A DNA stretch of 64,000 bases from an uncultured delta proteobacterium (GCA_963815115.1 CAWFFN010000008.1:224001-288000); one strand, 5' to 3'; shown: positions 1 through 64,000, counted from the stretch's first letter. A program made the numbers and translations. The notes: generated by a model from the letters alone, not told the origin.

Positions 1-658
1 AGGGTCCGCCTGAGTCGCCGTGGCAGGTATCCTGCTGCCAGGGTCGAGCGCGCCAGCAGAGCGAACGGGCCAGATCGCCGGGCCAGACCCCGAGAGCTGC
101 CATGCGTCTGGGACACCGCTTGAGACGTACGAAGCCCATCTCTTTGAGGCCCACGTTTCCCACCTCGTCCTGACCGTAGCCGACGATCGTGCCAACCGTC
201 CGCGGACGTGGCGTCCGACCGGCCAGTGGCACCGGATTGACACCCGCGACGGGTGCCTCGAGCAGGAGCATCGCGAGGTCGGCGACAGGAAAGCGAAACT
301 CAGGATGGATGGCGTAGCCGATGACGGCGTAGGAGGTTCTCGTGGTGGGAGTTGGGAAAAAGACGGCGTCGATCGCCACTGGGCCGTCAGCAACACAGTG
401 CGCTGCCGTAAGGATCACAGACGGGCTGACCAGCGTGCCGGTACAGAGACCGTAGTTCATCGGGTTCTGGATGCTGAGGCCGGCGACTGCGGGATACGCC
501 GCCGTGAAAACGCCGTTGATGATCTGGGGGACGGCGTGTTCGGCGAGATCTCGCTGGGCTTGCGGGACGGCGCGCAGCGCCGGATCCGGCAGCATTTGCC
601 ACGCGTTCGCGTGCGCGTATCCCAGTGTAGTGACGAGGACTAACGACAGCAGTCGCAT
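1..658 (-). CDS. Secreted trypsin-like (S1) serine protease, 3' end beyond the window edge
   Basis: Not in the ORF track; translated by hand from ATG at 658. It shows a signal peptide MRLLSLVLVTTLGYAHA, an IING mature-like N-terminus, CTGTLVSPSVILTAAHC, ADLAML and QDTCHGDSGGP (full catalytic triad), with a GAGAGGG RBS upstream. Confidence 0.93.
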   Translation of the reverse strand, partial: MRLLSLVLVTTLGYAHANAWQMLPDPALRAVPQAQRDLAEHAVPQIINGVFTAAYPAVAGLSIQNPMNYGLCTGTLVSPSVILTAAHCVADGPVAIDAVFFPTPTTRTSYAVIGYAIHPEFRFPVADLAMLLLEAPVAGVNPVPLAGRTPRPRTVGTIVGYGQDEVGNVGLKEMGFVRLKRCPRRMAALGVWPGDLARSLCWRARPWQQDTCHGDSGGP

Positions 659-1119
659 TGACACGAACTTCCCTCTCTTCGAACGGTTGCCGGCGTGACC
701 CCCATTGGCCGCGTTGGGCGCCCGGCTGGAGCGCCTGCTAGAGACGCCGGCTCCGTGCCGCGATGTGTCACGCCGCTCGCTGCCGACGCACAAAGATACA
801 GCGTCGCCTGGCGATACAGCCCGCCCGTGCAGCGTTTCTGGGCTACTAGGTGGTTCTGCTACCGCGCCTGGTCGGAGGTATTCGGGCGCGGATCGCTCGC
901 GCTTGCCGCGGAGTTCGGCGTCGAGCCATCCGTGCTTGTGCTCGCGCTCGCGGAGCTCGGGGGGAGGGCGAATCCTCGAGCTCAGCTTGATTGTTAACGA
1001 GGGTCTTCCAAGGTCCTACCAGGAGCGCGGCGACTCTTGAGATCCGCGCAGCCTGACGTGGGTCGTGGGACTATACGGAGCCATCCAATTCAAGTTAGAT
1101 GGTGACTAAAGGAGGACTC

Positions 1120-1443
1120 GTGTCCGATCACGACGAATCTCCACGAGGGGAGGGCCGTCAAGCTGCCCTTCAGGGAAGGGTCGACTTCCACCAAGCGCTA
1201 CTAAAGGAATACCGCACCCGCGGGTATCAGATTGTCCTTGCGCACGCAGGGCTGACTGTCAGCGCAGGTAGGTATGCCGTCGATCGTCCGGGACAGGAGT
1301 CGCTCGCGATCGCGTGTGCCATGACGGTCGTGACAGCCTTCCTGTACAACTGGCTCTCGCGTCTGAAGGAGAAATCGGACGGTCATCGAGATGACGCCAT
1401 GGGGCTGTACAAGCGTTTGGGGGTTGCGCTAGCTAGAGCGTGA
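1120..1443 (+). CDS. Small hypothetical protein with one or two hydrophobic segments
   Basis: GGAGG at 1111-1115 precedes an in-frame GTG at 1120. The ORF lies in a lower-GC patch. Confidence 0.5.
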   Translation: MSDHDESPRGEGRQAALQGRVDFHQALLKEYRTRGYQIVLAHAGLTVSAGRYAVDRPGQESLAIACAMTVVTAFLYNWLSRLKEKSDGHRDDAMGLYKRLGVALARA

Positions 1444-1629
1444 TTCTGAGCACCAGCATTCACGGCACCGCCTTTGGGGTCCGCTCGTCTGGTTCCCGTG
1501 GGCAGCCCTTATAGGTCTTTGGATTTGGATATTGGGTGCAAACGTTCGAACGCTCTGTGCCCTCGTCAAGTAACGCCATCATGGTAGAGTCCGCCAGCGC
1601 GACTCGTGCGCCGGCATACGGCTGCCGGC

Positions 1630-2409
1630 CTAGCGTGGGACGCGGGCGCGCGAGACTCGATGCCCGCGGCGGTCTCGCGCGGAGGTAGTGGCCCCGCTAC
1701 GCCGGTCGTCGAGCTGATCCGTATCGCGCAACTGCTCGGCCGCACGCCCGAAGCGCACTTGGAGCTCCGAGTCCTCTTCGAGGCGCCCGAGGTAGCTCTC
1801 TCCCCCATCGATGGCCGAGGCGGCGATCTCGTCCGCCAGCATCTCGATACTGATGCAGAACACGTGATCGGCTGCCCACCGGGTGCCGAGATATCCCAAC
1901 CAGTGATAGGGCCGCGTCCGCTTGGGGTACACTTGGAGATGTCGGCGATGGCGACCGCGGGCATACTCCCAGGCGATGCAGCGGTCGCCGTAGTGCACCA
2001 CCATCTGCGGCTGCGCCAGATGGACGAGCTTGTGCCGCCACTGCTGTTGCAGGAGCACGATCTGCTCGTCGGTGTACCGCATGACTTCGCGCATATACGT
2101 CGCGGCTCGCTTGCTCGTCGCTCCTCTCCTCGTCTCGCCGGCGTAGAGCGCGCCCAAGAGATCGATGGTGGCGAAGCAATGGATGAGCGCCGGAAAGTCC
2201 ACGTGTCGCCCTAGGTCAACCTCGGCGCCGCACGCTCCGCACGACACGGATTTCCGTAGGCAATGCGCAACGGCCGTCCGTAGCTCGGCCGCGTGTCTCT
2301 GCAGCATGAGCCGCGCCATCTCGAGCAACGCCCGCTCATCTTCGAAGGGCCCTAGCGTGGGCACTGCGCGCCGATCTCCCGCCGCCCGCGCGCCTCGACC
2401 ACCTGTCAT
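1630..2409 (-). CDS. Hypothetical protein with a HEPN-like Rx4H motif (start uncertain)
   Basis: Protein-like composition, a helical IDLLGALY segment followed by WRHKLVH, and a CxxC (CGAC). Confidence 0.6.
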   Translation of the reverse strand: MTGGRGARAAGDRRAVPTLGPFEDERALLEMARLMLQRHAAELRTAVAHCLRKSVSCGACGAEVDLGRHVDFPALIHCFATIDLLGALYAGETRRGATSKRAATYMREVMRYTDEQIVLLQQQWRHKLVHLAQPQMVVHYGDRCIAWEYARGRHRRHLQVYPKRTRPYHWLGYLGTRWAADHVFCISIEMLADEIAASAIDGGESYLGRLEEDSELQVRFGRAAEQLRDTDQLDDRRSGATTSARDRRGHRVSRARVPR

Positions 2410-2526
2410 GACGGCATGCTAGCCGAGTACACTGGGCCCTGCAACGAGCGCTGACGGTGCGGCGAATCAACGCGCGGGGTGGGCGCTGCCGCCGCACCGC
2501 TTCTTCTGGCGCGGCCGGGGTATCTC

Positions 2527-2613
2527 CCCCTTCGGAGCTCCCTTTGGCGCGCGGGGATTGCGTCGGATAAGGCCTTTTCCGTCACCTTTCACGAAAAGGG
2601 CGTTCATGGCGCC
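2527..2613 (+). repeat. 87-bp dispersed element, copy 1
   Basis: Identical to 9975-10061 (CCCCTTCGGAGCTCCC...GTTCATGGCGCC). Confidence 0.95.
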
Positions 2614-2747
2614 CATGTCCCCGACGACGTGATCGCGGCGATGCGGTGAGTGCAGAGTACCGCAGGATCCGGATTGTGCCGCTGCTCGAGCCACCGCCGG
2701 CGAAACTGCGGTCGTCGGAACCTGCGCGCGGTGATAGACGGAGCGCC

Positions 2748-3306
2748 GTGGTCGATGCGCCCGAGCCGCTCACGGACGAGGCGCTGGAGAAGGTCCTCGT
2801 TCGCGGCCTGCAACCCGGACGGGTGACGCTGATCGAGTACAACCCGACATGGCCAGCGGCCTCCGGACCCACCGTGCCCGCATCGAGCAGGCCCTCGGCG
2901 ACCGGATCCGCCTGATCGAGCACATCGGATCGACCGCGGTTCCCGGGCTGGCGGCCAAACCGATCATCGACGTCGTGGTGGCGGTGGACGACCCGACGAC
3001 GAGGGCTCCTACCTCGACGACCTGGTGAACGCCGGGTACGGCGTGCGGGTCAGGGAGCCGGGCCACCGATGCCTGCGGTTCACCGAGGGCGAGCCCGCCA
3101 ACGTCCACTGCTATGCCCCCCGGGTCCGTCGAGATACGCCGCTACCTGGCGCTGCGCGACCGTCTGCGTGCCACGCCGACGAGCGCGCCTGGTACGAGGC
3201 CACGAAACGTGAGCTCGCGCAGCGGGAATGGAAGGACGTGAACCACTACGCCGAGGCCAAGGGGCCGGTCATCCGGGCAATCCTGGAGCGCGCCCGCTGT
3301 GACTGA
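2748..3306 (+). pseudogene. GrpB family (UPF0157) nucleotidyltransferase-like protein, frameshifted
   Basis: YNPTWP, IEHIGSTAVPGLAAKPIIDV, NVHC, YLALRDRLR and YAEAKGPVI are spread over different frames, with about four single-base indels. These may be sequencing errors. Confidence 0.85.
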
Positions 3307-3527
3307 TCCACCGGGACAGGGCACTCGGCGGGCTGCAAGTTCGTAGCGCCGACTCGTTCCCAAGCGACCGATCACCGCCGACTGAGCGTCGCCTGGTCCC
3401 GATTCCCTGAATCCTCCGGAAGGTGGACCCCTGCATCCACCCTCGCGGCCCGTGCGTAGGGTCCATGAAATGGTTGCCGAACCGGCCGAATCCCGGCCGA
3501 AAATCCCGGGCAGCCCGGAGGAGTCCC

Positions 3528-4211
3528 ATGATGACCATTCGTTCCGAGAGTAGCAGGTGGCTGGCCCGTGCCGCGGTGGTCGCGGCGATCGCGGTCGCAC
3601 GCGTGAGCAGCGCACAGGAGCTCGATCAGAAGCAGTTCAACCTGTTCCCGGACCCATCGGTCGTGCGATGCCTGGCCGCGTTCCCCGACGATCCGTCGCG
3701 CCCGCCGTCGGCGAGCGTCACGGTCAAGCGCGGCAAGCTCAACGACCGCCTCGACATCACGCTGCGTAACATCAAGCCCGGGCTCGCCTTCGACATGTTC
3801 ACCGTCGAGCACAGCAAGTTCCTCGCCAACGGGACCGTCGATCCCGCCTTCGTCGCCCGGAACAAGAGCTTCGGCCTCGCCTGGTACCAGTCGGACCTCG
3901 AGGTAAAGAACGACCACCGCAACGTGACCACGATCCAGACCATCCTCGTCGACCAGATCTTCGGGTTCGACCCCGTCGTCGGGCTCGATCCGACCAACAC
4001 CTTCCACGTCGGCTTCTGGTTCAACGACCCGCAGGTTCCCTTCGACCTCGGGTGCGAGCCCGGCGCGGCGACGCCCACCGTGACTCCGTTTAACGGCGAG
4101 CACCACGCCGGCCCGCTCGCCATGATCAGCCTCCCCGAGGCGGCGACCGATCTCGGCCCGCTCTGCCTCAACCCCGATCTGTCCAGCGATCCGGTCCACT
4201 GCAATCCGTGA
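3528..4211 (+). CDS. Secreted hypothetical protein
   Basis: GGAGGAG RBS, signal peptide ending VSSA-Q, GC3-rich codon usage and Cys residues. Confidence 0.8.
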   Translation: MMTIRSESSRWLARAAVVAAIAVARVSSAQELDQKQFNLFPDPSVVRCLAAFPDDPSRPPSASVTVKRGKLNDRLDITLRNIKPGLAFDMFTVEHSKFLANGTVDPAFVARNKSFGLAWYQSDLEVKNDHRNVTTIQTILVDQIFGFDPVVGLDPTNTFHVGFWFNDPQVPFDLGCEPGAATPTVTPFNGEHHAGPLAMISLPEAATDLGPLCLNPDLSSDPVHCNP

Positions 4212-4356
4212 GTGGCCACCCATCAGGCCCGGGCTGCCCCGGGTGTTTCAGTCGAGCGCGTGGGCCCCGGGCCCGCGCGCTCGCGCGTTTCGGGTCCAGC
4301 CGTTCGGCGACCACGGGGGGCCGCCACGCGAGCGGTAGCATTCGTCGCCGGACTTC

Positions 4357-4405
4357 GGCCTTATCCGACGCAATCCCCGCGCGCCAAAGGGAGCTCCGAA
4401 GGGGG
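4357..4405 (-). repeat. Partial (49-bp) inverted copy of the dispersed element
   Basis: Its reverse complement equals 2526-2574. Confidence 0.93.
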
Positions 4406-4990
4406 CGCCGCACCCCACGCGCTGCGCGCTTCGGCGGGGAGTTCTACTGGACCGCGGACCTGGTCCGAAGCATCGAGGCCTTGCGGCAGAATCTACTCGA
4501 CGCGCGCGCGCTCCTCGGTTGGCTGCAGGCCGAGGACCCGCGCCCGGTCGGTGTCATGGGGCTCAGTCTCGGCGGCGCGCTGACCCTCGCGCACACCTGC
4601 CTGGAGCCCCGCTTCGCGTTTTCGATCCCGCTGATCGCACACATGGACCTCGCCGCGATGGTGGCAGACGCGCCCGTCCTGCGCAGCATGCGGCACGAGC
4701 TACGCCAGTTCGGCTGGGGTGTCGACGAGTTCGGGCGCTTCGTCCGCGACATCGGCTGGTACGACCTGGCGCCGAGGCTGCCGCCCGACCGCATCTACAT
4801 GTTCGCGGCATCGGACGACCGCTTGTTCGACCCGGGCATCGTGGAGGAAATGTGGCGGCGCTGGGGGCGGCCGGCGATCCGTTGGTACCCCGGAAGTCAC
4901 ATGGGCTTCCTCGTGCGCTTCCCCGACGCGATCGCGGAAGCGCGGCGCTTCATCGATCAGTCATCGGACCGCGGGGGCCGGGGCGATTGA
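4406..4990 (+). pseudogene. 5'-truncated alpha/beta hydrolase (ABHD18/DUF2048-like)
   Basis: GLSLGG nucleophile elbow, ASDDR acid and WYPGSH histidine motif. The hydrolase-like frame begins right at the repeat, with no N-terminal half. Confidence 0.75.
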
Positions 4991-6893
4991 CAGCAGACGC
5001 GTCACCGTCGCCCGGCGTGGCGGGCAGCACTATGGACCGCGCATTGCCGGCATTCCGTCGGTCCGACAGGATGCTGTCGTAGGTCACGACGGCGCCGCCG
5101 CCGGTCGCGGCCAGCGATGTGACGGCGTCATTGGCCGTCCCGGTCACGAGCGGAAATCCCTCGAGGTCGACCACTGAACCCGCCCGCGTGACCCGCGCGC
5201 CGTAGACGTCCGTGCCGTTCGTGGCCGCCTCCCGGCCGTCCGTCCACACGACGAGATACTCCGCACCCGTGAAGGCCGCCGCGATTCCGGTCTTCGCGCC
5301 CGGCGCGCTGGATACCACGAACTCGTCGCCGTCGGCCGAGAGATCTGCATGACGAAGCTGGCCTCGGATGACGGCCTTCTCCACCCAGAGGATGAGGTAC
5401 GATTCGCCGTCCGAAACGAGAGCGTGTGGCTCATCGTTGTATCGCCGGTCACTTTCCATCGGCCAGGGGACTGGCAGCACGGGCCGCGGCGGTAGAGCCA
5501 CGGCAGGTCCAGGCGACGCCGGTCCCGTCGCGGGCGCGATTGCGGCGCTCCACGCGGTGGGCTTCCAGCGGTTGCTGTAGGGAGCCGGGCTGCCAGGGGG
5601 CGGGAAATGCTCCCAGTCGGTGGAGGACCAGAGCACGCCGAATCCCCCCGCGCCCGGTACGACGAGGCCGTGCTGATCGCCGTGGGCCGCAATGGTGACG
5701 GGCGACGTCGCGCCGGACGAGAGGCGCGCTGCCCCCAGCACATAGCCGAGCTTCGAGCAGCTTCCGCAGCTCGTGAAGAGATCGATGACGATTTCCGACC
5801 AGAGCACGAAGTAGGCGCCGTCCTGGTAGGCCACCTGCGCGCCCGCGAACCAGCGGTCTCCCCCCTCGGATTCCAGCGACTTCAGCAACACGGGCTGTTC
5901 CAACGCAGTCCCGACCGCCGAGAGGCGAAGAGTGTAGAGCTCGACCGGTAAATCGGGCCCCGGCGTGGTGGCTGCCCGGAAGCCGACGCCATCAGAGGTG
6001 AGCCCTGCAATATCGGGCGGAAATACGAGCTCTCCCGGGTCGATCCAGGAGCCGTCCGGCCCGACGCGGCGCCAATGCTCGCCACCACTGTCGTGCCACC
6101 GCAACAGCGCACCGCCCGGTGCCGCCGTAGCGACCACCGCCCGCGAATCAGGTGCGGCGACAGGTGGGAGGACTTCCGGGCTGACGCTCGGCGCCCCCGC
6201 CGTCGTCGTGGTGGTCGACGTGGTGGTGGTCGTGGTCGTCGCTGGTGTCTCGAGCGCAGCGACGAACGCAGCCACGCAGACGTCGTCGATGATCGCCCCC
6301 ACCTCCGCCGCGTTGCCGAGCGGCGGCAGGCAGCGGTTCCGCGACTTCACCTCGAGCTTCGTGAAGCAGCCTTTGGTCGGATCGGCGCCCCCGTCGAACT
6401 TCGCTTTCGTCTTGTCGAGGCAGCCGTCGGCGTTCGGATCGTTCGGCTTCCCGGGGGTCTCCGCCTTCCGGTGGCACGTGAGCACGCTCCGCAGCTTCTG
6501 GGCCGCACACATCTTCTTCCCGGCGTTGCACTTGCTCTGGGTGAGTGGGGCCGGGTCGATCGCGCCGACGACCTGCTGCACGCACACGTCAACCAGCATC
6601 GCGACGAACGCGGTATCGTCGAACGTCACGCAGTCGTTGCGCGTCTTGGTCTCAAGCTTCCCGAAGCAGGTATCCGGCCCGACGACACCGAACTTGGCCC
6701 GCGCCTTGTCGATGCAGGCGCCGGCGTTCGGGTCCGCCGTCTTCTCGCATTTCAGCAGTGAGTCGACTGCCTTCGAGACACACTCGTTCTTGCCGGCCAG
6801 GCACTTGGTCTGCGGTCCCGCGGCGACGTCGGTCACGGCGGCCGTGAGCACGACCAGGACGCCGAATGCAACGAGGTTCAGGTGCTTCGTCAT
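4950..6893 (-). CDS. Secreted modular protein: duplicated Cys-rich helical domain, poly-Thr linker, C-terminal beta-repeat domain
   Basis: Signal peptide MTKHLNLVAFGVLVV, two KC.AGK..C...C..K...KF...CF.KLE.K units, TTTTTTTSTTTTT, then DGxxYLxxW / TDVYGARV repeats. Confidence 0.8.
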   Translation of the reverse strand: MTKHLNLVAFGVLVVLTAAVTDVAAGPQTKCLAGKNECVSKAVDSLLKCEKTADPNAGACIDKARAKFGVVGPDTCFGKLETKTRNDCVTFDDTAFVAMLVDVCVQQVVGAIDPAPLTQSKCNAGKKMCAAQKLRSVLTCHRKAETPGKPNDPNADGCLDKTKAKFDGGADPTKGCFTKLEVKSRNRCLPPLGNAAEVGAIIDDVCVAAFVAALETPATTTTTTTSTTTTTAGAPSVSPEVLPPVAAPDSRAVVATAAPGGALLRWHDSGGEHWRRVGPDGSWIDPGELVFPPDIAGLTSDGVGFRAATTPGPDLPVELYTLRLSAVGTALEQPVLLKSLESEGGDRWFAGAQVAYQDGAYFVLWSEIVIDLFTSCGSCSKLGYVLGAARLSSGATSPVTIAAHGDQHGLVVPGAGGFGVLWSSTDWEHFPPPGSPAPYSNRWKPTAWSAAIAPATGPASPGPAVALPPRPVLPVPWPMESDRRYNDEPHALVSDGESYLILWVEKAVIRGQLRHADLSADGDEFVVSSAPGAKTGIAAAFTGAEYLVVWTDGREAATNGTDVYGARVTRAGSVVDLEGFPLVTGTANDAVTSLAATGGGAVVTYDSILSDRRNAGNARSIVLPATPGDGDASAVNRPGPRGPMTDR

Positions 6894-7366
6894 GACCCGT
6901 CTCCGCGCTGCCCGCGGTTGGTCGTCGACCCTTGTATCGTCTCGGGACGCGCGAGGCGCGTCGCCGGTAGCCCGAGTCCTCGTCCAGCGCGCTCCCGCCG
7001 ATCGCAGCCCCCGATCGACGGACATCGCGAGACTCGAGCGCAAGGCGCGTGCCACACACTCGTCACGGAGGCAATGTGGCTCTTCCGGAGACCGCGTGGA
7101 CCTCGACTCTCGTCCGTCGGAATCGAGCGGGGCGTCTTCCCAAGATCGGGAAGCGACTCGCGCTGGCATAGTCCTCAGTGCTAGCCTGACATCTTTCACG
7201 GTGGGCTAGACCGTCGCATACGGCCGGCCCTCCAGTCAGGGGAAGATAACGGTGGGTGAGGACAAGCCGTCGAGCACATGGGCTACCTATGGCGAGTGCC
7301 CTGCTGAAGCCTCCCGCTGCGAGCCCCGGCGCGCGGCGCGGGACAGGCTTGGGACGCGTCCGGCGG

Positions 7367-8680
7367 TCATGGGTGGCGTGACGTCCACGCGGGGTCATCG
7401 GTCACGAGCTGCGTGAGCCAGGTCAGCAGAGTCGTCTCGTTCTCACTGAAGTTCGCCGGCGTGAACAGGGTGGTGTGCGTCGACCCGGGGAAGAAGAAGT
7501 AGTGGAAGCGGGCGGTCGGATCGAGCCGGTCCGCTGCCATGGTCACTAGCGCGCTCTGGAACGCCGGGCCGGAGAGCCCGGAGCCCGAGCTGATCGTCTC
7601 GTCTTGCAACGAGGAGATGAGCGCTAGGCGGGAGCCTGGGTACGTGCTCGCGAGTCCCGAGAAGAACAGGGACATATCGGTGCGACAGGGTGCGCCGCAC
7701 ACCGGGTCGGTGACGCGGTCGAGCCGCCAGCTCGCGAACGCGGGCGCATAGGACACCAATGGCGCCGAGGACGGCTCCAGGAACGGGCCCGAGTCGTCGA
7801 CCATCTCGACGGTCGCCGCGGGCCACCGTCCGCGGACGTCCGGGTAGTTCAACGCCGCGCCTAACCCGCCTGCCGATGAGCCGGCGATCACGACGCGATC
7901 GGCACCCGGGAACGTCGGCGCGAGCCGCGCCAGGTAGGCGAGCACGTTCGCGTGCCCGACGTGATAAAACATCCTCGTCGTCTGGCCGTCAAGGCTCGTG
8001 TAGGTGGCGACGTTCGTGCCGGCATGGAAGTCTCCGGTGCAGTACGGGACTATGACGAAGCTCCAGTCCTTAAATGGGTTCGCGGACATAGTTCGATCGA
8101 ACACAGTGCCGGTCAGATACTGAACGAACGCCGCAAACTGTGCTTGCCCAAACGGCCCGTGGACGGCCGTGTTCAGCACGAAGCACGTCAGGTAGTCCCA
8201 GCACCCGCCGCCGCCGTTCAGGAACACGAGGACGTGGTCCGACATCGCCGACGGGTTCAGGCCGATGCCCGTCGCCGAGCCGTCGTCGCAGGCGGAGTCC
8301 GGAAAATCGACCCATGTCCACGTATTGGTGGGCGCGACAATCGCTGAACCACCGGGGAGGGTCGTGCTGATGGTGGACGTCGTCGTCGTCGTCGAGCTTG
8401 TCGTCGTTGTTGTGGTAGGACACACGGGAGTACCCGTCTCCTTGCAGCTAGCTGCGCAGGATGAGGTAACCTGACTATGACATTGATGCTTGGCCTTTCT
8501 CATGCACCTACGAGCCTTACCACGTGGTGAAGTAGGACATGAGGCGACCGCAGCATCAACACAATCAATGACAGCACCGGAACAGGTCGATGCACACTCA
8601 TGGCAGGCCTTGGGAGTCTTGGCCATCGAACTCCCAATCGGGATAAGGACAAGCCACAATACACTCAGGAAATATCTCAT
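7367..8680 (-). CDS. Pectin acetylesterase (Notum-like) family hydrolase with N-terminal Cys-rich domain and Thr linker
   Basis: CDDGS, VFLNGGGGCWD, VPYCTGDFHAG, GSSAGG, DDSG and a C-terminal His, plus a signal peptide. Confidence 0.85.
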   Translation of the reverse strand: MRYFLSVLWLVLIPIGSSMAKTPKACHECASTCSGAVIDCVDAAVASCPTSPRGKARRCMRKAKHQCHSQVTSSCAASCKETGTPVCPTTTTTTSSTTTTTSTISTTLPGGSAIVAPTNTWTWVDFPDSACDDGSATGIGLNPSAMSDHVLVFLNGGGGCWDYLTCFVLNTAVHGPFGQAQFAAFVQYLTGTVFDRTMSANPFKDWSFVIVPYCTGDFHAGTNVATYTSLDGQTTRMFYHVGHANVLAYLARLAPTFPGADRVVIAGSSAGGLGAALNYPDVRGRWPAATVEMVDDSGPFLEPSSAPLVSYAPAFASWRLDRVTDPVCGAPCRTDMSLFFSGLASTYPGSRLALISSLQDETISSGSGLSGPAFQSALVTMAADRLDPTARFHYFFFPGSTHTTLFTPANFSENETTLLTWLTQLVTDDPAWTSRHP

Positions 8681-8701
8681 CGGTCTCGCCTTGTAGCGAC
8701 C

Positions 8702-9244
8702 TCACTGATGGTTCACTCTCTTGTAGTCGCGCACGAACTCCTCGATTGAGGCTATGTAGCCGTCGCGCAGCAGGGAAACAATGGAGACGGAGGGACCCAC
8801 ATCCGAGCCCAGCGTCAGCCACGTTATGGCACGAGTATACATTGCTTCATCACTCTTCTGTGGGATCAACTGCCAAAACATTAGATGCCAGAGTACGATC
8901 GAACCCGAAGTCATCCACGTTTGGTCCCTCGTTCGGAGGAAGTCAGCACCCACGTCTAGGCAGAGACAAGGATAAGTATGTGGATTATCAGTCGGTGGGA
9001 GTACTTTGATCCCTGCAGCCCTTAGTCGGCTTTCGACATCTGCTCTGTAAGTTGACTCGGGAATATCACTTATCCCGCTCACACTTATGCAAACGGACAT
9101 CGCATTGATCCCCTTGAGTGACGTCGCCTGAGTTCTGACCTGTGCCGGATCGGGTCGTTGCGCTAGTGCAGTACCTGTGGAGGCAGAAGACACCAGGAGG
9201 ATGAGGAGCAGGGACTTCAATGGTAAGTGTTTCATAGGGTTCAC
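8702..9244 (-). CDS. Secreted hypothetical protein (low GC)
   Basis: Signal peptide ending TALA-Q and protein-like composition, collinear with the downstream gene. Confidence 0.65.
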   Translation of the reverse strand: MNPMKHLPLKSLLLILLVSSASTGTALAQRPDPAQVRTQATSLKGINAMSVCISVSGISDIPESTYRADVESRLRAAGIKVLPPTDNPHTYPCLCLDVGADFLRTRDQTWMTSGSIVLWHLMFWQLIPQKSDEAMYTRAITWLTLGSDVGPSVSIVSLLRDGYIASIEEFVRDYKRVNHQ

Positions 9245-9532
9245 TTGTCATCCCGTACTGCTCGCACAAGACTTGGGCCAAACTTGTTGCCAATTCTCTG
9301 CGGGAGGCCACCTGGCACTAACGCGACTCCCCATGCGTCCCTAGCATCCACGAGTATGAGATTGTTATTGTCATAGTGACGGGGATCCGGAGGGGCCAAG
9401 CAGGCCTCTGCCCCTGGGAAATTGAGGCACTGGCACGTCATGGTGGTGGACGACCAGAAGCTGTTGGGCCCAGGATGCGCCACCTACTAGATGGGCCATC
9501 AGTGCTATTACCAAGAGCCGTACCAAGCGCAT
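9241..9532 (-). pseudogene. Small secreted protein, apparently frameshifted
   Basis: AAGGAG RBS, ATG at 9532 and signal peptide MRLVRLLVIALMAHLVGGASWA. A second frame ends at 9241, overlapping the next start (GTGA). Confidence 0.4.
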
Positions 9533-9974
9533 GTCCGGGTCTCCTTCGTCAGATCGAGCGTCAGCGGGATGAGCGGGGGGCAGAGCCGACAGCGTCCAGG
9601 TCAGTTGGCCGCGTGGACGGCCCCCCATCCCCTGCGCTGGTCAGGTGGGAGGTGATCAGAGGGATAGCTAGGCAGTTCTGGCCTCGGCAGTCCTCCTCCC
9701 TAGTTTGTCACACTCCACCAGCAGGTATCCCCATCCCATGCGGGGGAGGCTTCAGTCAAGCAAAAGTGGATGGCGGGCGCCGGAACCACTGACGACAGCG
9801 GCGCCTATGGCTACTCCGGGCCTCGTGCCCTGGCCCGGCATCGCCTTGGTCAATTCCGGGCCGGTCCAGCCGGGGTCCCTCCTGCCTAAGAACGGCCTCA
9901 GCCACGTGCAGGCTCTAGCAACGAGCCCGAGGGCCTTCAGCGACCGAGTTGCTGGAAGAGGTACAGCCTCGCGG

Positions 9975-10061
9975 CCCCTTCGGAGCTCCCTTTGGCGCGC
10001 GGGGATTGCGTCGGATAAGGCCTTTTCCGTCACCTTTCACGAAAAGGGCGTTCATGGCGCC
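9975..10061 (+). repeat. 87-bp dispersed element, copy 3
   Basis: Identical to 2527-2613. Confidence 0.95.
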
Positions 10062-10336
10062 TAATCCGCGACGACAAGGACGCCGTGTTCCGCACCTACT
10101 TCATCAACAACCGCGGCGACGAGCAGATGGGGAGCACCTGGAACTACCTGGACATCACGCCGCTCGGGCGCCAGGAGGAGTGGGAGGATTCGCCCAAGGG
10201 CTACCCGCAGAGCGCGCCGTGCAAGTGGTGGAACCGGCACGACGCCTACGGCGACGCGCAGTCATCTCAATGGCCGACCGTCGTCGATCGCAGCCTCGTG
10301 CTCCTCGAGGGTGAGAAGGAAGGCAAGGCCACGTAA
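10062..10336 (+). pseudogene. C-terminal fragment of a DUF899 (thioredoxin-like) protein
   Basis: IRDDKDAVFRTYFINNRGDEQMGSTWNYLDITPLGRQEEWEDSP matches the DUF899 C-terminus and begins immediately after the repeat. Confidence 0.8.
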
Positions 10337-10482
10337 CGCAGACGAGATTCTTGTGCGGTCCACGCGTGCAACGTGTCCGCGCGGGGGACGTCCGGGTAAT
10401 ACTGCGAGGCGATGGAGCGAAAGGGCCTCGGCGACCCGCTTCTCATCCTCGAGCCGGGCGAGAGCTGGCACTACGCCAAGCC

Positions 10483-12813
10483 CTAGGCCGCGGCGTCCTT
10501 CGCCGGCCGCACGGCGAGGAAGCGCGGCCGCACCACCACCAGCGCCGCCGGCAGCGTGACCAGCGCCGTTGCCGCGCTGGTCGCCATCCAGAGCGCGAGC
10601 AGCACGGCCATCTCGCCGACGAAGCGCAGCTCGGTCAGCGTGAAGCAGAGGACGCCCGCGGTCATGGCGATGGCGGTGAACGCGACGGTGCGGCCCGCGC
10701 CGGCGATCGCCTCGCGCACGGCGTCGTCGAGCGCCATGCCCGCGCCGGTGCGCTCCTGGACCCGGCTCAGGATGTAGATGCCGTAGTCGATCCCGAAGCC
10801 GACGCCGACGGCGATCACGGGGAGGGTGTCGAGGTCGAGCCCGATGCCGCGCGCCGCCATGTAGCCGTTCACCACGGCGTTGGCGAGGACGAGCGGCAGA
10901 ATCAGGAGCAGCGCGGCCGCGAGCGAGCGGTAGGTCAGGATCGTCACGACGAGGATGACGCCGAAGGCCGCCACCGTCATCCGGGCGTCGCTCCGCAGGA
11001 TCTCGTCGTACACCGCCGCCATGACGCCGATGAGGCCGCCCGCGAGGCGGAAGTGCGCGCCCTCCAGCGGATGCGCGGCGATGTAGCGCTGGGCGGCGGC
11101 CACGACGCTGCGCACCGTCTGCACGCTGTGATCGCTACAGAAGAAGGTGAGCTGGCCGATCCGGAAGTCCGGGGTGAAGAAGCGCGCGCTGGTGCTCGGG
11201 GGGATGAACCCCCAGTAGGTGAAGAAGGTCTCCGCCACCTCGCGCTCGGTGGACGGGATCACGCCCCACTTGGGCTCGAGCTCGTTGAAGCGCTCGCGCA
11301 TGCCCATCATGATGTCGACCGGCGAGATGCTGTAGCCCACCATCGGCAGGCGCTCGAGCTCGCGCTGGAATCCTTCCATCGCCCGGAGGAGCGCCGGGTG
11401 GTAGAGCGCGCGCGGCGCGTCGCCCTCGACGATGACCACGAACGGCTCGCTGCCGCCGAACCGCTCCTGCACCGCGCGGTGGCTGCGGTTGAACTCGGAG
11501 TCGGGCGCCAGGATGCGCGACGCGGAGCCGGGATCACCGATCTCGAGCCGCGGGATCAGCCCGGCCCCGATCGCCGCCAGGGCCCCCGAGGCGAGGAGCG
11601 CGACCCAGCGGCCGCGCGGGCCGGTCACCGCCGCCGCGAGGCGCCGGCAGCCGCGGGCCAGCAGGCCGGCGTCGCGCGCCCGGATCGTCTCCACCTCGGG
11701 CGCGCGCAGGTGGCGATAGACGATCGGGTTCAGCAGCAGCTCGGTCACGATCAGCGACAGCAGCCAGAGCGTCGCCGTGAACGCGAGGGCGCGCAGGGCC
11801 GGGATGGCGACGATGGCGATGGCGAGGACGCCGAGCGCGTCGGTCATGATGCCGGCGATCGTCGGGGCGGCGAGCCGGGTGAAGGAGCGCTGCACCGCGT
11901 CCTCCTTCGCGACGCCGGCGGCCAGCTCCTCGTAATAGCGGTCGTGCATCTGCGCCGAGTGGCTCACCGCGCGGGCGGTGATGAGGAACGGGATCACGAG
12001 CGTCAGCGGATTGAGCGCGAAGCCGGAGAGCTGGACCAGCCCGAAGCCCCAGATGGCGGCGAGTCCGCCGGAGATGGTCGGCCGCAGCGCCCCGCGCCAG
12101 TCGCGGAAGTAGCGGTAGAGCAGGACCCAGGTCAGCACCACGGCGCCGGCGAACGCCAGCAGCACCTGCCACTGCAGCGCCAGGATCCACCCGTTCTGGC
12201 GTGGCGGCCCCGCCACCGAGACGGTGGCGCGCTCGTCCGCCAGGGGGAGGATGGTCTCGTTCACCGCCGCGAAGAGGCGCCGCGCGTCGAGGCGGTGCTC
12301 CGCGAAGCCGGCGCGGATGACGGCCGCGCGCTCGTCGAGCGACACCAGGTTGCCCAGGATGTAGCCCGACGCCAGCACCTGGTGCTCGATCTGCTTCGCC
12401 TCCTCGCCGCTGGTCACCGGACCCGACATCACGGGATCCCCGGTCATGCGGCCGCCGCTCTGCACCTGGATCACGCGGGTGAAGCGGCTCGCCAGGGAGT
12501 CGATCTGGTCGTGGTTCACGCCCGGGAGGCGGTCGACCGCCTCGGTGGCGCGGAAGATCGTCGTCAGGATCTCGGGCGTGAAGATCGTTCCCGAGCGCGC
12601 CTCGATCATGACCGTGAGGACGTTCGCCTCCCCGAAGTTCTCGTGGAAGCGGTTGTGCACCTCCATGAAGGGATGCCCCTGCGGGAGGAGGTCGCCGGGA
12701 TGGAAGTCGAGCTCCAGCCGTGCCGCGAACACGGCGAACACCAGGGTCACCGCGAGGACGGCGGCGACCACCAGGCGTCCGTGCGCGACGAGCCAGGCGG
12801 CGAGGCGGGCCAT
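10483..12813 (-). CDS. MMPL/RND family transporter
   Basis: 776 aa with two-fold internal symmetry of TM and periplasmic halves, and a GFGIDYGIY motif. Confidence 0.92.
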   Translation of the reverse strand: MARLAAWLVAHGRLVVAAVLAVTLVFAVFAARLELDFHPGDLLPQGHPFMEVHNRFHENFGEANVLTVMIEARSGTIFTPEILTTIFRATEAVDRLPGVNHDQIDSLASRFTRVIQVQSGGRMTGDPVMSGPVTSGEEAKQIEHQVLASGYILGNLVSLDERAAVIRAGFAEHRLDARRLFAAVNETILPLADERATVSVAGPPRQNGWILALQWQVLLAFAGAVVLTWVLLYRYFRDWRGALRPTISGGLAAIWGFGLVQLSGFALNPLTLVIPFLITARAVSHSAQMHDRYYEELAAGVAKEDAVQRSFTRLAAPTIAGIMTDALGVLAIAIVAIPALRALAFTATLWLLSLIVTELLLNPIVYRHLRAPEVETIRARDAGLLARGCRRLAAAVTGPRGRWVALLASGALAAIGAGLIPRLEIGDPGSASRILAPDSEFNRSHRAVQERFGGSEPFVVIVEGDAPRALYHPALLRAMEGFQRELERLPMVGYSISPVDIMMGMRERFNELEPKWGVIPSTEREVAETFFTYWGFIPPSTSARFFTPDFRIGQLTFFCSDHSVQTVRSVVAAAQRYIAAHPLEGAHFRLAGGLIGVMAAVYDEILRSDARMTVAAFGVILVVTILTYRSLAAALLLILPLVLANAVVNGYMAARGIGLDLDTLPVIAVGVGFGIDYGIYILSRVQERTGAGMALDDAVREAIAGAGRTVAFTAIAMTAGVLCFTLTELRFVGEMAVLLALWMATSAATALVTLPAALVVVRPRFLAVRPAKDAAA

Positions 12814-12907
12814 GTCGGTTCGCTAGCACCCGCGCGGCACGACCGGCAGCGCGCGACGGTGCCGCCGGGCACCGGGCATGCGGCGGGCCGGCCGGCGGAT
12901 GCCGGAG

Positions 12908-13878
<971 letters not shown>

Positions 13879-13882
<4 letters not shown>

Positions 13883-14799
13883 TGCACGACTCCGGCGTAG
13901 ATGTCCATGACGCCGCGGAGGAAGTCGAGCGCGTCGGCATGCTTGCGCTGGAAGGAGTTGCGTCCGATGATCGAGCCGAAGCCGCCGCCGTCGCGGATGG
14001 CGCGGATCTCGTCCATCATCGTCGAGGTCTCCTTGGCCTCGCCGCCCGAGAAGATGACGATGCGGCGGCCGGCGAACGCGCTCTGCACCACGTGCCTCAC
14101 GCGCTCGGTCGCCGTCCCGACCGGAATCTTCTCCTTCTCGTAGACCTTCTTGGCGGCGTCCTGCTCGATGTGCGCCGTGGGCAGCTTCACCTTGATGACG
14201 TGGGCGCCGAGCTGCGCCGCGATCTGGGCCGCATAGGCGACCACGTCGATGGCCGTCTCGCCTTCCTTGGAGATGCCGGCGCCGCGCGGATACGACCAGA
14301 CCACCACCGCGAGACCCTTGCGCTTCGCCTCCTGGGCGAGGTCGCGCAGCTCCTGGAGCATCACGTTGCGCAGCGACGAGGCGGGATAGATGGTGAACCC
14401 GATGGCCGCGCAGCCCAGCCGGAGCGCCTCGTCGACGCTGCCGGTGAGCGCGGAGCAGGGCTCGCCCTTCGACAGCGAGTCCGAGTTGTTGAGCTTCAAA
14501 ATGAGCGGGATGTCACCGGCGAACTCCGCGGCCCCGGCCTCGAGGAAGCCGAGCGGCGCGGCGTAGGCGTTGCAGCCCGCGCCGATGCCGAGCTCGAAGT
14601 GATAGCGCGGGTCGTAGCCGGCGGGGTTGGGCGCGAAGGAACGCGCCGGACCGTGCTCGAAGCCCTGGTCGACGGGCAGGATCACCATGCGCCCCGTGCC
14701 GCCGAGGCGGCCGTGGTTCAGCATGCGGGCCAGGTTGGTGAGCGTGCCGGGGTTGTCGCTCCCGTACCAGCTCAGTATCTCGCGCACTCGCTCTTTCAT
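13879..14799 (-). CDS. fbaB: Class I fructose-bisphosphate aldolase (DhnA family)
   Basis: [18 protein letters not shown], Schiff-base IKVK and [20 protein letters not shown] precedes ATG 14799. Confidence 0.95.
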
Positions 14800-14836
14800 G
14801 GTCCCTCCGTCATCGGGTCTTTCTGATTCTCGCGCC

Positions 14837-15094
14837 CTAGGACCGCCCGCAGCGTCCGCCGCCGCAGTCCGGACGTCCGCAGTGCTCGCGCTCGAGCCAC
14901 ACGGCGTAGCCCACCCGCTCCAGCTCCGCCTCCGCGACCCAGCGCAGGTCCTCGGGGTCGAGCTCGGCCTCGCAGTGCATGCACCGTCGCCGATCCTCGC
15001 CCCGTTCGTCGACGGCGACGACGACGAGCACCTCCTTGTCGCAGCGCGCGCAATGCCCGAGCGGAAACTCGCCGTCAAGAGGAGCACCGGTCAT
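14837..15094 (-). CDS. Small Cys-rich putative metal-binding protein
   Basis: CARC, CMHC and a C-terminal HCGRPDCGGGRC. ATGA coupling to the Mut7-C gene. Confidence 0.7.
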   Translation of the reverse strand: MTGAPLDGEFPLGHCARCDKEVLVVVAVDERGEDRRRCMHCEAELDPEDLRWVAEAELERVGYAVWLEREHCGRPDCGGGRCGRS

Positions 15095-15594
15095 GGCTGC
15101 TCTCCGCCGGCGGCGCCGAGACCGAGGGCAGCGAGCTCGTCGAGCATGTGCGCGCGGTGCGTGGCCGGCCAGTACGTGCGCCCGCAGCGCGGGCAGCGCT
15201 GGAAGTGCTCCTGGGTGGCGAGGACATAGGGCGGCACGTGCGGCGCGGCCTCGTCGCGGGAGACGGCCTCGAGCGCACGGTTGCAGTTGAGGCAGCGATG
15301 GAGAAATTCCCCGCCGAGTGGGATGGCGGCTGCCACCTGCCGGAGCTGCTCGCGGAAATGATCGCTCGCCACGAAGAGGTGCGGCGGAAGCTCCGGATCG
15401 CGCAGCAGGCGCGTGTCGCGCGTGAGCAGCAGGCGCCCCTCCCGCCGGGCGCGACCGACCAGCGAGCGGCCGCTCAGGTGCGGCCCATAGGCCACGTCAT
15501 GCCCGAGGATGCGCAGCCAGCGCGCCAGCCGGCCGAGCATCTTGTCGACCGCGAAGGCTCGAAGAGCCCCCACCGGCGCCTCCGCTCCGGTCAT
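15091..15594 (-). CDS. Mut7-C RNase domain protein (DUF82, PIN fold plus Zn ribbon)
   Basis: FAVDKMLGRLARWLRILGHD, LLTRD, RCLNCN and CPRCGRTYWPATH. Confidence 0.93.
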   Translation of the reverse strand: MTGAEAPVGALRAFAVDKMLGRLARWLRILGHDVAYGPHLSGRSLVGRARREGRLLLTRDTRLLRDPELPPHLFVASDHFREQLRQVAAAIPLGGEFLHRCLNCNRALEAVSRDEAAPHVPPYVLATQEHFQRCPRCGRTYWPATHRAHMLDELAALGLGAAGGEQP

Positions 15595-15616
15595 GGGGCG
15601 CACTCTACGGCGTCCG

Positions 15617-16696
15617 CTAGCCGCTTTGCAATTTCCCCCGCTCGACGGCGAGGGCAGCCAGCGAGCGGAAGGGATCGGGCGCCCCGCGCGCCGCGGCGAC
15701 CAGCGCGCGGAGCCCCGGGCCCGGATCGGTGTCGGCGGGGGCGAGCGCCGCGAACTCGTCGAGGCGGGTGGCATAGAGCAACGCACCCAGCAGCCGGGCG
15801 TTGTTCGGCGGCAGCAGGTCGTCGCCGCCGTCGAGCCCACGGCGGGCCAGGGAGCGGGCTGCGGCCCTCGCCAGCGCCGCCCGCCTGAGCTCGCGCTCAT
15901 GGAGGTCGGGATGGCTCGCATAGAGCCGCCGCAGGCGCGCGGCCAGGCGCTGCAGCACGCGGGCCCGCGCCTGCGTCGCGGCCCACGCGGCCCGGGCCGT
16001 CTCGCAGCGCGCGGCGTCCGCTCCGGGACCGGTGCAGAAGAAGGCGATCGCGCCGCGCTCTCCCGCGAAAGTCGCCGCCGATTCGTTGAACGCCGGCTCG
16101 CCCGCCACGTAGAGCGTCTGGTGGAAGAGCTCGTGCAGGACCGTGGTCACCAGCGACACCGGCCCTGCATCCGCGGTGGTGGACAGCAGCGGATCGGCGA
16201 ACCAGCCGAGCGTGCTGAAGGCCGTGGCGGGGCGCACGTCGACGTCGAGGTCGCGCTGCGCGAGGCGGTGCGCCTCGGCCCTCGCGGCGCCGGGATCGAA
16301 GAAGCCGCGGTACGGGACCCGGCCCGCGATCGGGTACCACCAGGTGTAGGGCTCGAGCCGATCCCGGTACGCCGCCGAGACGACCTGCACGGTCGTCTCT
16401 CCGGGCGACACCGCGGCGTAGGTGGTGTAGCTGTCCCCCACCTCGAAGCCCAGCTGGTCGCGCGCGAACGAGCGCGCCGCCAGCACCAGCGCGAGCCGCT
16501 CGCGCAGCTCCGGGGTCACGTCCTGACGGGCCATCACCCGCGGGATCGGCTCGCGCCGCAGCAGGATGCGGGCCTCCGCCAGGCCCAGCCGCGCGACGTA
16601 GAGCGGCTGGCCGCAGGCGGCGAGCAAGAGCGACAGCCCGACGACGGGCAGCAGCCGGCGCGGAGCGCGCCCCGCCGCGCCCCGCGGCCGCGTCAC
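15617..16696 (-). CDS. Lipoprotein zinc aminopeptidase (DUF2265-like)
   Basis: Lipobox LLAAC, PYRGFF, AFSTLGWFADP and HELFH...FNESAA. GTGA coupling. Confidence 0.88.
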   Translation of the reverse strand: MTRPRGAAGRAPRRLLPVVGLSLLLAACGQPLYVARLGLAEARILLRREPIPRVMARQDVTPELRERLALVLAARSFARDQLGFEVGDSYTTYAAVSPGETTVQVVSAAYRDRLEPYTWWYPIAGRVPYRGFFDPGAARAEAHRLAQRDLDVDVRPATAFSTLGWFADPLLSTTADAGPVSLVTTVLHELFHQTLYVAGEPAFNESAATFAGERGAIAFFCTGPGADAARCETARAAWAATQARARVLQRLAARLRRLYASHPDLHERELRRAALARAAARSLARRGLDGGDDLLPPNNARLLGALLYATRLDEFAALAPADTDPGPGLRALVAAARGAPDPFRSLAALAVERGKLQSG

Positions 16697-18486
16697 GGCC
16701 GCCCCGCCCTCGCACGCCGCTCCGGCACCTCGCTCCCGGCGTACTGTAGCCGGTAGAGCTTGGCGTAGATGCCGTCGCGGGCGAGCAGCTCGACGTGGGT
16801 GCCCGACTCGCGCAGCTCGCTCTTGTGCAGGACGAGGATCCGATCGGCGGCCTCGATGGTGGAGAGGCGGTGGGCGATGACCACGGCGGTGCGGCCGGCG
16901 AGCAGCTTCTCGAGCGCGTCCTGCACCAGCCACTCCGTCTCCGGGTCGACGCTCGAGGTCGCCTCGTCGAGGATCAGGATCGCGGGGTCGTGCGCCAGGG
17001 CGCGGGCGAACGCCAGGAGCTGGCGCTGGCCGCCGGAGAGGTTGCTGCCGCGCTCGCGCACCTCGGCGTCGTAGCCCCCGAGCCGGTGGACGAAGGTGTC
17101 GGCGTTCACGTGTCGGGCTGCCGCCTCGAGCCGTTCGCGCGAGATGTCGGGCCGGCCGAGCGTGAGGTTGTCGGCCACGCTCCCGTTGAACAGGAAGACG
17201 TCCTGCAGGACCACGGCCGTCCGCCGCCGCAGCGCACGCCGCTCCCACTCGCGCACGTCGACGCCGTCGACCAGCACGCGGCCGCGCTGCACATCGTAGA
17301 GCCGCTCGATCAGCTTGATGATGGTCGTCTTCCCCGAGCCCGTCGCACCGACGATCGCGATCCGCTCGCCGGCGGCGATGCGGAACGAGACGTCGCGCAG
17401 GACCCAGTCCTCGCCGCGATAGGCGAACCAGACGTGCTCGAAGACGATCTCGCCGCGCGGCGCGGGCGGCCGACGCGGCGTCGCGGGCTCGGGCTCCGTC
17501 TCCTCGTCGAGCAGCGCGAAGATGCGCTCGGCCGCGGTCATCGACGACTGCATCACCGCGTACTTCGAGCTGAAGTCCCGGATGGGGACGAAGAACTGGT
17601 TGATGTACTGGATGAACGCCAGCACCGTGCCGATCTCGAGCGCGTGCACCTGCCGGAGCCGCGCGCCCTCGAGCAGCATGGCCGCGACCGACACCGTGCT
17701 CACCGAGTCGACGATCGAGAACAGCGCCGCCTCGAGCTTGTTGGAGAGCTGGTTCGCGTCGCGATGGGACGCGTTGAGCTTCTCGAACTCGGCGTAGCAG
17801 CGTCCCTCGCGCGCCGAGAGGGCGATCACGGACATGCCGGAGATCGATTCCTGGAGGTAGGCGTTGATGCGCGCGATGCGCTCCCGGATCTCGCGATAGG
17901 TGCGCCGCGCCATGCGGCGGAAGAAGTCGATGGCGAACGTCATGGGAGGCAGGAGAACGAGGCTCGCGAGCGCCAGCCGCCAGTCGATCCACAGCATGAA
18001 GCCGATGACGCCGACCAGCTTGAGCCCGTCGAGCGCGATGGTCATCGCGCCGGCCGCGAACATCTCGCTGAGCACGTCGACGTCGGTGGTGACGCGCGAC
18101 ACGACCTTGCCGACGGGGTTGCGGTCGAAGAAGCGCATCGGGAAGCGCTGCAGGCGCTCGAACACCGCGCCGCGCAGATCGGCGAGGCTGCGCTGCGCCA
18201 CGACCATGGTGAGATACTGCTGCCCGTAGAAGGCGAGGAACTCGCCCGCGATGGCCCCCACGAACCACAGCCCGAGGCGCGAGAGCCCGGCCACGTTGCC
18301 CGGCTCGACGTAGCGGTCGATCCCGATCTTCAGGAGATAGGGCTGCGCCAGGCTGAGCACCTGCTGGACGGCCGAGAGGAACAGCACGAGCCACGCCACG
18401 CCCCGATAGGGCTTGACGTACCCCCACAGCCGTCGGATGAGACGGCCGTCGTAGGCCTTCCCGATCTGCTCGTAGTCGCCCGTCAG
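16693..18486 (-). CDS. ABC exporter ATP-binding/permease subunit (MdlB-like), probable CTG start
   Basis: GKAYDGRL N-terminus, TM domain, GATGSGKT, LSGGQRQ and LDEAT. Confidence 0.92.
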   Translation of the reverse strand: MTGDYEQIGKAYDGRLIRRLWGYVKPYRGVAWLVLFLSAVQQVLSLAQPYLLKIGIDRYVEPGNVAGLSRLGLWFVGAIAGEFLAFYGQQYLTMVVAQRSLADLRGAVFERLQRFPMRFFDRNPVGKVVSRVTTDVDVLSEMFAAGAMTIALDGLKLVGVIGFMLWIDWRLALASLVLLPPMTFAIDFFRRMARRTYREIRERIARINAYLQESISGMSVIALSAREGRCYAEFEKLNASHRDANQLSNKLEAALFSIVDSVSTVSVAAMLLEGARLRQVHALEIGTVLAFIQYINQFFVPIRDFSSKYAVMQSSMTAAERIFALLDEETEPEPATPRRPPAPRGEIVFEHVWFAYRGEDWVLRDVSFRIAAGERIAIVGATGSGKTTIIKLIERLYDVQRGRVLVDGVDVREWERRALRRRTAVVLQDVFLFNGSVADNLTLGRPDISRERLEAAARHVNADTFVHRLGGYDAEVRERGSNLSGGQRQLLAFARALAHDPAILILDEATSSVDPETEWLVQDALEKLLAGRTAVVIAHRLSTIEAADRILVLHKSELRESGTHVELLARDGIYAKLYRLQYAGSEVPERRARAGRP

Positions 18487-20228
18487 ATCGCCTCCAGCTC
18501 GCCCTCGAGCGACTGCTGGCGGAAGAGATCGGCGTAGGCTCCGCCGCGCGCGAGCAGTGATTCGTGATCGCCGAGCTCGGCGACGCGGCCCTCGTCCAGC
18601 ACCACGATCACGTCGGCCTCCTTCACGGTCGTCAGGCGATGCGCCACGAGAATGGTGGTCCGCTCGTGCAGGAAGCCATGGAGTCGATCCAGGATCTCCC
18701 GCTCGGTGGCGGCGTCCACGCTGGACAGGGCGTCGTCGAGCACCAGCACGCGCGGGGCGGCGGCAAGCACCCTGGCCAGGGTGACCCGCTGCTTCTGGCC
18801 GCCGGAGAGCGTGATGCCGCGCTCCCCCACCACGGTCTCGAGGCCGCGCGGCATGTCGGCGATGTCGCGGCCGAGGCCTGCCGCCCCCACGGCCCAGCTC
18901 ACATCGCCGTCCCCGTCGTCGTCGCCGTCCAGGGCGAGGGCCACGTTCTCGCGGATGGTGCGCGAGAACAAGAACGGGTCCTGCGGCACCAGGCCGACGT
19001 GCCGGCGGAGCCACCCGAGCGGCAGGCTCCGGACGTCGCGGCCGTCGAGCAGGACGCTGCCCGCTTCGACGTCGAAGAGCCGCGGCAGGAGCTGCACCAG
19101 GGTGCTCTTGCCGGCGCCCGTCCGTCCCACGATGGCCACCGTGCGCCCGGCCGGGATGGTGAGATCGATCCCGTCGAGCGCGGGCGGCCCGTCGCGCCGG
19201 CCGGGGTAGCGAAAGGTCACGCCGCGGAGCGCGATCTCACCGCGGAACGGGTCCACTCCCTCGGCACCCGGCGGGCTCGTGATCGCCGGCTCGACGGCGA
19301 ACAGCGCGTTCAGCCGGGCGAGCGCGGCGCGGCCGCGCTGGAGCACGGACAGCATCCAGCCGAGCGCCATGGTGGGCCAGGCCAGCAGATGGAGGTAGCC
19401 GATGAACGCCACCAGGTCGCCGACCGACAGCCGGCCTTCCACCACGTGGCGGCCGCCCAGCCACAGCACCACGAGGGAGCCCACCCCGCCGACGACGTTC
19501 ATCACCGGTCCGATGAAGCCGCGCACCCGCGCCAGGCGGAGATTGGCGTCCTGGAAGCGCGCGTTGAGCCCGGCGAACGCGGCGATCTCGTGCTCCTCGC
19601 AGGCGTAGGCCTTCACGACGTGGATGCCGGCGAGGTTCTGCTGCACGCGGCTCGAGAGCTCGCCCAGCCCCTCCTGGACCCGCAGGGTGCGCTCCATCAG
19701 GAGGCGGCTGGAGCGTTTCACGAACAGCAGCGCCAGCGGGTAGACCGCCAGGGCCGCCAGCGTGAGCCGCACGTCGAGCGACAGCATGATGGCGAGGCCG
19801 TACACGTAGTACACGGGGGTGTTGATGAAGTTGAGGATGCCGGGCCCGAGCAGCATGCGGACCGCGCCGACGTCGTTCACCAGCCGGGACATGAGATCGC
19901 CGGTGCGCCAGGTCTGGTAGAAGCCGAGCGGCAGCGTCTCCAGGTGCCTGAACAGGTCGTTGCGCAGGTCGTACTCGATGTCGCGACCCACGTTGAAGAT
20001 GACGAAGCGCGACACCGTGCGCACGACCGCCTGCGCGCTCGCGATGCCGACGATGAGGGCGAGCGTGGGCGCGAGCGCGGCCGGCGTCCGGCCGGCGGCG
20101 ATGCCGTCGACGACGGACTTCAAGAGCCAGGGCACCGTCATGGTGAGGCTGGTCGCCCCGACCAGGCACACGATGCCGCCCACCAGCCGGAGGCGATAGC
20201 GGGCGAGGTACCCCCACAGACGGGCCAT
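18483..20228 (-). CDS. ABC exporter ATP-binding/permease subunit (MdlA-like, degenerate site)
   Basis: TM domain, GRTGAGKS, LSGGQKQ and degenerate Walker B LDDAL. Confidence 0.94.
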   Translation of the reverse strand: MARLWGYLARYRLRLVGGIVCLVGATSLTMTVPWLLKSVVDGIAAGRTPAALAPTLALIVGIASAQAVVRTVSRFVIFNVGRDIEYDLRNDLFRHLETLPLGFYQTWRTGDLMSRLVNDVGAVRMLLGPGILNFINTPVYYVYGLAIMLSLDVRLTLAALAVYPLALLFVKRSSRLLMERTLRVQEGLGELSSRVQQNLAGIHVVKAYACEEHEIAAFAGLNARFQDANLRLARVRGFIGPVMNVVGGVGSLVVLWLGGRHVVEGRLSVGDLVAFIGYLHLLAWPTMALGWMLSVLQRGRAALARLNALFAVEPAITSPPGAEGVDPFRGEIALRGVTFRYPGRRDGPPALDGIDLTIPAGRTVAIVGRTGAGKSTLVQLLPRLFDVEAGSVLLDGRDVRSLPLGWLRRHVGLVPQDPFLFSRTIRENVALALDGDDDGDGDVSWAVGAAGLGRDIADMPRGLETVVGERGITLSGGQKQRVTLARVLAAAPRVLVLDDALSSVDAATEREILDRLHGFLHERTTILVAHRLTTVKEADVIVVLDEGRVAELGDHESLLARGGAYADLFRQQSLEGELEAI

Positions 20229-20268
20229 CCGATCCTTGTAGCGACGCGTCGCCAGCCGACGCAACGAG

Positions 20269-20303
20269 GAGTCCGACCCGAGACTCCGTCTCGGGTCGGA
20301 CTC
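20269..20303 (-). repeat. Perfect 16-bp-stem hairpin (REP-like or terminator)
   Basis: GAGTCCGACCCGAGAC-TCC-GTCTCGGGTCGGACTC directly after the stop codon at 20304. Confidence 0.85.
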
Positions 20304-21719
20304 TCAGCGCGCGCGCGCCACGGCGAGCAGCGACATCCCGACCGGCGGACCGAAGCGCCGCTCGAGGCGCAGCCACGGCACCAGGAAGTCGTTGAGGCGC
20401 GCCTGGATGCCCGGGACCGCCTTGCGCTTCAGCACGCGGGCGTTCAGGAACCAGCCCGGTACGCCCAGCATGTTGAAGTAGCTCAGGTGCTCGACGGCGA
20501 GCCCCGCGCCCTCGAGCTTGCGCATGAGATCCTCGCGCGAGTAGCGCCGGTAGTGGTGGATCGCCCGGTCGATCGACCCGTAGAGCGCCTGCAGCGCCGG
20601 CACGATGAGGATGACGCGCCCGCCGGGCACGAGGACCTCGCGCATGGCACCGAGCGCGGCGCGGTCGTCCTCGATGTGCTCGAGCACGTTCGAGCACACC
20701 ACGGTATCGAAGTGGTCGCGGGGAATGTGGTCCTCCGCCAGGCGGGCCAGGTCGAGCGTTCGGATCTCGACGTTCGGGCTGTCCGCGAAGGTGCGGCGCA
20801 GGAGCTCGACGTACTCGGAATCGAGCTCGGTGGCGAGGACGCGCTCGCGCGTGGACAGGAAGCGCGTCAGCAACCCCGTCCCGGCGCCGACCTCGAGGAC
20901 GGTGCGGCCGATGAAGGGCTTCATCAGATCCCAGAGGAAGCCGTTGTAGCGACGCAGCACCTCGACCCGCCGCAGCGTGGTGTACCCGGCGTCGTCGCGC
21001 CCCACGTCGTGCGCGACGGCGAAGCGCAGGATCGTCCACACCGCGGCGACCGCGTCGCGCCAGCTGATCTTCTTGCCCTCGGCGTACACGCGGCCGTGAT
21101 ACGAGATGGGGATCTCGTAGATGCGGCAGCGGAGATGGGCCACCTTCGCGGTGAGCTCCGGCTCGAGGCCGAAGCGGTTGGAGCGCAGCGGGATGCGGCG
21201 CAGGATGTCGGCCCGGAACGCCTTGTAGCACGTCTCCATGTCGGTGAGGTTCAGGTTGGTGCACATGTTCGACAGGAGCGTGAGAAACCGGTTGCCCACG
21301 GTGTGCCAGAACAGCAGGACGCGGCGCGGGCCGCCGGAGAAGCGCGAGCCGTAGACCACGTCCGCGTCGCCCTCCAGGATGGGAGCGATGAGCCGCGAGT
21401 ACTCGCGCGGATCGTACTCGAGATCGGCGTCCTGGATGACCGCGATGTCGCCCGTCATGTGCGCGATCGCCGTGCGCACCGCGGCGCCCTTGCCCTGGTT
21501 GTGCTGGTGGCGCACGACGACGAGCCGGAAGTCGGGGGAGTCCGGCACGCTCGCCCGGTAGTCCTCGAGGATCTGCGCCGAGCCGTCGGTCGAGCAGTCG
21601 TCGACGACGACGACCTCCTTGCTGATCGGGACGGCGCGCACCCGCTCGAGCAGCACGCGCACCGTGCCCGCCTCGTTGTAGACCGGCACCAGGACGGAGA
21701 GGCGGCTGGGCACCGACAT
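20304..21719 (-). CDS. Bifunctional GT2 glycosyltransferase (DPM synthase-like) / class I SAM methyltransferase
   Basis: VPVYNE, DDCSTDG, QDADLEYDP and DMETCYK, followed by VLEVGAGTG and NVLEHI. Confidence 0.93.
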   Translation of the reverse strand: MSVPSRLSVLVPVYNEAGTVRVLLERVRAVPISKEVVVVDDCSTDGSAQILEDYRASVPDSPDFRLVVVRHQHNQGKGAAVRTAIAHMTGDIAVIQDADLEYDPREYSRLIAPILEGDADVVYGSRFSGGPRRVLLFWHTVGNRFLTLLSNMCTNLNLTDMETCYKAFRADILRRIPLRSNRFGLEPELTAKVAHLRCRIYEIPISYHGRVYAEGKKISWRDAVAAVWTILRFAVAHDVGRDDAGYTTLRRVEVLRRYNGFLWDLMKPFIGRTVLEVGAGTGLLTRFLSTRERVLATELDSEYVELLRRTFADSPNVEIRTLDLARLAEDHIPRDHFDTVVCSNVLEHIEDDRAALGAMREVLVPGGRVILIVPALQALYGSIDRAIHHYRRYSREDLMRKLEGAGLAVEHLSYFNMLGVPGWFLNARVLKRKAVPGIQARLNDFLVPWLRLERRFGPPVGMSLLAVARAR

Positions 21720-21783
21720 CGAGGACGCGATTGTCGCAGGCGCTCGACGAGACCTCAAGGACGCCGTCCGGCGGGTCCTTGCC

Positions 21784-21811
21784 TTGACGGACGCCGGGGT
21801 GGTCGAATAAT
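21784..21811 (+). promoter_or_regulatory. Putative sigma70 promoter, possibly leaderless
   Basis: TTGACG-N16-AATAAT ends 8 nt before ATG 21820. Confidence 0.4.
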
Positions 21812-21819
21812 TCGGCCGC

Positions 21820-22443
21820 ATGCGAGCGTCGGCTCCGGGGTTCCTCGTCGCGCGCGCGATCGGTGGCGTGCTGCCGGCGCTCGTGCTGGCGGCCATCGTC
21901 GCCGGCGGCGTCGGATGCATCACGGTCGACGGGACCCTCGAGGCCGACGGCAGCGCGAACGTGTCCCTGTCGTATACCGTGCCGCCAGGCACCACCGAGG
22001 TCTCGCAGCGCTACGTCCTCACGGCGCCGGGCGTGACCATCCAGTCGCTCACCGTGGCGCCCGATCACGTCGTGTCGGCGCGCCTGCATCTCGACGACCC
22101 GAGCGCCCTCTCGAAGACCAACCTCTTCAAGGACGTGAAGATCAGCCGCCGCACCGAGGGGAAGGACCGCGTCCTCGCGATCGAGGTCACGACGATCGAC
22201 AAGCCCGTCGACAACAAGAAGCTCCCCGGGCCGAAGATCAACCTCACCCTGCCGGGCAAGGTGCTCGAGGCCAGCGAGCACGGCGCCGTCGACGGCGCGC
22301 ACGTGCACTGGGAGTTCACGCTGGCAGACTTCCTCGCGCGCAAGACGTGGAACCTGACGACGCGCTACGAGACCCCCGCCGCTCCCTCCGGCGCCGTCGC
22401 CCCACCGGCGACCACATCCACGACGGTCCCGAAGGCAGACTGA
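21820..22443 (+). CDS. Putative lipoprotein (LppM/DUF3153-like)
   Basis: Signal ending GVGC, DGSA motif, LTLPGKV...VHWEF, and a Thr/Pro tail. Confidence 0.7.
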   Translation: MRASAPGFLVARAIGGVLPALVLAAIVAGGVGCITVDGTLEADGSANVSLSYTVPPGTTEVSQRYVLTAPGVTIQSLTVAPDHVVSARLHLDDPSALSKTNLFKDVKISRRTEGKDRVLAIEVTTIDKPVDNKKLPGPKINLTLPGKVLEASEHGAVDGAHVHWEFTLADFLARKTWNLTTRYETPAAPSGAVAPPATTSTTVPKAD

Positions 22444-22484
22444 CGCAGGCGGCGGCCGGCCCCGCCGGGCGCGCCGAGGGAGCC

Positions 22485-23315
22485 ATGAGCTTCAAACAGT
22501 TTCTCCGCAAAGAGATCACCCCCGGCCTCGACGAGACCTACACCGAGGAGCACTGGGCGAAGGGCGCGCCCGGCCGGGCGTACTACGACATCCATCTCTC
22601 GACCATCGAGCAGCACGAGATGGCGACGCCGATCTTCCGGGAGTTCCTCGGTCGCGGCGGACTCCGCGTGCTCGAGTCGGGCTGCGGCACGGGCCGCTGG
22701 ATGGCGCTCTTCGAGAAGCTGGGCAACCGCGCCTACGGTGTCGACGACAGCCCGGGGCCGCTGCGGGTGGCGCGCGAGCACGACCCCGACATGCTGCTGG
22801 TGCGCGCCAATGCGCTGCACACGCCCTATCGCGATGGCAGCTTCGACGCGGCGTTCTCGTCGTACGTCGCCGAGCACTTCGAGGAGGGGCCCGAGCCGCT
22901 CTTTCGCGAGATCCACCGCGTGCTCAAGCCGGGCGGGCTCTTCTTCGTCGTGGTGCCCTTCAACAACACCTTCCGCCGCCTGATCGTGAACCCCGCGTTG
23001 CGCGCCTTCTACGCACTGTGGGCACTGCGCGGCCGGGAGCTCGGGTTCACCGAGTTCCGCTACACGCAAGCGGAGATGGACGGCTTCCTGCGCGCCACCG
23101 ACTTCGAGATCGTGCGCATCGCGCCCGACGACTACTACCTTCCCTGGTCGAAGGGCCTCTTCGTCGACCTGTGCGACGTCGGGTCCTTCGTGCACTTCGA
23201 GCACAAGCCGCCGTACGAGTTCGGACGCAGGGGCCAGGCGGTGATCCGGCTCATCCAGAGGGTCGGGCTGTGGCACTCGTGCGCCGGGATCTTCTACGTG
23301 GCACGGCGCAAGTGA
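22485..23315 (+). CDS. Class I SAM-dependent methyltransferase
   Basis: VLESGCGTG, FDAAFS..VAEHF and RVLKPGG. GAGGGAG RBS. Confidence 0.92.
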   Translation: MSFKQFLRKEITPGLDETYTEEHWAKGAPGRAYYDIHLSTIEQHEMATPIFREFLGRGGLRVLESGCGTGRWMALFEKLGNRAYGVDDSPGPLRVAREHDPDMLLVRANALHTPYRDGSFDAAFSSYVAEHFEEGPEPLFREIHRVLKPGGLFFVVVPFNNTFRRLIVNPALRAFYALWALRGRELGFTEFRYTQAEMDGFLRATDFEIVRIAPDDYYLPWSKGLFVDLCDVGSFVHFEHKPPYEFGRRGQAVIRLIQRVGLWHSCAGIFYVARRK

Positions 23316-24508
23316 ACCCCGATCCCTCTCGACGGAGCGATCAGGGCGTCGAGGGCGATCACGCACCCCCGGCGGCCCCTGCCCCGATCGGTCACCTCGG
23401 CGAGCTCGACGCGTTGCGCGGCGTCGCCATCCTCCTGGTCTTTCTCTACCACTGCGACAGCGTCGTGCGGCCGGAGGCGCACGGCGCCGGACCCTTCTTC
23501 GCCTTCGTGCGCGCGGGCCACACCGGCGTCGCGCTCTTCTTCGTCCTGAGCGGCTTCCTGCTCTCCCTGCCCTTCCTCGCCGAGGCGAACGGCGGGCGCC
23601 ACGTGCGGCGGCGGGAGTACTTCCTCCGTCGGGCGATGCGCATCCTCCCCATGTACTATCTCGCCCTGCTCGTGGCGCTCTGGTTCCTGCACCCGGTCTC
23701 GGCGTGGGCGTCGATGGGGTGGCCCTTCCTGGTGTTCCTGAATCCGCTGGCCGGTCCCTTCGCGCTGTGGCCGTTCAGCATCGGGTGGTGGAGCCTCTCC
23801 ACCGAGGTGCAGTTCTACCTCGTCCTGCCCCTGCTCCCGTTCCTCGCCCGCACCCGGCCGCGGGCGGCACTCGCGCTCGGCGCCTGCGCGCTGGCCTACG
23901 GCCTGTTCCTCGCACGTGTGATCAGGGGGCCGACGATCAACCTCGACGTCTACCTGCACTACAGCCTCTTCGGCCGGGCGCCGCTCTTCCTGAGCGGCAT
24001 CGCCGCGGCGTGGCTGTGGCGGCGCTGGGGGGCCGCGCTTCGCCGTCGCCTGGCCGCCCCGGGGTGGCTGGCGCGCGGCGGGGCGGACGTGCTCCTGCTC
24101 CTGGCGATCGTCGCCCTGTCGTGCATCCTCCAGTGGGTCGCCTGGGTCGGCTTCTGGGAGGCGGAGCGCCGTCCCTACCACGTCTGGCACGTCTTCGAGG
24201 GCCTCCTCTGGGCGAGCGTGCTGCTGTGCCTGCTGATCGCCCCGTTACGCAGCAAGCGGCTCCTCGTGAATCCCGTCCTCGTGTGGATCGGCCTGGTGTC
24301 GTACTCGCTCTTCCTGGTGCACGTGCCGGTGGTGACCTTGACGCTGCACGTCCTGCAGGGCGCTCACCCCGATCACTTCACGCGCTGGAACGCGGAGACC
24401 GTGGCCGTCTGCGCCGCCCTCCTCGCCGTCTGCCTCGTGCTCTCGACCCTGACGTACTGGGCCGTCGAGCGTCCGTTCTTGCGCCGGAAGGCCCGGCTGG
24501 CGCGCTGA
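23312..24508 (+). CDS. Acyltransferase family 3 (OafA-like) membrane protein
   Basis: LDALRGVAILLV..YH, GVALFFVLSGFL, WSLSTEVQFY, SYSLFLVH and VERPF. Confidence 0.94.
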   Translation: MNPDPSRRSDQGVEGDHAPPAAPAPIGHLGELDALRGVAILLVFLYHCDSVVRPEAHGAGPFFAFVRAGHTGVALFFVLSGFLLSLPFLAEANGGRHVRRREYFLRRAMRILPMYYLALLVALWFLHPVSAWASMGWPFLVFLNPLAGPFALWPFSIGWWSLSTEVQFYLVLPLLPFLARTRPRAALALGACALAYGLFLARVIRGPTINLDVYLHYSLFGRAPLFLSGIAAAWLWRRWGAALRRRLAAPGWLARGGADVLLLLAIVALSCILQWVAWVGFWEAERRPYHVWHVFEGLLWASVLLCLLIAPLRSKRLLVNPVLVWIGLVSYSLFLVHVPVVTLTLHVLQGAHPDHFTRWNAETVAVCAALLAVCLVLSTLTYWAVERPFLRRKARLAR

Positions 24509-24518
24509 TGGCCGCGCG

Positions 24519-25193
24519 TCAGGGCCGTGCGGCGACGAGAAACATCTGCTTGCCGAACACGAGGTGGAGCGGCCGGCAGCGGAGATAGATCCGCAGGAGG
24601 AGCGGCGAGCGCGGCATGCGCGACTTCACCGTGTAGGGCAGGAAGCGCGGGCGCACGTGCTCGACGCGCAGGCCCGAGAGCTCGAGCGCCTCGACCATCG
24701 AGCGGTCGCTCAGCGGCAGGTGATGATCGAGGTAGTCCCAGTACTCGCGGTACGCGAAACGGATGTTCGGCTGCAGGATCAGCATGCGGCCGCCCGGACG
24801 CAGCACGCGCCCCACCTCGGCCAGGGCCGCCAGCAGATCTTCCGTGGAGCGGAAGTGCTCGAAGACGTTGCTGGCGAAGACGACGTCGACGCTGCTCGCG
24901 GCGAGCCACCCCAGGTCGTGCGCGGGCCCGCAGTGGGTCTGCACGCCCGGCGCGGCCCGGCGCGCGAGCTGCGGGTCGCTGTCCACGGCCCAGCGCTCGC
25001 GGGCGCGGATGTGATTGACGAACTCGCACATCCCGGCGCCGAGGTCGACGAGACACGCGTCCGCGGGCACCCAGCGCTGGAAGAAGTCCACGCACAGCAC
25101 GCGCCAGAGGGCGTCCTTGGCCTCGCGATCGGCGGCGCTGAAGCGGCGCTCGTACAGCTCGGAGATCGTCCCGCTGGAGGGCTCGGGTGTCAT
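24519..25193 (-). CDS. Class I SAM-dependent methyltransferase
   Basis: VDLGAG, FASNVFEH, LRPGG and QPNIRFAYREYWD. Confidence 0.9.
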   Translation of the reverse strand: MTPEPSSGTISELYERRFSAADREAKDALWRVLCVDFFQRWVPADACLVDLGAGMCEFVNHIRARERWAVDSDPQLARRAAPGVQTHCGPAHDLGWLAASSVDVVFASNVFEHFRSTEDLLAALAEVGRVLRPGGRMLILQPNIRFAYREYWDYLDHHLPLSDRSMVEALELSGLRVEHVRPRFLPYTVKSRMPRSPLLLRIYLRCRPLHLVFGKQMFLVAARP

Positions 25194-25328
25194 GCGCAGC
25201 GCCCGTCGATCGTCGCCGACGACGGATCGGCCCGGACCCTAGGCGCGCGGACGCTGGAAGGCAAGACGGTGACGGCAGACGTGTTTGGTTGAATCCCCGT
25301 CCCGGCCACGGCTACCATCGCGCGGTTC

Positions 25329-26876
25329 ATGCCGAGCCCCGCCTCCGCCGCCCCGGAGCGCCGCCCCGGCGCTTCCGGGTCGTGGCACCCGCTCGTGCTC
25401 GTTCCGCTCGCCCTGGCCGCGTGGGTCTACCTGCCGATCACGCGGGTCTACTTCTTCGCCGACGATTTCATCCTGCTGGCCAGCATCGCCAGCGACCGCG
25501 TGGCGGCGTTCCTGCTCCGGCCCTTCGGCGGGCACAACTGCCTCGGCCGGAACGCCGTCTTCCTCGCCTCGTACCACATCCTCGGGCTGCGCGCGGATCT
25601 CTACTACTGGAGCGTGCTCCTCACGCACCTGCTGAACGTGGCGCTGCTCTTCGGCCTGCTGCGCGCGCTCAGCGCGAGCGCGCTCCTGGCGTGCTTCGGC
25701 GCCGCGCTGTGGGGCATGTCGCCGCTCCAGGCGGGCACGCTCGGCTGGTACTCCGTGTACGGACAGGTGCTGGCGGCGACCACCATGCTCCTGGTGCTGC
25801 ATGCGCTCGCCCGCCTCGCGGCCGCCGGCGCGCCGCTCGCAACCCGCACCGCGGGCGTCTGGTTCGCCCTGCTCCTCCTCGGCACGACCTTCTTCGGCGT
25901 CGGCCTCGGGGTCGCCCTGGTCTTTCCGTTCGTGCTCTTCCTCCTGCTTCCCGACTCGTGGCACCGACGCGGTCTGCGCGCCGCCTTCCTTTCCCTGCCC
26001 GCCGTCACCCTCGCCCTCTATTTCGGCCTGCGCTGGGTCGCCAACCGCGTCGAGCCGTTTCCGGTCGAGGAGATGGTGCACGAGGCGCTCAGCCATAGCG
26101 GGTTCGGTACCGTGCCACCGATGTGGATCCAGCTCCTGGGCTTCTCGATGGCCGGGACGGTCCTCGGCTTCTTCCTGCCGGGCAGCTATCCCGACGCCGC
26201 ATCCGTGGCCGCCATCCTCGCGTTCTGTGCGGGGCTGGGCGTCGCCGCCTGGCGGAGCGATTGGCCCGCACGCCGCGCGATGCTCGCCATGCTGGCGCTC
26301 GCAGGCGCCATCTACCTCGTCATCGCGCTCGGACGCGCCCACGCCTACCAGGCGTTTCACGTCTCCCCCGAGCAGGCCGCGGCCGTGTCGCGCTATCACT
26401 ACGCCGGCTCGCTCCCGGTGACCGTGCTGCTCTGTCTCGTCCTCCAGCAGCTCGGCCGGCTCGGCGGGTTGCGGGCCGTCCCGCGCGGGCTCGCCCTCGC
26501 CGTCGGACTCGGCGTCCTCGTCGTCGGCAACCGCCGCACCGGCGTCGCCATCGACCAGCGCTTCCCGTGCCGCGACTACTTCGCCCGCACCATGCAGGAG
26601 ACCTCGGCCGCGGTGGCGTCGCACCCGGAGGGCGCCACGGTGTATCTCGAGAATCTGGCCAGCCCGCGCTACCTCCTGGGACCCGCCATGCCGGATCGAC
26701 TCTTTCCCGGGCGCGCCGCGGTGTTCCTGCTCACGCACCGCACGGACACCCTCGACGGCCGGCGGGTGCGCTTCATCGAGCGCGATCCCGAGGTGATGGC
26801 CTGGTACCTCGACCGGCCCGAGACGCGCCTGGCGCAGCTCCTGGTGACGCCCGAGGACGCCGGCCGGCAGCCGTGA
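25329..26876 (+). CDS. Multi-pass membrane protein, GT-C-like glycosyltransferase (paralog 1)
   Basis: FFADDF acidic pair after TM1, about 11-13 TMs, a late RY motif and a soluble C-terminal domain. Confidence 0.7.
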   Translation: MPSPASAAPERRPGASGSWHPLVLVPLALAAWVYLPITRVYFFADDFILLASIASDRVAAFLLRPFGGHNCLGRNAVFLASYHILGLRADLYYWSVLLTHLLNVALLFGLLRALSASALLACFGAALWGMSPLQAGTLGWYSVYGQVLAATTMLLVLHALARLAAAGAPLATRTAGVWFALLLLGTTFFGVGLGVALVFPFVLFLLLPDSWHRRGLRAAFLSLPAVTLALYFGLRWVANRVEPFPVEEMVHEALSHSGFGTVPPMWIQLLGFSMAGTVLGFFLPGSYPDAASVAAILAFCAGLGVAAWRSDWPARRAMLAMLALAGAIYLVIALGRAHAYQAFHVSPEQAAAVSRYHYAGSLPVTVLLCLVLQQLGRLGGLRAVPRGLALAVGLGVLVVGNRRTGVAIDQRFPCRDYFARTMQETSAAVASHPEGATVYLENLASPRYLLGPAMPDRLFPGRAAVFLLTHRTDTLDGRRVRFIERDPEVMAWYLDRPETRLAQLLVTPEDAGRQP

Positions 26877-28387
26877 CGTCCGCTCGCATCCCGCTCTGGC
26901 ATCCGCTGATGCTGGTGCCGCTCGCGCTGTCCGCGTGGGTCTACTACCCGATCACGCGGGTCTATTTCTTCGCCGACGATCTCATCCACCTCCTCACCAT
27001 CGCGAACGACGGCCCGCTGGCGTTCGTGCTCAAGCCCTTCGGCGGCCACGCGCTGGTGGCCCGCAACCTCGCCTTCCTCGCCGCCTACGAGCTCTTCGGC
27101 CTGCGCTCCGAGGCCTACTACTGGACCGTGCTCCTCACCCACCTCCTCGACGTGGTGCTGCTGTTCGCCGCGCTCCACGCCCTCACCCGCAGCGCGCCGC
27201 TCGCCTGCTTCGGCGCCGCGCTCTGGGGCGCCTCGCCGCTCGCCGTCGGCACCATCGGCTGGTACTCGGTCTACGGCCAGACGATGGCCGCGACGGCCTT
27301 CCTCGTGGTGCTCGCCCAGCTCGCCCGCCGCGCCGCCGCCGACGCGCCTCTCACCACGCGGACGGCCGTCCTGTGGTACGCGCTCCTGCTCCTCGGGGTG
27401 GTGTGCTTCGGGACCGGGGTCGGCGTCGCCCTCGCCTTCCCGGCCGCGCTCTTCCTCCTGCTTCCCTCGGCCTGGCGCCGTCCCGGGCTGCGCGCCGCCT
27501 ATCTCGCCCTGCCCCTGGTCACTCTCGCCGTGTACTACGCTGCGCGCCGGCTCTACCTCCTGGTCGGCCCGCTGCCGATCGAGGAGGCGCTGCACGAGCA
27601 ATTCGCCCGCGATAGCGTGGCAATCCTCCTGCCCATGCTCGGCCACCTGCTCGGGTTCTCCGTCGCGGGCACGGTGCTCGGCTTCTTCCAGCCGGCGTAT
27701 CCCTCGCCCGCGTGCTGGGTGGCCGTCGGCGCGTTCTGCGCCGGCCTCGGGACGGTCGCCTGGCGCGGCGACGCCGCGGCGCGCCGCGCGGCGCTGGCCA
27801 TGGCCATCGTCGCCCTGACGACCTACCTCGTCATCGCGCTCGGCCGCGCGGCGGAGTACGCGGTCTGGAAGATCCCGGCGTGGGGTGCGGCGGGATACGC
27901 GCGCTACCACTACCTGACGACGATTCCGATGGTGGTGCTGCTCTGCCTCGCACTCCAGCAGGTCGGCCGGCTCGGCCGCCTGCGCGCGGTCCCCCCCTGG
28001 GCAGCGCTGATTGCCGGGCTCGGGCTGATCGTGGGCGGCCGGCTCGATTCGCGCTTCGCCATCGACGAGCACCCGCAGGCCCGCTACTGGGTCGCCCAGA
28101 CGCTGCGGGAGCTCCACGCCGACGTCGCCGCGCAGCCCGCCGGGAGCACCGTCTATCTGGAGAACCGGCAGTCGCCGGTGGTCGTCCTCGGGCCCGCGGT
28201 CCGCAACCTCGCGTTCCCGGGGCGCGCCGCGCTCTTCGCGATCACGCACCCGTCGGATGCGCTCGACGGGCGGCGGGTGCGATTCGTCGAGCCCGACGAC
28301 GCCGTGCGAGCCTACTATGCCGATCAGCTCGGCCGGCGGATGGCGCAGCTGCTCGTTGCCCCCGCCGACGTCCCGAAGCGGCCCTGA
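26873..28387 (+). CDS. Multi-pass membrane protein, GT-C-like glycosyltransferase (paralog 2)
   Basis: End-to-end similarity to paralog 1 (PITRVYFFADD, GWYSVYGQ, RYHY, FPGRAA, LDGRRVRF). GTGA coupling. Confidence 0.7.
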   Translation: MTSARIPLWHPLMLVPLALSAWVYYPITRVYFFADDLIHLLTIANDGPLAFVLKPFGGHALVARNLAFLAAYELFGLRSEAYYWTVLLTHLLDVVLLFAALHALTRSAPLACFGAALWGASPLAVGTIGWYSVYGQTMAATAFLVVLAQLARRAAADAPLTTRTAVLWYALLLLGVVCFGTGVGVALAFPAALFLLLPSAWRRPGLRAAYLALPLVTLAVYYAARRLYLLVGPLPIEEALHEQFARDSVAILLPMLGHLLGFSVAGTVLGFFQPAYPSPACWVAVGAFCAGLGTVAWRGDAAARRAALAMAIVALTTYLVIALGRAAEYAVWKIPAWGAAGYARYHYLTTIPMVVLLCLALQQVGRLGRLRAVPPWAALIAGLGLIVGGRLDSRFAIDEHPQARYWVAQTLRELHADVAAQPAGSTVYLENRQSPVVVLGPAVRNLAFPGRAALFAITHPSDALDGRRVRFVEPDDAVRAYYADQLGRRMAQLLVAPADVPKRP

Positions 28388-28463
28388 TCGCGGTCGTCCG
28401 CCGTTGACAGCCCGGAAGGCGCCCGCCTAGATGGCGCCGGCGCCTGCCGCCGCCCGCATCACG

Positions 28464-29270
28464 ATGTCGTACAAGATCTATCTCTGGGACGCGCTCAGCG
28501 CGATCGAGTGGAGCCAGGCCGCGTGGCGCATCGGCGGCAACGACGCCTCGACCGAGAACTGCACCGTCGAGATGATCCATGACGTCCTGCTCGAGCACCT
28601 GCCGAAGGACGGGCTCATCGTCGACGCGGGCTGCGGCACCGCGAAGTGGCCCATCTATCTCGGCCGTGCGGGCTACCGCTGCGTGGGCGTGGAGATCAGC
28701 CACGACGCCTGCCTGGCGGCGCGCGCCGTCGATCCGACGCTTCGTCTGGTGCGCGGCGACACGCGGCGCGCCCCGCTCGCGAGCGGCTGCGCCGACGCGG
28801 TCCTGTCCCTCGGCGTCGTCGAGCACGACGAGGCGGGACCGGCGGCCGGCCTGCGGGAGCTGCGACGCATCCTCAAGCCGGGCGGCGTGCTCGTCCTCGC
28901 CGTACCGTTCAACAACCCCTTCCGCCGGCTCCTGGTGAACCATCTCCAGACCTGGGTCACCTGGAGGCGCCGTCGCGCGCGCATGTCCCTCGGCTTTGCC
29001 GAGTACCGCTTCAGCGCGCGCGAGGTGCGACACCACCTCGCCGACGCGGGATTCGAGATCCTCGCATCCTACCCGAACGACCTGCGAGCGCCGAAGGTGA
29101 TGGGCCTCTGGGTCGACAACGACAACCTGGTGGTCAACCCGCTCGTCCGGACCGACCCGGATCGGCTCTTCATCCTTCCCGGCTGGAAGGGCCGGCTCGC
29201 CCGGGTCGCGCTCGACCGGGCTCCGTGGCTGGTGTGCGGCGAGGCGGCGTTCGTCGCCCGCGCGCGTTGA
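28464..29270 (+). CDS. Class I SAM-dependent methyltransferase (paralog of 22485-23315)
   Basis: VDAGCGT, GVVEH and LKPGG..VPFNN.FRRL.VN shared with the paralog. Alternative start at 28431. Confidence 0.9.
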   Translation: MSYKIYLWDALSAIEWSQAAWRIGGNDASTENCTVEMIHDVLLEHLPKDGLIVDAGCGTAKWPIYLGRAGYRCVGVEISHDACLAARAVDPTLRLVRGDTRRAPLASGCADAVLSLGVVEHDEAGPAAGLRELRRILKPGGVLVLAVPFNNPFRRLLVNHLQTWVTWRRRRARMSLGFAEYRFSAREVRHHLADAGFEILASYPNDLRAPKVMGLWVDNDNLVVNPLVRTDPDRLFILPGWKGRLARVALDRAPWLVCGEAAFVARAR

Positions 29271-29285
29271 GCCGCGAGCGCGCGA

Positions 29286-30470
29286 TCAGCGCAGCCCCAG
29301 GCGCTCGAGCGGCAGGGGGCGATCCAGGATGCCGTCGCGCAGCCCGCGCAGGGTCTCCGCCATCTCGCTCATGCGCCCGCTGCGCACCGCCCGCACGACG
29401 TCGCGCGGGAGACGCCAGCCGAGCGCGAGCGGCAGAGCGGCCACTCGCCGCGCCGTAGCGAGCGTCCCGCCGTCGTCCTTCCCGCCCCCGAGATACGCCC
29501 GCGCCACGTCCGGCCACGTGAAGCGCCCGAGGCGGAACCATCCTTCGGCGCCGAGCAGGACCGCCATCGCCTCGAGCGGCAGCTGGCGCGCGAGGGCACG
29601 GGCGAACGCGCGGCGCTGATCACGATCGGCATGCGATCGCAGCAGCCGGACGGTGTTGCGCATGCCGAGATACGTCCGCACCGGGTTCCACGGCATGGGC
29701 TCGGCGTTGGGCAGATCGGGAAGTCCCGAGCCCCACGCGCCGGCGGGCGGCTGCCGGGAGAAGCGCGCGGTGCTGCCCGAGCCACGGTGGAACACGCGCG
29801 AGTAGGGCTCGAAGAAGATCTCCCAGCCGGCCGCCCGGGCGCGCAGGCACCAGTCGACGTCCTCGTGATACGCGAAGTAGGCGTCGTCGAAGAGGCCGAC
29901 CTCGCGGAGCGCGTCGGCGCGCAGGAGCAGGCTGCATCCCGGCACCGCCCCGACCTGGAGGCGCCGGTCGAAGCCCTCGGAAGCGAGGCAGTTCACCCCG
30001 CGCAGCTGCACCACGTAGCGCTCGTGCAGGTGGACGTCGAGATACGCCACGTCGAGCAGCTCGGGACGGTCGAGCCGGAAGACGGCGCTGGCGACTGCGC
30101 CGCTGCGCGGGCTGTCGTTCATGGCGGCGAGCAGTGGCGCCAGGAAGTCGGCGGCGACCCGGGTGTCGTTGTTCAGGAGGAGGACGCCGGCCGCGCCCTG
30201 CTCGAGCGCCGCCTCCATGCCGGCGTTGTTGCCGCCGGCGTAGCCCCGGTTCTCGGGCAGGAGGAGGACGCGCTGGTGGGGAAAGCGCCCGCGAATCTCC
30301 TCCACCGACCCGTCGCGCGAGCCGTTGTCGACCACCAGGACCGAGGCCCCCCGGAGCTCCGCCGCCGCGAGGCTCTCCAGGCAGGCCACCGTGTCGCGCC
30401 CGCCGTTCCAGTTGAGCACGATGACGACGACGTCGCGCCCGGTCATGCCGCGCGGGTCCGCGCGGCTCAT
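29286..30470 (-). CDS. GT2 glycosyltransferase (WbbL/RfbF-like)
   Basis: VLNWNG, VDNGSRD, NRGYAGGNN, LLNND and FAYHEDVDW. Confidence 0.93.
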   Translation of the reverse strand: MSRADPRGMTGRDVVVIVLNWNGGRDTVACLESLAAAELRGASVLVVDNGSRDGSVEEIRGRFPHQRVLLLPENRGYAGGNNAGMEAALEQGAAGVLLLNNDTRVAADFLAPLLAAMNDSPRSGAVASAVFRLDRPELLDVAYLDVHLHERYVVQLRGVNCLASEGFDRRLQVGAVPGCSLLLRADALREVGLFDDAYFAYHEDVDWCLRARAAGWEIFFEPYSRVFHRGSGSTARFSRQPPAGAWGSGLPDLPNAEPMPWNPVRTYLGMRNTVRLLRSHADRDQRRAFARALARQLPLEAMAVLLGAEGWFRLGRFTWPDVARAYLGGGKDDGGTLATARRVAALPLALGWRLPRDVVRAVRSGRMSEMAETLRGLRDGILDRPLPLERLGLR

Positions 30471-31708
30471 CGCAGGCCCAGCTGCTCGAGAGGCAGCGGG
30501 CGGCCGAGCACACCATCCCAGTGCCCGCGCGCGCAGGCCTCGACCTCCGCGGTGAGCCCCTGCTCGCGCGCCCGCCGGACGTCACGCGGCAGCTCCCGCA
30601 GCAGGGCGGCCGGCGCATGCCACAGCGCGCGCAGCGCCTGCCGCAGGGTGGGGCGGCGATCACCCCGGGCGCCGACCGCCTCGAGGCAGTAGCGCGACAG
30701 GGCGCCATGGTACGAGAGCAGGCCGAGCTTCAGCTCTTCCTCGCGATCGACCACCACGGCGAGCATCTCGAGCGGCAGGTTGTAGAGCGTCGAGCCCGCG
30801 AAGTAGAGCGTGTGCGCGACGCCGGCGTGGTGGCGGATGAAGCGCACGGAGTTGCGCGCGCCGAGATAGGTGCGGACGGGATTCCACTGCAGCGGGATCG
30901 GATTCGGCAGCGACGTCTTCTCCTGCGCCGGCCGGGACCGTGCGGGCCGCTGCACGTCGGTGCTGCGCGAGTAGTGGTGCCAGACGCGCGAGTACGGCTG
31001 GTAGTAGATGTAGTATCCGGCCTTGCGGGCGCGCAGGCACCAGTCGATCTCCTCGTGGTACGCGAAGTACGACTCGTCGAGCAGGCCGACGCGCGCCAGC
31101 GCGTCGCCGGCGACCAGCATGCTGCAGCCGATGCCCGCGTCGACGCGGCGCAGCTGGTCGTAGCCCTCGCCGGGCAGTGCGTTGACGCCACGGCGGCGGT
31201 GGAGGCCGAAGCCGAAGTGGATGTCGGACCAGGCCTGCTGCAGCACCTGGGGCGAGTCGAGGCGCATGATCGCGCTCGACACCGCCGCGGCCCGCGGATC
31301 GCCGTTCAGCACCTCGAGCAGCGGCGCGAGGAAGTCGGCGGCGACGACCGTGTCGTTGTTCAGCAGCAGGATGGCGCCCGCGCCGCCGTCGAGCGCCGCG
31401 CGCATGCCGGCGTTGTTGCCGCCCGCGTAGCCGCGATTCTCCTCCAGCGCCAGGAGGCGGACCTGCGGGAAGCGCGCGGCGATGGCGTCGACCGAGCCGT
31501 CACGCGAGCCGTTGTCGACGACCCAGACGGTCGCGCCCTCGAGCGCGGCGCCGGTCAGGCTCTCCAGGCACGCGAGGGTGACGTCGCGGCCGTTCCAGTT
31601 GAGCACGATGATGGCGACGTCGGCGGGCGTGAGCCGGCGGTTCGGGCCCGGCGGCGCGGAGCCGATGAGCGGGGCCAGGAGCCGGCGCACACGGGGACGA
31701 AGTTGCAT
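30467..31708 (-). CDS. GT2 glycosyltransferase (WbbL/RfbF-like)
   Basis: Same motifs as its neighbour; tandem paralog. Confidence 0.93.
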   Translation of the reverse strand: MQLRPRVRRLLAPLIGSAPPGPNRRLTPADVAIIVLNWNGRDVTLACLESLTGAALEGATVWVVDNGSRDGSVDAIAARFPQVRLLALEENRGYAGGNNAGMRAALDGGAGAILLLNNDTVVAADFLAPLLEVLNGDPRAAAVSSAIMRLDSPQVLQQAWSDIHFGFGLHRRRGVNALPGEGYDQLRRVDAGIGCSMLVAGDALARVGLLDESYFAYHEEIDWCLRARKAGYYIYYQPYSRVWHHYSRSTDVQRPARSRPAQEKTSLPNPIPLQWNPVRTYLGARNSVRFIRHHAGVAHTLYFAGSTLYNLPLEMLAVVVDREEELKLGLLSYHGALSRYCLEAVGARGDRRPTLRQALRALWHAPAALLRELPRDVRRAREQGLTAEVEACARGHWDGVLGRPLPLEQLGLR

Positions 31709-31725
31709 GGGTCGAGCGCCGGCGA

Positions 31726-31754
31726 ATCGTAGTCGGCGCCTCCCCGGGGGTCAA
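31726..31754 (-). promoter_or_regulatory. Putative sigma70 promoter for the GT2 pair
   Basis: TTGACC-N17-TACGAT on the minus strand. Confidence 0.5.
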
Positions 31755-31844
31755 CGTTCGGGCGCGCTCGGCAGCCGCGCGGTTGCCGCCCTCGACCGTC
31801 CCCTGGTATAGCCCCCGATCTCACCGGCCACCCGCCGTCCCCGC

Positions 31845-32603
31845 ATGCGCTCCAGAAGCTGGCAACTCACCGTCCAATTCGCCCTCAAGGACTTCAAGAT
31901 CCGCTATACCCACTCGGTCCTGGGCTACGCCTGGTCGGTCCTCAACCCGCTGGTCTTCGCGGTCATCTACTACCTGGTCTTCTCCGTCTTCATCCGCTTC
32001 GACGTGCCCAACTATCCCGGCTTCCTCCTCCTCGGCATCGTGCTGTGGAACTTCTTCTCCGAGGGCTCCTCGAACGGGGTGGCTGCCCTGCTCGCGCGCG
32101 GCGCGATCCTCACCAAGGTGGCGATGCCGCGCCACGTGGTGGTGTTCGCGGCCATCCTGAACGCGCTGCTCACGTTCGCCATCAGCCTCGCCATCCTCGG
32201 CGTCCTGCTCTGGGTCACGGGCACGCCGCTGACTCCCGCCGCCATCGCCTTTCCGGTGCTGCTCGTCGACCTCGTCCTGGTCACGCTCGGGATCGCGCTC
32301 TTCCTCGCCCCGCTCCACGTGCGCTATCACGACGTGGGCTATCTCTGGGGAGTCGCGGTGCAGGTGGGATTCTGGCTCACGCCGATCATCTATCAGGAGG
32401 TGATGATCCCGGAGCGCTGGCGCTGGCTCATGACCTACAATCCGCTGGCGCGCATCATCCTCTACAGCCGCCAGGCCGTCATCTACGGCGTCTGGCCCGA
32501 CCGCGTCGGGGTGCTGAAGACGTCGCTCGTCGCCGTCCTCATCCTGGTGGGCGGCTGGGCGATGTTCCAGCGCCAGCAGGCGCGGCTCGTCGAGCACTTC
32601 TGA
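31845..32603 (+). CDS. wzm: ABC-2 polysaccharide/polyol-phosphate export permease
   Basis: KIRY..SVLGYAWSVLNP, TPIIY and YNPLA. Confidence 0.92.
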   Translation: MRSRSWQLTVQFALKDFKIRYTHSVLGYAWSVLNPLVFAVIYYLVFSVFIRFDVPNYPGFLLLGIVLWNFFSEGSSNGVAALLARGAILTKVAMPRHVVVFAAILNALLTFAISLAILGVLLWVTGTPLTPAAIAFPVLLVDLVLVTLGIALFLAPLHVRYHDVGYLWGVAVQVGFWLTPIIYQEVMIPERWRWLMTYNPLARIILYSRQAVIYGVWPDRVGVLKTSLVAVLILVGGWAMFQRQQARLVEHF

Positions 32604-32605
32604 CC

Positions 32606-33838
32606 GTGAACGCCATCGAGGTCTGCAACGTCTCCAAGACGTTCCGCATCCCGCACGAGCGCCACACGACGCTCGCGGAGCGGCTGCTGGGGCTCTTCCG
32701 TCCGAACGACGTCGAGGTGCTGCACGCCCTGCAGGACGTGAGCCTCGAGGTGCCGTCGGGCTCGTTCGTCGGCGTCATCGGCTCCAACGGCTCCGGCAAG
32801 TCGACGCTCCTCAAGATCATCGCCGGCCTGCTCGTCCCCGACGACGGGCAGGTGCGCGTGAACGGCACCCTGGTCCCCCTCCTCGAGCTCGGGCTCGGCT
32901 TCCATCAGGAGCTCACCGTCCGCGAGAACGTGGCGCTCTACGGCGCCGTGCTCGGGTATTCGCCGCGCTCGATGGCCCGGCGCATCGAGGAGGTGGTGGC
33001 CTTCGCCGGCCTCGAGCGCTTCCAGGACGCGAAGCTGAAGAGCCTGTCCTCGGGGATGACGGTGCGCCTCGCCTTCGCCACGGCGCTGAGGGCGGACGCC
33101 GACATGCTGCTGCTCGACGAGGTGATGGCGGTCGGCGACGCGCAGTTCCAGCGCAAGTGCATCGAGGTCTTCGAGGGCCTCAAGCGCCAGCGCAAGACGA
33201 TCGTGCTCGTCAGCCACGACCTGGCGTCGGTGCAGCGCTTCTGCGACCGCGTCTTCTGGCTGGACAGGGGCCGGCTGGTGATGGCGGGCGAGAGCGCGGA
33301 GGTGATCCAGACCTACCTCGCCGTGTCGCAGAGCTCCCCGACGGACGTGCCCGCGCTCGACAGCAGCGAGGCGTCCGAGCACCGCTGGGGCGACGGGCGC
33401 CTGCGCTTCGTGCACATCACGCTGACCGACGACGAGGGCCGGTCCGTCACCCAGATACGTCCCTGGACGCGCCTGGCGGTCGGCGTTCGCCTCAGCGCCC
33501 GCGCCGCCATCGACCCGCCGGTCCTCGGCTTCATCGTCTGGCTCGGCGGGCAGCTCGTGTACTCGACCAACTCGCGCCAGCTGGAGTTCGACCCGGGCGC
33601 CTTCGCTGCCGGCGAGGAGCGCGAGGTCGTGATGCACTTCACGGCAGCCCTGGGCGTCGGCCGCTACACGATCACCCTCGCCGCCGCCAACGAACGCGAG
33701 GGCGTGGTCTACGACTGGGTGAACCACGCCAGCGGCTTCCTCGTCGTCGGCGCCACCAGCGACGGGATCGTCGACCTGGGCGCCGAGTTCAGCGTCGGCG
33801 CGAGCCGCATCCGGTCGCACGGCGAGGGCAAGGCATGA
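32606..33838 (+). CDS. wzt: Polysaccharide export ABC ATPase with C-terminal Wzt_C domain
   Basis: GSNGSGKST, SSGM..RLAF, LDEVMAVGD..FQRKC and a C-terminal beta domain starting RWGDG. Confidence 0.93.
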   Translation: MNAIEVCNVSKTFRIPHERHTTLAERLLGLFRPNDVEVLHALQDVSLEVPSGSFVGVIGSNGSGKSTLLKIIAGLLVPDDGQVRVNGTLVPLLELGLGFHQELTVRENVALYGAVLGYSPRSMARRIEEVVAFAGLERFQDAKLKSLSSGMTVRLAFATALRADADMLLLDEVMAVGDAQFQRKCIEVFEGLKRQRKTIVLVSHDLASVQRFCDRVFWLDRGRLVMAGESAEVIQTYLAVSQSSPTDVPALDSSEASEHRWGDGRLRFVHITLTDDEGRSVTQIRPWTRLAVGVRLSARAAIDPPVLGFIVWLGGQLVYSTNSRQLEFDPGAFAAGEEREVVMHFTAALGVGRYTITLAAANEREGVVYDWVNHASGFLVVGATSDGIVDLGAEFSVGASRIRSHGEGKA

Positions 33839-34848
33839 GCCAGACCCCGACGCCCGCCCTGCCCCGCGTCGTCGTGCTCGTCCTCACCTGGAACCGGGTC
33901 GACGAGCTCGTCCCGTGCCTCGAGAGCTTCGCCTGCAACGACTATCCCAGCACCGAGGTCGTGGTCATCGACAACGGATCCGAGGACGAGAGCGCGGCGA
34001 CCGTGAAGCGCGACTTCCCGTGGGTGACGCTGATCGAGAACGGCGAGAACCTCGGCTTCTGCCGCGGCAACAACGTCGGCATGCGCTACGCCATGGGGCG
34101 GGACTACGACTACGTGATGCTGCTCAACAGCGATACCAAGATGCTGCCCACGCTCATCCGCGAGCTGGTGAGCGTCATGGAGGGCGACCCCGCGATCGGC
34201 ATCACCGGCGCGAAGAACCTCCTCATGGAGAACCCGGACTACACCTGGGGCAAGTACGGCGTGGTCACCTGGGGGCCGATGCTGGTGCGCACGATCGGTC
34301 GCTTCGTGCCCGACGACAAGCGCGGCGATCCCCCGCAGGACGTGGACTGGGTGATCGGCAACGCGTGCATGATGCGGCGCGCGGCGCTCGAGCGCGTCGG
34401 CCTGTTCGACGAGGAGTTCTGGCAGTGCAACGAGGACGTCGACTGGTGCTACCGGGCACGTGCGGCGGGCTACCGCGTGGTGTACGTCGATCGCGCCGCG
34501 ATCCTGCACAAGGGCGGGTCGAGCGCCGACCTGAGCCAGAAGAAGGTCTTCTCCTACGGCTACTTCATCGGGCGGAACGCCTTCACCTTCGCCCGCAAGC
34601 ACGGCAACTTCTTCCAGCGGGTGAAGCTCTTCCTCACCATGACCACCGGCGTCCTCGGCCGCATCACCTTCTTCACCCTCGACAACGCCAAGCACGCCAT
34701 CCTCGGGCAGCGCGCGTTCGTCCGCGGCATGCTCGACGGCATGCGCGGCCGGCTGAGCCCCGAGGAGATCACGGTCCAGATGCCGGCGCGCACCGGGCAC
34801 CTGCGCCAGGGGTACCGGGCGCGGGTCAAGCGCTGGCTGGGGGTGTGA
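33835..34848 (+). CDS. GT2 glycosyltransferase
   Basis: VLTWN, IDNGSED, NLGFCRGNN, LLNSD and EDVDW. Confidence 0.93.
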   Translation: MSQTPTPALPRVVVLVLTWNRVDELVPCLESFACNDYPSTEVVVIDNGSEDESAATVKRDFPWVTLIENGENLGFCRGNNVGMRYAMGRDYDYVMLLNSDTKMLPTLIRELVSVMEGDPAIGITGAKNLLMENPDYTWGKYGVVTWGPMLVRTIGRFVPDDKRGDPPQDVDWVIGNACMMRRAALERVGLFDEEFWQCNEDVDWCYRARAAGYRVVYVDRAAILHKGGSSADLSQKKVFSYGYFIGRNAFTFARKHGNFFQRVKLFLTMTTGVLGRITFFTLDNAKHAILGQRAFVRGMLDGMRGRLSPEEITVQMPARTGHLRQGYRARVKRWLGV

Positions 34849-35009
34849 GGGGCGTCGTGCCCGGGGCCGGGGACCGTCGCTCGCTCGCGGTCCTCGGTGC
34901 ACGCGCGCCGGCGTAGGTCGGGGCGTCCCCCCGATGGCCGCGGGCGCGCGCGGCACCTGCGGGCTCGCTCGTCGACGGCCCCCGGCCCCGCGGGCCCCGC
35001 CGTACCGTA

Positions 35010-36440
35010 CTAGTCGGCGTAGCCGAGCGCGCGCAGGCGCGCGCGCTGGGCGTCGTCGAGCGGCACGGTCTCCGCCGTCGTGCTGGCGCTCGCAGCAAAC
35101 ACGCCGAGTCGCTCCGCGAGCCGGGCGCGCAACACCGGCGTCTCCGCGGCGAGGGCCGGAGGGTCCTGGCGTGTCTCCCGGGGATCGTGGCGTAGATCGT
35201 AGGCCTCGGGGCGGCCGCCGAGCGGCCCCATGAGGACTTTGAGGCCGTCGTGGAGCAGCCCCGCCGCATGGCGCCTGGTGTCGACGCCGCGCCCGGTGGG
35301 CAGCAGCTCGAGGACGACGTCGTGCGACGAGCCTGGGGTGGGGGCGAGGTCGCCGAGGAGCGACCGCCCCTCGAACCGCGGCTCCGGGGGCAGCCCGACC
35401 ACGTCCAGGACCGTCGGGGCGATGTCCACGATCGAGACCGGGTCGGTGACGACGCGACCTGCGGGCACACCGGTCCCCACCAGGAGGAGGGGGATGCGAA
35501 CGCTCTCCTCGTAGAGCGTCGTGCCGTGCATCAACCCGCCATGCTCGCGGAACTCCTCGCCGTGATCCCCGACCACGACGATGGTCGCGTGATCGAGCAC
35601 GCCCCGCGCGCGCAGGCGCCGGAACAGGCGGGCGAGTCGCGCGTCGAGACCGGCCACCTCGGCGTCGTAGAGCGAGGCCAGGTATGCCACCTCGTCCTCG
35701 GAGAGCTCACTCGTGCGGCCGCCCTCGACGAGCGTCGCGCTGATCGCCGCTTCGCTCGACCCGGGGGGCGGTGGGCCGACCCGGCCACGACGCGCCGTTG
35801 CGGGCGGGTCGTAGGGTGCGTGGGGTTCCATGAAATGGAGGTAGAGGAAGAGCGGCCGCCTCGTCCACCGACTCCAGGCTCCTGGCACCATCCTCCGGTC
35901 GTAGAAGCGGATGGTGTCCTGCGCGATCCGGTGCGCACGCACCTTCCGAGCCGACACGTGCGGGAACCAGGCGTCGAATCCCTGGCCGAACCCGAGCGCC
36001 CCGAGCAGGCGGAAGTTGCCGACCATCCCGACGCAACGGTAGCCCGACGCGTGCAGCCGCTCGGCGAGCGTGACCTCCTCGTCCGCCAGCCGGGAATCGA
36101 AGCGCGCCACACGGTGCTGGGAGGGATAGCGCGACGTGAAGAGGCTCGCCACGGCGGGGTTCGTCCACGACGAGGTCGAGTAGGCGTTCGTGAAGAGCGT
36201 GCCGGATGCCGCCAGCGAGTCGAGAAACGGCGTGAGGCCGGGCGTGCCGCCGGCGGCGCTCAGGCGGTCGGCGCGCAGCGTGTCGACGAGCACGACGACG
36301 ATGTCGGGGGAGCGACGTCGGCAGCCGCCGAGAATGAGCACCGCCACGATGGCGAGCCCCAGTGCCCTGCGACGCGAGCAGCGAGGGGACCGGGCCGGTG
36401 CACCGGAGTGCCCGCCACCGTTCTCGGGAGGGCGCGCCAT
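35010..36440 (-). CDS. Sulfatase-like (alkaline phosphatase superfamily) lipoprotein
   Basis: Lipobox-like LGGC, VDTLRAD, SWTNPAVASLFT, HFMEPH, GDHGE, HG and C-terminal LRALGY. Confidence 0.88.
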   Translation of the reverse strand: MARPPENGGGHSGAPARSPRCSRRRALGLAIVAVLILGGCRRRSPDIVVVLVDTLRADRLSAAGGTPGLTPFLDSLAASGTLFTNAYSTSSWTNPAVASLFTSRYPSQHRVARFDSRLADEEVTLAERLHASGYRCVGMVGNFRLLGALGFGQGFDAWFPHVSARKVRAHRIAQDTIRFYDRRMVPGAWSRWTRRPLFLYLHFMEPHAPYDPPATARRGRVGPPPPGSSEAAISATLVEGGRTSELSEDEVAYLASLYDAEVAGLDARLARLFRRLRARGVLDHATIVVVGDHGEEFREHGGLMHGTTLYEESVRIPLLLVGTGVPAGRVVTDPVSIVDIAPTVLDVVGLPPEPRFEGRSLLGDLAPTPGSSHDVVLELLPTGRGVDTRRHAAGLLHDGLKVLMGPLGGRPEAYDLRHDPRETRQDPPALAAETPVLRARLAERLGVFAASASTTAETVPLDDAQRARLRALGYAD

Positions 36441-37840
36441 CAGTCGGCGTAGCCGAGCGCGCGGAGGCGTGCCCGCTCGGCCTCGTCGAGCGACCCCCGC
36501 TCGGCGACACCGGTCTGCGCCGCGAGGGCGTCCTGGCGTGCGGCCAGCCGGGCCTCGAGCGCGGCCGCCTGTGCCGCGATCGCGGGTGGAGGATCGGAGC
36601 GTGCCTCGTGCGGATCGTCGCGCAGGTCGTAGAGCTCGGGCGACCGGCCCGAGCCCGCGGGCGGCACCAGCAGCTTCACGCCCTCGTGCACCAGGCCCGC
36701 GGCGTGGGTGCGAAGGTCGAAGCGCTGCCCGGTCGGCAGGAGCTGGAGCAAGACGTCGGCGGGTTCGCCGCCGCCGAGGTGGGACATGAGCGACCGTCCC
36801 TCGAAGCGCGGCTCGGGGGGCAGGCCGAGCAGCTCGAGCACGGTGGGCGCCACGTCGAGTAGCGAGACCTGATCGGTGACGACCCGGCCGGCCGGCAATC
36901 CGGGGCCGGTGATGAAGAGCGGGATGCGCACGCTCTCCTGGTAGAGCGTGTTGCCGTGCTGCAGGCCGCCGTGCTCGCGAAACTCCTCCCCGTGATCGGC
37001 GGTGACGACGACGATCGCGCGATCGAGGAGACCCCGCGCCCTGAGGCCGTCGAAGAGGCGCGCGAGCCGCGAATCGAGCGCCGCCACCTCGGCGTCGTAG
37101 AGCGCGCGCAGTCGTTCCACCTCCGCCGGCGAGAGCTCGAACCAGCGCTTGATGTCGACCAGCTTCGCGTTGGCCTCCGCGTCGTCGACGCCCGGCGGCG
37201 GCGGCCCGGCCACCCGCCGCCGCACGTGCAGCGGCGGGTCGTAGGGCGCGTGCGGCTCCATGAAGTGGAGATAGATCAGCATCGGCCGGCGCCGCCGGGT
37301 CCACCTGGTGTGCCGGTACGGGGCGAAGAACTGGTCGTAGTAGGCGAAGGTGTCCTGGGTCACGCGCTTCGCCGACACCTTGCCCACGAGGAGGCCCTCG
37401 CCGAGATGGGAGTTCCAGACCTCGAATCCCTGCGCGAAGCCGAAGCGCTCGAAGAGGCGGAAGTTCCCGACCACGCCCAGGCTGCGGTAGCCCGCGCCGT
37501 GCAGCCGGTCGGCGAGCGTCACCTCGTCGTCGGCGAGGACCGAGTCGTACTGCACGACGTGATGCTGGGAGGGGTAGCGCGAGGTGAAGAGGCTGGCGAC
37601 CGCCGGGTTGGTCCAGGACGTCGGCGAGTAGGCGTTCGAGAAGACCACTCCGGTGGCGGCCAGGGAGTCGAGGAAGGGCGTCAGCCCCTTCCGCTCGCCG
37701 CCCGCCGCGAGGCGATCCGCACGCAGCGTGTCGACCAGGATGACGATGACGTCGGGCGGCGAGCGGGTGCAACCCGCGGCGCCGGCGAGCACGAGCGCCG
37801 CGGCGATCCACCCGACCTGCCGCCGAGCACGGCCCAGCAT
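36440..37840 (-). CDS. Sulfatase-like lipoprotein (tandem paralog)
   Basis: Lipobox AAGC and the same motifs as its neighbour. Confidence 0.88.
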   Translation of the reverse strand: MLGRARRQVGWIAAALVLAGAAGCTRSPPDVIVILVDTLRADRLAAGGERKGLTPFLDSLAATGVVFSNAYSPTSWTNPAVASLFTSRYPSQHHVVQYDSVLADDEVTLADRLHGAGYRSLGVVGNFRLFERFGFAQGFEVWNSHLGEGLLVGKVSAKRVTQDTFAYYDQFFAPYRHTRWTRRRRPMLIYLHFMEPHAPYDPPLHVRRRVAGPPPPGVDDAEANAKLVDIKRWFELSPAEVERLRALYDAEVAALDSRLARLFDGLRARGLLDRAIVVVTADHGEEFREHGGLQHGNTLYQESVRIPLFITGPGLPAGRVVTDQVSLLDVAPTVLELLGLPPEPRFEGRSLMSHLGGGEPADVLLQLLPTGQRFDLRTHAAGLVHEGVKLLVPPAGSGRSPELYDLRDDPHEARSDPPPAIAAQAAALEARLAARQDALAAQTGVAERGSLDEAERARLRALGYAD

Positions 37841-37851
37841 CGTTCCGGTGC

Positions 37852-38739
37852 TCAACGTCCGGGCGATGCCACGGACGCGGCCGAGCGGCGGCCCATGTAG
37901 TCCTCCAGCGCATCGCGCCAGGGGCGCATCCGATCCAGGCCCGCGTGGGCGAGGGCGGCGTTCTCGAGCACGGAGTAGAAGGGGCGCCGCACCGGCGCCG
38001 CGTGCTCCTTGACCGAGGTGGCGGTGAGGGGCGTCGCAAGGCGACCCAGGTCGAAGATGGCGCGCGCGAACTCGTACCACGAGCAGCTCCCCTGGTTGGT
38101 GGCGTGGTAGAGTCCCGGCTCGCCTTCGAGCGCCAGCACGCGGATCTGCGCCGCCAGATCGGCGGTGAAGGTCGGCGTCAGGATCTCGTCGTCGACCACC
38201 CGGACCTCGGGCTGCTGCGCCGCCACGCGGTACATCGTGTCGATGAAGTTGCCGCCCTTCGCCCGGCAGGGACGGATGCCGTAGAGCCCCGAGGAGCGCA
38301 CGACCTGGTGCTCCCCGCCGCAGCCGAGCACCTCGTGCTCGCCCGCCAGCTTCGACACGCCGTAGACGTTGAGCGGCATCGGACGGTCGGTCTCCACGTA
38401 GGGCGCCCGCTTCGCGCCGTCGAAGACGTAGTCCGTGCTCACGTGGACCAGGCGCGCGCCGAGCTCCGTGCACGTCCGGGCCAGACGCCGTACGGCCACG
38501 GCGTTGAGCGCGTAGGCCCGCTCGGGCTCGGTCTCGCATCGCGGCACGTTGTGGAATGCGGCCGTGTTGACGACCACGTCGGGGCGCAGCGCGCCCAGCA
38601 CGCGGCCGACCGCGACCTCGTCGCCGATGTCCATGTCCTCGTGCGCGAGGCCGTGGACGCGCGCGCCGCCCGCGGTGAAGGCTTCCACGAGGTCGCTGCC
38701 GAGCTGGCCCGTGCTGCCGACGACGGCGACGGCGGTCAG
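37852..38739 (-). CDS. rmlD: dTDP-4-dehydrorhamnose reductase, probable CTG start
   Basis: GSTGQLG, VNTAA, HVSTDYVFDG, YGVSKLAGE and RP.YS.L. Confidence 0.92.
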   Translation of the reverse strand: MTAVAVVGSTGQLGSDLVEAFTAGGARVHGLAHEDMDIGDEVAVGRVLGALRPDVVVNTAAFHNVPRCETEPERAYALNAVAVRRLARTCTELGARLVHVSTDYVFDGAKRAPYVETDRPMPLNVYGVSKLAGEHEVLGCGGEHQVVRSSGLYGIRPCRAKGGNFIDTMYRVAAQQPEVRVVDDEILTPTFTADLAAQIRVLALEGEPGLYHATNQGSCSWYEFARAIFDLGRLATPLTATSVKEHAAPVRRPFYSVLENAALAHAGLDRMRPWRDALEDYMGRRSAASVASPGR

Positions 38740-39758
38740 AACACGCCCCCGATGCGCTTGAGCGTCTGCTCCATGTCGCTGAGCAGCGTCATCCACTCGA
38801 TGTTGTAGTAGCGCGGGCTGTAGAGATCCATCTGGTGGTGCTCGTCGATCTGACGGACCATGTGCTCGACCGCTTCCTTCACCCCGACCAGCGGCTTGAC
38901 GCCGAGCACCGTCTGGATGCGCTCGCCGCTCACCCGGTACGAGCGCGTCTTGTAGGTCGTGTAGTCGACCTCGATCTCGACCTTCTTCGAGGGCCTGAGG
39001 GCCTCGCGCACCCAGTGCGCGAGCTCGAGGATGCGGTAGTTCTTCCCCACCACGTTGAAGATCTTGCCGTGCACCCGGTCCTCGGCTGCCTCGACGCACG
39101 CGATGTAGACCCGTGCCAGGTCGGTGACGTCGACCAGCGGCCGCCACATCTCGCCGCCGCAGTGCACGGTGAGGGTTCCCTTGGCGAGGGCGTCGCGCAC
39201 GAAGGTGTTGACCACCAGGTCGTAGCGCATGCGCGGGCTCCAGCCGTACACCGTCCCCTGGCGCAGGATCACCGGACAGAAGCGATCGTCCGCCAGCCCG
39301 AGCAGGATCTGCTCGGCCTCGTGGTTCGACACCGCGTAGGCGGCGCGCGGCTTCACCTCCGAGTCCTCGTCGCGGAGAAAGTCGGGGGCGTAGAACCCGA
39401 GGTCGTAGATCGAGCAGGTGGAGGCGTTGATGAAGCGCTTGATGCCCTTCGCCTTGCACGCCCGCGCGACCACCTCGGTGCCCGCGGTGTTGATCTCCTC
39501 GTTGGCCTTCGGGTTGAACTCCGCCGTCGGGTCGTTCGACAGCCCCGCCAGGTGAAGCACCGCGTCGCAGCCCTCGAGCACGGCGGGATCGAAGGTGCGG
39601 ATGTCGCCCTGCACCAGCTCGATCTTGTCGCGCACCTCGGCGAGCCCGTCCTCGCCGAAATACAGCTTGTCGAACACGCGCACCGCCTCGCCCTTGTCGA
39701 GGAGCTGCCGCACCGCGACGCAACCGATGTAACCTGCTCCGCCTGTGACGAGAATCAT
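38736..39758 (-). CDS. NAD-dependent epimerase/dehydratase (extended SDR)
   Basis: TGGAGYIG, HLAGLSNDP and GWSPRMRYDLVVN. Confidence 0.92.
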   Translation of the reverse strand: MILVTGGAGYIGCVAVRQLLDKGEAVRVFDKLYFGEDGLAEVRDKIELVQGDIRTFDPAVLEGCDAVLHLAGLSNDPTAEFNPKANEEINTAGTEVVARACKAKGIKRFINASTCSIYDLGFYAPDFLRDEDSEVKPRAAYAVSNHEAEQILLGLADDRFCPVILRQGTVYGWSPRMRYDLVVNTFVRDALAKGTLTVHCGGEMWRPLVDVTDLARVYIACVEAAEDRVHGKIFNVVGKNYRILELAHWVREALRPSKKVEIEVDYTTYKTRSYRVSGERIQTVLGVKPLVGVKEAVEHMVRQIDEHHQMDLYSPRYYNIEWMTLLSDMEQTLKRIGGVF

Positions 39759-39883
39759 GTGTGCTCCTCAGTGGCGCGTCGGGGGCGTGCGGGAAATTCG
39801 CAGCGGGGTTCGCGAGGCACGGTGCGCGCGTGGTTTGACTCCGCGCGGTGCGGACTAATACCATCGCGTGCTCGGAGGTTGCA

Positions 39884-40450
39884 ATGTTGGTGGAGCCCGA
39901 GCAGATGCCTGGCGTGCAGGTGCTGGCCGCGAAGCACTTCCCCGACGAGCGGGGGTTTCTCGTGCAGTCGTGGGTGCGCCAGGACCTCGAGGCGCTCGGC
40001 ATCCCGTCGGATTTCAAGCAGGCCATCCAGACGGTCTCGCATCGCGGCGTCGTGCGCGGGCTGCACTTCCAGTGGGATCCCCCGATGGGCAAGTTCGTGC
40101 GCTGCCTGCGCGGCGCCATCCTCGACGTCGTGGTGGACGTCCGGCACGGCTCGCCGCGCCTGGGCGACCACGTGGCCGTCGAGCTGACCGGTCGCAACCA
40201 CCGCATCATCTGGGTCCCTCCCGGCTTCGCGCACGGGACGTTCGCGCTCGAGGACGAGACCATCGTCCTCTACGAGTGCACCGGCGAGCACGGACCGGGG
40301 CGCGAGGGCGGCATCCTGTGGGACGATCCCGCGCTCGGCATCGCGTGGCCGGACCTGCAGCCGATCGTCTCGGACAAGGATCGGGTGGCCCCGACGCTGC
40401 GGGCCTGGCTCGAGGACCCGCGGTCGCGGCACTTCCGCTTCGAGGGGTAG
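39884..40450 (+). CDS. rmlC: dTDP-4-dehydrorhamnose 3,5-epimerase
   Basis: DERGF, VRGLHFQ, DVVVDVR.GSP and VPPGFAHG. GGAGG RBS. Confidence 0.95.
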   Translation: MLVEPEQMPGVQVLAAKHFPDERGFLVQSWVRQDLEALGIPSDFKQAIQTVSHRGVVRGLHFQWDPPMGKFVRCLRGAILDVVVDVRHGSPRLGDHVAVELTGRNHRIIWVPPGFAHGTFALEDETIVLYECTGEHGPGREGGILWDDPALGIAWPDLQPIVSDKDRVAPTLRAWLEDPRSRHFRFEG

Positions 40451-40478
40451 CGGAACGCCGGTCTCGGCCGACGCGCGC

Positions 40479-41381
40479 GTGGCCGTGTCCGTGCTCCACT
40501 GGGGCGCGAAGGCGGATACGCTGCGCTGCCTGGCGAGCGTCGCGGCGTCGCGCCTGCCGCCGGCGTGGCTCTTCGTCCTCGACAACGGCACCGGCAGCCT
40601 GGCGGAGGCCGAGGTCGAGCATGCGGCTCTGGGCGCCGTGCTTCTGCGCGCGCCGGAGAACCTCGGCTTCGCCGCCGGCCACAACCTGGTCATGCGCCGC
40701 GCGCTCGACGCCGGCGCCACGCACGTCCTGCTGCTCAACAACGACGCCACCGTCGAGCCGGGCTGCCTGGGCGCGCTCGTGCGCGTCGCCGCGCCGGCGC
40801 GGGTGGCGGCGGTCGGCGCCAAGGTGCTGGCGGCCGACGATCCGGCGACGCTCTGGCTCGCCTGGGGCCGCATCACCTGGCGGGCCGCCCTGGTCGAGCG
40901 CGTGGGGCGGGGAGCGCGCGACGGGCCGCCGTACGACCAGGTGCGCGAGGTCGAGTGGGTTCCGGGCTGTGCGATGCTCCTCGCCCGCGAGGCCCTCGAA
41001 GGCATCGGCCTCCTCGACGAGCGCTTCTTCGCCTACCACGAGGACGTCGACTGGTGCGCTTCGGCCCGCGCGGCCGGATTTCGCGTTCTCTTCGCGCCCG
41101 ATGCCCGCGTGGTGCACCGGGGGGAGGGAAGCCTCGCGGGGCGCGGACCCGCGAATCCGGCGCGCTACCTCTCCGCCCGCAACACGGTGCTCTTCGCACG
41201 CAAGCACGGGCGGCCGGGACAGTGGGCGAGCCTCGCGGCGACCATCGCCGCGAGCCTGCCGCTCGAGGCGTTGCGGGGCTGGCACGGAGGGCACGCGGCG
41301 GTCGCGGGGCTGCTCTGGCGCGGCTACCGCGACGGCCTCCTCGGACGGCCCCTGCCGCTGCGCGATCTCGGACTTCGGTAG
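40479..41381 (+). CDS. GT2 glycosyltransferase
   Basis: LDNG, NLGFAAGHN, LLNND and FAYHEDVDW. Confidence 0.92.
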   Translation: MAVSVLHWGAKADTLRCLASVAASRLPPAWLFVLDNGTGSLAEAEVEHAALGAVLLRAPENLGFAAGHNLVMRRALDAGATHVLLLNNDATVEPGCLGALVRVAAPARVAAVGAKVLAADDPATLWLAWGRITWRAALVERVGRGARDGPPYDQVREVEWVPGCAMLLAREALEGIGLLDERFFAYHEDVDWCASARAAGFRVLFAPDARVVHRGEGSLAGRGPANPARYLSARNTVLFARKHGRPGQWASLAATIAASLPLEALRGWHGGHAAVAGLLWRGYRDGLLGRPLPLRDLGLR

Positions 41382-41525
41382 GAGTCCCGGTCCGGAGGCC
41401 CGCGCCGCACACGACTTTTCACCCGTTTTGTTCTTCACATCGGCGGGGGGGTGTGTTACCGGCAGACGTTCGCAGTGGAGCATGGAGCCCCCCGGGGGGG
41501 CCGCTGTCGAAGGGGAGAGAGGGAC

Positions 41526-44123
41526 ATGGAAAGACACCGCACGTATCGCGACTGTATTCGGCTCGCCGCCGCCCTGGGCGCGGCGCTGCTCCTTCCGGCT
41601 GCCCGCGCGCAGGCGCAGATCCAGGTGCCGAACTGCGAGATCCGGGTGGCCGAGGGTGGCCGCCTCGACAACGCGTCGAGCTCCGACGCGAACCTCAGCT
41701 CGCTGGAGGACGGCAGCCGCCTCCAGCTCGGACGCAAGGTCCTCTTCGCCGATGACACCGCGGTGTCGGGAGCCCTGGTCGGCCTCGGCAACGGCGCCAG
41801 CATCTTCAACCTGAACGTCGACCTGCTGCACCAGGGCAAGGGCGCGATCGTGCGCGGCGTCCAGGGGCCGTTCGCGCCCGGCGTCACCTGCACCCTGCCG
41901 GCCATCCAGTGCGGCGGCGCGGACGTGTTCGTGGCGAAGAACCAGTCGTTGAACCTGGCGCAGGGCACCTACGGCAAGGTCACGCTGGAGAACGGCGCGA
42001 GCCTGACGCTGTCGGCCGGCGTCTACAACGTCTGCCAGATCCGCACGGGCAGGCACGCCGCCATCAGCGTGACGGGAAGCGACCAGTCGACGATCAACGT
42101 GCGCGACACCGTGCGGCTCGAGAACACCACCACGTTCGGTCCCGCCAGTGACACCCCGACGCCGCTCCTCAACGTCGGCGGCACCACCGTCCACCTGAGC
42201 GCCAACAGCGACGTGCGCGCCTTCATCACGGCGCCGAACGCTCGCCTCGGCCTCGGCCGTTCCATGAAGTTCACCGGCGCGGCATGCGCCCAGACGCTCG
42301 CCGGCAGCAAGCACGTCGAGATCGAGTGCGCCCCCGACGTGGCCAGCACGACGACGACCACCACCAGCACGTCGTCGACCAGCACGACGTCCTCCACGAC
42401 CTCGACGACGACCACCACGACGCAGGGCGCGGTGTGCGGCAACGGCACCATCGATCCGGGCGAGCAGTGCGATTCCGGTTCGCCGGGCGGCGGCTTCGTC
42501 GGCGGCGATTGCGGCTTCTGCACCGCCGAGTGCGTCTGCCAGGGCGGTAGCACGACGACGACGACCGTCGAGAGCACGACCACCACCACCGAGACCACGA
42601 CCACGACGGTCGAGAGCACCACCACGACGACCGAGAGGCGAGCACGACCACCACGACGACGAGACGGCGAGACGACCACCACGACGACCGAGACGGCGAG
42701 CACGACCACCACGACGACCGCCGAGAGCACGACCACCACGACCTCGACCACGACCACCACCACGACGCAGGGCGCGGTGTGCGGCAACGGCACCATCGAG
42801 CCGGGCGAGCAGTGTGACTCGGGTTCGCCGGGCGGCGGCTTCGTCGGCGGTGATTGCGGCTTCTGCACCGCCGAGTGCGTGTGTCAGGGGGCGAGCACGA
42901 CCACCACCACGGCGGCCCCCACGACCACCACGACCGAGACGATCCCGACCACGACGACCACCGAGACGATCCCGACCACCACGACCACCGAGACCATCCC
43001 CACCACGACCACGACCGAGACCATCCCGACGACCACGACGACGGAGGCGATCCCGACCACCACCACGTCGACCACCGAGGAGACCACCACCTCGACGACC
43101 GAGGAGTCCACGACCTCGACCACGTCGACGACCGAGACGACCACGACCACGCTGCCGCTGCCCACGAGCCTCGAGTTCACCAACGGCGCGCCCGGCGGAC
43201 CGTGCGGCACCGCGACGGACGGGAGCAACGCCCTCGTCAAGACCCTCACCTGTGGAGGTCTCAACCTCGGCGGCGGCGGATCGACCGTCGGAGAGGGCCC
43301 CACGCCGGACGGGTCGCGGAGCCGCTTCACGCTGGATTGCACGGTCTCCCCCTGCAACATCGGGGCGTTCACCACCCCGCCCGCCACCAGCAGCACCGAG
43401 CCCGACTGCAGCACCACCGGCTGCAACTTCGGCACGCCCCTGCCGATCCCGAATACGACCCTCACCAACCTGACCACCTGCGTGCTGAACACCTTCGCCG
43501 CCCCGGCGACCGGGACGATCAACCTCTCCGACGGCACGTCGGTCACGAACGTCTCGCTCACGTCGGACACCTACCTCACCGGCAACGTGGGGCAGCCCTG
43601 CCCGGCGTGCCGCTCCGGCGGCGTCCCCGTGAATGGCAGCACGGCCAGTCCGGCGACGGGCACCTGCGACCGCGGCGCACGGAAGGATATGGCCTGCACC
43701 AGCAGCAACTCGCACGGCCTGACGCGTGACTGCCCGACGGGCGGCGCCGACGCCACCCACCCGTGCATGGCCGGCGTGCCGGGTCAGGATAGCTGCATCG
43801 ACGGCACCCACGTCGGCCCGATCGCGGTCGATCTGTCGCCGCTCACCACGGCGCCCGCGTCCAAGACCGCCGATGCCAATGGGAACTTCTGTCCCGGCCA
43901 GGGTGGAAACCCAGGCACGCCCGGCTGCTTCAACCAGCCGACGTGCCGCACCATCACCGAGAACGGCACCGCTGCGGGGCCGGTGACCACCGGTGTCCCG
44001 GCAACGGGAACGCTGGCGTCGGTGTTCTGCATCGGCGCAACTCCGAACGGGCTGGTGAACTTCGCCGCCGACCTTCCGGGGCCGGGCGCCGTGTCCCTGC
44101 CCGGCCAGTTCGTCGTCAACTAG
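41526..44123 (+). CDS. Large secreted mucin-like protein: beta-helix-like N domain, Thr-rich stalk with two Cys modules, Cys-rich C domain
   Basis: Signal peptide ending AQA-Q, poly-Thr tracts, and two CGNGTI(D/E)PGEQCD modules (myxococcal Cys-rich/DUF4215-like). Confidence 0.88.
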   Translation: MERHRTYRDCIRLAAALGAALLLPAARAQAQIQVPNCEIRVAEGGRLDNASSSDANLSSLEDGSRLQLGRKVLFADDTAVSGALVGLGNGASIFNLNVDLLHQGKGAIVRGVQGPFAPGVTCTLPAIQCGGADVFVAKNQSLNLAQGTYGKVTLENGASLTLSAGVYNVCQIRTGRHAAISVTGSDQSTINVRDTVRLENTTTFGPASDTPTPLLNVGGTTVHLSANSDVRAFITAPNARLGLGRSMKFTGAACAQTLAGSKHVEIECAPDVASTTTTTTSTSSTSTTSSTTSTTTTTTQGAVCGNGTIDPGEQCDSGSPGGGFVGGDCGFCTAECVCQGGSTTTTTVESTTTTTETTTTTVESTTTTTERRARPPRRRDGETTTTTTETASTTTTTTAESTTTTTSTTTTTTTQGAVCGNGTIEPGEQCDSGSPGGGFVGGDCGFCTAECVCQGASTTTTTAAPTTTTTETIPTTTTTETIPTTTTTETIPTTTTTETIPTTTTTEAIPTTTTSTTEETTTSTTEESTTSTTSTTETTTTTLPLPTSLEFTNGAPGGPCGTATDGSNALVKTLTCGGLNLGGGGSTVGEGPTPDGSRSRFTLDCTVSPCNIGAFTTPPATSSTEPDCSTTGCNFGTPLPIPNTTLTNLTTCVLNTFAAPATGTINLSDGTSVTNVSLTSDTYLTGNVGQPCPACRSGGVPVNGSTASPATGTCDRGARKDMACTSSNSHGLTRDCPTGGADATHPCMAGVPGQDSCIDGTHVGPIAVDLSPLTTAPASKTADANGNFCPGQGGNPGTPGCFNQPTCRTITENGTAAGPVTTGVPATGTLASVFCIGATPNGLVNFAADLPGPGAVSLPGQFVVN
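42423..42890 (+). repeat. Intragenic duplication of a 123-bp (41-aa) Cys-rich module
   Basis: 42423-42545 and 42768-42890 both encode QGAVCGNGTI(D/E)PGEQCDSGSPGGGFVGGDCGFCTAECVCQG. Confidence 0.93.
42937..43065 (+). repeat. Intragenic 27-bp tandem repeat (E[T/A]IPTTTT[T/S], about five copies)
   Basis: Visible in the translation. Confidence 0.85.
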
Positions 44124-44135
44124 CGACCGGAACAT

Positions 44136-44170
44136 GGCGGGCCCGAGCCTCGCGCAGGCTCGGGCCCGCC
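44136..44170. terminator. Perfect 15-bp-stem hairpin between convergent genes
   Basis: GGCGGGCCCGAGCCT-CGCGC-AGGCTCGGGCCCGCC, with no U-tract. Confidence 0.65.
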
Positions 44171-44171
44171 G

Positions 44172-45083
44172 TCATCGCAGGCCCAGCTCGTCGAGCGGCA
44201 GCGGCCGGTGCGTGACGGCGTCGCGGACCCCGCGCACCTTGAGCCACACCCGGCCTGCATCGCCCTGCGGCAGGTGCCAGAGGAGCTGGAGCGGCAGCGA
44301 GACGCCGAGGAAGCTCGCGAGCTTTACCCACTGCGCGGGCCCGGCGTGCTTGCGCGCGAAGAGGATGGTGTTGCGGGCGGCGAAGTAGGTGCGGATGCGC
44401 ACCGAGCGCTCGCCGCCGGCCGTCCCCCGCCCGGTGTGGGTGACGACCGCCTCGGGGCAGTAGACGACACGCAGTCCGGCGCGGCGCGCGCGCGTGCACC
44501 AGTCGACCTCCTCGTGGTAGGCGAAGAACGACTCGTCGAGGAGGCCGACGCGGGCGAGCGCCGTCGCGCGCAGCCACATGGCGCAGCCCGCGATCCACTC
44601 GACGTCGCGCTGCGCGCCCCACGCCGGCCCGTCGAGCGCGTCCGCGCCGCACAGGCCGACCAGGCTCTGCCGCCAGGTGATGCGACCCCAGGCGAGCCAC
44701 AGGCGCCGCGGATCCTCTCGCGCCAGCACCTTCGGACCTGCCGCGGCCACGCGGGGATCGGCGTCGAGCACCGCGCGGGCCGCCGCCGTCGCGCCGGGTC
44801 GCACGCGGACGTCGTTGTTGAGGAGCAGCACGACCTCCGCATCGCGCGCGAGGGCGTGCCGGATGCCGAGGTTGGCCCCACCGGGGTAACCGAGATTCTC
44901 CGCGCTTCGCAGGCACTCGACGTGGGGCGCGTGCCGCGCCAGCAGGTCGCCGATGGGCTCGTGGGAGCCGTTGTCGACCACCACGATCGAGACGCCGGGC
45001 TCGCCCGCGAGGCTCTCGACGCAGCCGAGCGTGTCCTCCGGGTCCTGCCAGTGCACCACGACGGCGACGACCGGATCGCTCAC
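44172..45083 (-). CDS. GT2 glycosyltransferase
   Basis: VDNGS, NLGYPGGAN, LLNND and FAYHEEVDW. Confidence 0.92.
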   Translation of the reverse strand: MSDPVVAVVVHWQDPEDTLGCVESLAGEPGVSIVVVDNGSHEPIGDLLARHAPHVECLRSAENLGYPGGANLGIRHALARDAEVVLLLNNDVRVRPGATAAARAVLDADPRVAAAGPKVLAREDPRRLWLAWGRITWRQSLVGLCGADALDGPAWGAQRDVEWIAGCAMWLRATALARVGLLDESFFAYHEEVDWCTRARRAGLRVVYCPEAVVTHTGRGTAGGERSVRIRTYFAARNTILFARKHAGPAQWVKLASFLGVSLPLQLLWHLPQGDAGRVWLKVRGVRDAVTHRPLPLDELGLR

Positions 45084-46165
45084 CCGAGCACCTCCTCGTA
45101 GACCCGGCGGGTGCGCCGTGCCGTCTCCTCCCAGCTGAAGGTCGCGGCGCGCTGCCGCGCCTGCTCGCCGAGGGCCGCTCGCGCGGCCGGGTCGTCCAGC
45201 AGGCGGGTCAGCGCGACGCCCAGCAGCGTCGGGTCGGAACGCGCTACGAGCACCGCGGCGTCGCCGGCGACCTCCGGGATGGAGGTGACGGCCACCGCCA
45301 CCACGGCGCAGCCTCCGGCCATGGCCTCAAGCACGGTGAGGCCGAAGCCCTCGTACTCGGACGCGCTCATCGCGATCTCGGCGGCGGCGTAGAGGGCGCG
45401 CAGCTCGCCGTCGTCGAGCGCGCCCAGCCAGTGCACACCTGCCGGCAGATCGACCAGCCAGTGCGGCGCATATCCGGGTCGCAGCCGCCCGGCGATGACC
45501 AGCTCCCAGCCGCGCGCCGCGCCTCGCGCGCGCTCGAACGCCTCGATGACGTACTCGACCCGCTTGCGGGGCTGGATGGTCCCGACGCAGGCGACGAGGC
45601 GCTCACCGAGGCCGTACCTCGATCGGAGCGCTTCCACGGCGCTCGCCGACGGCGGAGTGGCGAGCGCCGCGGGCACCGCCAGCGGGACCACGGGCACGCG
45701 CTCGGGAGGCAGCCCGAAGCGCCTCACGAGATCGCCGCGGGCATGCTCCGAGTCGGCGATCACCCGGGCAGCGCGGGCAACGCTCGATGGTACGCAGAGC
45801 CGGAAGTGGAGCCGCTGGGGCCACGCAAAGGTCTCGGGACAGGCATAGACCGCGAGGTCGTGCACCGTGACGACCCCCGGCACCGGCAGCCGCCAGGGCA
45901 GGATGTTCTTGGTGCCGTGGTAGAGCGCGATCCGCCGGGCACCGACCAGGCCGGGAAGGCGCACGTGGTCCCAGGTCACCTGGTGGTAGGTCGTCGCCAG
46001 CGGCACGTGGACGCGCTCGACGTCGAAGGCGGCGAAGTCGTCGGGTCGATCGGTGAACACGACGTAGTGGTGGCCGCCCAGGCGAGCCAGGGACGCGACC
46101 AGCTCGCGAGCATAGGTGGCCGGCCCGCCGCGGATGCCCACCAGCGCCCCGATCCCTATGCGCAT
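45080..46165 (-). CDS. GT4 (group 1) glycosyltransferase, mannosyltransferase-like
   Basis: VTVHDL, VGTIQPRK and YEGFGLTVLEAM. Confidence 0.93.
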   Translation of the reverse strand: MRIGIGALVGIRGGPATYARELVASLARLGGHHYVVFTDRPDDFAAFDVERVHVPLATTYHQVTWDHVRLPGLVGARRIALYHGTKNILPWRLPVPGVVTVHDLAVYACPETFAWPQRLHFRLCVPSSVARAARVIADSEHARGDLVRRFGLPPERVPVVPLAVPAALATPPSASAVEALRSRYGLGERLVACVGTIQPRKRVEYVIEAFERARGAARGWELVIAGRLRPGYAPHWLVDLPAGVHWLGALDDGELRALYAAAEIAMSASEYEGFGLTVLEAMAGGCAVVAVAVTSIPEVAGDAAVLVARSDPTLLGVALTRLLDDPAARAALGEQARQRAATFSWEETARRTRRVYEEVLG

Positions 46166-46176
46166 GGCTAGGAGCG

Positions 46177-46201
46177 CGACCCGAGACTCCGCCTCGGATC
46201 G
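46177..46201 (-). repeat. REP-like hairpin, degenerate copy of 20274-20298
   Basis: 23/25 identical; both changes give G-U pairs on the minus strand. Confidence 0.7.
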
Positions 46202-46405
46202 AAAGCGGAGGCGAGCGTGTGGCGTTCGGCGGATCGAGCGGAGGCCATGCCGCGGCCGGCAAAGCCGGCGCGGCAACACGTGGCGCGCCGGGGCTCTGGC
46301 CCAATCCGTCCTGACCCGCCCACAGGCATGCCGTTCTCAGCTCCCGAGTCCTCCGGAACGTTTGCCGCGCCGGCTAGGCCGGCCGCGGCACGACGTCCGC
46401 ACTGT

Positions 46406-47383
46406 TCATGAGGTTTCATTCTCCCCTCCGTCTCGGCCCGAGACGAAGTCTCGGGCCGACCCACCCGGGGCCCGCACCGGCTCGGGAGCGGCGCCGGTGG
46501 CGACCCGCAGCCCGGCGAGGGCGCCCCGGCCGAGCTGGCGAACGACCTCCCCGCGACCGCGCAACGCATATAGCGCGGCGCTGGCACCCACCATGGCAGC
46601 ATACGCCGGGACGAAGGCGAGAAGCGCCGGCCACCCCCCGCGCCGGCGCACCACGAGCCACGGGTTGCGTGCCTTCAGATACGCCGCCCACGGCGTGAGG
46701 CCGCTCGCGAATCCGCGCAGCCCGTCGTGCTGGACGACCGCACGCGGCTCGATGACGGCGCCGTAGCCGCGCTCGTGCGCCGCCAGGCAGAAGTCCACAT
46801 CCTCGTAGTAGACGGCGATTTCCTCCGAGAACCCGGCCACGGCCTCGAAGCACGCCCGGGTGACGAGGAGGGCGCAGCCCATGACCCCGCTCACGGCGTA
46901 CGGCACGCCGGATGACCGCCGATAGCGCACCAGTGTCCGGGGTACGCAGAGAAGCGGGAGCGAGTGACGTTCGCCCGCCGACAGGACATTGGCGGGGTCG
47001 CGGAGGTCGACGACGCGCGGACCGGCGATGCCCGCCCCGGGCGCGGCATCGAGCGCAGCGAGCAGCAGGCGAAGCGCGTCGGGCGCGAGCACGGTGTCGT
47101 TGTTGAGCAGCAGCAGGCGCTCCGCCCCCGCATCGATCGCCGCGCGAGCCCCGGCGTTGAGGCCCCCGGCGAACTGGCGGTTGTGGTCGAGGAGCAGGAG
47201 GCGGACGGGCGTCAGAGCCCCGAGTGCGCCGCGCAGCCGGGTGCGCTCGGCCTCGCTCGATGCGTTGTCGACCACGATCACCTCGTCGGGAGGACGATCC
47301 TGGGCGAGCAGCGAGGCCACGCACCGCTCGGTCGCCGTCCCTCCTTCCCACGTGACCACCACGGCAGCGGTGCGCACGCTCAT
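46406..47383 (-). CDS. GT2 glycosyltransferase
   Basis: VDNAS, FAGGLN, LLNND and YYEDVDF. Confidence 0.92.
   Translation of the reverse strand: MSVRTAAVVVTWEGGTATERCVASLLAQDRPPDEVIVVDNASSEAERTRLRGALGALTPVRLLLLDHNRQFAGGLNAGARAAIDAGAERLLLLNNDTVLAPDALRLLLAALDAAPGAGIAGPRVVDLRDPANVLSAGERHSLPLLCVPRTLVRYRRSSGVPYAVSGVMGCALLVTRACFEAVAGFSEEIAVYYEDVDFCLAAHERGYGAVIEPRAVVQHDGLRGFASGLTPWAAYLKARNPWLVVRRRGGWPALLAFVPAYAAMVGASAALYALRGRGEVVRQLGRGALAGLRVATGAAPEPVRAPGGSARDFVSGRDGGENETS
46433..46459. repeat. REP-like hairpin, third copy
   Basis: TCGGCCCGAGAC-GAA-GTCTCGGGCCGA, a perfect 12-bp stem. Confidence 0.7.
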
Positions 47384-48531
47384 CCTCCCGTGGCCATTCC
47401 CGGGGCGCGGGCATCGGGGCGCACGCCGAGCCGCGCCGCCAGGACGTCGGCGAGCCGGGCCGCGACCTGCTCCGCGCCGAAGCGCGCGAGGACGTGTGCG
47501 CGCGCCGCGGCGCCGAGCCGCTCGGCGAGCGCCGGCATCGCGAGCAGCTCGCCGACGGCGGCGGCGAGGGCGACAGGGTCCCCGGGCGGGCAGACGACGC
47601 AGTGCTCGCCGGGCTCCAGCACCTCGCGCAGCGCCGGCCCGTCGCGCGTCACCAGCGGGCGCCCGGCAGCGGCCGCCTGGTAGACCTTGTTCGGCACCAC
47701 CATGGCCGCCTTGCGACCGGTGCCGAAGACGCCGAGTGCCACCGAGGCCTCGGCGAGCTCGTCGCGCAACCCGGCCAGCGGCAGCTCGTCACGCCAGGTG
47801 ATCCGCGCCCCGAGGCGATCGGCCCGGAACTTCACGCGTGGCCGCTCCGGGCCGCCGCCGATCAGGACGACGTCGGCGCGCGCGCCGAGGATGGCGGCAG
47901 CGCGCACGATGGTGTCGATCCCATGGAGCGGCAGGTAGCGGCCGTAGAAGAGCACCCGTCCCGGCACGGGCGCGCGATCGGGCGGGGGGGTCAGGAACTC
48001 GGGCTCGACCCCGAAATGCCAGACTGCCAGGCGTTCTCGCTCGACGCCCAGTCCCTGCATGTAGTCGGCATGCGCCGCGGTGTCGGCCAGGACCAGATCG
48101 GCGGCGCGCAGGCTGGCACGGTCGAGGGCGGCCGCCAGCCGCGCTCTCGAGCCGCCCGCCGGAAACACCTGCCGATCCTCGACCAGCGTCTCGCTGAGGG
48201 TGACGAGGGGTGCGAAGACGAGCCCGGCGCGCGGCCGGCAGAAGCGCGCCGCCAGGAGCACGTCGAGCTGGCCGCCGAAGCCGACCACGACCAGCGGCGG
48301 CGGCCGGTCCCGCCGCCAGGCGCGCACCAGTCGGCGCGCGGCGACAGCCCAGCGGACGGCGAGCCGGGCGAGCGACGGGGCGCCGAAGTAGGGCGCCGCC
48401 TTCTCTCGCGCGGTCTCCCACACCGGCTCGTGCAGCTCCTCGACCTCGAAGCCCGCGCCGGCGAGTGCGCGGCGCAGGAGCCGGTTCGCGCTGTGGCCGC
48501 GATCGTACGTGCCGAAGAGGCACGCCGTCAT
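47380..48531 (-). CDS. GT4-family glycosyltransferase
   Basis: GT-B pattern: LADT, LFYGRYLPLHG and LGVFG...VPNKVYQ. Confidence 0.88.
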   Translation of the reverse strand: MTACLFGTYDRGHSANRLLRRALAGAGFEVEELHEPVWETAREKAAPYFGAPSLARLAVRWAVAARRLVRAWRRDRPPPLVVVGFGGQLDVLLAARFCRPRAGLVFAPLVTLSETLVEDRQVFPAGGSRARLAAALDRASLRAADLVLADTAAHADYMQGLGVERERLAVWHFGVEPEFLTPPPDRAPVPGRVLFYGRYLPLHGIDTIVRAAAILGARADVVLIGGGPERPRVKFRADRLGARITWRDELPLAGLRDELAEASVALGVFGTGRKAAMVVPNKVYQAAAAGRPLVTRDGPALREVLEPGEHCVVCPPGDPVALAAAVGELLAMPALAERLGAAARAHVLARFGAEQVAARLADVLAARLGVRPDARAPGMATGG

Positions 48532-49553
48532 CGGGCCTGGCGACCGCTCTCGGCGTGCGCCGGTGGGGCGGGTCCGTCGGCCTGCAGCCGCTCGACGTCG
48601 GCCTCCCGGCCGAAGCGCAGCTCCAGCTCCCGCACCCGCAGGAGCATGTCCTCGACCAGCGTCCGGCTGCTGCCGATCAGGTCGGCGACCAGGCCGATCA
48701 GCATGGTCTGGAAGCCGACGATGACGAGCACCGCAGCCAGGATGAGGCTCTGGATGTGTCCCATGCCGCCCTCGAACATCCAGTCGAACGCGAAGCGAAG
48801 CGCGATGGCGACCCCGAGCAGCACCGCCACGCCGCCGAGCCCGACGAAGACGGTGAGCGGCTCGTAGAGCGCGTAGATGCGCACCATGGTGGCGAGCGAG
48901 CGCCGGACGTAGAGCGCCATCGAGCCGAACAGGCGCGACGGCCGGCGCACGGGGTTGGTCGAGATCGGGAAGTGTCCGATCGGGATGTGCTTCTTGCCCG
49001 CCTGGATGATGGTCTCGAGGGTGTAGGTGAACTTGGTCACCACGTTCATCCGGAGCGCGGCCCGGCGCGAGAAGGCCCGGAAGCCACTGGTGGCGTCGGG
49101 CACCGTGGTGCCGGAGAGGCGCCGGACGACCCAGCTCCCCATGCCCTGGAGGAAGCGTTTGGGGACCCCGAAGTCCCGCGACCAGCTGGGCGTTCGATCG
49201 CCGATCACGATGTCGACCTGCCCCGCGACGATGGGGGCGACCAGCCGCCGGATCTCCGAGCCGGGGTACTGATGGTCGGCGTCCGTGTTGACGATCACGT
49301 CGGCCCCGAGCTTCAGGGCGGCATCGAGCCCGGCCGAGAAGGCGCGCGCGAGCCCGGCATGCACGGGAAGACGGAGCAGGTAGGTGGCGCCGGCGCGGCG
49401 AGCCACCTCCCCGGTTGCGTCGCTCGAGCCGTCGTCGATGACGAGCGTCTCGATGACCTCGATGCCCGGAAGGCTCCGCGGCAGGCCGGCGAGCGTCTCG
49501 GCGAGCGTCGCCTCCTCGTTGTAGCAGGGAATCTGGATGATGAGCTTCCGCAT
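48528..49553 (-). CDS. GT2 glycosyltransferase (polyprenol-phosphate glycosyltransferase-like, two C-terminal TMs)
   Basis: IPCYNEE, DDGSSD, NTDADHQY and DATSGFRA. Confidence 0.93.
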   Translation of the reverse strand: MRKLIIQIPCYNEEATLAETLAGLPRSLPGIEVIETLVIDDGSSDATGEVARRAGATYLLRLPVHAGLARAFSAGLDAALKLGADVIVNTDADHQYPGSEIRRLVAPIVAGQVDIVIGDRTPSWSRDFGVPKRFLQGMGSWVVRRLSGTTVPDATSGFRAFSRRAALRMNVVTKFTYTLETIIQAGKKHIPIGHFPISTNPVRRPSRLFGSMALYVRRSLATMVRIYALYEPLTVFVGLGGVAVLLGVAIALRFAFDWMFEGGMGHIQSLILAAVLVIVGFQTMLIGLVADLIGSSRTLVEDMLLRVRELELRFGREADVERLQADGPAPPAHAESGRQAR

Positions 49554-49616
49554 CGCGCCGCCTTCACCTTAGCCGCCGGGGCCCCCGGGGCACCAGCGGC
49601 GGCTCGCGGGGCACGC

Positions 49617-50948
49617 TCACGGCGCCGCGTCCGGTGGCGCCACGAGGACGTCGAACCGCATCTCGGGCCCGGCGGGGGACAGGTTGCGGATCACAACCCG
49701 CGATGGGCCGCCGGCGTACGGCGCCATGCCCGGCGTCTCGGTCCCGCAGACCGGTGCGCGACGCAGGGCTGCGCCCGCCGCGAGCAGCGCCGCGCCCCCG
49801 GCGGCCAGTGCCAGCACCGCAACCAGGGCGCGAGGCCGCCCGAGGCGCAGGATCGCCGCCGCCAGGACCAGCGCGCCCAGGATCGCGAGCGCGGCGCCGG
49901 CGCGGCGGCGCCATGCCGGCGGACCGCTCCACGGGTCGCCGGCATCGCCCCGGTTGCCCTCCGCCGCGTGGCCGCGGTCGAGGTCGCCACGGCCGTCCGC
50001 CTCGACGAGATGCAGCATCTTGTGCGCGGGGTTCTGCTGCGCGGTGCGGAAGCCATTCACGCGCTCGTCGACGTGCCAGACCAGCAGGCCCTCGCCTGGA
50101 AGCCGTGCGTCGGCGCCCTCGCGCCGCCGGTTCTCGAGCAGGTAGTACTCCTGCGGGTTGCCGGGCGCGGCGGGAATCTTCAGCACGCGGGGAGTTCGAT
50201 CGATCGCCGGCAGCGTGACGCCGAGCGTGCTGCGATCGATGGTCTCCACGTCCACCCAGCCGAGATGCATCTTGGACCACGCCTCGGGCTGCGGCGGCTG
50301 ATCGCCGTGGCCGAGCCAGGTGCCCTGGCCCATGAGGCCCCACACGCCGATGCCCTCGTGCTTCGCCGCCCCCGTCGCATACAGCTCGGGCAGGCCGAGG
50401 AGATGGCCGAACTCGTGGCACAGGACGCCGAAGGGGCTGAAGGGCGGGACCTCCTCCTCCGCGATCACGCAGGCGTCGTTGAACCTGTCCACGGGAGGAG
50501 CGAGCGCGGTGTAGTTCGACCACGGATCACCCGCATCGCCGCCCTCGACGTGGGATTCGCGACCCGGTCCGGCGAAGAACACGACCAGGGCGCCCGCCCG
50601 TTCGAGCAACCTCCGATCCTCCTCCGACGCCGCCGCGACGAAGGCGCGCGCCGCGTCGCCGGCGAGCAGGCTCGGCCGCTGCACGTAGCGGGCGCGCGCT
50701 TGGGGCAACGTCACCACCGTCTCCGCCAGGAGCGGGACGATGCGCAGCCGTCCCGACGACGCCTCGGCGTAGTAGTGCGTGAGACGGTCCATGAGCGACG
50801 TGAAATAGGCGGCGTCGTGCCCCAGCGGTCGATCGGGAAACGAGGCGCGCACCACCAGCACCGGCAGGTCGCCGGCGCTCGGCGGCGCCGCGCCGCACAC
50901 CCCGGAGCCCACGAGGAGGAGCAGCACCGCCAGCGCCGCCCGTCGGAT
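49617..50948 (-). CDS. M6 family (immune inhibitor A-like) metalloprotease, start uncertain
   Basis: YYAEAS.G, HEFGHLLGLPELY, WGLMGQG.W, WSKMHLGW, EYYLLENR and GLLVWHVDE. Confidence 0.88.
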   Translation of the reverse strand: MRRAALAVLLLLVGSGVCGAAPPSAGDLPVLVVRASFPDRPLGHDAAYFTSLMDRLTHYYAEASSGRLRIVPLLAETVVTLPQARARYVQRPSLLAGDAARAFVAAASEEDRRLLERAGALVVFFAGPGRESHVEGGDAGDPWSNYTALAPPVDRFNDACVIAEEEVPPFSPFGVLCHEFGHLLGLPELYATGAAKHEGIGVWGLMGQGTWLGHGDQPPQPEAWSKMHLGWVDVETIDRSTLGVTLPAIDRTPRVLKIPAAPGNPQEYYLLENRRREGADARLPGEGLLVWHVDERVNGFRTAQQNPAHKMLHLVEADGRGDLDRGHAAEGNRGDAGDPWSGPPAWRRRAGAALAILGALVLAAAILRLGRPRALVAVLALAAGGAALLAAGAALRRAPVCGTETPGMAPYAGGPSRVVIRNLSPAGPEMRFDVLVAPPDAAP

Positions 50949-50967
50949 CGCGTGGTGCCCGCGACAA

Positions 50968-50996
50968 TTGACAGCCGGATGGGGGTCTGTGACAAT
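50968..50996 (+). promoter_or_regulatory. Putative sigma70 promoter
   Basis: TTGACA-N17-GACAAT with TG upstream of the -10 box. Confidence 0.6.
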
Positions 50997-51036
50997 CCGC
51001 GACCGTTTGCCTACACCCGGACCAGGAGGACACACG

Positions 51037-51516
51037 ATGCGGATACTCGCCTGCTCAGTCACGGTCGGTGTGCTCGCCAGCCTCGCCCTCACGGGTTGCG
51101 GCGGTGGGGGGACGCCGACGGGCGAGACGCCCAAGCCCACGACGGTGACGACCGCTCCGGCAGCCGCCGTCCCGACTCTGCCTCCGGCCGCGGCCCCGAC
51201 TCCACCGACCCCGCCCTCGACCGCCGCCGGCGCGAAGGAGGGAGAGGACGACGATCTCGCCGCTCCGTTGCTGGCGTGGGCAGACTCCGACACCGACGAA
51301 GGCAAGGCGCCGCTCACGGTGCAGTTCAAGGCCGATGTCGAAGGAGGCACCGCACCTCTCTCCTACGTGTGGAAGTTCGGGGACGGTTCGCCCGACTCCA
51401 CCGAGGCAAACCCGAAGCACGTCTACCAGAAGGCGGGCAAGTATCGCGCCGACCTGGAGGTGAAGGACTCCGCGGGCGACTCGGACTCGGACTACCTGGA
51501 GATCGACGCCCAGTAG
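51037..51516 (+). CDS. PKD-domain lipoprotein
   Basis: AGGAGG RBS, lipobox LTGC, Pro/Thr linker, then APLTVQF...YVWKFGDG...NPKHVY...G.Y. Confidence 0.9.
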   Translation: MRILACSVTVGVLASLALTGCGGGGTPTGETPKPTTVTTAPAAAVPTLPPAAAPTPPTPPSTAAGAKEGEDDDLAAPLLAWADSDTDEGKAPLTVQFKADVEGGTAPLSYVWKFGDGSPDSTEANPKHVYQKAGKYRADLEVKDSAGDSDSDYLEIDAQ

Positions 51517-51533
51517 GATCGCGCACGACCGGC

Positions 51534-52457
51534 TCACGGGGTGAGCGTCCCCACCACGTCGGTGACGGCCCGGAGGCCGCGCCCCGCGCACCAGCGCGCC
51601 ATCTCCTCGGCGACGTGCAGCGGGGCGCGCGGATCGTAGAAGGTCGCCGTTCCCACCTGCACGGCGCGCGCGCCGCAGCAGAGGAACTCGAGCGCATCCT
51701 CGCCCGTCCGGATGCCGCCGATCCCCACGACGGGGATGCGCACGCCGCGCGCGAGGGCGTACACCATCGCCAGCGCCACGGGCTTGATCGCCGGCCCCGA
51801 GAGACCCCCGGTCACGCTGCGCAAGCGCGGGCGGCGGCTCTCGAGATCGACGGCCATCCCGCGCAGCGTGTTGATCGCGCACAGGGCGTCGGCGCCCTCA
51901 CCTTCCACCGCGCGCCCTACCGCCGTGACGTCGCTCACGTTCGGCGACAGCTTCACCCACAGCGGCAGCCGCGCACGGCGTCGCACCGCACGCACCACGG
52001 CGGCCAGCGCCGCAGGGTCCGAGGCGATGATCCCACCCCACTCGGGCCGATTCGGACTCGCCGCGTTCAGCTCGAGAGCGACGAGCCCGGGCGCTCCATC
52101 GAGCCGGGCGGCGCACTCGGCGAACTCCTCCGGGGCGTCGCCCCAGAAGTTCGCCACCACGCGCGCGCCGGCCCGGACGAGCGCGGGGAGCCGATCGCGC
52201 AGGAACGCCTCCACGCCGACGTTCTGCAGCCCGATGGCGTTCAGCATGCCGCCGGGACACTCGACGAGCCGCGGAGCGGGCTTACCCGGGTACGGCTCGA
52301 GCGACAGGCCCTTCACGCAGATCGCGCCGATCGCGGCGAGATCGACCAGCCCGGCGAACTCGAGGCCGTAGCCGAACGTGCCCGAGGCGGCGATCACGGG
52401 GTTCGGCAGAGTCACCGTCCCGACCGTCACCCGGGTATCGACCGCCAGCGGACTCAT
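51534..52457 (-). CDS. pyrD: Dihydroorotate dehydrogenase (family 1B-like catalytic subunit)
   Basis: NPVIAASGTFG, MLNAIGLQN, VKLSPN, INT and GGLSGPAIKP. Confidence 0.95.
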   Translation of the reverse strand: MSPLAVDTRVTVGTVTLPNPVIAASGTFGYGLEFAGLVDLAAIGAICVKGLSLEPYPGKPAPRLVECPGGMLNAIGLQNVGVEAFLRDRLPALVRAGARVVANFWGDAPEEFAECAARLDGAPGLVALELNAASPNRPEWGGIIASDPAALAAVVRAVRRRARLPLWVKLSPNVSDVTAVGRAVEGEGADALCAINTLRGMAVDLESRRPRLRSVTGGLSGPAIKPVALAMVYALARGVRIPVVGIGGIRTGEDALEFLCCGARAVQVGTATFYDPRAPLHVAEEMARWCAGRGLRAVTDVVGTLTP

Positions 52458-52918
52458 CGCCCGTCCAGCTTGAGCTCCATCACGATCGCGTCCTGACCGG
52501 GTCCGTAGTAGCCGCGCCGGACCCCGAGGTCGCGGAAGCCGAGCTGGCGGTAGAGACGTCGCGCCACGAGGTTGCCGGCCCGCACCTCCAGGAACATGGT
52601 GCGCGCGCGCGTCGTGCGGCCTTCCTCGATCACCGCTTCCACCAGCACGCGGCCGACGCCGCTGCCACGCCGCGACTGGTGCACCGCGACGTTGAGCAGG
52701 TGCACCTCGTCAGTGACCCGCCAGCGGCAGCTGTACCCGACCAGCAAGGCACGCGCGTGCTGCTCGTCGATGGCCACGGTGAGCTGGGCGAAGGGTGTGG
52801 ACAGCTCCTTCTCGAAGAAGGCGCGCGACCAGGGCTGCGCGAAGGCACGCCGCTCGATCTCGAGCACTGCCGGCAGGTCGTCGCGGCGCATGGGCCGCAG
52901 GACGAGCGCCGCGCTCAG
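52454..52918 (-). CDS. rimI: Ribosomal protein S18-alanine N-acetyltransferase
   Basis: DEVHLLNVAV, LEVRAGN..A..LY..LGF and RRGYY. Start is CTG 52918 or ATG 52891. Confidence 0.92.
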   Translation of the reverse strand: MSAALVLRPMRRDDLPAVLEIERRAFAQPWSRAFFEKELSTPFAQLTVAIDEQHARALLVGYSCRWRVTDEVHLLNVAVHQSRRGSGVGRVLVEAVIEEGRTTRARTMFLEVRAGNLVARRLYRQLGFRDLGVRRGYYGPGQDAIVMELKLDGR

Positions 52919-54318
52919 GTCGCGCCGCCCACCTTCGGGAGCACGACATCCAGCGTCTTGTCCCGGTAGCGGTGCCGGAAGCCCGTGACGGCCGCGGGCA
53001 AGGGCACCCGGGTCGTGAACTCCGAGGGAAACGCCGGCGCTGCGCCGGTGATGCGGCGCACGCTCGGATCGATCACGCGCGCATGCACCACGAAGCTCCC
53101 GTTCTCGAGCGCGAGGTCGTAGTCGTAGTCCGGCATCTGGGAGGGCAGCCCCAGCTCGAGCCCGAGGGACGAGGGCGGCACCAGGCGGGGGAACTCGAGC
53201 CGGAAGAGATAGGCGTCGTCGCGGTCCTCCAGCTTGAAGACCTCGCCGTAGCGGCGCGCGCGCTCGATCTTCTCGTCGAAGTGGACCTGGCCGGCGTGAA
53301 AGCCGTCGAAGCTCACCCCGCTGCTGGCCCCGCGCCGGCCGACGAGCGCCGTCACCAGCCCGGCGAACGGCAGGAGCAGCGGTCCGTACACGGCGCCGCG
53401 CAGCGGCGTGTCGGCGATGCTCTCCCCCCGGAACACGCTCTCGCGCAGCCGCCACGCCGCCTCGAGGAAGGCCAGCACGACACCCAGCGTGATCCAGCCT
53501 TGCACGTCCGAGCTGAACAGCACCGCTCGTCCCGCCAGCACCGCGAGCGCGACGCACAGCACCGGGTAGAGAACGAGATTCAGGAAGACGTTCCCTGCCG
53601 TGGCGAGCTGGGCACTGAAGAAGCGCCGGTCGCCCACCGCTTCCTCGAGGCGCCGCTTGGTGCCGGCCGGCAAGGCGCCGAGAACGCCCTGGCCGACGGC
53701 CAGCAGACAGAGCGGTAGGAGCGCCAGCCACGAGCCGGGGCGGCGACGCGGGGCGCCGAGGGTGGTCACGATCTGGTCGAAGTCGCCGGGCAGCTCGCGG
53801 GTGAACGTCTTCGGCGGCCGAGGCGGAGGGGGGGCAATCGCCTTCTCCACCTTGCCCCGGCCCACCGCCGGCGCGGCCCGAACGGGCGCCGGCGCGGCCG
53901 GTGCGGCGGCCGCCGCCGGGACCGGGCCCGGCGCCGCCGCCGGGGCGCTCGCGGGTGCTCCGGCCGGAGCGGCCTCGGCGCCGTCCTTCTTGAAACGTGA
54001 CGGGGCGTCGTCGGGAATCGGCTCCTCCGGATGCAGCTCCCGCGCCCGCGCCAGCAGCACGTCGTGCGTCTCCGGGATCTCCGGGTTGGGCACGCAGCAG
54101 TCGACCGGACACACCGCCGCGCACGCCTCGTGGTCGTGGAACCCGACGCATTCCGTGCACTTCTCGGGGACGATGAAGAAGATCTCGTTCGACAGCGCCG
54201 GATGCATCGCCCCGTCGGGCGCCTGCCACTCCACCGCGCCCTGGTAGATCGCCGTATTCGGGCACTCGGGCTCGCAGGCCCCGCAGTTGATGCACTCGGA
54301 GGTGATCATGGTCGCCAT
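52915..54318 (-). CDS. YfhL-type 2[4Fe-4S] ferredoxin fused to a Pro/Ala linker, TM segments and an HSP20-like C-terminal domain
   Basis: CINCGACEPECP and CTECVGF...CAAVCPVDC, hydrophobic helices, and C-terminus YRDKTLDVVLPK. Confidence 0.8.
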   Translation of the reverse strand: MATMITSECINCGACEPECPNTAIYQGAVEWQAPDGAMHPALSNEIFFIVPEKCTECVGFHDHEACAAVCPVDCCVPNPEIPETHDVLLARARELHPEEPIPDDAPSRFKKDGAEAAPAGAPASAPAAAPGPVPAAAAAPAAPAPVRAAPAVGRGKVEKAIAPPPPRPPKTFTRELPGDFDQIVTTLGAPRRRPGSWLALLPLCLLAVGQGVLGALPAGTKRRLEEAVGDRRFFSAQLATAGNVFLNLVLYPVLCVALAVLAGRAVLFSSDVQGWITLGVVLAFLEAAWRLRESVFRGESIADTPLRGAVYGPLLLPFAGLVTALVGRRGASSGVSFDGFHAGQVHFDEKIERARRYGEVFKLEDRDDAYLFRLEFPRLVPPSSLGLELGLPSQMPDYDYDLALENGSFVVHARVIDPSVRRITGAAPAFPSEFTTRVPLPAAVTGFRHRYRDKTLDVVLPKVGGAT

Positions 54319-54419
54319 CGATGGGAACCCCCTGGATAACCCCGCGAAAAGGGGTAGCCAACTTCATCCGAACCGTCAAACGGAACGGTGTCGAAGCGCT
54401 TCTTGCAACCGACCCGGGG

Positions 54420-56918
54420 CTACCGATCGCCTGCCGGGGGCGCCTCCTGGAGCATGTTGTTCGAGTCCGGCCGCAGGATGCGTGCCGCGCTCTTGCCCCG
54501 AGTCCGCCTGTTCTCCATGGCGCGGCGCAGCTCGGCGAGGCCTTCGATCCGCGAGCTGAAGTCGTCGGTGACGTCGCGCGCCTCCTCGCGGTTGTGGATC
54601 ACGTAGGGCGTGATCGTGATCAGCAGCTCGGTGCGCGTGGTCGCGTCGTCGTCCGTGCGGAAGAAACGTCCCAGCACCGGGACGTCCATCAGGTACGGAA
54701 CGCCGGTACGGTTCCCCGAGATCTCGTCGTCGATGATGCCCCCGATGAGGACCGTGGCACCGTCCTGCACGACCATCGTCGTCTCGGCCTCGCGGGTAGT
54801 GAACGACGGCGAGTTCGTCGTACCGAAGCTCTGCTGGAGCACGTTGCTCACCTCCTGCCGCACCTGGAGGTTCACCAGGCCCTTCGAGTTCACCTGCGGC
54901 AGGACGGTGAGGATCTTCCCGGTGTCGCGGTACTGGATGGAGTTCGCGACCGTCCCCGCGGTGCCCGTCAGCACCGCGGTGGAGGTCGAGGTGAGGATCG
55001 GGACGGACTCGCCGACCAGGATGTGGGCCTCGCGGTTGTCGGCGGCGATGATGTGCGGTGCCGACAGCATCTTGACGCGGGTGACCTTGTTCAGCGCGTT
55101 GATGAAGATGTTGAAGTTCTGCTGGTCCGAGATGACCGCGAAGGCGCCCTGCGACGGCACGCGCGCCGCGGTTCCGACCAGGCCGCCGAGGAAGTTCGTT
55201 CCGGTGCCGCCCTGGCGGTTGTTGAAGATCGACGCGCCCTGATCGCCTCCGGGGACGGCGGCCTTGAGTGGGCCCTCCGAGAAGGCATAGGCGATGCCGA
55301 ACTGGAGGTCCTTGTTGAGCGTCACCTCGGCGATCATCACCTCGAGCACCACCTGGCGCGGGACCACGTCGATCTTCCGCACCACGTCGAGGATGAGCTG
55401 GTAGTCGCGCTTGGTCGCGAGCACGACCAGCGAGTTGGTGACGTCGTCGGCGACGATCCGCACCTCCTGGCGAAACACCGGCAGCGGTCCCTGGATGGTC
55501 CCCGCCGGGCCGGGTGCAGGCGCCGGGCCACCCGGCAGCGACACGCCGGCGACTCCTCCGGGTTGTCCCGGGGCGTTCGCCTGTCCGGCGCGGCCGCCTC
55601 GCGCACCCGCGCCGGTGCCTCCGCGAGCGCCGAGTCCGGTACCGGTCCCGGTGCCGCCGCCGACACCACCGCCGAGCTGCGAGCCGCCGCCGCCGAGGCC
55701 GCCGCCCCCGCCTCCGAATCCGCCTGCGCCTCCGCCTCCACCTCCCTGGAACTGACCCGTCGTCCCTCCACCGCCGAAGCCGCCGCCGCCCAGGCCGCCA
55801 GCGCGACCTGCGCCGCCGCCGAAGCCGCCCGCGCCGCCACGTCCCGCGCCGCCGACACCGCCGCGCTGGCCAGCACCGCCCGCCGCGCCGCCGGCCCCGA
55901 ACAGGCCCACGCCGCCCGGCGCAGCGCCGGGGTTGCGGCCGAGCCCGCCTGCTCCGCCTCCCTCGCCGCCGCCGAAGAGCTCGTTCAGCACGGCGGCGAG
56001 ATCGGCCGCCTTGGCGTTCTCGACGCTGTAGACGAAGGTCTGGCGCCCGGCGCCCTTGTCGGGCGGGATGTCGAGCATCGCGAGCCAGCGGTCGATCTCG
56101 CCGAAGGCCGCCTGGTCGACGGCGAACACCACGATCGCGTTCAGGCGCTGGAGCGGCACCATGAAGACGCCGCCCTCGCCCTCGCCGGTCGCGGTGACGC
56201 CGTAGGGTGCGAGCAGGGTGAGCAGCTCGTTGGCGAGCTCCTCGGGATCGCCTTCCTTCATCTTGTAGACGCGCGCATGCAGGTTCTTGAAGCCGTCGAT
56301 GTCGAAGGTGGCTGCCAGCTGGCGCAGCCGCTGCACGTTGGAGTCGAGGTCGGTCACCACCACGGCGTTGGCGCGCGGGTAGGAGAAGACGTCGCCGCCG
56401 GGGGTCACGAACGGCTGGAGGATGTTCGCCATCTCCTCCGCCAGCACGTGGCGGATCTGGAAGATCTCGATGACGAAGCTGTCCTCGGCGCGAGCCGTGC
56501 TCTGCGCCGCGGAGGTGCGCGGGATGATGGCCCGGGTCTTGGCCTCGGCAACGGGCAGTATCTGCCAGACGTCGCCGCTGCGCACGGCGGCGATCCCGTT
56601 CTGGCGGAGGATCTGGTTGAAGAGCGGGAAGAGCTCGCGGCGGGAGATCTTGCCCGTGGTGCGGATGGTCACCTGCCCTTCGATGCGCGGATCGAGCGTG
56701 TAGCTGAGGCCGAGCGCGGTCGCGAGGCTGTGGATCACCTCGCGGATGTCCGCCCGCTCGAAGTTGAGCACCATCGCCTCCTCGTCGCCGAGGGGTCGTT
56801 CGGGCTCGGGAGCAGCCTCCGTCGACATGTCGGGCGGTGGCGCGGGCTGTGCCCAGGCGACGGCACCGACGAGCCCGATGGCGACGCTCACGATCACCAG
56901 CATCCGTGGCCCCTTCAC
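54420..56918 (-). CDS. gspD: Type II secretion system secretin
   Basis: LNFERADI, N domains, QVVLEVMIAEV, IQYRDTG and IGGII...VPYLMDVPVLG. GGAGGAGG RBS. Confidence 0.95.
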   Translation of the reverse strand: MKGPRMLVIVSVAIGLVGAVAWAQPAPPPDMSTEAAPEPERPLGDEEAMVLNFERADIREVIHSLATALGLSYTLDPRIEGQVTIRTTGKISRRELFPLFNQILRQNGIAAVRSGDVWQILPVAEAKTRAIIPRTSAAQSTARAEDSFVIEIFQIRHVLAEEMANILQPFVTPGGDVFSYPRANAVVVTDLDSNVQRLRQLAATFDIDGFKNLHARVYKMKEGDPEELANELLTLLAPYGVTATGEGEGGVFMVPLQRLNAIVVFAVDQAAFGEIDRWLAMLDIPPDKGAGRQTFVYSVENAKAADLAAVLNELFGGGEGGGAGGLGRNPGAAPGGVGLFGAGGAAGGAGQRGGVGGAGRGGAGGFGGGAGRAGGLGGGGFGGGGTTGQFQGGGGGGAGGFGGGGGGLGGGGSQLGGGVGGGTGTGTGLGARGGTGAGARGGRAGQANAPGQPGGVAGVSLPGGPAPAPGPAGTIQGPLPVFRQEVRIVADDVTNSLVVLATKRDYQLILDVVRKIDVVPRQVVLEVMIAEVTLNKDLQFGIAYAFSEGPLKAAVPGGDQGASIFNNRQGGTGTNFLGGLVGTAARVPSQGAFAVISDQQNFNIFINALNKVTRVKMLSAPHIIAADNREAHILVGESVPILTSTSTAVLTGTAGTVANSIQYRDTGKILTVLPQVNSKGLVNLQVRQEVSNVLQQSFGTTNSPSFTTREAETTMVVQDGATVLIGGIIDDEISGNRTGVPYLMDVPVLGRFFRTDDDATTRTELLITITPYVIHNREEARDVTDDFSSRIEGLAELRRAMENRRTRGKSAARILRPDSNNMLQEAPPAGDR

Positions 56919-56995
56919 TGCAACCTCCTCCCGACGGTGAGCGTGTCTCCGGCCGGTCCGTGCGGTCCGACCACCTGCGTCTCCGACGGCGTGTA

Positions 56996-57883
56996 TCAGT
57001 TACCTTTGAGCTGTTCGAGTTTCTGCCGCACGGCGGCGGGAATGTTCGGGATCGGCGGCGCCGTGACAGGCGGCACCCCCGCTCCCATCTGTGGTTGACC
57101 GAAGTTCTGACCCGCGGCGGGCGACGGCGGTATCCCGGGCACGGCCCCCGGCAGGCCGGGCGCGGGGGGCATTACCGGCGCCCCCGGTCGGCCCGGCACT
57201 CCCCCGCGCGGGATTCGCGGCTGGCCGCCCGGCACGGGAGGCGCCTGAGGCTGGATGCCGGCTGCCGGCGACCCGGCGTTGGCCGTCGCGGGCTGGCCCG
57301 GGCGCGGCGGGCCCCCGGGCCTGGGCGCTGCGGCTCCCGACTTCTCCACCGCCAGCGAGAGGGTGATCGTGTCGCCCGTGGCCGAGGCCAGGGTCACCCG
57401 GCTCGGCAGGATCGTCTTCAGGGTATAGCCGCCCACCTGGTCCCCCACCCGCACGCGGCGCTGCTGGTTTGCCTGGCTGGCGTCCGTGATGAACGCCTCG
57501 CTGTCGCGGTTGCCGAGCATGCGGATGCCGACCACCGTGAGACCCGGCGGAGGGGCGGCCTCCTTGGGCGGCGGGGGCTTCACCTCCTCGCTCGCCCTCT
57601 GCCGGCTCGGGTCGAAGAGATCGCGGTCGACGATGGTCGCGACCAGCGTGGCAGGCTGGACCACGGCCTTCTCGTTCGTTCCCCGCTTGCCACGATCGTG
57701 CCGCCCGGCCTTGGTGTCGCCACCCTTGCCGTTCTCCGCGCCGTCTCCCTTCGGCGCCGGGTCGGCACCGCGCGCCCCGGTCTCGACGGGCGGCAGCGAG
57801 CGGCCCCACGTGCGCGCGATCTCGAGGGTCAGCAGGAGGGCGATCAGGAGCAGGAACCCGTTCAGGATGGCCCAGCGTCCCAT
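56996..57883 (-). CDS. GspC-like T2SS protein (TM, HR-like domain, Pro-rich tail)
   Basis: N-terminal TM, RDLFDP.R, L.VVGI...AFI...VRVGD.V.G..L..I....V.L, and position between gspM and gspD. Confidence 0.65.
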   Translation of the reverse strand: MGRWAILNGFLLLIALLLTLEIARTWGRSLPPVETGARGADPAPKGDGAENGKGGDTKAGRHDRGKRGTNEKAVVQPATLVATIVDRDLFDPSRQRASEEVKPPPPKEAAPPPGLTVVGIRMLGNRDSEAFITDASQANQQRRVRVGDQVGGYTLKTILPSRVTLASATGDTITLSLAVEKSGAAAPRPGGPPRPGQPATANAGSPAAGIQPQAPPVPGGQPRIPRGGVPGRPGAPVMPPAPGLPGAVPGIPPSPAAGQNFGQPQMGAGVPPVTAPPIPNIPAAVRQKLEQLKGN

Positions 57884-58806
57884 CAACGCCTCCCGGGGAC
57901 GCGCGCCGGCCGCCGATTCAGCAGCGGCGCCACCAGCGGGGAGACGGTGGTGGTCGGGTGCGTCGCGCTCGGTGTCGTCGTCGTGGACGCCGCACGGGTC
58001 GTCGGGACACCGCCCGCCGCGGTGGTGCTGGTGGTGGCACCGGGCGCGGCGGCGGTGGTCCTCGTCGTGACGCCCGGCGCGCCCGCGATGGTCGTGGTGG
58101 GGGCGCCGCTCTTCGCGGCGGCGGCCTCGTCCCCGTTGGCCTCGCTCCCCGCCTCGGTCTCCGCGGGTGCGGCTTCCTCGGCCTTGGCCTGCTCGCCGAG
58201 CACGAAGCCCGTCACCTCGAGGGTTGCCGACAGCGTCCGCGGGCCCTTGGCACCCGGCACGGCCCCGCGCCGGTTCACCTCGACGAACGGGATGGCGAGC
58301 TGCTGCCCGTACTCGAGACCGGAGACGAGCTCGGCGAACGGCTTGAGCTCTCCGGAGAGGGTGAGACGAACCGCCACCTTGCGATACGGATCCACCGCCT
58401 CCTCCTTCATCACCTGCGTGCTCTGCACCGTGATGCCCTTCTCGGCGGCGAGCGAGTTGGCGCGCTCCTGCAACGCGGCCGCCCCGAGTGTCCCACCCCG
58501 GCCGGGAAGCAGGCGTCCCCGCGCCTGCACGAGGCGTTTCTTGAGGCTCTCGCGCTCCGCGCGCAGGGAGTCGGCCGCGCCGAGCGAGCGCGAGGCGCGC
58601 GCGAGCTGCTCCTGTCCGTCGGCGATCTCCTCCGCGACGCGCTGGCGATACTCGCGCAGCGGGACCCACCCGAACAGGTAGAGCAGGCATGCGCCGGCGA
58701 ACACGAGCACGCCCAGGATGATGCTCTGGTCGCGCCGCGAGTGGCCGGCGTACCAGCGCCGGAACCCGCCGAACAGTGCCTGCAGCCGGGCGCGCAGCGC
58801 GCTCAC
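57883..58806 (-). CDS. gspM: Type II secretion system protein M
   Basis: SRRDQ plus a single TM, coiled coil and ferredoxin-like domain; operon position. Confidence 0.8.
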   Translation of the reverse strand: MSALRARLQALFGGFRRWYAGHSRRDQSIILGVLVFAGACLLYLFGWVPLREYRQRVAEEIADGQEQLARASRSLGAADSLRAERESLKKRLVQARGRLLPGRGGTLGAAALQERANSLAAEKGITVQSTQVMKEEAVDPYRKVAVRLTLSGELKPFAELVSGLEYGQQLAIPFVEVNRRGAVPGAKGPRTLSATLEVTGFVLGEQAKAEEAAPAETEAGSEANGDEAAAAKSGAPTTTIAGAPGVTTRTTAAAPGATTSTTAAGGVPTTRAASTTTTPSATHPTTTVSPLVAPLLNRRPARVPGRR

Positions 58807-60212
58807 TGCTGCGCTGCCTCGGCGACGATCGAGAAGCGCTCCTTATCGCCCTGCTTCGTCGTGGGTGAGCTGAAGGTCACGTTCTTGAAGCGCTTCGACT
58901 TCTCGAGCGCCGTGATGAGGTCGGACGCCGAGCGTGCCTGGCCATCGAGGGAGAGCTTGCCCCCGCGCACGTTGAGTCCGGTGAGAAAGGCGTCGTTCGG
59001 CACCAGCTCGGTCAGATCCTTGAGCAGCGGGGTGAGGCGAGGCTCCTGACCTTCGCTCAGCGTGTCGATCTCACGCTGGAGACCCTCGATCTCCGCCTGC
59101 AGCGCCTTCACCTCGCGCACCTCCGGCCCGATCGCCTCGATCTGGGCCTGGAGCTGGCGCTGCAGCAGCACGTCCTTGACGAGCGCGCTTCCTCCCCACA
59201 CCAGCAGGAGCAACGCGGAGCAGGCGACCAGCACGACGGTGGTGAGCGAGAGCCCCTCGTCGGCGCCGCGACGTCCCTCCGCGGGCAGCAGGTTCAGCGG
59301 GACGGTGCCCTCGCGCACCGCGTCGAGCGCGGCACCCAGGGCGGGCAGCATGGCGGGCTCGGCGGACGCGAAGAACTCCTCCGTCGCCCCGAGGCGGCCG
59401 CGCGCCAGCGCGAGCAGATCGCCCTCCCCCGGCATCGGGATGGCCGGCGCGGCGCCGTTCGCCAGCTCCCAGCGGTAGAGCGGCACGTTCTCCACCAGGA
59501 GCGCCTGATCGGTCAGCTGGCGGGCCACGGAGCGCTCGAGCGCGGCCGCGTCCGCGAGCCGCTTCGCCGGCACCAGCTGGCTCGACAGCAGCTGGCCTCC
59601 GGAGAGGAGCGCGACCTCCATGGCACCCGGCGCGCTCACCAGCAGGCCGAGCGGACCGGCCTCGCCGCGACAGAAGGTGATGAAGTCGGCGATCGCCGTC
59701 GACGCCAGCACGATGCCGCGCGGCCGCACCAGCGCGTCCTCCAGCGCCTCGAGGTAGCCGCGCACGACCACGCGCGGAATGCACATGAGCAGCACCTCGA
59801 GCCGCTCCTCGCCGTAGTCGCGCGCGGAGTAGTCGTAGTAGATCTCGTCGCGCGACAGGGGGATGAGGTTCTCGATCTCGTATTCGAGAACCTGGGCGAG
59901 GTTCTCCCGTGCGGCCGCGGGCAGGAGCACGCGATTGAAAGCCGCCTCCGTGCGCGGCACGCAGAGCACGGTGCGGCGCGTGTCGACCCCGCCCTCGCGC
60001 GTGAACGCGACGACCGCATTGGTGAGCGCCTGCCGGCGCTCCGCGGGCAGCTCGAGCCCCGGCAGCGGGACCGTGGCCGTCCGCCGCACCGTGACCCGGA
60101 ACAGCCGCTTGCTGAGATGCGCGAAGGCCACCTCGTGGCTGCCGACGTAGATGCCGAGGCCGTCGACGAAGTCCGCCCGCCGGAGCCGCTGCGACAGCTC
60201 GCCGAGGGTCAC
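58803..60212 (-). CDS. gspL: Type II secretion protein L (PilM/PilN-like)
   Basis: Actin-like N domain, NLLP, TM, coiled coil and PilN-like C domain. Confidence 0.85.
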   Translation of the reverse strand: MTLGELSQRLRRADFVDGLGIYVGSHEVAFAHLSKRLFRVTVRRTATVPLPGLELPAERRQALTNAVVAFTREGGVDTRRTVLCVPRTEAAFNRVLLPAAARENLAQVLEYEIENLIPLSRDEIYYDYSARDYGEERLEVLLMCIPRVVVRGYLEALEDALVRPRGIVLASTAIADFITFCRGEAGPLGLLVSAPGAMEVALLSGGQLLSSQLVPAKRLADAAALERSVARQLTDQALLVENVPLYRWELANGAAPAIPMPGEGDLLALARGRLGATEEFFASAEPAMLPALGAALDAVREGTVPLNLLPAEGRRGADEGLSLTTVVLVACSALLLLVWGGSALVKDVLLQRQLQAQIEAIGPEVREVKALQAEIEGLQREIDTLSEGQEPRLTPLLKDLTELVPNDAFLTGLNVRGGKLSLDGQARSASDLITALEKSKRFKNVTFSSPTTKQGDKERFSIVAEAAQQ

Positions 60213-61312
60213 GACGGCTTCTCCGGGATGGCGCCGGTCGGCAGCGCGCCGGTCCAGGGCGCGCGATCGAGCCACAGCTCCGGCTGCGGCTCGTCGAGAT
60301 TTCCCTCCTCGAGCTCCCACACGGCGGCGATCGTCGCCCGGTTGCGCGGCTGCGAGGAGTCGGCGCGGGCCTCGATCATGACGGTGTGCGCCGGCTCGTC
60401 CACCAGCTTGTCCTGCAGCGTGGGATCGATGGCGGCCACCTTGGTCTGCAGCGCGGTCACGAAGTCGGCGGGGTTCTCGTCGCGCTGCGCGATGAGATCG
60501 GCGGCCTCGGCGGCCTCGAGCCCGAGCAGCGCCTGGAGCACCGGAGCGGCGACGGTGCGGGCGTTGATGGTATCGGTCTTCTTGTTGAAGACCGTGATGA
60601 CGTCCTTCAGCCCGGGCCGGTCCTCGCTGCCGTAGAACAGGTCCGCCGTGACGCCGCGCACCTGGAGCAGCTCCTGCGGATAGTCGAAAAAGCCGTTCTT
60701 GGCCGGGTAGCCCCGGTTCGAGCGATACCACTTGCTCTCCGCCCCGTGCGTGCGCTCGAGCGAATCGGTGTCGCGCCAGTCGAGGATGGAGTCCACGATC
60801 TCGGCGATCTCCTGCTCCGTCCGGTTGTTGACGCCCTTGGTGGCGTTCCCGCCCCGCACCAGGTTGGTGATCACCCGCGTCAGCATCGCCTCGTTGGCGC
60901 GATTGATCGGGATGCGGCCGCCCTCGTCGCTCACCCGCACCTCGTACTGCACGCCGTGGAAGGTGTCCGCGTGCCACTGGCCGTCCGCCTTGAGGGTGTC
61001 GTCCTCGTCGTCCTGTTCGTCGAATCCCGCGTTGTTGTGCGCGGACTTCGGGTCGGTCGCGCTCCCCGTGCGCATGCCGGTGGCGGGGTTCTGCTCGCGC
61101 GCGACCTTCGCCTGCCAGAGCGCCTTGTGCATGCCGGCAAGCGCCACGTAGTAGCCCTGGGTCTCGTCGGCGAAGTTCACTGCCGCCATGGCGTCGTCGC
61201 GCATGTAGCGCGAGAAATCGAGCGCCAGGACCCCCAGGATCATGAACGCCCAGAGCACGAGCAGGAGGGCGATGCCGCGCTGGCGATCGCGAGGGAGGCG
61301 TTGCCCCGTCAC
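60209..61312 (-). CDS. gspK: Type II secretion minor pseudopilin K
   Basis: QRGIALLLVL, DEGGRIPIN, ILDWRD.D and ELLQVRG. Confidence 0.93.
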   Translation of the reverse strand: MTGQRLPRDRQRGIALLLVLWAFMILGVLALDFSRYMRDDAMAAVNFADETQGYYVALAGMHKALWQAKVAREQNPATGMRTGSATDPKSAHNNAGFDEQDDEDDTLKADGQWHADTFHGVQYEVRVSDEGGRIPINRANEAMLTRVITNLVRGGNATKGVNNRTEQEIAEIVDSILDWRDTDSLERTHGAESKWYRSNRGYPAKNGFFDYPQELLQVRGVTADLFYGSEDRPGLKDVITVFNKKTDTINARTVAAPVLQALLGLEAAEAADLIAQRDENPADFVTALQTKVAAIDPTLQDKLVDEPAHTVMIEARADSSQPRNRATIAAVWELEEGNLDEPQPELWLDRAPWTGALPTGAIPEKPS

Positions 61313-62103
61313 TCCTCGTCCCCCTCGTCGCTTTCGCTCTCCGTATCCGACGATTCGCCGCTCTCGCTGGACTGCTGCTCGTTGCCCATCTGCTGCTCGT
61401 TACCCTTCTCGGGAAGACCCTCCTCGTTGGCCTCCGCGCCGCCCTCGGTGAGGGTGGAGACCATGATGGGAATCTCCTGGCCCCAGGTGTCGACCTCGAG
61501 CCCGGGCAGGCCGTCGACCATGATGCGAATGGCGTTGGGCAGGATCTCCTCCTCGCGTGCGTCCCACGAGGAGCGCCACTCGGTATCGCTGCCGTCGTCC
61601 AGCAGGTACTGGAAGCGCAGCGTGCGGAAGCCGTCCAGCACCGCGGTGGTACGCTCACCGGCGCGCTCCATCCTGTCGCGACCGAGGCCGTCGGAGGAGA
61701 AGGATGGGCTCTCCGTGAGCATCAGACAGGGAGGGTTAGGGCAGGACTGATCCCTGTCCTCCTTCAGCTTGTAGGTCACGCGCGCGAGCGTTCCGCCCCC
61801 TTGCAGCGCGGCCGCGGTGATGAAGCTCATCGAGTTGCCCGTGCCGACGAAGTAGGGATAGACCTCGTCGTCCTCGGTCCGCACCGGGTACGGGACGGCG
61901 GACTTCACCTGGCGAATCAGAACGTCGCTCGCCACCCGCAGGCGCTGCGCAGTGACCACCGCCACTTCCCCCCGCTCCACGGCCCGCATGCCGAGATGGA
62001 AGGCCGCATAGCAGATCGCGGTCACCATCACGAGCGAGGTCATCGCGAGCAGGACCTCCAGGAGGGTGAAGCCCGCGCGCCGATCGGCCGGGCGGCTACT
62101 CAT
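61309..62103 (-). CDS. gspJ: Type II secretion minor pseudopilin J
   Basis: GFTLLEVL prepilin motif and W...W....LP.AI.I; gene order. Confidence 0.85.
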   Translation of the reverse strand: MSSRPADRRAGFTLLEVLLAMTSLVMVTAICYAAFHLGMRAVERGEVAVVTAQRLRVASDVLIRQVKSAVPYPVRTEDDEVYPYFVGTGNSMSFITAAALQGGGTLARVTYKLKEDRDQSCPNPPCLMLTESPSFSSDGLGRDRMERAGERTTAVLDGFRTLRFQYLLDDGSDTEWRSSWDAREEEILPNAIRIMVDGLPGLEVDTWGQEIPIMVSTLTEGGAEANEEGLPEKGNEQQMGNEQQSSESGESSDTESESDEGDEE

Positions 62104-62509
62104 CCTCGCGCGCCATCCGCATGCTGCGGAGCGTGTACTTCTTCGCGCCCGTGCCGTCCTGCCACGCCACCTCCACTTCCAGGTAGCGCAGGGTGTCGTC
62201 CGGCGCGGCGTCGGGATCGGTCTCCGCGAGGCCGTCGCCGGCGTCGGCGTGACGCACCGTGACCTTGGTGCGAAATCCCTCGGCGGTGGTGAACTCCTGC
62301 GTGTGATCCTTCAGCTCGCGCTGGAAGATGAGCGCGTCCATCGCGGCGCGCGCGTGCAGCACGGCGCGGCTCTGCCGCGACGCCCGGTCTTCCAGGCGGA
62401 GACCCCCGCTGAAGACCTGCATGCACGCCACCATGCCGATGCCGCAGATGGCGAGCGCGACGGCGATCTCGAGCAGCGTGAAGCCGCCGGCGCGGGGAGG
62501 TCGCGTCAT
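62096..62509 (-). CDS. gspI: Type II secretion minor pseudopilin I
   Basis: GFTLLEIAVAL and V.V.W; gene order. Confidence 0.82.
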   Translation of the reverse strand: MTRPPRAGGFTLLEIAVALAICGIGMVACMQVFSGGLRLEDRASRQSRAVLHARAAMDALIFQRELKDHTQEFTTAEGFRTKVTVRHADAGDGLAETDPDAAPDDTLRYLEVEVAWQDGTGAKKYTLRSMRMAREDE

Positions 62510-62970
62510 GATTCGGCGTCTCGCACCCGCACGGTTCCCACCAGCGGATCGAGCGTGATCCGGAGGCGGTTGCGGGTGCGATCGCGGCGGCTGGCGACGA
62601 CGACGTCGGCGCCGCTGGTGCTGCCGTTGGGGTAGAACAGAACCTGGACCGCGCCGTCGCCGAGCGCGGCTCCGCCGTCGACGCGCTCGATGATCGCCCG
62701 ATCCGTGAGCACGGCCCAGCGACCCCGGTCCGAGGTGGCGATGAGGTTGCGCTCGGGGTTGATGACGAGCTCCTGCGGCTCGGCCTTCGACACCGCTTCC
62801 ACCCGACAGTGGACCATCGTCGCGGCGATCTGCCGCGCCGCGCGCCGCACCTCGCGCGAATCGAACCCTCCTTCGATGAGGGGCACGGCCAGCGTCATCC
62901 CGATGGCGATGACGACGAGGACCACCGTCATCTCGATGAGCGTGAACCCGCGACGGCACTGCCGGCTCAC
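62506..62970 (-). CDS. gspH: Type II secretion minor pseudopilin H
   Basis: GFTLIEM and FYPNGSTSG. Confidence 0.88.
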   Translation of the reverse strand: MSRQCRRGFTLIEMTVVLVVIAIGMTLAVPLIEGGFDSREVRRAARQIAATMVHCRVEAVSKAEPQELVINPERNLIATSDRGRWAVLTDRAIIERVDGGAALGDGAVQVLFYPNGSTSGADVVVASRRDRTRNRLRITLDPLVGTVRVRDAES

Positions 62971-63398
62971 CCGCTGTCGCCTCCCCAGCTGGTGACGTCG
63001 CGGTTGTTGTCCGTGCCGCCGGGCGCACCGTCGGCGCCGAGCGAGTACAGGTCGTAGGGCCGGCCAGCCTCACCCGGGCTGCGGTACAGATACGGCCGGT
63101 CCCAGGGATCCTTGGGGACGCCCTTGTTCAGGTACGGACCGTCCCACCGGTCCACCCCCATGGGGCGCTGGACCAGCACCGCCAGGCCCTCCTGGCTGGT
63201 CGGATAGCGTCCGACGTCGAGTCGGAACGTGTCCAGCACGGTTCCCAGGCGCTCGATCTGCATCGCGGCCGCCTGCACCTTCGCCTTCTCGGAGCGGCCG
63301 ATCAGGTTCGGCCCCACGAGCGCCATCAAGAGCCCGATGATCACCATGACCACCATGATCTCGATGAGGGTGAAGCCCGCCTGTCGTCGTCGTGCCAT
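62967..63398 (-). CDS. gspG: Type II secretion major pseudopilin G
   Basis: GFTLIEIMVV, GRYPT..EGL..L, W.GPYL, DPW..PY.Y and S.GADG. Confidence 0.97.
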   Translation of the reverse strand: MARRRQAGFTLIEIMVVMVIIGLLMALVGPNLIGRSEKAKVQAAAMQIERLGTVLDTFRLDVGRYPTSQEGLAVLVQRPMGVDRWDGPYLNKGVPKDPWDRPYLYRSPGEAGRPYDLYSLGADGAPGGTDNNRDVTSWGGDSG

Positions 63399-63413
63399 GT
63401 TTCCGTCCTCTCT

Positions 63414-64000
63414 TCACATGGGAAGATCGTTGACGCTGAAGATCGCCGACAGCATCGACACGACGATGAAGCCGACGATGAGCCCCATGACCAGGATCAG
63501 CACGGGCTCGAGCAGCCGCGTGAACTGCTGGATGCGCGTGCTCGTCTCGCGGTCGAAGTAGTCGGCCACCTTGAGCAGCATGTCGTCGAGGCGGCCGGTC
63601 TCCTGGCCCACCGAGATCATCTGGATGGCGAGGGGCGGGAAGACCCCCGAGCGTGCCAGCGGCTCCGCCACGCCCTCGCCTTCGCGAACGCCGACCTCGA
63701 CCTCCGCCAGCGAGCGAGCGACGACCTGGTTGCCAGCGATCTCCTTGACGATGCCGAGGGCCTGTACCATCGGCACGCCGCTCTTGAGGAGCGTCCCGAG
63801 GGTGCGGGCGATCTTCGCGACCTCGAGCTTCCGCATGACGTCGCCGAGGAGGACGACGCGGAGCTTCCACTGGTCGAAGGCGAGGCTCCCGTGCGGCGTG
63901 CGCACGTACCATCGGACGACGAAGACCACGAGCGCGATGATCCCGATCCCGAGCCACCAGTAGCCGCGCACGGCGTCCGACACGCCCAGCACGAGGCGCG
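63414..64000 (-). CDS. gspF: Type II secretion inner-membrane platform protein F (5' part outside the window)
   Basis: RTLGTLLKSGVP, GQETGRLD.ML.KVAD and LLEP. Confidence 0.95.
   Translation of the reverse strand, partial: RLVLGVSDAVRGYWWLGIGIIALVVFVVRWYVRTPHGSLAFDQWKLRVVLLGDVMRKLEVAKIARTLGTLLKSGVPMVQALGIVKEIAGNQVVARSLAEVEVGVREGEGVAEPLARSGVFPPLAIQMISVGQETGRLDDMLLKVADYFDRETSTRIQQFTRLLEPVLILVMGLIVGFIVVSMLSAIFSVNDLPM

Follow-up and report, generated by a model that had tools for sequence, protein, structure and literature searches.

A 64,000-nt stretch of DNA from an uncultured delta proteobacterium (hereafter, the window) contains a short sequence that recurs beside truncated genes, which raises the question of what kind of element it is and how it came to lie there. 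As first described, the sequence occurs as two direct 87-bp copies and one 49-bp inverted partial copy, and both alignment and sequence searches confirmed this. The direct copies (2527-2613 and 9975-10061) are spaced 7448 nt apart and are identical at 87/87 positions, each being recovered with E = 1.6e-39 when the genome was searched with the 87-mer, while the inverted copy (4357-4405) matches positions 1-48(49) at 100% identity. Alignment with related genomes places the end of the element ~8-9 nt beyond position 87, at ~2621 and ~10068, and these terminal ~8-9 nt vary between copies. Copy 1 (2527-2621, plus strand), which we regard below as a putative miniature IS91-family right end, thus comprises the 87 identical nt plus ~8 terminal nt; its outer (oriIS) terminus is on the right, and the next four bases, 2622-2625, read CGAC (reverse complement GTCG). 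Copy 3 (9975-10068, plus strand) is the same element and likewise has its outer terminus on the right; CGAC follows at 10069-10072, where the flank of a DUF899 gene fragment begins. Copy 2 (4357-4405, minus strand) consists of the inner 48-49 nt alone, with a break at position 48/49. Both features that had been pointed out within the 87-mer are present, namely the palindrome GGAGCTCC and a CCTTTTC...GAAAAGG stem, the latter as a subterminal imperfect hairpin, CCTTTTC(C)GT...ACGAAAAGG, at positions 46-74 (2572-2600 and 10020-10048, plus strand), and the folding energies of the 87-mer were not better than those of shuffled sequence. As first described, neither terminal inverted repeats nor target duplications were present at the flanks of any copy inspected, and no IS110-family or Y2 transposase is encoded inside the window.

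The genes next to the copies agree with the original prediction that the copies mark gene truncations. An internal fragment of an alpha/beta-hydrolase gene (4403-4956, plus strand), which shares 93% identity with the intact gene C9:1927751-1928304, abuts the inner edge of copy 2, and a C-terminal DUF899 fragment (10064-10333, plus strand), whose match is limited to profile positions 174-224, lies beyond the outer terminus of copy 3, on the side of the tetranucleotide. The N-terminal half of this DUF899 gene is missing, and three full-length DUF899 genes exist elsewhere in the genome. Between copies 1 and 2 are a GrpB pseudogene split over two reading frames (2738-3303, plus strand) and a conserved hypothetical gene with a hairpin/T-run (3411-4285, plus strand), which has an 83% paralogue on contig C9 that likewise carries a copy of the repeat family just downstream. 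The accessory character predicted for the region is supported, and the region is mosaic. A short peptide following copy 1 (HVPDDVIAAMR) had been proposed as a C-terminal gene remnant; it overlaps the terminal bases of the element itself, and nothing supports such a remnant.

The 87-mer belongs to a family of ~90-125-nt repeats, termed E, which a covariance model detects ~37 times in this genome and in 13 of 25 Binatia genomes of the family; a family profile search of the genome returned 33 copies at E < 1e-4. Aligned in reverse, the 87-mer is collinear with E91, a repeat of 91 nt, and with diverged copies. Of 44 copies, which are partly related to one another, nine have GT[CT][GC] directly at the outer terminus (8 GTCG and 1 GTTC, including window copies 1 and 3), compared with 0-6 of 44 at other flank offsets, and the E91 subfamily has no clear tetranucleotide at its terminus. 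Hairpins are found at positions 46-74 in the 87-type and, closed by GGGG/CCCC, in E91, with energies no better than those of shuffled sequences, while RNAalifold returned 0 pairs as a consensus secondary structure across the family. Since no structure is conserved in E, palindromes of the IS91-type oriIS lack confirmation by covariation.

Position of the repeat behind IS91-family transposase genes

Among 121 ORFs flanking E at 26 loci of relatives, Y2_Tnp matches were found at two loci (G006 and G024), and in both cases the end of the ORF is followed after ~170-180 nt by an E in the opposite orientation. The intact G024 transposase scored 72.9 bits for Y2_Tnp and 63.9 bits for Zn_Tnp_IS91. E lies 170-370 nt after the Y2 stop codon on the opposite model strand. 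Among 13 Y2 loci, it was detected at the expected place and strand in six at E <= 0.002 and more weakly in three others; this place held no E in the other four loci, and E is also lacking from a second IS91 subfamily (G007 and part of G020). Three further co-located Y2-E pairs were found (G003:C8, G020:C5, and G020:C21). Overall, at no fewer than eight Y2 loci from six genomes and four genera, E follows closely behind an IS91-family (Y2/HUH) transposase gene in a constant relative orientation. The same arrangement occurs in the genome under study, in which the sole Y2_Tnp gene (C5:1419287-1420846) is accompanied by E at C5:1418990-1419079. Furthermore, the window copies align collinearly with the last ~95-110 nt of these Y2 elements. 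Because its position and orientation behind Y2 genes are constant, E would be the right end of a rolling-circle IS, on the side of oriIS. Judging from these comparisons, the 87-mer (~95 nt) is probably a miniature, transposase-less right (oriIS-side) end of an IS91-family IS native to this Binatia lineage. One outcome foreseen originally was that the sequence might be the ordinary end of a catalogued IS; an IS end is what we propose, but no catalogue match for the IS91-family element behind it came from Rfam, and one conserved terminal pattern, scanned against a single genome of each species, matched a single contig. As the only IS91-family tnpA of this genome (on C5) is broken by frameshifts and the window contains no transposase, present-day mobility is doubtful.

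According to the excerpted text of PMC13181058, IS91-family elements have the layout terIS-tnpA-oriIS, and the terminal 82 bp at the right suffice. As in IS91, IS1294, and ISCR, which are described in the same excerpts, this layout applies to E, together with a Y2/HUH transposase having an N-terminal zinc-binding domain, an oriIS downstream of tnpA, and a presumed mobilisation of adjacent DNA upon failed termination. Unlike these elements, E has a lineage-specific terminal sequence and a decayed local transposase gene, and their tetranucleotide rule is only weakly visible in E, in the 9/44 copies with GTCG or GTTC. A closer parallel is IS801 of Pseudomonas syringae pv. phaseolicola, for which the excerpts of Bardaji et al. 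2011 (PMC3189936) describe right-end miniatures of 229, 360, and 679 nt arising via one-ended transposition as well as observed capture of upstream gene fragments. Both the IS801 miniatures, as described there, and the E units are continuous fragments that keep an IS91-family right (ori) end, start at a ter-like tetranucleotide, have no transposase, inverted repeats, or target duplication, and can carry upstream gene fragments. In contrast to the IS801 miniatures, the E units are ~91-96 nt, near the 82-bp minimum that the excerpts report for IS91, and, being present in multiple near-identical copies, they behave like a stable miniature family and not like one-off products. They also differ in occurring in uncultured Binatia as same-orientation arrays, and E is known here from sequence, with transposition not observed.

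IS110-family elements within the repeat

A fourth copy of the 87-mer is split after position 45 by a 1487-nt IS (IS_A) located 3.6 kb upstream of the window. IS_A encodes DEDD_Tnp_IS110 (81.2 bits) and Transposase_20 (84.3 bits) domains, is flanked on both sides by AG, and has no inverted repeats, and a 99.3%-identical copy on C5 is inserted at the matching position of a diverged E (~82% identical). The insertion sites show IS110-family elements using E as a specific target, IS_A inserting after position 45 at an AG core and IS_B at the inner edge of E91, the sister subfamily of E. In the window, GATAAG (element positions 40-45, the left target plus AG core of IS_A) is found on the plus strand at 2566-2571 in copy 1 and at 10014-10019 in copy 3, both unoccupied by IS_A. 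Among the systems without terminal inverted repeats that had been proposed, HUH (E as an IS91-family end) and IS110 (E as a landing site) both find a place, while nothing points to a serine recombinase.

When the left ends were aligned, IS_A carries GATAAG where IS_B carries TAACAAG, each equal to its own left target, and a G003 relative of IS_B has AACGAG in both target and guide. Across IS_A, IS_B, and two relatives of IS_B, the guide-like matches to the left target and left donor show covariation. Right-hand guides and a fold of the presumed bridge RNAs were looked for and not found, and Rfam models gave no match. All four IS_B copies lie behind a single E91 subtype (4/9 type-1 versus 0/8 type-2 E91 copies), and the right target of IS_B is variable. 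Other IS110-family elements are known to insert into mobile DNA, with IS4321/IS5075 targeting the inverted repeats of the Tn21 family and IS1111-attC elements targeting integron attC sites. IS_A resembles them as a DEDD IS without inverted repeats that occupies one fixed position and orientation in a short sequence of another mobile element, but its target would be an IS91-family oriIS end, and our literature search found no report of an IS110-family insertion into such an end. Bridge-RNA-guided insertion into conserved intergenic repeats is described for IS621 and ISPpu10 (Durrant et al. 2024, PMC11208160; 10.64898/2026.03.19.712850; both cited from excerpts). As far as these excerpts extend, IS_A shares with those elements a long non-coding left end (~237 nt), a short right end (~23 nt), left-end stretches equal to the left target plus core and then to the right-end terminus (donor) plus core, and a hairpin adjoining the target; its core is AG versus CT in the IS621 analyses, and no right-hand guides or RNA fold were found for it.

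Alternative explanations for the repeat

Since IS110-family elements target conserved intergenic repeats (excerpts of 10.64898/2026.03.19.712850 and of Durrant et al., PMC11208160), E might instead be a REP-like or "safe-haven" intergenic repeat, with Y2 proximity incidental and the truncations resulting from IS110-mediated or homologous rearrangement. That IS_A and IS_B both lie inside E and that E copies, even diverged ones, are found at synteny breakpoints would fit this scenario. We nevertheless consider it unlikely, as the constant spacing and orientation of E relative to Y2_Tnp genes across those loci can hardly be due to chance, sharp-ended copies at new sites are not what rearrangement between copies would produce, and the break in copy 2 is not at the IS_A core. 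REP/BIME sequences are short palindromic units with hundreds of copies and a RAYT transposase; with only ~37 copies and a non-palindromic sequence, E was rejected as a member of this class. A site-specific recombination site (attC-like, or used by a tyrosine or serine recombinase), with integron-like arrays lacking an adjacent integrase, is less probable still. The same-orientation arrays, the segments bounded exactly by E, two integron-integrase-class genes above the TIGR02249 cut-off in the genome, and a Phage_integrase ORF beside one diverged E could all be taken in its favor, but E lacks an imperfect-hairpin fold (as a single strand it folds no better than shuffled sequence, with 0 pairs from RNAalifold), neither intI has a nearby E copy or adjoining repeat array, and no recombinase is consistently next to E. 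The attC/CALIN identity was likewise rejected, there being no hairpin with paired R and L boxes and no array beside an integron integrase.

A regulatory origin, in which E is a promoter, leader, terminator, or small-RNA module duplicated passively with accessory DNA, seems highly improbable. Several diverged copies are indeed upstream of same-strand genes, and an ATG follows a purine-rich stretch near the outer end of E; against this, the ATG is not conserved, E has no Rfam match and no consensus structure, the genes around E copies are unrelated, and the identical 87-mer copies adjoin gene fragments rather than gene starts. Lastly, the genome is a metagenome assembly of 12 contigs with 2.98% estimated contamination, and repeats are classic chimera points, so the junctions could in principle be assembly artifacts, as the original prediction had cautioned. 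This we regard as the least credible explanation of all. An independent 151-nt contig (run X3) matches 2524-2674 with no difference, although it includes just 3 nt left of 2527 and so bridges the right junction only. The flanks show matches of 99-100% to other contigs, the IS_A-split copy in the genome accounts for each of the loose ends at 2571, 2620, and 10018, and comparable junctions recur in other genomes.

Proposed origin of the junctions and of segments between ends

If the repeat is an IS91-family right end, the junctions have a ready precedent. According to excerpts of PMC13181058 and PMC3189936, the Y2/HUH transposase nicks at oriIS beside a target tetranucleotide and peels one strand from oriIS toward terIS, and termination often occurs at another ter-like tetranucleotide instead of terIS; early termination yields short right-end miniatures, while late termination carries upstream host DNA. 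Transposition by this family requires no inverted repeats, produces no target duplication, and is one-ended at 1-14% (PMC13181058, excerpts). The lack of inverted repeats and duplications, combined with one-ended carriage of neighboring DNA, would explain the truncated genes and cassette-like arrays in this genome. The outer side of each window copy would be a disrupted target, and the inner side either the other half of that target or DNA brought with the end. We read the DUF899 fragment as a disrupted insertion target, and the hydrolase fragment is a candidate for co-mobilised DNA. Repeated insertion beside existing ends would generate same-orientation arrays with captured segments between the ends. 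Elsewhere in the genome, C5:1376418-1377484 is a 96% copy of a locus on C12 and lies between E91 and a diverged E, and C5:1400816-1402430 is a 94% copy of C7:228686-230300 that exactly fills the gap between two E91 copies. We infer that one-ended rolling-circle events made the window junctions, an account in which the missing N-terminal DUF899 half, the 48/49 break of copy 2, and the bare junction at 4956 are not individually explained.

A broader, tentative proposal is a three-part ecology of mobile DNA in this Binatia family. In such a system, ~95-nt IS91-family miniatures consisting only of oriIS would act as seams, and segments flanked by two ends in one orientation (ori-to-ori), or situated upstream of a single end, could be copied and stacked in cassette-like arrays with no need of an integrase. 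IS110 bridge-RNA elements would have evolved guides for various positions and for either strand of the oriIS module, and they may also hitch-hike on rolling-circle mobilisation. The direct copies had originally been held to bound a 7.4-kb cargo, which is possible as an ori-to-ori unit; the short Logan contigs contained no excision product, circle, empty site, or 2613/10062 join for the window copies. Under the proposed ecology, window copies 1 and 3 would enclose a single mobilisable unit of 7.4 kb.

Copies of the repeat in the window and the gene fragments beside them

Throughout, E denotes the repeat family that includes the 87-mer; the window corresponds to C8:224001-288000 in contig coordinates. 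A search of the source genome (6.9 Mb, 70% GC) recovered the two predicted direct copies as identical 87-nt sequences at 2527-2613 (copy 1) and 9975-10061 (copy 3), each full copy having an E-value of 1.6e-39, while the predicted inverted partial copy at 4357-4405 (copy 2) is the exact inverse of 87-mer positions 1-48(49). The gene fragments described beside these copies are also real, the DUF899 and alpha/beta-hydrolase similarities both being partial. The DUF899 match from 10064 is limited to profile positions 174-224, with three full-length DUF899 genes found elsewhere in the genome, and the hydrolase similarity at 4403-4956 corresponds, at 93% identity, to the central part of an intact gene of contig C9 whose first ~150 codons and last ~12 are missing here. 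Synteny is absent from position 1 to ~10,400 of the window in all four congeneric genomes; in two of the four, conservation is seen for the MMPL gene from 10,515 onward.

Several additional features were observed around these copies. Between copies 1 and 2, a GrpB gene (2738-3303) is split, with Pfam positions 8-57 matched in one frame and 56-159 in another, and is likely a pseudogene. The gene at 3411-4211 is followed by a GC-rich hairpin and then a run of T's (4228-4285), which are kept in the C9 paralogue (locus L010) and in a congener (locus L015 of G002); similarity ends directly after this hairpin/T-run. Copy 2 retains positions 1-48 only, with its junction at 4356/4357, and a contig from soil run X3, placed at window position 2576 (break 49/50), retains E positions 50-95 adjoining unrelated low-GC sequence.

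Extent of the repeat family

A sister subfamily of 91-nt repeats (E91) is collinear with the 87-mer when the latter is reverse-complemented. Compared pairwise, the two give a borderline score; the E91 profile recovers five of five 87-type copies in reverse-complement orientation, and a long copy in the congener G002 contains the sub-modules of both. A profile built from 16 members (alignment A2) found 33 copies in the source genome at an E-value < 1e-4, and a sequence-only covariance model (R1) found 37. R1 matches occurred in 13 of the 25 genomes of the taxonomic family (9/17 of the high-quality genomes; 6/14 genera), compared with 2/25 family genomes for the bare 87-mer as query. A single conserved terminal pattern, searched against a species-representative collection, returned one locus (L087).

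E as the end of an IS91-family element

We scanned 121 ORFs flanking E at 26 loci of relatives (26 of the 30 R1 loci, omitting four from the source genome). Matches to Y2_Tnp, the transposase domain of IS91-family elements, were found at two loci (in G006 and G024), where the gene stops ~170-180 nt before an oppositely oriented E; the G024 protein carries both Zn_Tnp_IS91 and Y2_Tnp domains. The same gene/E arrangement is present at the single Y2_Tnp gene of the source genome, which is frameshifted and lies on C5, and a transposase remnant at C9:430435-430813 adjoins an E91. Y2_Tnp is present in 19 of the 25 family genomes. When R1 was run with filters off on 13 Y2 loci, E was found on the expected side and strand in six at an E-value <= 0.002 and in three more at 0.036-0.12. 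The remaining four had no E in the expected place: a contig end cuts off one of these loci, another is a truncated copy, the third is a short contig, and the last is of another subfamily. Comparison of R1 and Y2_Tnp matches gave three further co-located pairs (G003:C8, G020:C5, and G020:C21). In alignment A3, the window copies align collinearly with the terminal ~95-110 nt of the Y2 elements and share a common end block (...TTCAT.GCGCCTAT...).

A published account of IS91 (PMC13181058) gives the order terIS-(orf121)-tnpA-oriIS and describes a right end whose final 82 bp are enough for transposition, no target duplication, a target tetranucleotide adjoining oriIS, and one-ended transposition at a frequency of 1-14%. 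Taken together, the position of E behind Y2_Tnp genes, the A3 collinearity, and the IS91 layout indicate that E is the oriIS-side (right) end of an IS91-family element, with the IS orientation of copies 1 and 3 on the + strand. The 87-mer is a miniature right end of a kind that is already known. The original prediction of a non-autonomous element or recombination site of a TIR-less system (IS110-, HUH- or serine-recombinase-type) stands in part: the HUH reading is supported by E as an IS91-family end and the IS110 reading by E as a target, the two systems having differing roles.

Other readings of the repeat were also considered. RNAalifold found no consensus pairs in the family, single-strand folds of its copies were no better than those of shuffles, and Rfam searches of window 1-14000 and locus L011 gave sub-threshold chance matches only. 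The source genome does encode two integron-integrase-class genes (C9:616301-617218 and C5:519851-520699; 431.7 and 389.3 bits against a TIGR02249 cut-off of 265), and neither neighborhood has an E family member nearby or a recognizable repeat array within about 20 kb. An attC/integron identity was rejected on the folds and both of these neighborhoods. ATGAAC as a start, together with an indel that keeps the frame between the two E91 types, had suggested a coding reading; this was rejected because the ATG lacks conservation and indel lengths are not divisible by three.

Gene-truncation junctions

Read as a right end, E allows the predicted "element at gene-truncation junctions" to be explained by a mechanism already known, one-ended transposition of the rolling-circle kind. 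Bardaji et al. (PMC3189936) trapped right-end pieces of IS801 (229, 360, and 679 nt), all beginning at a ter-like tetranucleotide, as well as IS801 copies with 290-1431 nt of upstream gene; every one of these was a product of one-ended transposition. At ~91-96 nt, the Binatia copies appear to be the same kind of product. Their outer edge is sharp, and the inner edge of E91, in IS orientation, begins CTTG, GTTG or similar. GTCG or GTTC adjoins the outer terminus in 9 of 44 copies, a modest enrichment that includes copies 1 and 3 of the window (CGAC on the + strand beside the outer terminus, at 2622-2625 and 10069-10072); the E91 subfamily showed no clear tetranucleotide rule.

From this anatomy, we infer how one-ended transposition could produce the junctions. 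At copy 3, the DUF899 tail would be the disrupted insertion target, and in the soil runs intact DUF899 genes of other organisms continue through the same ...CGCGAC... point. At copy 2, the inner side holds the internal piece of the hydrolase gene, which would have been carried in. In other parts of the genome, two duplicated segments have ends as their exact borders: C5:1400816-1402430, which copies a C7 locus at 94%, lies between two E91 copies, and C5:1376418-1377484, which copies a C12 locus at 96%, lies between E91 and a diverged E. The ends are mostly in the same orientation in C5:1376-1419 kb, C9:318-430 kb, and G004, and segment homologies to relatives end at element borders. No transposition intermediates were seen, and an empty-site synteny test of diverged single copies gave no clean empty site, the flanks mapping to different contigs in relatives. 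The sole IS91-family transposase gene of the genome is broken. A stretch of ~500 nt is also duplicated locally at 99% (C5:233482-233987 and C5:235685-236190), beside a diverged E at a synteny breakpoint.

Parts of window 1800-5200 were contained in 21 soil-metagenome runs, and the Logan contigs of the best four, those with the largest shares (X1-X4), were placed on window 1-12000. One 151-nt contig spans 2524-2674 with no differences; it extends 3 nt left of copy 1, so the right junction alone is bridged. Loose contig ends at 2571, 2620, and 10018 correspond to junctions of a copy split by an IS110-family element (IS_A), and a joint between 4290 and 10009 (side 21) is consistent with the C9 paralogue. 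One contig links DNA right of ~2625 to a different left flank, a 16-nt piece of which has no exact match in the source genome. The contigs listed for X1-X4 included no 2613/10062 join, circle, or inversion between copies 1 and 2, at a depth too low to argue absence. Knowing these ends should help to annotate the mosaic accessory DNA of uncultured soil bacteria, where short orphan IS91-type ends would otherwise be overlooked and gene fragments called wrongly.

IS110-family elements target the repeat

A fourth copy of the 87-mer, 100% identical, lies 3.6 kb upstream of the window and is interrupted by 1487 nt, with positions 4-45 at C8:220325-220366 and positions 44-87 at C8:221854-221897. The insert, IS_A, codes for a DEDD_Tnp_IS110 plus Transposase_20 protein, has a left end of ~237 nt non-coding and a right end of ~23 nt, is flanked on both sides by AG, and has no inverted repeats. 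A second IS_A copy on C5 is 99.3% identical and occupies the same position of a repeat copy that is only ~82% identical; therefore, IS_A moved by itself into two diverged versions of a single site. The intact 87-mers are unoccupied IS_A targets. The recurrent 87-type break at 48/49-49/50 does not coincide with the IS_A core. Immediately left of the split copy is a VapB-type antitoxin ORF (L009:7913-8164; C8:219913-220164).

A second element, IS_B, shares 59% protein identity with IS_A and has four copies, each always after E91, one of them the E91 that adjoins the transposase remnant on C9; about 14 E91 copies are solo. The IS_B copies (C9 341963, 352679, 366037, and 428602) are all behind type-1 E91 (4/9) and none is behind type-2 (0/8; C5), and the two types share the same terminal 13 nt. 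One E91 and IS_B copy directly precedes a second E91 (C9:367600). E91 was rejected as a piece of IS_B on three grounds: IS_A and IS_B align at their left ends only past E91, E91 occurs in solo copies, and IS_B relatives are found behind partial or no E. Locus L014 is a long E, intact and containing both sub-modules, and not a left half of 87-like type fused to the left end of IS_B.

According to Durrant et al. (PMC11208160), IS110-group bridge RNAs are located in the left end, and the sense of the left target guide equals top-strand left target plus core. In the left-end alignment, GATAAG of IS_A lies opposite TAACAAG of IS_B, and each repeats exactly the left flank of its own element; farther along, CGTCCCAG of IS_A lies opposite CTTGGTAG of IS_B, each matching its own right-end terminus and core. 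IS_B relatives in G002 and G003 supply direct covariation, with both flank and putative guide reading AACGAG in G003. A search for right-hand guides and a convincing fold found none, and Rfam gave no matching model for the IS_A region, just sub-threshold chance matches.

The basic kinds of both elements have already been described; E as the dedicated target of IS110-family elements is a less familiar twist. These elements form a natural set in which, over three species, the targets vary together with the guide-like stretches of the left ends. Because the target is the end of another transposon, the set makes a compact case for testing the rules of bridge-RNA targeting and parasitism between mobile elements. 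In G004, a ~1.6-kb repeat encoding an HTH_29/HTH_28/HTH_23/HTH_32 protein (L055:12279-13865 and L055:17766-19345) starts within an E-like end and appears to be a third kind of IS using the same ends.
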